This document shows, piece after piece, positions 1 through 64,000 of a stretch of DNA of 64,000 nucleotides (positions are counted from its first letter, which is position 1; every line of letters begins with the position of its first letter). The position numbers and the translations under genes were made by a program. The notes under the pieces are model-generated. The model ran no database searches. It was not told the DNA's origin and worked only from the letters and a program-made list of their open reading frames with translations. Source of the DNA: Haliotis rubra (Eukaryota); NCBI RefSeq assembly GCF_003918875.1, contig NW_025765324.1:88041-152040 (forward strand), in the 5' to 3' direction.

Positions 1-182
1 CTGTCATATCCAAGAAAGCCCACGCAAGTCTAGAAAATGAAGAAAGTCTCAGGGCTCCTTTTCATTATATTTTATTTTTTATTATCAGCTTTTTACTGTA
101 AAATATTTTCATTTCAGAGACTAGTTGTTAGCCTAGACTTTGGCATTGCAGGAAGGGCTAGGCAGGCGACAGGCTGCAAAGC

Positions 183-250
183 TTTACATAGGCGGATCGT
201 GGGTGTGTGTGTTGGGTGTGTGTGTGTGTGTGTGTGTGGGGGGTGTGTGC
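183..250. repeat. (GT)n microsatellite
   Basis: gtgggtgtgtgtgttgggtgtgtgtgtgtgtgtgtgtgtgggggg. Confidence 0.9.
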
Positions 251-445
251 GCACCGCCCATTTTGTCCTGAAAGTTTAAGTGACCATTGAAACTCTCGTG
301 AAAACGGGTTCCCCACTCGGACAATTCCCCACACAGGCAATTGTCGAGTTGCATATGTTGATTCTTTCCCTTGCACATTAACAGCAAAGGAGTTAATGGC
401 TATTCATACAAGCATTGTTCTGCTCAGCACTTACTGAGGCAAGTT

Positions 446-612
446 GGAGCGATGGGATAGCCCAGTGATTAAAGCGTTCACTCGTCACGCCGAAGATCCG
501 GGTTCGATTTCACATGGGTACAATATGTGAAGCCCATTTCTGGTGTCCCCCGTCGTGATATTGCTGGAATATTGCTAAACACAGCGTAAAATTAAACTCA
601 CTCACTCACTGA
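446..612 (+). mobile_element. SINE-A copy (tRNA-derived)
   Basis: Head gggatagcccagtgattaaagcgttcactcgtcacgccgaagatccgggttcgattt with A/B-box-like motifs, body ...catttctggtgtcccc..gtgatattgctggaatattgct..., tail ...gcgtaaaattaaactcactcactcact. The same unit recurs more than 12 times in the window. Confidence 0.8.
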
Positions 613-1057
613 AGCAAGCCTAGATTCTGAGACAATGGGACTTTCTTTCCTTTTCAAATTTATATATTACTCATTTTTTCTGTCAAAAGTATGTATGTAA
701 AGCATGCATGAATGTACTTATGGGTGCAAGAATTGTGATGTATGTGCAATATACATTTTTATTTATCTTAAATGTATTACTGTGATACATACATGTGTCT
801 CATAGGCAAAATGGCCGGATGCAATGTAAACGTTTAAAATGTGTTATTAAAGATAAAGATAAAATGTTTATTGTGCAAACATTCCATACAGAAACAGTGA
901 CAATTTTCTATAAGCTACATAAACAAGATATATAATGAATCACATATATATGATGAACAACAAAACATAATAATATAAATGTGTATAATAATAATGGCCT
1001 AGGACAATCAGATCTTCTATATTTGTTTAAAGTTGTACATGTGGTAGCAAATAATTT

Positions 1058-1705
1058 CTATACTATTTGGATCATTATTTCTGTCAACAACATTATTACA
1101 CACGTGCGTTCATACGCAAAAAAAAAGAGGTTAATTTTTTCAGTGATAGTAAGTCTGAGAAAGTTATTAATTTTAGAGGAAAGGGAGTTAAATAAGGACT
1201 TTCTTGCATCTGAATATTTAGTGCAACACATGAAATGGTGTTCCTCATGCTCAAGGACAGAGCACTGATCACAGAGACGGTCCTCCAAAGGTGTAGGTGG
1301 TCTTGTTCTCCTACCCAGTTCAATTTTTAGCCTGTGATCACTCAGTCTTAGTTTTGTGAAGTGGATACGGTGTTTTGTTATCTTGCAGTGTTGCAGGTAT
1401 GGTTCAAAGTTGATTTCAGATATAAATTTTCTATATGTTCTAGGTTTGTTCCTTGAATTTAATGTGTTTGGATTATCTTGAACAGATGAAAATTTCAATT
1501 GAAGGTCCTTCAGTACAGAAGAGGAAGTAAGATTACTTTCCTTGATTTTAAACTTATCTAAGAGGCAACTGAGTTTATAGTACAATCCAATGTGTGTCTT
1601 TATTGATTCATTAAAAGCATGTTTTAAAATGGTATTTGGAGATTGTAAAATATGACTGTAGAATTGAACAATGGATTTAATTACTCTGAATAATAGGGGA
1701 AACAA
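1058..1705 (-). mobile_element. 5'-truncated LINE (CR1/L2/RTE-like) ORF2 C-terminal fragment
   Basis: 215-aa minus-strand ORF containing ...HFTKLRLSDHRLKIELGRRTRPPTPLEDRLCDQCSVLEHEEHHFMCCTKYSDARKSLFN. This is the R.S.H.L.IE.GR...R.C..C....E.EEHF..C..Y...R zinc-knuckle motif at the C-terminus of many LINE ORF2 proteins. No RT core is present. Confidence 0.5.
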
Positions 1706-3087
1706 ACCAAGCCCTGCTCTGCATGCCCAGTTTTGCGTTTGCGGAGAAACTCCCAGAGTACGTTTACAGAATTTCGTTTATTAGCATGTGACACAATAAT
1801 AAAATATTTTTCTTCTTCTTCTATATTCAGAAACGATGGTTACAGAAACAGTTAGAGTGGGGGAGGTTGGACGGGGATGGACGTAGGGAGGGGGTGGGGA
1901 TATGGAGGGGGTGTTAAATAGCGGGATCTGTAAACTGTTTGGATCTTCAACGGTAATTGGAGATGAAAGATACTCGTCGTTTATTGTCACTCAGCCTCTG
2001 TACCTCATTAGCTATCTGTTGATTCGTGTCACCACATACCGCACCCCTCCCCCCTTCCCCCCAAGTCCCCCTCCAACCGAGCCTCTTGGAATCTGGGCAT
2101 CACACGTGTGAGGAGGTTTAGGGCTAGTTGGCTGAGATTACATCAGTGCCTCTGTAATTAGTAAAGTATTATCCCATTGTTTACAGTGGTCCCGACACGG
2201 ATGAATGGAGTTAGCCCAGAATGTAAATAAACAGGTGAAGAGTGGATGAAGATCAATTACCTTCAGATACATTGGAGCTTATTCGTTCATTGGTTTCATA
2301 AGTATGTACAAATACACAGTATATATCTTATACACACAATGCTTTATTATGACCAAGAATTTACTATACTCTCAAAAAAAAGAACGATTCCTAATCATTT
2401 TCACGAACAGAAGTCCTGAATTAATTTCCAAAATATGTCACCATCTTTACACCTTTAAATGAATTCTATATCTTAACATAGTCTCCTCATATATTATTTC
2501 CATGTCATTATACCACATGATTTCTAAAAAAATGTTATAATGTACATCATTTATGTATGAAATGTATCTTGTACCTGCTGTGTTTATGCTTGTAGTTTAA
2601 AGAATATTGCCACTGTTTCTTCATGGAATGATATGCAATAAATATCTTATCTTATCTATCTGCATAAATTCACCAGGTCGCGTTTTACTGTCTTAACTCG
2701 ACAGATTTTATACTCTACTGTTAACGTACTATCTGGTTTAGTCATGATATGGCTGAAATACTGCCTTAATGTATAACCGTAGAATATTCACTCAAAACTA
2801 TAACCCGGCCCCCATAGATATACGTAATGTTAAATATCATTTATTTATATTTTCAATATACTTGTATTTTGTCTCAGGCCTATACTACAAACCAAACGTC
2901 ACGCTTACTTCCACAGTATTTTGCCCAACTTGACACTCCCGAGTTTTACCAAATTGGTAAATGTCGAGACCCGACATGGAATGGATCTCTGCGGACCTTT
3001 GTTGATACAATTGTTAATTTGAATTGACGGTTTGTAAACAGCTAGGATGCCGCTCTCTCTCCCACTCCCAGCTAGTTACCAAAAAGC

Positions 3088-3172
3088 CGACGGCCAAGCC
3101 GACCTCTGGGATCAGATACAAGCCTACCTCTGGGATCAGAAACAAGCCGACCTCTGGGATCAGAAACACGCT
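3088..3172. repeat. 3 x ~26-bp tandem repeat
   Basis: gccgacctctgggatcagatacaa / gcctacctctgggatcagaaacaa / gccgacctctgggatcagaaacac. Confidence 0.8.
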
Positions 3173-3334
3173 ATGTACACCACCAGTAGTTTTACCTTAG
3201 TAGCCAGTCAACATGGTAGGCATAATATCTTTGGTATACAAACCCACCATTCCAAATTCGAATCCAGTATTCCATTCCGAAACCTCCATTCTATACTTTC
3301 ACTATGTCGACCCTACTCTTACTCACTGGAGGAG

Positions 3335-3550
3335 CGGTGGGCCGGGGTAGCTTAGTGGTAAAAGCGTTCGCTCGTCACACGAAAGAACCGGGTTCGATTC
3401 CCACATGGGCATAATGTGTGAAACCAATTTCTGGTATCTCCACCGTGATATTACTGGAATATTGCTTAAAGCGGCATAAAACAATATTCACTCACTCATT
3501 GGAATACTGTCCAAAGCGTCGTTAAAAGCCAACTCACTCACTCACTATTT
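3335..3550 (+). mobile_element. SINE-A copy
   Basis: ggggtagcttagtggtaaaagcgttcgctcgtcacacgaaagaaccgggttcgattccc...attgcttaaagcggcataaaacaatattcactcactc. Confidence 0.8.
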
Positions 3551-4054
3551 GCATCATAATACGAAGGTCATCTGCACCCTGACGTGACTCAGGAACACAA
3601 AAAGAAGAGATTGGGGTACTTGATCAGCCAAAGAGGCAGGGTGCAATAACAGATATTGCTATTTGAAAAAGATGTGACAGAAACAATGTTATTTTGAGGT
3701 CTGAATAAGAGGAGACGCATATTTCCACCATCTGTACCAAACTGTCAGCAGATATCGGCGGTATACCTTAGATATTTGTTTGACTGGTTGATTTTAGAAG
3801 TTGGCGAAGCTATAAGAAAGCCTACAACGTTATGGATAACAGTTTATGGTTTATTGCATACAGCGACTTCTCCATATTAGCCACAGTTACTCTGGTGAAG
3901 AGCATCACTCCACTTAATTCAACATTTCCATCTGAAGGATTTGTGTTAAACGTTTTTGCAGAAGTTTGTTTTGAAACTGAATGTATGTGTTTTGTTTTAC
4001 GCCGCCTTAAGCGAGAAAACTAGCAAGTTACAACGGAGTAAATACGTGCGTGAA

Positions 4055-4216
4055 TGAAGTGAGTGAGTGAGTATTGTTTTACGCCGCTTTTAGCAATATT
4101 CCAGCAATATCACGGCGGGGATCACCACAAATGGGCTTCACACATGGTACCCATGTGGGGAATCAAACCTGGGTCTTCAGCGTGACGAGCGGACGCTTTA
4201 ACCACTAGGCTACCCC
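4055..4216 (-). mobile_element. SINE-A copy
   Basis: Reverse complement of the family consensus (gagtgagtgagtattgttttacgccgcttttagcaatattccagcaatatcacgg...ctaggctaccccaccgcccc). Confidence 0.8.
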
Positions 4217-4369
4217 ACCGCCCCTGAGTGAATGAAACATACGTACACTGCCGAGAGTGAAATATACAGGCTGAAGGGACATGAATGGCTTGAAAATACC
4301 TTTAATGTTTTTGTAAAAGTGGGCGTAATTGTGTTTTAATGCTATAAAAGAGACCAGACAATGTATTCA

Positions 4370-4550
4370 TTTTCAGAAACTGAAAGTTCGGAGGACTTGT
4401 CGCTGGCTATGCCGGAGACCCGGGTTCTATTGCTCTCATGATAACAATGTATATTGGTTGACACTTGCCATTGATGTTCATGTTGTTGATTACTGGAATA
4501 TTGCTGAGTGCGACTTTAAACAACAACCAAACCAAAACGGCTTCTAAACT
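4370..4550 (+). mobile_element. SINE, diverged tRNA-like head with shared tail module
   Basis: ccgggttctattgctc...gttgattactggaatattgctgagtgcgactttaaacaacaaccaaaccaaaa. Confidence 0.4.
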
Positions 4551-4554
4551 AGGG

Positions 4555-4800
4555 GTGTTGAAACAATCTAGTGTCTCTAACAGACGCCGGCCTCCTGTTA
4601 GCACTGTGGATGTAGAGTGAGTTTTGTTTTCGCCGCACTCAGTAATATTCCAGCTATATGGTCTGTAAATAATTGAGTTTGGACCAGACAATTCATTGGT
4701 CAATAACATGAGCATCGATCTACGCATCTGGAATACGATGACATGTGTCATCCGAGTCAGCGAGTCTGACCACCCGATCCCGTTAGTGGCCTCTTACCAC
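4555..4800 (-). mobile_element. SINE-B copy
   Basis: ...cgccgcactcagtaatattccagctatatggtctgtaaataattgagtttggaccagacaattcattggtcaataacatgagcatcgatctacgcatctggaatacgatgacatgtgtcatccgagtcagcgagtctgaccacc...aagcattggttagtgcatgaagaccaat...cccggatc. Same family as 10893, 12628, 15188 and others. Confidence 0.75.
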
Positions 4801-5337
4801 AAGCATTGGTTAGTGCATGAAGACCAATTAACTAACCCGGATCATGTGTGATTATAACCATTTTGTAGTTTAACACTTCCACACAGCATTTTGGTTGCAT
4901 TTCCGTGGAATATATTCGCGTTGGCTCACTAGATCTTGAAACAATTTGCGTATCAGGAACATAAAATTGTATTGTAAGTCAGTTTAAATTATTAATGACT
5001 GCATGTATTGGTAGTTTATACAACTAGGTATTTGACGCAATGGTAAATAATAGAGCCAAGCTTATTAGAGGAAACACGTACATGAAAAAAGCGTTAAGTT
5101 TTTTGTTGTTGTTAGGGTATGACCTTTTCCTCATGACAAATCATCTGTACTGCTCATGATTTTTTAAAATTCAGAGTGACATTAAATCTGCAATTTCTAT
5201 AACCCCCTTATATAGTACTTTTTAACGGGACTCCATTCAACAATGGTGACAATGAGCCCATGAATGTATTGTAATATTATCCTTATAATAATCAAGTCTG
5301 GACACGTGGGTAGTACTGCAGTATATCAAAGAACGCC

Positions 5338-5870
5338 ATTCTTCCATTCGTTGGTTTCACCAGGGAGACTATATATGTTGTAGAGTATCCCTGGTTTCAC
5401 ATTATTTTTCGACTCGCTGTGCGTGTAAACACACTCTAAAAAAATCAAAAATCAAAACAGATATATGGTTTATGTCGAATTTAACTGATCTTAATTCATT
5501 TATGAATGGAAAGGACCGGGGTTAGTTAAATAAATAGCTTTACGTTTGTTAACAAGCATATCTTGTATAAACGCATCTCACCACCACCCGTCCACCGTCC
5601 TTCCTGCACATCCCCTTCTCACAACTAAAAAAAACACATCTCTGATGCAGTTGCCACCAAATAGAACATCAATTATTGAAAAGCATAGGCAAATGGATGT
5701 ATGTACTCAACTATGAAAAGTTGTCACACGTAATTAATCTTCGTAGAGCTTTTATTTAGAGTGTGTTTACACTATCGGCGACCAAACCGGAAGTTGACCA
5801 GTAGATGTTTTTACACGTTCTACGCATGCGCACAGCGAGTCGAAAATTAATATGAAACCAACGAATACAG
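5338..5870. mobile_element. TIR-bounded non-coding element (about 530 bp)
   Basis: About 38-bp terminal inverted repeats attcgttggtttcacattatttttcgactcgctgtgcg (5342..5423) and reverse complement cgcacagcgagtcgaaaattaatatgaaaccaacgaat (..5866). The left terminus is interrupted by a 41-bp insert. Subterminal tgtaaacacactctaaa / tttagagtgtgtttaca also form an inverted pair. Confidence 0.5.
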
Positions 5871-6974
5871 ACGACAGTAAAATGAGTAATGATCCAGTGG
5901 CTTTGCTCAAATCGGGAAGTCTCGATAACATACCCGACAGTACAGGGTCGCTAGTTTCTTGTGAGGAAAACTGAAATTGTTCTTATTATTTACATAATCT
6001 TGGTATTATGATTAAAATCATTTCCATGAAGACTGTGCAAGTCTAAATGTAGATCCAAGCCCCCTTCGAACACTTCCTCACACTTGTGATTGTTCATACG
6101 TTGGCGAGTATAAACAAAGGGAAGTAACTCTGATCATCTTGGTACCTATTGCAAAACATTTCAGCAGTCGCGGTTAATCGCGAGTATTTACATGTTTTGC
6201 TGCGTCAGGATATTTCACTGGATTGCACGAATACAGCGGAACAGTTTTTATATCAGGGTAAGCAGTAAGTGCATGCTGTCAGACGAAATACATCCGAAAT
6301 AAGGTTTGATAAAACAGTTTTTGTATGAAAATCATTAATCAACAGTGCATGATCTGACAAGGGACGACATTCTTGTCGGCTTCCTGACAACGAGTTGAAT
6401 AACAAATCCCGTTATTTGACCATAAGAGGTGTTGAGCGCAGAAACTGGCAATGGATAATATAAGTAAGTTTCATTCAGATATCATTGATATTTGCAGTTG
6501 TGATCTTCTCAGCGGTGGGATCTATGCAAACCAATATTAATTCATTTCCTTGTTCTATTGTCTTCTTATCGTTATGTGCTTGTACTAGTTTCAGGTTGTT
6601 TTCAATTTTTAGATACAAGCCATTATATATATTGTCTGGATGATCAATGTGGTCCTGCATATTCTTACATGCGACATTTTTACAAGCAAAGATTAATTAA
6701 ATTGATTATGTTATTTTGTAATGATGCCTTTTATGTTAATAATATATATGTATGTATATTAATATTTACCTTACCTCTCACATAAATGTCGTTTTCTGAT
6801 TGGCTCAGCCAATCAATGTACCCCGCTTACAAGCGAGTAACATTTTCTATGTTACCTGCTGGAAATGCTGAACTGTGGCTGGGGGTGGGTATTGCAGGGA
6901 ATTTTCATATTGCGATATATTGCGATATGTATTGCTTCAAACAGTTCAAAATTAACATTGAAGTGTTCGGTAAG

Positions 6975-7082
6975 ATAAATACGTGGGTCCGGGGTCCATG
7001 GGTTGATGTATCCTCGGGCTCAGAGAACATTAGCAAACGTAGAGGGTACATCAAGCCATGTCCCCCTCGTGAATAGTGAACA
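6975..7082. mobile_element. Palindromic MITE copy (family Y)
   Basis: ggtccatgggttgatgtatcctcgggctcagagaacattagcaaacgtagagggtacatcaagccatgtccccctcgtgaatagtgaacaa has inverted arms and the same family as 57750-57842. Confidence 0.5.
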
Positions 7083-8274
7083 ACTTATAATAGGTACCGG
7101 TATGTATATATATACACTGATTGTGTCATCTACCCCATTGGCATGAAATGTTTCTAAAAGATATCAGTCATAGGATCGTCTGGTCCAGACACACCCTGAT
7201 TTTGTTTGCTCTCCATGTCAGGCGAGTTGCATCAGAAAGAAAAATGCCATGTGATTCAACATTATCTACTGCCGAAATGGCAGACCTGCAGTTAGTCAAT
7301 CACCCAACAGACTTCCATGTTATTTGAAACTTTTTTAGTTTCAGCGGAAGGCTATATTGCCGACACAATGTCGCGAGAACGTGACAAACTTTCTACCCAG
7401 AATCCTCTTCTGACCAAGTGGAAGCTGGATGTCCCTACAGGTTCAATATTATTTTGCATACTTGTAACACCACCAATGTTTGCAGCAACATATATTCTCA
7501 CTTCTCGCATGTAATTGAATGGTGCTAAAGGTCCTGGCCATTTAGGATTCATAAGGCATGAAAAATGCTTTAACTTAAAAACTTATCTATAGAATTTAAC
7601 TATACACTGTGTGATCTTGAGGGGACGGCATAAATCATTTGAAACCTAAGGTGGTCTTTCTATAAGTTCAAGATCTTAGTTATCACGGAATATAACAAAA
7701 CATTGTACAATGTGGAATATGTGTACTTTTTGGCCCATATGATCTGCATTATTAAAAAATTTAGCAAATCTTTAAAAAAATGTTTTAAAAGTTATGAGGT
7801 ATTGTTATATGACAGTGTAATATATGGTTATGCTATGTTGTACTTATATTACATTGTGTCTGTTAAAATTCATTAGAAGGTCATCAAATTGTGTATTAAC
7901 AACGACTGGTTGTCAGGAATGTTACTATCTAATGTAAGCAGTGGTGTGGAAGTTATTATATTCAGAGGCTTTAGGTCTCAAGTTAATCAGGAATCTTCTA
8001 GAATGCAATAGATTAATCTGGCATAGAATGGAAAATCTAAAAGGTATTTAGATTATGTGAATGGCCAAGTGCATGCCTCTATCATCTCTCATTACATTCA
8101 TTATAGTATTACTAGTGTGAGGATCTCTCCTCACCCTGGGTATTCAGACTTGCACTATTTTGGAAGCTTAACCACTGTTTCTGCTAGGCAAACATTATTG
8201 TAACTGTTGAGAAGTAAGTATTTTTTGTGTGGCTGGATCTGTAGAAGAGAATTGTGGAGTTATCTCCCTTGGTC

Positions 8275-8510
8275 GGTAAGAAATGTGGTTTGATTAGTGG
8301 AGTTATCTCCCTATGCCAGTAAGGAATGGTGAAGCCACGAGGCATGTGTTTTGATGCCTGTCTTTGAACCGTATATTCTGATACCCAAGAGATGAATGGA
8401 GCCTATCGAACCACATACATTCTTAACTGTATTCCTTATTTTCATGAAAACACAGGCCTCGTGGCTTCACCATTCCTTACCAGCCAAGGGAGATGACTCC
8501 ACTATTCTCT
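8275..8510. mobile_element. Foldback element abutting TEP1 first coding exon
   Basis: Arms ggagttatctccctatgccagtaaggaatggtgaagccacgaggc (8300-8345) and gcctcgtggcttcaccattccttaccagccaagggagatgactcc (8457-8501) are reverse complements about 110 bp apart. An extra direct half-copy ggagttatctcccttggtcggtaag sits at 8257. The right arm contains the ATG at 8493. Confidence 0.5.
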
Positions 8511-9233
8511 TCTACAGTCACCCTCACATCTTTCTCACCTGCAGTTAGTTGTCCACAACATTCCTATTACAGCATGTGTTGTAATCATAGATTGTTTGTT
8601 CAAGGTTTAAAAGGAGGACTTGGCGGGTCAAGTCTACTCTCGACATCCAAAACTGCTGATGCAGGTCGTAAGCGGAAAGGAAATGATTCCTCTGATGTTG
8701 ATAAAAAGAAGACAAAAGACACATCGTTTGCTACCCAGAGTTCTCTTCTCAGCACAGAGCTGACCCAGAAATTAACACTATCGTCCAGCTTGACTGGCAG
8801 CAGTTTACTGTCCGGCAGTAGCCTACTGTCTGGTGGACTGTTAACAAGTTCTTTAACAAAAACACTGTTTGTTAAATCTACAAGAACTAAAGATGACCAT
8901 AATGAAAAATCGAGCGAAAGCTCGTTGGAAAAAAACCCAAAGAAAGTGAAATCTACAAGGGCTGATGGACCTTCAAAGAGACAGTCAATTGAGGTCAAGG
9001 ACAAAGGAAGGAAGGTGTCCAAGTTGTCCAAGGCCGCCAAACTGCCCAAAGAGAAGTCCAAGGAACCAGGATTCAACTACAAGGCGTACGAGACCAGCTA
9101 CCCAGATTACAACTTTGCTGGGATGTATGCTGGGGAGAGTTTTGAAGTGCCGAGCTTCATGCCGCCAGACAAGGATGTTAGAGTCAGCAAACACCTTGTG
9201 GCAGCGCCACTCTGTGATGTGAACGGCTTGAAG
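8493..9233 (+). CDS. TEP1: TEP1-like exon 1 (first coding exon seen; low-complexity N-terminal region)
   Basis: Open frame from ATG 8493 to donor aag|gtgagt (GT at 9234). S/T/K-rich segment ending ...KEPGFNYKAYETSYPDYNFAGMYAGESFEVPSFMPPDKDVRVSKHLVAAPLCDVNGLK. True 5' boundary uncertain: an acceptor-like ttctcttctacag ends at 8517 and upstream exons may exist. Confidence 0.5.
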
Positions 9234-9795
9234 GTGAGTGATTGGTTAGCATCATTAGATTAGCCCATTGATGTAGAAAGTATGACATATAGCTGTTATA
9301 ACATTGATACAGGGTTAGGAATTTATCAGGCATACAGGTTTTAGTAGTCCAACTAGGTTATATTTGAACAATTGCTTTCAACAATTGTATTTTTATGCAA
9401 TGATACATTGTACTTGTCCTGAAGGACATAATTATATTGAGAATGGGATGCACCAAGAATTTCGCTGCCTATGACTAAAGCTACTGTTCCAGAGCCTACA
9501 GCCTTTAAAATTTCTTTCCGTCAAGAACAGTTAATGATCAATTACAGTTCAAGTTGTGTGATGAACATTATCATCAGCCTGCTTATGATAACTCAATTGT
9601 ACGACACCCGACTGTTTTGAATATTTTTTTAGTCCATGTTCAAAAAGGCATGCTAAGTAATGAAACACAAATGACATCTAACCTTGCCGAAGCTGTTTAT
9701 ATTTATCATGTATAACCTGCTCTCTTTCATGTATGTCAGTATGTTTGATGGTAATTATAATAACAATAGTTATCTTTCTTACATATTCTTTCCAG

Positions 9796-9930
9796 CATGC
9801 ATTTATCAATGCTGTAAGTTCATCCCTTATCTGCGCACCGAACTTCAAGGATTCCAAGGACAAGGCCAGAATTGACCTCATTGCCATGTCAGAGAAGGTC
9901 ACGACCTATGACCCAGAGTTTCTTCTGAAG
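9796..9930 (+). CDS. TEP1: TEP1-like exon 2 (TROVE)
   Basis: Acceptor ttctttccag|cat, donor ctgaag|gtaagc. Phase 0-0. Peptide HAFINAVSSSLICAPNFKDSKDKARIDLIAMSEKVTTYDPEFLLK. Confidence 0.7.
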
Positions 9931-10087
9931 GTAAGCTTAAGGTGTTAAAAGTTGGACAAATTTAACATCTGTTAACTAAAAACAACTATGATCACAATGA
10001 TGCACCCACAATGTTGGCCTTCTCAGTTCAGCCAATTATTAGTAAATTTAACTTATTTATAAATGCTTTTTGTTAATTTTTGGTCAG

Positions 10088-10249
10088 GTTGCCTTACACA
10101 CAAGAAAAGGTTTGAACATCCGAACTACAGCCAACTTTTTGCTGGCACTGGCTGCAAATGTAAAGTTGTGTCGCCCATACATGAGAAAATATTTCTCTGC
10201 TGCCATCAACCTGCCCTCCGACTGGATTGAAGTGGCAGAAATCTACCAG
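10088..10249 (+). CDS. TEP1: TEP1-like exon 3 (TROVE)
   Basis: Acceptor ttttggtcag|gtt, donor taccag|gtgagg. Peptide VALHTRKGLNIRTTANFLLALAANVKLCRPYMRKYFSAAINLPSDWIEVAEIYQ. Confidence 0.75.
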
Positions 10250-10596
10250 GTGAGGATGATTTTCTGTTCATCTGTCTGTTATGAAAGGTACAAGATTACA
10301 GGTTCAAGAGGTTTTTGCTTTCATCTGTGGTTAACTTGATGTAGGAAAACTGATATCAATGTATAACAGTTAAATCCTAAACTGTTGAAACATGTCCAAA
10401 TTTATGAGAAGAGACTATGGTATATAGTGTATTATATATATCACGCTTCCGTACAAAATATACAATGACCTCAGGAACAATTATTACAGGCAGCAATCTG
10501 TTCTCTTTTTATTTTCAAATGGTAATTTGTCATGTTTGATAATTTTTGACTGCAGAAGTTATTTTATATATCTAACTGTTCTGTCATTAACTTCAG

Positions 10597-10693
10597 GCAT
10601 TCCATGATGATGGCCTGACATTCGGGGCACTCCCTGCAGCCTTGAGACGAGTTATGGTGGCAAAGTTTCCAGATTTTGACAAATACCAGCTTG
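10597..10693 (+). CDS. TEP1: TEP1-like exon 4 (TROVE)
   Basis: Acceptor aacttcag|gca, donor cagcttg|gtaggt. Peptide AFHDDGLTFGALPAALRRVMVAKFPDFDKYQL. Ends with 1 carried nt. Confidence 0.7.
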
Positions 10694-10892
10694 GTAGGTT
10701 ATAGTTTATGTCACCATCAGTCATCCATGCTCGCTGTCATTTCTATGTGGACATATAACTTACCAAACCACCCATACTTCCACTCCCCACCCACCATCAC
10801 TTCAGCCAAATTTCCAAAACCAAATTCTTTCAAAAATTAAATATGCAACCCTAACAATCCCCTCAGGTTGTTCTGTCAAAATCACCCCTCTT

Positions 10893-11140
10893 TCAGTCTA
10901 ATACGAACCCATGAAGATCCAGGTTAGAATTGATCTTCAGTAACCCATGCTTGTCGTAAAAGGCGACTAATGGGTCGGGTGGTCAGGCTTGCTGACTTGG
11001 TTGACACATGTCATCGTATCCCAGTTGCGTACATCGATGCTCATGCTGTTGATCACTGGATTGTCTCGTCCAGACTTGATTCCTTTCAGACCGCCGTCAT
11101 ATAGCTGGAATACTGCTGACTGATTAAACTCACTGACTCA
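10893..11140 (+). mobile_element. SINE-B copy
   Basis: acccatgaagatccaggttagaattgatcttcagtaacccatgcttgtcgtaaaaggcgactaatgggtcgggtggtcaggcttgctgacttggttgacacatgtcatcgtatcccagttgcgtacatcgatgctcatgctgttgatcactggattgtc...atagctggaatactgctgac. Confidence 0.8.
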
Positions 11141-11214
11141 ATCTAACACTAAATGGCTTCATCGTGGGGCTTCTGCAGCAAGCTTCCCTTGTTGTTTGAG
11201 GGAACTACATCTAC

Positions 11215-11520
11215 TAGTGACCGCCGTGGTGTAGTGGTTAGAGCGTCCAGCCGGGAGAGCGGAAGGTCGTGGGTTCGATCCCTGACCGCGTCATACCAAA
11301 AGACGTTAAAATATGGTACTTATTGATCCCTGCCTTGCGCTCGGCATTAATGGGTACATCAAGGACTGGTCGGCTCGGAGTCAGTATAATGTGTCTGGGT
11401 GGGGTATTCATGCTTCACTGTGGCATGGTATCTCAATGGGCTAGCACTATAAAACCAGCTTCTAGTCTGGGCTAGTACAAGCAGCCGCACTTACACATAC
11501 ACACGCATCCACGTCATCAT
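11215..11520 (+). mobile_element. SINE-C copy (tRNA-like head GACCGCCGTGGTGTAGTGGTTAGAGCG, B box GGTTCGATCCC)
   Basis: Head followed by a body ending ...ctagtctgggctagtacaagcagccgcacttacacatacac. The same tail recurs at 21285-21535 and 53790-53960. Not a bona fide tRNA gene because the acceptor stem does not pair. Confidence 0.6.
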
Positions 11521-12220
11521 ATGAGCGAAATATTCTCAAGCATGACGTTAAACCCAAATTCACCTCACCTCACATCTACTAGTTGGTGTTGTACATATCT
11601 AATGCCCCAGTCTTGCTCCTGACTGTGTCTTTTGAGGCTGTGCCAAAGGAGCATGTATATTGCTTAGTGTAGGCTGAAACAACAACGAAAGGCACAACCA
11701 TATCAAATTTATTATGTTGATGATGACTTGGAAATTCAACATGTGCTTCCTGACAATACGTATTTTGCACTCATGTTTAAATGTCTGTCTTTTGTGGATT
11801 AAATGGCATTTTAGAAGTTGGGAAGTACAATAATGGCACATTTATATACTGAAGGAACCAAATAAGGAAACACCACTTCATGGCAGTGTTCTTTTATTTA
11901 TTCTCAGATTTCCTCCCACAGCACTATGCAAAGCTGGTGATGAAAACTTTAAAGTATTAAAGGAACGCTTGAATTTTCCTGTGTTCCTTTATTTGTTTCT
12001 CTCAGTATAGATAACAACTTTAGTTTCCATATTGTGAGTGCAACATTTCTGTGCAGATTCTTGTTCTTCTGTCTTGCAGGAATGGTACAAGATTCTGTAC
12101 CGAAACATTTTCCATAAGTGTTATCCATAAGTGTGTACTGTAATTTAAGAATTCATAAAATGCTGACTTAGAATTGAGTTTTCTCAGTTTCCTCAAACTA
12201 TCACTGTGATGATTTTGCAG

Positions 12221-33744: not shown

Positions 33745-33930
33745 ATAAATATTGATTCCCATGAAGGTCTGGCTTAGTTTCCGCCTTCAACAACACATGC
33801 TTATCGTAAGAGGCGACTAAGGGAATCTGGCTGCTGATTGGTTGATGCATGCCATTGTATCCAAATTTTGCAGATGTCAATCACTGGATTGTCTTGTCCA
33901 GATTCTATATATACAGACTGCTGTCATATA
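33745..33930 (+). mobile_element. SINE-B fragment
   Basis: ...aacacatgcttatcgtaagaggcgactaagggaatctggctgctgattggttgatgcatgccattgtatcc...atcactggattgtcttgtccagattctatatatacagactgctgtcatatagg (3' truncated). Confidence 0.55.
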
Positions 33931-34514
33931 GGAAGGCGTTTCCTATTCTCGCGGTACTTACGGAAAAAATAACACAAACAATTCTTATCGTATGAATGCT
34001 TGTTGTTATTAAATGAAGGTCCTTCTCCTCTAACATCTGCATCTATCAGCTGCCAGATCCATCAGGTGAATTACCACTCATGAGCCCGGTGATAAACAAT
34101 GCCATCCGACATTGTTGAAACGAGGCTTCTCCCAGTCTCGCGGAATTACCAGGAATTAACGTTATTGAGTGTATGTAAAAGCAATCCTGCCGGAAAGGGC
34201 GAGAAAAAGTAATGATATGTCCAAGTTGGTATAAACTCCCCAATATTCGTGACACTGCAAGATTTTGATCATTCACCGACTTAGTCCACTTCTTAGTTAC
34301 CAGTCGCTGATGTAAACAACCGCTAAGTGTCACGCATCGGCGATTTCGGCAGAAAACGTATTTACCGCGAGAATAGGAAACCTGCGAGAATAGGAGACGG
34401 ACCTATACCTGTGTTGCTGAGTGTGGCACTGAACACCAAACACAATATACTAGCATGATGGATTATACCCTGACATGATTGTATGATTTGTACGTTCTCT
34501 GCAAGCAGATTGAC

Positions 34515-35130
34515 TCGCACCCTGATTTAAGTGAATGATTGATTGATTGATTGTTGTTTAACGCCGCTGTCAGCAATATTCCAACTATATGGCGGCAGTC
34601 TGTAACAGAGGTGTTACGATTAATGGAAATAATCAAATATTGATCGCAATGGCCAAACCGCAAAGCAATAGATCACATTTTCTCATAATCGAACACAAAT
34701 GATTTTGTAACTACTGTTTTAGTGTTTGAAACACATGGAACATGCCTTAGATGTTGTCAGGGCTTGAAAACGTGTTCAAATCTTAGAAAAAATTAACATC
34801 ACTTACTGAAAAGTCATGACTGAATATTTCTTGAGGACTATGGGAACAGAAATACCTGAAAAATGATGCTAACCAATTTTTTTTTATGATTGCTCGTTGG
34901 TAAAGGACCAATCATCAATTGTGAGATTTCAACCAATTCCTAACACTAGTCTGTAAATAATCAAGTCTGTACCAGACAATCCAGTGATCAACAGCATGAA
35001 CATTGATCTACGCAACTGGGTTACAATGTCAATCATGTTGGCAAGCCTGACCACCTGATCCTGTTAGTTGCCTCTTACGACAAGCATTGGTAACTGAAGA
35101 CCAACTCTAACCCGGATCTTCATGGATCTT
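34515..35130 (-). mobile_element. SINE-B copy split by a ~350-bp nested insertion
   Basis: 34515-34596 gives the tail in reverse complement (..ttaacgccgctgtcagcaatattccaactatatggcggcagtctgtaa). The element resumes at about 34951 (ctgtaaataatcaagtctgtaccagacaatccagtgatcaacagcatgaacattgatctacgcaactggg...). The intervening sequence is unrelated. Confidence 0.5.
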
Positions 35131-35202
35131 ACGTGAATGATCTTACGTGAATGAAGCCTGATACTGGTGCTGTGGTAGTAATGTAATATGATGTTCTTAC
35201 AG

Positions 35203-35295
35203 CTGAAACTCATCACATCGAAGAAGGAAGCCAGCAATCCCCTCTACCTTAAACTGGCCTGTGAGGAACTCAGAGTTTTGGGTGTCTTTGAGCAG
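35203..35295 (+). CDS. TEP1: TEP1-like exon 24
   Basis: Acceptor ttcttacag|ctg, donor gagcag|gtaaca. Peptide LKLITSKKEASNPLYLKLACEELRVLGVFEQ. Confidence 0.7.
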
Positions 35296-35755
35296 GTAAC
35301 ACAGATTCATTTTTTCACAATTTGAAATCCAACATCATTGTATATTTATACTGAATATGAAGTGGAATAATGAATATATTGGGGGGATATTTTTCTTGTG
35401 GAGAATGATCATGAAGATATGTCCGAAATACTGATGATCCCTCATAGTTTAGCTGTGTAAAAGTAAAACAAAATAGAAATGTGTCACATAGAAAATAGTC
35501 CCTCCAAGGAATATTTTCCTACTAAAGAAGTCTGTCAAAGGTCACTTTCATAACATTGACCGAAGAACTTCAAGGCACTGGTGGCAGGGGGACAGATGAC
35601 ATTAGGAACACTAATTAATTGTACCATAATAATTGTATTCAGTTGTATAATTGTATTCAGTATTTGTTAACAACAATAATGATATCAATATTATGAAATC
35701 ACTTGTATTGTTTATCATGGAAATACTGAGTTGTCCAATCTGTTCCTCCCTCCAG

Positions 35756-35888
35756 ATATCCACCAAGTTGAAGTCGCTGCCCCACACGACCCCCCAGCTG
35801 CTGCAGGAGGTGCTGGCCAGATTGGAGACTGACCACGGCCAGGCTGTTGTGGCTACTGCCCTCTCTCTACTTGTCTGTTCCAGAGACG
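35756..35888 (+). CDS. TEP1: TEP1-like exon 25
   Basis: Acceptor ctccctccag|ata, donor agagacg|gtacga. Peptide ISTKLKSLPHTTPQLLQEVLARLETDHGQAVVATALSLLVCSRD. Confidence 0.65.
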
Positions 35889-35964
35889 GTACGACCTAAT
35901 ACTGCATATTTCTGATTGCTGAAGTTTTCAATAGAATTAACGGGATTATAACTCTTCTTCATCT

Positions 35965-36270
35965 GGGCATGTACCCATGAAGATCTGGGTTAGAATTGAT
36001 CTTCAGTAACCCATGTTTGTTGTATGAGGTGACTGACGGGATTATACTGACTCGAGTTTCCACCAGTCCTTGTGGTCAAGCTTGATGACTTGGTTGACAC
36101 AGGTCATCGGTGATCCCACTACTACACCACGGAGGCGTCATGAGTGTGATGCTCATGCTGTTGATCACTGAATTGTCTGGCCCAGACTCGATTATTTACA
36201 GACCGCTTCCATATAGCTGGTTTATTGCTGAGTGCGGTGTTAAACAACAAACCAACCAACCAACCAAATC
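35965..36270 (+). mobile_element. SINE-B copy
   Basis: tacccatgaagatctgggttagaattgatcttcagtaacccatgtttgttgtatgaggtgactgacggg...ccatatagctggtttattgctgagtgcggtgttaaacaacaaaccaaccaacc. Confidence 0.75.
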
Positions 36271-36419
36271 TTCATGTCATGAGGTGTCTCTTCATTCCCT
36301 CTCCTTGCAGGAGACACTTGTCAACCTGCCACCTGTCCCATATTGACTGACAGCCTGATTGCAACAGGGCCAAAATATTCTAAATGGGACAAATTTTTAT
36401 GGTATTACATCTATTTTAG

Positions 36420-36597
36420 GGCTACCAGCAGAGGATCTTCGAGAACTGCTCACATGGTGGAATATACTGGGAAGTAAGAAGTTTGATGTCAATGACTTTA
36501 TGAACATTGACGTTGATATGGAGGACCTCATGCCCCCGGCCTCCTTCTCCTACCTCTGCCGCTCGATCCAGACTTTCCTCAACCCAAGTGGAGCATG
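36420..36597 (+). CDS. TEP1: TEP1-like exon 26
   Basis: Acceptor ctattttag|g, donor gagcatg|gtgaga. Peptide GLPAEDLRELLTWWNILGSKKFDVNDFMNIDVDMEDLMPPASFSYLCRSIQTFLNPSGA. Confidence 0.65.
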
Positions 36598-36692
36598 GTG
36601 AGACACTCCAGACATTTTTAATTCATTGGGTTGTTTTTACCCATTTGCTACTTTTTACTTTTTCAGCCATATTTTATGATATTTAGTTCAGT

Positions 36693-36855
36693 ATGGTAGG
36701 AGGGTTGGGGTAGCCTAGTTGTTAAAGTGTCAGCTCGTCACTCCAAATACTAAGGTTTGAATCCCTCATGTGCGCAGTATGTTTAGCCAATTTCTGGTGT
36801 TCTCTGCCATGATATTGCTGGACTAAAAGCAACATAAAACCATACTCTTTGACTC
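36693..36855 (+). mobile_element. SINE-A copy (diverged)
   Basis: ggggtagcctagttgttaaagtgtcagctcgtcactccaaatactaaggtttgaatccctcatgtgcgcagtatgtttagccaatttctggtgttctctgccatgatattgctggactaaaagcaacataaaaccatactc. Confidence 0.65.
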
Positions 36856-37189
36856 GAGTTTGTGGTAGGTCTGGAATATATTTAAAGCATTCTGGTTATT
36901 GGTTGGCAGCCAGCCAGCAAGCTGTTTCAATCAGAGGTAGATTTTAACTGCAACTGAAAAACTATGTTTGACCAATCAGAAGAGACAATTTTTTCAAATT
37001 CCTGACACTTAACACCTCTAAAGTTTCCAAACATCAAAATAAATATGTGTGGCCAAAATGCCACAGTCTTACTTCTCATATGGAGTCATACATCATCACA
37101 TCACATTGCTGATTCAAGTTCTATCTGTGTTTTGGTTACCTCTTTGTTTTGTCTTTTGATATCCATGACAACAAGGTGTTTTTTTTTAG

Positions 37190-37299
37190 GAGCACCTGCC
37201 TGTCACTGGCCCATACAGAGATAATGAATGCTGTCCGTCACCGCTATCTACGAGGTGTTGCTGCAGACAAAGAACTCAACCTGCATAAACTCCTTGCAG
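37190..37299 (+). CDS. TEP1: TEP1-like exon 27
   Basis: Acceptor tttttttag|g, donor cttgcag|gtaatg. Peptide WSTCLSLAHTEIMNAVRHRYLRGVAADKELNLHKLLA. Confidence 0.65.
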
Positions 37300-37486
37300 G
37301 TAATGAATAACCAAACATGGATACTGATATCTGCAGTAGATTTATTACACTTTAAGATGAAAATACTACCTTTCATGAATTATGGGGCTGATTTTCGGAA
37401 GAATGTCCTAATTAATCGTTACAGTGAGGATGATGTCATGCTGTTGTCCACAAACATTATATGTTTGCTGCCGTTCTGTGTTTCAG

Positions 37487-37574
37487 GCTACTACCTCCGC
37501 CAGGCTGACCCTGAGAAAACAGGAACCTGGACAGGGCACACACGCGCGCCTTCAGTGAGCTGCCCTACCATCTG
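37487..37574 (+). CDS. TEP1: TEP1-like exon 28 (contains apparent frameshift in a CA/CG dinucleotide run)
   Basis: Acceptor tgtgtttcag|gc, donor catctg|gtcagt. Begins GYYLRQADPEKTGTWTGHTR in the entering frame. The conserved-looking AFSELPYHL that joins exon 29 in frame is in another frame. The switch lies in cacacacgcgcgcc at about 37540-37550; one fewer CG unit would restore the frame. Confidence 0.6.
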
Positions 37575-37689
37575 GTCAGTCTTACTCTTAGAGTTAAAGG
37601 CTTTAACTCACCTGGAAAGGGCTACACGAGCTCATCTGAACTAATGGTTATCCCATGTCTGTTGTCCATCGTTGTGAACTTACAGATGA

Positions 37690-37812
37690 ACATGTCTATA
37701 TCTGACTTTATACAATATAGAACAAACTTTATGGATAACAACTTCTTTATATTTTTTTTGTTATTCATAAAGTTTGTTCTATATTGTACTTCCCAACTTC
37801 TAAAATGCCACT
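37690..37812. mobile_element. MITE family X (short copy)
   Basis: caatatagaacaaactttatggataacaacttctttatatttttttt gttattcataaagtttgttctatattgtacttcccaacttctaaaatgccac forms a hairpin. Same termini as 44985-45250. Confidence 0.55.
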
Positions 37813-38182
37813 CAAAGAAGTTATATTTGACTTCACCTGAAAAGAGGGGTTTTGTTCATCTGAACTGAAAGCTATTCCATGTCTGGTTGTCTGTCTGTCC
37901 TTGTAATGCATGAACATGTATTTGACTTTTTCAAATTCTCGTAAATCTAGTTTTGCCCCATTTTGGACATTTTGACTGAAACAAACAGTTTATTAAAAGC
38001 TTCAATGGAATATTCCAGCAACAGATCAGATTTCTGGCAACTGCATCAATTATTGTATTCATGTATAATACAGCATGTGTGTGAAGGGCCTGATAATATA
38101 TGCTAGAGTTTTTGTTTTTTCGATGTTTGACAATAAAGTTATCTTCGACTTTAGTGTAGACACATTTTCCTCCTACTTTCAG

Positions 38183-38297
38183 GCTGCAAGTGGAAGCTTC
38201 ACTGACCTGAAGCTGATACTGTGTGACCTTCACTTCATCCATGCTAAGTGTAAACTTGGCCTCGCTGCCCAGCTCATGGATGACTTTGTTGCAAAAG
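38183..38297 (+). CDS. TEP1: TEP1-like exon 29
   Basis: Acceptor ctactttcag|gct, donor gcaaaag|gtaaca. Peptide AASGSFTDLKLILCDLHFIHAKCKLGLAAQLMDDFVAK. Confidence 0.7.
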
Positions 38298-38895
38298 GTA
38301 ACAAGATCTGTTGAAAAAGTTGAATTGATATCGACAATTTATCATTCCAAAACTGTCTTCCACTGAGGTGTCCCTACAGTGATCATGGTCACATCATAAA
38401 TACCATGATGTCTTAATCAGTGATGCCATTTACTTCTATTACACTGACTCTGGGTAGCTGTTAAAAAAGGTACTTGCTATTACTGTTTACAAGCTGAAAG
38501 CGGTATGATAGATCACCCCTCATGTGTGTTGATCAAGTGTAGCAAACATTTCAGTGAAAGCTAAAAACGTTTATTGACACATTGATATATCTGACATCAA
38601 AGGACAAGGTTCTCTGTTCAGTATATAAGGTAGTTTTCTGTAATGTTATTGATATTCATATTTGTGAGATATGTTAGATATGTTGGTTTAAGGGCAAACA
38701 CTCTACTGAGTCTATGTTAAAGCAAGGGTGATCTGATCACTTAATGCTGAGAACTTATGATGGACCAGTTCCCAGGAGACTCATCAGAGATACATTCAGC
38801 CTCGATGATACCTTTGTGCTTTGAAGAATTTCATTACTTCTGTGTCTGTAGTGGTATGATGTAAATTATAAACACAGACATATGTGTGTTGACAG

Positions 38896-39004
38896 TGTCC
38901 ACTACCAACAAGACCTTGGAGAAGGAGCAAACCCGTTTCCAGGCGGTGCCGAGAGTTCAGCAGTATGCATCATTCGTGTCACGCAATCTACACATTCTGG
39001 CCAG
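38896..39004 (+). CDS. TEP1: TEP1-like exon 30
   Basis: Acceptor tgttgacag|tg, donor ggccag|gtaatt. Peptide VSTTNKTLEKEQTRFQAVPRVQQYASFVSRNLHILA. Confidence 0.65.
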
Positions 39005-39239
39005 GTAATTGTCTCAACTGTCATTCCCTTAAAATTGGTATCAGTAAAGTGAGGTCAAATGGGGCTTAACTTCAATAAACCATAAATTTAGACTATTTAG
39101 TCAGTAGTCATAACATTTGTCAGTGTCAGTCAGTGATAAAAGATGCGAATAGACAAATCATCTCTTTGCTTGTTTGGAAACATGGGGACCGCTGGTTCTG
39201 CCTCATTCATTACTCTTTGAGTTTTGTCATAATTATGTT

Positions 39240-39425
39240 ACCCCAATGAAGACCCTCTACTAACAGGACGTTGTGGTCAGGTTCACTGACAAGGTTGATG
39301 TCATCACATCCCAATTATTTAGTTTGATGCTCATGATGTCAATCACTGGATTTTCTGATTCAGACTTTATTATTTACAGACTTCCATTATATAGCGGGAA
39401 TATGGAGTGCACTGTTAAACAGCAA
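39240..39425 (+). mobile_element. SINE-B copy (diverged)
   Basis: ctactaacaggacgttgtggtcaggttcactgacaaggttgatgtcatcacatcccaattatttagtttgatgctcatgatgtcaatcactggattttctgattcagactttattatttacagacttccattatatagcgggaatatgg. Confidence 0.55.
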
Positions 39426-39640
39426 ACAAATAAAGTGAAATTTTGTAGATTAAATAATGAGCATCATGACTACATAACACCATGAAAATGATGATTTAAA
39501 TACAGAAAAATATTGTTCATGACACTTGGCGATACTACGTTGGCAACCTTTCAAAACGTTTGATATTCTGCCAGTGAGAGTTAGTATTAGCATTGCAGTT
39601 AAAGTGGATATAATAAGACAATGTACATTAATTACTGCAG

Positions 39641-39800
39641 TCACCCAGCCTTGACCTGGCAGCAGGCTGTGAATGAACCTGATACATCGGAGGTGTGTGT
39701 TGACGCCAAGACCCTGAGTGAGGACAACAGCTACATGGAGTGGAGCAACAAGCCGTCACAGACGGACCCCTGCTACCTCAACATCAGCAACCTGCCACAG
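39641..39800 (+). CDS. TEP1: TEP1-like exon 31
   Basis: Acceptor attactgcag|t, donor gccacag|gtacac. Peptide SHPALTWQQAVNEPDTSEVCVDAKTLSEDNSYMEWSNKPSQTDPCYLNISNLPQ. Confidence 0.65.
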
Positions 39801-39999
39801 GTACACACATCACACACATACGATTAATGATAGAATTAATTTTCAATGTTTGAATGTTATAAATGTTTTACCATCATAGTTTGGGTTTAAAATGAGCTTT
39901 CCACTGAAACCTTCTTTGTTCATCTGCTTTATATTCTAATGCTTTACTTTTTAAGTTTCTTTTGGAAAAAAGGAAAAAAAATAGAAAAAAAGGTAATGA

Positions 40000-40085
40000 G
40001 CGAGTTAGTATGATTTTATGCGGCTTTTAGCAATTCTCAAGCAATATCAGGGTGAGGGACACCAGAAATGGGCTTGATCAAGTAA
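40000..40085 (-). mobile_element. SINE-A fragment
   Basis: tgattttatgcggcttttagcaattctcaagcaatatcagggtgagggacaccagaaatgggcttgatc. Confidence 0.5.
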
Positions 40086-40158
40086 TGACCATTGTATAAG
40101 GAACATGTGCTTTTCATCTCTATGTGTATTTTGCACCATTTTCTGTTTCGCCTTTCAG

Positions 40159-40254
40159 CCCTCAACATGTGTGACCGTGTCAAGTGACAGCGAGTACTTC
40201 GCTACAGGTGGGATGGACTGCCTCGTCAGGCTGTACAACATGGACACTGGCAAG
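40159..40254 (+). CDS. TEP1: TEP1-like exon 32 (first WD40)
   Basis: Acceptor cgcctttcag|ccc, donor ggcaag|gtagtt. Peptide PSTCVTVSSDSEYFATGGMDCLVRLYNMDTGK. Confidence 0.7.
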
Positions 40255-40800
40255 GTAGTTCTTGTTACCTCAGGACACTTATCTTGGACACTGATAATTT
40301 CTTTTCTTAGTAATCTATTTGTTTATATATTGTACTGATTGTGTTTTCTTTTGATCATTTGTTGATGTATTATTTAGTGATAGGATTAAATAATGTAAAA
40401 ATAATGTTTTATTCTGTTCTTGAAGTTTAACAAAGTAATGTTTACCTTAACATCCATGTCTCATCAAGATTAAAAAAGGGACGAAGAGTAAAATACTCAG
40501 CGCGCCAAAGGATGGTCAATATGCATGGACCAACTGACCCAGGAAGTTGGCTATAACTGTGTAAAGCAATCTTTACACTTTGACTGCCGGAAGTCAATGT
40601 ATTGTATTTGACTTATGACAGTCATGGAGCTCACACACTGTGTCAACATGACCCATAAGCCCCCATACGTTACACCATTGCCCAGAGATGCCAACCTCTA
40701 CGATTTTATCGTAGTCGCTACAAATGTTAGCCTCAGACTACGATTGCACTAGAAATTCTACAAAATTTGAAGAAAATTCATTAAATTCACTAATCCGCAG

Positions 40801-40925
40801 GAGATCCGCTCATTCCGAGGACATGCTGACGCCATTGCTGACGTGTGTTTCGTAGGGAAAGGAGTACTGTGCAGTGCATCACTTGACAACACCTTGTGTC
40901 TCTGGCATGTGGAAGATGGACACAG
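40801..40925 (+). CDS. TEP1: TEP1-like exon 33 (WD40)
   Basis: Acceptor taatccgcag|gag, donor gacacag|gtacag. Peptide EIRSFRGHADAIADVCFVGKGVLCSASLDNTLCLWHVEDGH. Confidence 0.7.
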
Positions 40926-41443
40926 GTACAGTACAGAAGATTAACTGTTTTCAAGGAGACAAATATGACTGCTGTTTAATGAGTTTTCATGTGATAATTT
41001 CACTAGATTTGAGCTCTGGTTTACAAATCATGTTGAACTAGTGTATAACAAGCCTGCTAGCGTTTCTCCACATTGTCACTGGGTTTGTTTACTTCCAAGA
41101 AATGATCAGAACATTTGGAACCAACAGCATATTATCAGAGCTGGAATATTAGCCTAAAACATTAATGCTAACACTCAAGCTCAAGACTACAAAATGTTGC
41201 TAAGGAGTAGCCATTTACCAGTGGAGGTAGTGCTTTTTTGTTTAGTAGCATTTGGAGGCTGTTATTCTGATCCAGTTCTCAATGCTTCTGTTTTGCTGCA
41301 AACTAGAACTGAATTAAACAGACAGAAAATATACACATAGCAAACATTTTATATCTTGTCAAACAGGAATATCGGCAAGTTCTGATGCCTAAATATGGGT
41401 TACACAAGGTTTATCTCAGAACCTGAATACATGTGTTTTTCAG

Positions 41444-41593
41444 AATTGCCGTACTGAAGAGTCACCAGCGTCGGGTCAACTCGTGCACGTCTGACCAGTC
41501 CGGTAAACTGCTAGCATCTGGCGGGTGGGACTGTCAGATCAAGGTGTGGAACACCAGCACCACGGAGATCGTCTGCCACCTGAATGCAGAGAG
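41444..41593 (+). CDS. TEP1: TEP1-like exon 34 (WD40)
   Basis: Acceptor gtgtttttcag|a, donor cagagag|gtgaga. Peptide RIAVLKSHQRRVNSCTSDQSGKLLASGGWDCQIKVWNTSTTEIVCHLNAE. Confidence 0.7.
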
Positions 41594-42644
41594 GTGAGAG
41601 GATGTAGTGTATGGCAGTACCGCTGTAGTGAGACAGTAGGTCAGCTGGGCTTGACACCACTATGGCAGTATTCCAGTCATGGTGCCTCGGTGTGGGAGGG
41701 ACGCCTGAAGTGAGGTGCAAGTTTCAGATGTTGACCACTTGATGGAACCTGTGAACACAGAGATGGTGCTAACAAACCATAGTTGGGGTGAACCAGGATT
41801 TGAACACACAAAATAGGTTCCTGGTGTGCCCAAGGGATGCAACTCTGCACAGTATATGACAGTGCCTTTGATGACCAGGCCACCAATGCCCTCACTACTG
41901 CCGGAGGCATAGATGGAGGTTCATTTGAAGCACTGCAATTCACTATGCAGAGTTGCATGTCAAACCTGTGAATGGTCCAAATCACCCTTGTAAGTTTATC
42001 TGGGTCTATCAACACCCTAACTGGCATGTGAGTTTTATCTATGACCTGCTCCACACTGGACTTTCTGCTTCCATTAATCTATAACACAATGATAAGACCA
42101 AGCTTACTTACTTACTGTGGGATGAATCATCATCATTTTAAGCATTCTATAGGGCCTGTAAGTCCCGTGAGGCATTACTTCCAGTACTCAGCTGGTTTCT
42201 GGCTCCCTTTGCGCACACCAAGTTGCGATATGTGAGACGGGGCCCAGCTTACTTCCAGTACCAGATTTCCGGTAACAAGCGTATATTCAAGAACCAGTTC
42301 TGGTTCCAAGTTGTGCGACCACCAAATATGACTTTACTGGACCGGACCAAGTGTACACCCATACTTGGCTGTCAGAGCTGTTGACAGTCGTAATAGTTGA
42401 CTAATTTGGGGATGGTTAGATCAGAAATTTGTTATTCCTACAAAGATTATTGGTTTCTTACTGTCAACTGACAACCATAACACCATTCGAAGAGGTATGA
42501 AACATTGTTTGTCACCAAAGTACTAAGGTCTCTCGAAGTGCCGTGACCTACTTACAGGCCCTATTCAAAATCTTCTCCCACTCAAGACTAACTCACACTT
42601 AACCCCGTCTGTCCCTACATATGTCAAGTAATGTGTTTTTGCAG

Positions 42645-42750
42645 CCCGGTCAACTGTGTGGACTTCCACCCCGAGGGTCAGCTGATTGTTGCTGGCGGCT
42701 GGGACTCCACACTCAAGATCTTTGATGTCTTTCATAAACAGAGAAAGGCT
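42645..42750 (+). CDS. TEP1: TEP1-like exon 35 (WD40)
   Basis: Acceptor gtttttgcag|c, donor aaaggct|gtaagt. Peptide SPVNCVDFHPEGQLIVAGGWDSTLKIFDVFHKQRKA. Confidence 0.7.
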
Positions 42751-43221
42751 GTAAGTACTCCAGATATTTACCTACACCGGCTTATGGCCAAAATTCAGCC
42801 CAAATCTGCAACAAATGTCAGTAAAAATTCCTATGCCAGAATTAAATGTTTCCCAATTCATGCTGTTATTGAGATTGTATGGCTTTGTAGGGGTGACTTC
42901 TGATAGCCAGAATAAGGAAGAGGACAATCTTTAACATTATGTCATTGAATGCAGTGCTAAAATTCAATGTTAAATACCTCTGAATTTCAAAAATAAGAAC
43001 TTATACCTACACAAGAACAGAACATTTGAATATTTTACAGGATTTCTCTTTAAACAAATATTTATGGTATATCTATCAAAGTCTTTCTAAATTTGAAAAT
43101 TAACTGTAAAAATTCATGAATTAAATTCATTTTAATAGACCTCAGGTCCTTGTTTAAGATTATCATGTGTGTTCAGATCAAGTGGATTTTCTGTTGTTTA
43201 TATATACATGGAACGTTACAG

Positions 43222-43341
43222 GTATTGCGAGGTCACAGTTCATCTGTGCGCGACGTGGCCTACTCCCCGTCCGGCAGACATATTGCCTCAGCAGCGCTGG
43301 ATGGTGATGTCAAGATCTGGTCTGCTACAAATGGTTCTCAA
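43222..43341 (+). CDS. TEP1: TEP1-like exon 36 (WD40)
   Basis: Acceptor acgttacag|gta, donor tctcaa|gtaagt. Peptide VLRGHSSSVRDVAYSPSGRHIASAALDGDVKIWSATNGSQ. Confidence 0.75.
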
Positions 43342-43544
43342 GTAAGTAGAATAACTGGCCAGACTCACATATTGTTATCACATGATCTCCTTATAACATT
43401 GTATAAATGAAGTATTTTGTGCTTACAGCTAGCTGTTTGTGACTGTGAGAACCTCAGCTCTACAGCTGTACGTGTGACATTATGAAAAATATATTGATAT
43501 AAATTATTTTTATATTGATGCTAATTCTGTTTGCTTTATTTTAG

Positions 43545-43643
43545 GTCGGAAACATTTGTGGTCATTCCCTGCCAATCAACAAACTGACCTTCACCCCTAC
43601 AGGGAAGGAACTGGTCACTGTCAGTGATGACCATAAGATCAAG
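43545..43643 (+). CDS. TEP1: TEP1-like exon 37 (WD40)
   Basis: Acceptor ctttattttag|gtc, donor atcaag|gtcagt. Peptide VGNICGHSLPINKLTFTPTGKELVTVSDDHKIK. Confidence 0.7.
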
Positions 43644-43929
43644 GTCAGTTCGATGATATTTGTACTTGTCATGAACTTGTATATAAGGCCTTGGAAGATT
43701 GAGTCAAAGATTTGTATGCCAGTTTGCCCCACTTCATAAATTCTTGCTTGATCAGTGTATGTTTCCGTGTGGAGTTAACGTGAGAATAGGTCTGAACACA
43801 GAAACATGAGTGTCATCAAGCCCTGACATTGTGGTATGGTTGTCATTGTATCTTCTAGTACCAGTCAGTGAGTTCAGATTTAGATCAGCTTTACTTCAGC
43901 CTTATAGCGACGAGACCAAGTTCACGCTT

Positions 43930-44165
43930 ATGCTTCCCATGAAGGGTTAGAGTAACCCATGCTTGTCGTAAGAGGCGACTAATGGGATCTGGTGGTCAAG
44001 CTCGCTGACTTGGTTGTCACATGTCATTGGTTCCCAATTGCGCAGATCGATGCTCATGCTGTTGATCACTGGATTGTCTGGTCCAGATTTGATTATTTAC
44101 AGACCGCTGCCATATGGCTGGAACATTGCTGAGTGCGGTGTAAAACTAAACTCACTCACTCACTC
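43930..44165 (+). mobile_element. SINE-B copy
   Basis: ...agtaacccatgcttgtcgtaagaggcgactaatgggatctggtggtcaagctcgctgacttggttgtcacatgtcattgg...gccatatggctggaacattgctgagtgcggtgtaaaactaaactcactcactcactc. Confidence 0.8.
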
Positions 44166-44431
44166 TTATGCACAAGCTTCCAGTAAGAGGACAGGCTGGA
44201 TTATATACAGGCTGCTTACAGTTTTTGTTTTCACTAGCTAGCTAACACTACCTGCTACTCAGATGCCTACTGCATCATAGTAAAACTGGTACGCCACAAG
44301 GAAATGTCAATACTGGTTATCATTCCTAAAGTTTACTTGGCTGCAGTGGGAACTTTGCAAAGTGCAAATCTCTTTGTGCGTATATCTGTTTGTTACATTA
44401 TGTGAATACCTTGACCTTCATTTACCTCCAG

Positions 44432-44585
44432 GTGTGGTCAGGACACCTGGGAATTCCCCTACACTGTCTTGGGTCTGAGAAGAATGGACCGGTCACTTCA
44501 GTAGCACTCTCTCCGCAAGGAGATCTGGTTGCCACACACGCAGGATACCACGAGGGCCATGCCCGAGTCTTTGATGTCAACACAG
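44432..44585 (+). CDS. TEP1: TEP1-like exon 38 (WD40)
   Basis: Acceptor tacctccag|gtg, donor aacacag|gtagga. Peptide VWSGHLGIPLHCLGSEKNGPVTSVALSPQGDLVATHAGYHEGHARVFDVNT. Confidence 0.7.
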
Positions 44586-44720
44586 GTAGGAATTGAGCAA
44601 TCAAACAGATAGGGATGTACAAGAGGGATGAGTGATGTACAGACTGGATTGTATGACCAGGAAATTTTTGTAAATATAATACATGGAAAGTAAACCTGAC
44701 CCACGTTCGTTATTCTGTAG

Positions 44721-44827
44721 GCATGCAGCTAGCGGAGGTGAAGCATCACAGTGCAGCAGTGAGAGCTCTAACTTACAGTCGGGACGGACGCTATGTCTTC
44801 ACAGGCGCTGACGACAACATGGTGCTG
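44721..44827 (+). CDS. TEP1: TEP1-like exon 39 (WD40)
   Basis: Acceptor attctgtag|gc, donor gtgctg|gtgagt. Peptide GMQLAEVKHHSAAVRALTYSRDGRYVFTGADDNMVL. Confidence 0.7.
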
Positions 44828-44984
44828 GTGAGTAGGAGTCGAGGTTGAATCTTGGTTCATCTCAGTCTCGGGTCTTTTGTAAAACAATATATGAGCTCAT
44901 GTTTAGTATCATGCTTCCTCTGGTTTTGATGAATATTACAGATGCCATATTACTGCTCTAATTTGACTTCTTTGAGTGGCATTT

Positions 44985-45250
44985 TGGAAGTTGGGAAGTA
45001 CAATATAGAACAAACTTTATGGATAACAGCTTCTTTTTATTCGTGAGTGCGACGTTTCGATACAGATTCTTGTACCGTTGTCACTGTATCGAAACGTCGC
45101 ACTCACACATCCAGTATATATACACTTCCCCCTTCTTCATGTTCCATTATGCTTGACAACGGTACAAGAATCTGTATCGAAACGTCGCACTCACGAATAA
45201 AAAGAAGCTGTTATCCATAAAGTTTGTTCTATATTGCTCTAATTTGGGTG
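44985..45250. mobile_element. MITE family X (foldback with ~100-bp arms)
   Basis: ggaagttgggaagtacaatatagaacaaactttatggataacagcttctttttattcgtgagtgcgacgtttcgatacagattcttgtaccgttgtc .. gacaacggtacaagaatctgtatcgaaacgtcgcactcacgaataaaaagaagctgttatccataaagtttgttctatattg has near-perfect reverse-complement arms. Related terminus fragments at 11800-11830 and 37690-37812. Confidence 0.65.
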
Positions 45251-45439
45251 CCTTCAGTTTTAGCTTGAAGAAAGTCAGCCTCAGACTTATTGAGTTTCAT
45301 TGTATTGGTTGCCCAGTTAGATCAGTCATTCTCAATGTGTTTCCGATACTGTAACAATGGATAAACTATTGATGTATTACAGTGATCAAGGTCATGACCC
45401 AGTTGCGTCATAAATACAAAACAAACATCTTAAGAATTG

Positions 45440-56352: not shown

Positions 56353-56487
56353 ATTGGTCAGTTCTTCTGTCCAGCACCTGTGACCAGCATGACACTTGCC
56401 GGAACGGTCAGCAGGTGCCCCGAGTGTGTCCCCCTGATGTGTGGTGACCAACTGGGCAACGTCCATCTCCTCACATGGCGGCAGTGA
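56353..56487 (+). CDS. TEP1: TEP1-like terminal coding exon
   Basis: Acceptor ctctcctcag|att. Peptide IGQFFCPAPVTSMTLAGTVSRCPECVPLMCGDQLGNVHLLTWRQ, then TGA at about 56485-56487. Confidence 0.7.
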   Translation: MGQFFCPAPVTSMTLAGTVSRCPECVPLMCGDQLGNVHLLTWRQ

Positions 56488-57170
56488 AGTGACCACACCA
56501 CACTAGCTGCACTGTCTTCTACTTAAACTTTCCTGTTGTTGTAGTCTTCACAGCTATACCATGTCTTCACTTCAATTCGTTTCAAATTAATTTCTTTACA
56601 TCTTTATCCTCAACTTGTTAATCATTTAGCAATACTCCTTTGAAGAACCTGAATGTTTTTGAAAAGTTGGCGTGTAAATAATTGTCGTCATGGTTGGTAT
56701 CGAGTCTATTTGTTTGGCATGTATTGCATCTCTTAAATATATCTCCTAATGTCAAGTCTATATTTTCGCTAGTACAATGTAGTATTATTGAATATAACTT
56801 TACATTGATTTTTTTATTTAAGAATTGTTATGATTATGTTTCATTCAGTTGAAGAACAATAGTGAAAACAATGCACATCCTTCCTTTGTGTTTAGCCATG
56901 AATTGTTTAACTGGTACTCCTAATTAAGCAATGTAAATACAATGTAAATATGTCATATATATCTCCTTATGTATGTACACTATAACAATGTGTTGTATTT
57001 TTATTATTATTTATGTAATGTATCTGTATGTTTGACATGCTTTGATGCTGTGTACACAAATGAATACACACCTATCTTAGACATTAGTAGGCAACATTGC
57101 TTAAAAAAACACATGTCTAGTTTCAAAGACTTATGTATGAACAAGTTATATTTGGCTGTGAATGTGTATT

Positions 57171-57176
57171 AATAAA
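57171..57176 (+). promoter_or_regulatory. Candidate polyadenylation signal AATAAA for the TEP1-like gene
   Basis: First canonical AATAAA downstream of the stop, about 690 nt into an AT-rich 3' region. Not otherwise supported. Confidence 0.25.
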
Positions 57177-57189
57177 TATATCATTGTAA

Positions 57190-57750
57190 ATACTGAAACA
57201 ATCATTGTACATACTGAAACAATCATTGTACATACTGTCATACCCAAACATCTGTAACATATCCATGGTAACCATTAATTAGTTTACTGTAGCTCTGTAT
57301 TTGTAAACTTGGTAGGAGTCAAGTTGTGTCACTTTTACACGCTTGCAGCAGTTAGCATTATACTAGTTAAGTTATACTAGATGCCGATTATGAGAATGAA
57401 ATGAGGATAATCAAACTACATTTCTGTACAGACAATTTTGGTCAGAATTATGTAATGTATTTATTAATTAGATAGTTTAAAAAAATAGCTCATCTAAGTC
57501 AGTATTTGCTTGCTTACAGAACTAGTGGCTTGATATTTGCATATTGTATATAATGTATCTATATTCTATGATGTATGCACTGTCTGATGTGTGCTGTCAT
57601 AAGCTGAGACACGTACTTGTATGGAAGATATTCAGTGTGGCCAGCGGCTGTCACTGCAGGGTTTTGTCACTGTTTTAGACATAATTATATTTCATGTCAT
57701 GAAAATGAATGTTAAACCACAAGATATGCATCATAAGTTGTTCACTGGTC
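57190..57750. repeat. Local duplication, copy 1 (paralogous to 58200-58560)
   Basis: cat(a)cccaaacatctg(t/c)aa(c/t)atatccatgg(t/c)aaccat(t/a)tattagttta.. and ..tattctat(g/c)atgt(a/g)tgcact(g/a)t(c/t)tgatgtgt.. are shared in the same order. Copy 1 ends in the family Y MITE. Confidence 0.55.
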
Positions 57751-57842
57751 ACGAGGGGGGCATGGGTTGATGTACCCTCGATGTTTGTTTAAAAAAACAT
57801 AGAGGGTACATCAACCCATGGGCCCCGAGGGACCAGTGAACA
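57750..57842. mobile_element. Palindromic MITE (family Y) with TIR ttgttcactggtc
   Basis: ttgttcactggtcacgaggggggcatgggttgatgtaccctcgatgtttgtttaaaaaaacatagagggtacatcaacccatgggccccgagggaccagtgaacaa is an almost perfect 93-bp palindrome. Confidence 0.6.
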
Positions 57843-58199
57843 ATGTATTTATCTTACAGAACACCTTAATGTTACTTTGGAATTGTTTGAAGCACGGGTA
57901 CAAATCTTTTTGTAGCCATCGCTAGCTTTTGCTGACAAGAAAAACATTTAGAGTTTTCTCCCTTCCTTCGATTTGCATTCGCAAAACATCAGTAAATTCC
58001 ATACATCATACGTGATTCAATGTTATTCGAGATAAAGAATTACTACTACGAAGTACAGAATGAGTTGCCATTGACAGCGGGCTACATTGAAATGTTACTG
58101 GCTTGTAAGCGGGGTACATTGAAAATAATAGAAGAGCGCGCTCAACCAATCAGAAAGCGACATTTATGTGTGAGGTAAGATAAATAGTCTGATAACTGT

Positions 58200-58560
58200 A
58201 GTATTCAGTGAACATTGGCAAGTTTCAGTTAAATTCATACCAAACATCTGCAATATATCCATGGCAACCATTTATTAGTTTACATTAGCTTTCCTAAATT
58301 TGTAAACTTGGTAGGAGACAAGTTGAGTGTTCATACTGTAACATGGTGAGACTCTGTATTCTATCATGTGTGCACTATTTGATGTGTAGTCATCAGTGGT
58401 GATGTATTTATGGCTCTGTAAGATGTTCAGTGTGGCCCAGCTACACTGCCTGAGTAAGGTATACCAGGATTTTGTCACTGTCAGTTCATGTGACGGAAAT
58501 GTCTTCGAACAACCAAGATAGACATAAATTATCATAACTGTATAACTTGGGGGAAGTTTC
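58200..58560. repeat. Local duplication, copy 2
   Basis: See 57190-57750. Confidence 0.55.
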
Positions 58561-59902
58561 AATTAATTAAATAGCCTGCATTTAGTATTTACAAACATGA
58601 CATCTTTGTAAACTTCTGTCAAGAACAATTTACCATATTTGTGGTTTTCAAAAAGAGACAGTACAAGTCTGTAAAATATAGACATATTAACAGGTGGAGT
58701 TTTGAACATTCTTTTTTCTCTTTTTCTTTATCATATTGTGTGTTCTTTTTCTAAAATAGTGGGTTGAAGTTGACGCCATTCGCATACAATCTTTTTTTCA
58801 ATTATCTGTTGAACTATATTAGATTTATGCTGTTTTAATAGATCAAAACTAGAAAATACTAAATTTTTTTTCAGTTTCAATCTTCAACACGCTTAATGAA
58901 CTATATATTGCTGTAAATTTATGACAATACAAACTGCTTTCAGTATTTTGGCTCATTTCCACAACTGATTTTACTTCAAAATGTTACTAATGTAACTACA
59001 GATTCCTGGAGTATAGTATGTTGGCAAGTTCATAATAAGCTGTTTATTAGTTAAAATGAAGGCAAATTCAGAAAATAATTCAAAATGATTTTCAGTAAAT
59101 TATCCAAAAGTAATCGTTGTGTTTTAACACACAAATAACCTTCTGTAAACAGAAGATCTGGGTGATATATTTGTTGATTTCATAAAATATGAAGGAATAA
59201 TTGCATTAAAGTCTCCGAGAAATGGAATTATTTTCAGACGTTTCCTGATTGGAAATAACATACTTGTTGGTCACATGATTGGTCTGAATTGAAGGGGATA
59301 CATTATAAAAATTGTTTTTCGTCTGTTAATTTTGCGCAGTCTGGGGCAAGGGTGAGGTTATATTAAGGTAAATATGATAATTTGTTCCGACAAAGGTCAA
59401 AACGTATTTTACAAAAAAGGGTGGGAGTGTGTGACCAACAAGTGATCAGTATAACATAACTTCTTCACATATAGTTCTTCCATAACAGTTGTGTTCAGGT
59501 GCACCACCTATGTTGTGATGCATGATCTCAGACCGGCTGGCTGTCTCGTGTAGAACATGAGCCCAAGGCTGTGACTGAATCTATGAACTGTGCAATAGTA
59601 GCAAATTCATATACAATAAACTCAAAATACAAGTAAACTTCTAGTGTTTGTCATTACTTCAGAAACTGTATTTACGTCACACCAACATTATTTAGGAGAC
59701 ACCAAACTTTAACCATAGGGAATGGTGCAGGTGAAGGAAGGTGTAACATGGTTTAACATTGTAGTCAGTGTTAGGCTGATACAGTGACGAGAGACTGCAT
59801 GATTTACGTGTGGTGTGATGTGTCAGCTTGTAACACTTGACTAATGTTGGTATTTCAGTGCTAACACAGTGAGTTACAAGCTGCAGTAACCCCTTATATA
59901 GT

Positions 59903-60067
59903 GAGTGAGTGAGTTGGGTTTTACACCGCTTTTAGCAATATTCCGGCAATATCACGGCGGTTGACACCAGAAATCGGCTTCACACATTGTACCCATGTGG
60001 GGGAATCGAACTCGGGTCTTCGGCGTGACGAGCAAACGCTTTAACCACTAGGCTACCCCCACCGCCC
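59903..60067 (-). mobile_element. SINE-A copy
   Basis: gtgagtgagtgagttgggttttacaccgcttttagcaatattccggcaatatcacggcggttgac...ctaggctacccccaccgcccc. Confidence 0.8.
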
Positions 60068-60634
60068 CAAACCCCATATATAACATACATACCCCACTTT
60101 AACACATGAGGACTCTAAGGTGCCAGACCTTGTTTTGTCCCTTTATGATGAGGCAGCAGAGTAACAAGTATCATCTTTTAATGTCTCTTCTGGTACAAGG
60201 TGACAGGTGTTCAAATCACAAAACTAATACCTTCCAGATCACAGGCAAACTGTAGCGCAAATAGGGGTGCGCAACAAAGAGAACATGACCAGTCTTCGTA
60301 TATGCATGTTTGCCTGTGTCCGGATAGATGCAGTATTACTATTCAATGAAGGCATTCCTCTGCTGCCTGAAAGTCTGTAATAAGTTGCCATAGCAACTAT
60401 GGCAATAAACATTGCAGGGTACACTTCAACTGCTGTCATTGCTACTGTGAAGTCCACATGACAATGGCGACATTCGATTCATTCTGTGTTCAGCTCTCCA
60501 TTGTGGAGAATTGGCATCATCATATTCAGGTGCATTAAATAAAGAACAAATCATCTGAGATTTTCAGCTAGCCAGTCGTGATAGCTTTATAGCATATTAC
60601 TGGCCCGATTCACAATCAGCTAGCACTTGGCTAG

Positions 60635-60860
60635 CGGGCCAGTAGCTATTTCGAACACTGCCACTGGATGATGTCAATCTGTAAATTATTCACTCTGGAC
60701 CAAACAATCCAGTGATTAACACTGTTAACAATGATCTACACCAATGTGACATGATGCCGTGCATCAAACAAGTCACAGTCTGATGCCTGATCCCTTAATG
60801 TCTTATGACCAGCATTGGTGCAGAAGGGGGTCAGTTCCATACAGGAAATCCACCCGGGGA
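60635..60860 (-). mobile_element. SINE-B copy
   Basis: ctgtaaattattcactctggaccaaacaatccagtgattaacactgttaacaatgatctacaccaatgtgacatgatgccgtgcatcaaacaagtcacagtctgatgcctgatccc... Confidence 0.6.
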
Positions 60861-60949
60861 TGATGGTACAATGAATCATTTATTCATATGTGCCTCCCGT
60901 GTCATCTTACAAGCTGGGAGTACAAGTCCATTCTTTCCTTTAATCAGGG

Positions 60950-61100
60950 GCAGTGGGGTAGCCTAGTGGTTAAAGCGCTCACTCATCACGCTGACGACCC
61001 GGGTTTGATTCCCTACATACAATGTGTGAAGCCAATTTCTGCTGTGGTTTTACTGGAATATTGATAAAAGCAGCGTAAAACTAAACTCACTCACTCTTCT
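60950..61100 (+). mobile_element. SINE-A copy
   Basis: ggggcagtggggtagcctagtggttaaagcgctcactcatcacgctgacgacccgggtttgattccc...gcagcgtaaaactaaactcactcactc. Confidence 0.8.
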
Positions 61101-61789
61101 GGAATCAGCAAGTTGTAAATACAACACAACTCTTCCAACACAATATATCAAACTACATGGATCTCAACACGACTCGGACAACACTTAGCCCCAAATCATA
61201 ACAGTCTGACCTGAACTGACTTACCACAATAACAACGATTAACTGTTACACAAGACATTTTAATGACAAACAAAATAATATGTAATCATACATATCAGCA
61301 TTACCTTCATCAAATGAGTTCATATTTGTTACAATGTCATGATTTATGAAATGTTAGTAAAATGTCCTCACAAGTCTTACCCAAAGATAAATTTAACCAA
61401 TTCTTCAAATATCAGTCTTTGTGACTAAATGTCAGACCATAAGAAAGCATAACCTGCATTAGCAGAAACAGGATGATATATTTGTTAGACACGGACATGA
61501 ACATAAACTGGGTGACTGAATATTGTGCTGTGCTGTGCACCACAAGGCAAACAAACTTGGACATTTCTTGGAGCTTTTTATTTCAAGACTAGTGTATACC
61601 TCATTTCACCAGTCCAAAATGTTTCAAGCTTGTTTGTGAATGAAACAAAAATGTTCACATTTCTGTGAGTCTTGTTTGGTTCCAATTTGTGGTATAACTG
61701 AAGGATTCTAAAACTGGTTCGGAATTACAGTCATCAAAAGCTACCAGCACAAGAGGACTACCATCATTTTATGCACTTAGTAGTCTTCG

Positions 61790-62140
61790 TCTAGGGCTAT
61801 AACACTTAGTAGTCTTCGTCTAGGGCTATAACATTTAGTAGTCTTCGTCTAGGGCTATAACACTTAGTAGTCTTCGTCTAGGGCTATAACATTTAGTAGT
61901 CTTCGTCTAGGGCTATAACACTTAGTAGTCTTCGTCTAGGGCTATAACATTTAGTAGTCCTCGTCTAGGGCTATAACAGTTAGTAGTCTTCGTCTAGGGC
62001 TATAACATTTAGTAGTCTTCGTCTAGGGCTATAACAGTTAGTAGTCTTCGTCTAGGGCTATAACATTTAGTAGTCTTCGTCTAGGGCTATAACAGTTAGT
62101 AGTCCTCGTCTAGGGCTATAACAGTTAGTAGTCCTTGTCT
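61790..62140. repeat. 30-bp tandem repeat, about 11 units
   Basis: Unit tagtagtcttcgtctagggctataaca(c/t/g)tt in the intergenic region between the TEP1 and NHP2 3' ends. Confidence 0.9.
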
Positions 62141-62574
62141 AGGACTGTGAGTGTGAAGGAAAAACTTGCTTATTACTCAGATGATAGATTTACCTGGCTG
62201 CCTTTAACCTCACGAAGAAGGAGCCAGGGTCCACTATTACTAATCATTTTACCACATCTGCATTATTCTGTGCTGCAAGTGATAAAAGAATGTTTGACCC
62301 AAGAGATAAAAATTGGCTCAACATGACAAGCCCATTTATGAGTTTTCTGATACAGAAGCTGTGATCAACATCTGAATCTATAGCCTCTTGAAGAGTCATG
62401 ATCTCTAAATGGCAAGCCTTACATTCATCCACCTCCATTCTTACAAAACCAAACAACTACCATAGCATTCATCCATACAACCAAGCAATAACTGTATTCA
62501 ATGCGTCACATCTGTTCTGTCTTGGAAGACAATTTCTCCCACACGTGTGTCAAGAACATTTTCAGTCAGATGTT

Positions 62575-62700
62575 TCACATGGGAGCTGGTAGGTCCTTCA
62601 CACTTCCGAAGCACTCATCGTATGTATCCTGGTAGTCCTCATGAGGTTTGATCAGCACCATGCAGAGCTGGCGGTGAGAGTTGAGGGCGGAACCCAGGTC
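62575..62700 (-). CDS. NHP2: NHP2 (H/ACA snoRNP subunit 2) last coding exon
   Basis: Minus-strand acceptor tgtcatgtacgcag|gacctg. Peptide DLGSALNSHRQLCMVLIKPHEDYQDTYDECFRSVKDLPAPM* matches the NHP2 C-terminus (...KRPTCVIMVKPHEEYQEAYDECLEEV...). Stop is tca on plus strand at about 62575-62577. Confidence 0.75.
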   Translation of the reverse strand, partial: DLGSALNSHRQLCMVLIKPHEDYQDTYDECFGSVKDLPAPM

Positions 62701-62764
62701 CTGCGTACATGACAACAATACATATAAATACTCAACAAGCAAAGTGAAAACAATTGGTTCATTT

Positions 62765-62850
62765 CATGATTATTTGTTGTTTAAAGACACTCTCAGCAAC
62801 ATTCCAACTGTGTGACAGCAGTCTGGAAATAATCAGGTAGTGTGGTATTG
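62765..62850 (-). mobile_element. SINE-B fragment in NHP2 intron
   Basis: ttgtttaaagacactctcagcaacattccaactgtgtgacagcagtctggaaataatcaggtag. Confidence 0.45.
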
Positions 62851-62856
62851 ATAAGG

Positions 62857-62962
62857 GACTGGTCAACTGTACTTACCTCCTTTGAAGGGACGTAACAGTA
62901 GGGAATACTGGCTTCCTCGCACATGAGCGGCACATGACAGATCACCTCTACTGGGCTCACAT
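62857..62962 (-). CDS. NHP2: NHP2 penultimate exon (L7Ae core)
   Basis: Minus-strand acceptor tttgtttccag|cctgg, donor aaggag|gtaagt. Peptide LVVIAGNVSPVEVICHVPLMCEEASIPYCYVPSKE carries the L7Ae/NHP2 signature. Confidence 0.75.
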
Positions 62963-63512
62963 TGCCAGCTATTACCACCAGGCTGGAAACAAAACAGAAA
63001 CATGCAGGAAGTGCACTGGTACACTATCAACTAGAGACATCCACAGCCTCAAGTATCAACCACCTGACTCCCTAACCCTGTTTGAAGTTCATCTCCCCTG
63101 ACACCCAAACCATCATTGTATTTCCCCCATTAGGTCAGACCAATTTTATTTCTTGTTTTACAGATCTGCTGGTCGTATTTTTTCAAGAATAAGAAGAAAA
63201 GAAAAGAATTTTCCTCGTTCAAAAAATAAATCCTAATGTTTTTATTGGCCAAAAACGTAAACTTATTTAATTATTTTCAGATTGTATTTTGCCCCATATA
63301 AACTTCATAAATTGTGTAAAACGTAAAATACTTTTAGTATTTAGAAGGAATATTACTTTGACTGGTGATTTTAATTTATTTATTTTTCCCTCGTGCCTTT
63401 AGGTTTTCTGAGGTCAAAAATCTGTAAAACAAGAATAAACAAAACTTGGTCTGGCCTTACACTAGAGTGAAAAAAGAACAAAACACAAACATATGCATAT
63501 AAGAATACATAC

Positions 63513-63585
63513 CCTTTCTCCCCTTTGCGGATAGCCTTCTGTACTTCACGGACTCCCTGTACCAGATGTTTGGGCTGCTTGTATG
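63513..63585 (-). CDS. NHP2: NHP2 exon (third from 3' end)
   Basis: Minus-strand acceptor tttgtttcag|catac, donor gagaaagg|gtatgt. Peptide YKQPKHLVQGVREVQKAIRKGEKG joins the next exon as ...KGEKG|LVVIAG. Upstream exons lie beyond the window end or were not recognised. Confidence 0.65.
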
Positions 63586-63784
63586 CTGAAACAAAGTATG
63601 CAACAGACTGCTACACTTTGAATGACAATATAAATTAACACTGCCTTACACACACAAGCAATTTCCCACCTATCTGCATATGACATGTTACAAACCTTCC
63701 TCCCTTTCCATGCCATGTGAAGTTGAAGAGGACTTTATGCAGCTTTTAGGGCAATGTGGGGCACCACAAATGTTCTTCATACTT

Positions 63785-63995
63785 GGTTGGTTGGGGTTTA
63801 ACACCACACTCAGCAATATTCCAGCTATATGCCGGCGGTCTGTAAATAAGAGTCTTGACCAGATGATCCAGTGATCAACATCATGAGCATCGTTCTACGT
63901 AACTTGGATACGATGACGTGTCAACCAAGTCAGTGAGCGTTGCCACCTGATCCTGTTAGTCGCCTCTTATGACAAAAAAGGGGGTTGCTGATGAC
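63785..63995 (-). mobile_element. SINE-B copy
   Basis: ggtttaacaccacactcagcaatattccagctatatgccggcggtctgtaaataagagtcttgaccagatgatccagtgatcaacatcatgagcatcgttctacgtaacttggatacgatgacgtgtcaaccaagtcagtgagcgttgccacctgatcctgttagtcgcctcttatgac. Confidence 0.75.
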
Positions 63996-64000
63996 AAATT

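Follow-up and report, generated by a model that had tools for sequence, protein, structure and literature searches.

Results

A TEP1 gene in the window

The window, by which we mean the whole 64 kb stretch of DNA analysed, is metazoan DNA of about 40% G+C, in which the + strand encodes a single long gene of many exons. Judged from its sequence, this gene is an orthologue of TEP1 (telomerase protein component 1), whose product is associated with vaults and telomerase. The encoded domains follow each other in the order TROVE, DUF5920, DUF4062, NACHT, NWD1-like winged helix, APAF-1-like helical domain and WD40 repeats. The TROVE-domain exons lie upstream (9802-21758, + strand), where tblastn of P0004, P0075 and P0028 aligned each exon in a single frame; the concatenated exons from 9.8 to 22.7 kb matched the TROVE family of Pfam (PF05731) with E=9.4e-95 and 318.8 bits. 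DUF4062 (PF13271) was recognized with 54.9 bits and NACHT (PF05729) with 28.2 bits (cut-off 26.7), and the P-loop GKPGSGKT is encoded in exon 31777-31959. Within the 686-aa reconstructed query for the NACHT region, HTH_NWD1 (PF25469) covered residues 492-603 and APAF1_C (PF17908) residues 613-684. The latter match corresponds to the C-terminal stretch from the exons around the frame break described below, and it needs the frame correction.

Spliced queries retrieved proteins named telomerase protein component 1 from Lingula anatina, Octopus and Elysia, with 53%, 38% and 43% identity, respectively. The C-terminal WD40 query matched Elysia TEP1 with 43% identity at 100% coverage, and P0121 with 45% identity at 99% coverage. 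P0121 is a 1,872-aa protein whose ORF fills a Logan contig of 5,671 nt, which is probably an intron-less transcript. The closest retrieved relatives are 45-53% identical in protein. When a 5.8-billion-protein collection was searched with the three-exon peptide, a single word-sharing candidate was returned and none was significant, while longer spliced queries retrieved orthologues. Exact look-ups of the ATG-to-stop ORF that runs across the break (37228-37644) and of the large ORF at 8493-9263 found neither on record.

A junction-by-junction search from 21.6 kb to the stop gave a 41-exon part of the TEP1 model (21612-56487, + strand; stop codon 56485-56487), extending from the end of TROVE/DUF5920 to WD40, with three boundaries set by manual inspection. 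The introns are GT-AG in 40/40 cases and phase-compatible. Once two single bases are restored, the 41 exons make up an ORF of 5,589 nt (1,862 codons) closed by a single terminal stop, and over its whole length the model runs colinear with P0121 (residues 26-1867, 51.9% identity over 1,879 columns); without these two bases, the first stop is met at codon 236. Pseudogene hallmarks were sought in the 41-exon model, and neither internal stops, nor non-GT-AG introns, nor motif decay were found, the two frameshifts being the only lesions. The transitions 51815 to 52300 and 55226 to 55991 had been considered as extra frameshifts and were rejected, as a canonical donor (51889/GTAAGA), an acceptor (55295) and a second donor (55501/GTATTG) are present there.

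The introns of the gene hold several repeats. A minisatellite with a 48-nt unit and about 18.5 copies (45467-46368) abuts the exon start at 46353; its unit contains tgttcag/ATGTTGGACGGAAC and so duplicates the 3' splice site along with the opening bases of the exon that follows (MLDGT...). Since the unit includes the 3' splice site, the intron carries about 18 tandem acceptor copies. The same pattern is seen in a second minisatellite (49003-50248), with a period of 64 nt (also 23 and 41 nt) and about 17 copies, which abuts the exon start at 50252 and whose unit (TTCAG/TATGGGTGTGTCATG...) resembles an acceptor and the next exon start (YGCIVSASSDG...). A third minisatellite (13482-13993), with a 24/48-nt unit in about 20 copies, occupies part of the intron that follows the exon with its end at 13444. 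An intronic (CCCTA)n tract of about 26.6 copies (19633-19763) reads (TAGGG)n on the other strand, a telomere-repeat-like pentamer, and its location inside the gene of a telomerase-associated protein is probably a coincidence. Between exons 24496-24609 and 31227-31347 lies a long intron containing a G+C-rich block (about 26000-30500, 52-54% vs about 40% elsewhere) with 135-144-nt tandem repeats at 26937-27498; this block is probably a transposon or satellite insertion. Finally, many copies of a short interspersed repeat, with the recurring translation VWFYAAFSNIPA.SRRGTPEMGFT.CTHVGIRTRVFGVTS.RFNH, have the appearance of a SINE-like element dispersed in the introns (4071-4205, 14749-14883, 20964-21098, 21983-22129, 46716-46859 and others).

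The frame break in exon 37487-37574

The upstream coding exon (37190-37299, + strand; exon 27 in a preliminary description of this DNA) has its acceptor at 37190 and its donor at 37299/GT, reads STCLSLAHTEIMNAVRHRYLRGVAADKELNLHKLLA, and aligns to Lingula P0001 as well as to P0121. It ends in phase 1. Because one spare base (G) is left at its end, the next exon (exon 28; 37487-37574, + strand) is entered in the frame G/YYLRQADPEKTGTWTGHTRAPSVSCPTI, and two spare bases remain at the end of that exon. This exon is 88 nt long as assembled and is bounded by a canonical acceptor (tgtttcag/) and a canonical donor (CTG/GTCAGT). Its first half (37487-37539, + strand), read in the frame that the upstream exon imposes, gives (G)YYLRQADPEKTGTWTGH, which carries the family motif ADP..D.[TS]W.G. 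Its second half (37545-37574, + strand) is in the -1 frame and reads RAFSELPYHL, the conserved motif that starts the APAF-1-like helical domain. As AFSELPYHL is the most conserved motif of the protein family, it can be taken as the authentic coding continuation. The exit frame (..AHTRAFSELPYHL) joins the downstream exon (exon 29; 38183-38297, + strand), which reads AASGSFTDLKLILCDLHFIHAKCKLGLAAQLMDDFVAK and begins AASGSFTDLK, in phase 0. Near the start of exon 37487-37574 the exit frame is blocked by stops (LLPPPG-stop-P-stop-ENRN...). In the uncorrected sequence, the next exon is read as W LQVEASLT and a premature stop follows at 38208-38210.

The alignments of P0121 place the switch precisely. 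In tblastn, P0121 matches the entering frame (frame 1, 37480-37539) up to 37539 (LAGYFFQQADPDKDYTFKGN / VSGYYLRQADPEKTGTWTGH), and a separate HSP covers the exit frame (frame 3, 37545-37577), with 10/11 residues matching (RAFTELPYHLV / RAFSELPYHLV). Read against this protein, the sequence must break frame after the G of W-T-G and before the R of R-A-F, i.e. within the interval 37536-37548 (+ strand), inside the run CACACACGCGCGCC (37537-37550). This run contains the sole stretch of at least three CG units (CGCGCG) in the 64 kb window, and, owing to the periodicity of the repeat, H-T-R-A can be read across it in both frames. The frame break, its location and the conservation of both exon halves are demonstrated, far beyond chance.

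Most of what the preliminary description had observed at this exon was borne out. It had exon 27 dictate the entry phase; it placed AFSELPYHL in another frame that joins exon 29 through the donor catctg/gtcagt, a junction which is indeed in phase 0 and which follows a family motif matched by P0121; it reported a stop at the exon start in that other frame; and it confined the switch to the CA/CG run, where the two P0121 alignments also put it.

Lingula anatina P0001 ('telomerase protein component 1-like', 808 aa) aligns to 37191-37304, and its model stops exactly at the upstream exon end (...LHRLLAGN), apparently by running into an intron. The public Lingula model of the closest named relative is likewise truncated at the exon 27/28 boundary.

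Another frame break in TEP1

The gene is broken once more, at 24040-24041 (+ strand), in exon 23979-24220, where frame 1 gives ..CQFFIGMLG(T) and frame 3 gives RYGWVPDKYEVP.. / RYGWVPDKYEVPDTAEFDWV... Only two bases (AC) lie between GGC (24037-24039) and CGA (24042-24044). The orthologues read G[IL]LG[EDQ]RYGW at this place, with exactly one residue (E, D or Q) at the break point, and since the window has only AC where they have one residue, one base is missing at 24040-24041. The site is outside any repeat, in a highly conserved exon, and the junction search produced no candidate splice pair bridging it. Both breaks adjoin a CpG.

The lesion in the CA/CG run: one missing base or two surplus bases

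Both halves of exon 37487-37574 fit the family motif W-x-G-x-x-x-R-[AG]-[LF]-S-E-L-P-Y-H-L. The motif is found at the equivalent position in dozens of eukaryotic and bacterial DUF4062-NACHT homologues, as ADP..D.[TS]W.G-x-x-x-R-[AG]-[LF]-S-E-L-P-Y-H-[LQ], and the motif of the second exon half is present in 56 retrieved homologues. The spacer from G to R counts exactly three residues in 28/28 of the homologues matched by the motif pattern, and the residue before R is most commonly proline (10/28). Adding one base to the run yields three residues (G-H-T-x-R-A-F), for example HTPRAF with the codons ACA CCG CGC, and removing CG yields two (G-H-T-R).

We scored the possible reconstructions with a profile made from 45 homologue fragments covering the three exons. 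The sequence as assembled scored 49.2 bits. Adding one nucleotide raised the score to 115.5-116.5 bits when R-A-F was kept adjacent, and to 111.6 bits in the HTRAAF variant, and removing two nucleotides gave 109.4 bits, about 7 below the best reconstruction with an added base (116.5). Given the three-residue spacer in 28/28 homologues and the higher profile score, the addition of one base is favoured over the removal of two, and these comparisons of sequence suggest that one missing base is quite probably the better reconstruction. A lineage-specific shortening of the spacer by one residue is conceivable.

The preliminary description had instead proposed an extra CG unit. Its arithmetic is correct: deleting CG restores both phases and gives GHTRAFSELPYHL. 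It was also right that some indel separates the window from the true coding sequence, as to where this indel lies and as to how the true protein reads around it. The extra unit itself is probably wrong, since one missing base fits the 28/28 spacing and scores about 7 bits better. In its broader form this explanation has one CG (or CA) unit added by slippage in (CA)3(CG)3, either in vivo or during sequencing, with GHTRAFSELPYHL as the true protein. A dinucleotide run is a natural place for the slippage of a whole unit, and the resulting peptide still scores well, but the run has three units only of each dinucleotide, the spacer would be one residue shorter than in any of the 28 homologues, and the other break of the gene is a one-base deficit outside repeats. 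As the lesion, dinucleotide slippage is less well supported than one missing base, and we consider a surplus unit unlikely.

Cryptic splice sites

The preliminary description had also left room for a pair of splice sites that would keep one frame without any indel, and two such pairs do exist in the DNA, both canonical GT/AG and phase-compatible. The first uses a donor within the exon (TCA/GTGAGC, GTGAGC at 37555-37560, + strand); the exon then ends at 37554 and is 68 nt long, the frame is kept (..GHTRAPS/AASGSF..), and FSELPYHL is lost. The second uses an AG at 37514-37515 (+ strand) as acceptor; the exon then starts at 37516 and is 59 nt long, the frame is again kept (..LLA E NRNLDRAHTRAFSELPYHL..), and YYLRQADPEKTGTWTG is lost. 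The donor 37554/37555 has a crude score of about -0.2, vs 2.5 for the donor at 37575; the value of -0.2 is within the range of the donors used elsewhere by this gene (down to -1.3). The acceptor 37516 lacks a pyrimidine tract and scores -1.9, vs 4.0 for the acceptor at 37487.

Both pairs fail on homology. Each of the two isoforms drops a family-conserved segment that is still encoded intact in the DNA, and the profile score falls from 116.5 bits to 77.1 bits with the cryptic donor and to 79.4 bits with the cryptic acceptor. A rescue by splicing was therefore rejected on these grounds (about 37-39 bits lost, and one conserved motif half deleted in each case) as well as on the quality of the splice sites. 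A correct sequence whose frame is maintained through 37554/37555 or 37516 is very unlikely, the more so as the break at 24040-24041 is not repairable by splicing. These two positions are best seen as cryptic sites, which might at most come into use given a real frameshift.

Recoding

Another way to keep the sequence as it stands is to suppose that both deficits are genuine and that TEP1 would still be made by -1 recoding, through ribosomal frameshifting or polymerase slippage, with one nucleotide read twice per site, here on CACACAC/CGCGCG. The shift needed is indeed -1 at both sites, and it would give the canonical three-residue spacer. Moreover, the spliced mRNA 3' of the run folds better than shuffled sequences (z = -2.39; 3/200 shuffles as good). 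However, this z-score is weak and the predicted structure is loosely multibranched and not of the compact, stimulatory kind; no X XXY YYZ slippery heptamer was found at 37530-37550 or 24030-24045; and the orthologues, including the apparently transcript-derived P0121, have uninterrupted ORFs. We know of no precedent for two independent recoding sites within a single cellular gene. We regard recoding as extremely improbable; were it true, the window would hold a metazoan cellular gene recoded at two places.

Discussion

The TEP1 gene of the window is broken at two places, each of which looks like the loss of a single base. We propose, with a probability of about 0.6, that both breaks stem from consensus indel errors in the assembly. 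A consensus deletion error (made in base-calling or in polishing), or a haplotype mosaic, would have left one nucleotide missing inside CACACACGCGCGCC; two surplus nucleotides are a less likely outcome. The real gene would then most likely read ...ADPEKTGTWTG-H-T-x-RAFSELPYHL/AASGSF..., where x could be P, and a like deficit of one base would have arisen once more in TEP1, at 24040-24041.

The argument is one of pattern. Both deficits are small and isolated, and they stand in a conserved gene that is otherwise intact, with 1,862 codons and 40 introns. Two isolated one-base deficits next to CpG in such a gene are the signature of consensus indel errors or of haplotype-mosaic artefacts, and this points to a technical origin rather than to germline mutation. 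In nanopore assemblies, consensus errors of the deletion type are enriched at homopolymers and methylated motifs. The homopolymer spectrum of the window (longest A/T run 9, one C13 run) is uninformative on the sequencing technology. If the assembly is a highly accurate one (e.g. HiFi, with a QV of at least 50), two errors in a 5.6 kb CDS would be most improbable, and the better explanation would then lie in real mutations.

A genuine germline frameshift is the main competing possibility, although a less probable one. The window would then carry a segregating loss-of-function allele of TEP1, or a TEP1 gene in the course of becoming a (very young) pseudogene. Two independent frame-breaking deficits in one gene speak for this, and one-base deletions are the commonest natural indel. 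The rest of the gene speaks against it: 1,862 codons are free of stops, 40/40 introns are canonical, and conserved motifs follow directly downstream of both breaks. A pseudogene old enough to have fixed two indels has usually decayed further, but a very young one need not have done so. Two frameshifts with neither a nonsense nor a splice mutation would fit a very young pseudogene, and we roughly estimate that no other lesion would be seen in about 0.3 of such cases.

The consequences differ between these two explanations. In the germline case, translation would stop early, at 38208-38210, which would expose the mRNA to nonsense-mediated decay, and any protein made would be without its helical domain and the entire set of WD40 repeats (about 1,100 residues). 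Real deficits would thus amount to the loss, or to a segregating null allele, of TEP1 in an animal. TEP1 is dispensable in the mouse, where it is non-essential, and it is absent from several animal lineages; given that several lineages are known to lack it or to do without it, its real loss here would be of modest interest.

As a probable artefact, an indel in a gene already known, the finding is an ordinary one, and its consequences are for annotation. An automatic model would truncate or split TEP1 at this exon, adopt a cryptic splice site, or label the gene a pseudogene. A homology-guided correction, with one base inserted at 37536-37548 and one at 24040-24041, would give back a full-length TROVE-NACHT-WD40 protein. 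Two such sites in a 5.6 kb CDS are also a warning on the indel accuracy of the assembly.

The gene can finally be set beside four known systems. With known TEP1 it shares the domain order, and the model is colinear with the 1,872-aa orthologue P0121; it differs from it in that the ORF as assembled is broken at 24040-24041 and at 37536-37548, breaks that are seen in none of the retrieved orthologues. With the wider group of DUF4062-NACHT STAND NTPases (NWD1, NPHP3 and bacterial nSTAND relatives), it has in common the motif R-[AG]-[LF]-x-E-L-P-[YW]-[HQ], of which RAFSELPYHL is an instance, together with the upstream ADP..G.W.G and the G-xxx-R spacing. In the window, unlike in these proteins, the motif lies in a different frame from the residues that precede it.

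With young unitary pseudogenes and segregating null alleles, the window shares the CDS of a known gene carrying frame-breaking indels, but its gene is free of the nonsense codons, the splice-site loss and the motif decay. The resemblance to assembly artefacts is one of pattern only. According to PMC12007338, assemblies of error-prone long reads can acquire frameshifts and premature stops by which genes are falsely pseudogenised. PMC8445201 deals with apparent frameshifts that arise in a collapsed diploid consensus and are gone with allele-specific assembly. Isolated one-base deficits in otherwise intact conserved ORFs are the feature that the two breaks of the TEP1 gene have in common with both kinds of assembly.
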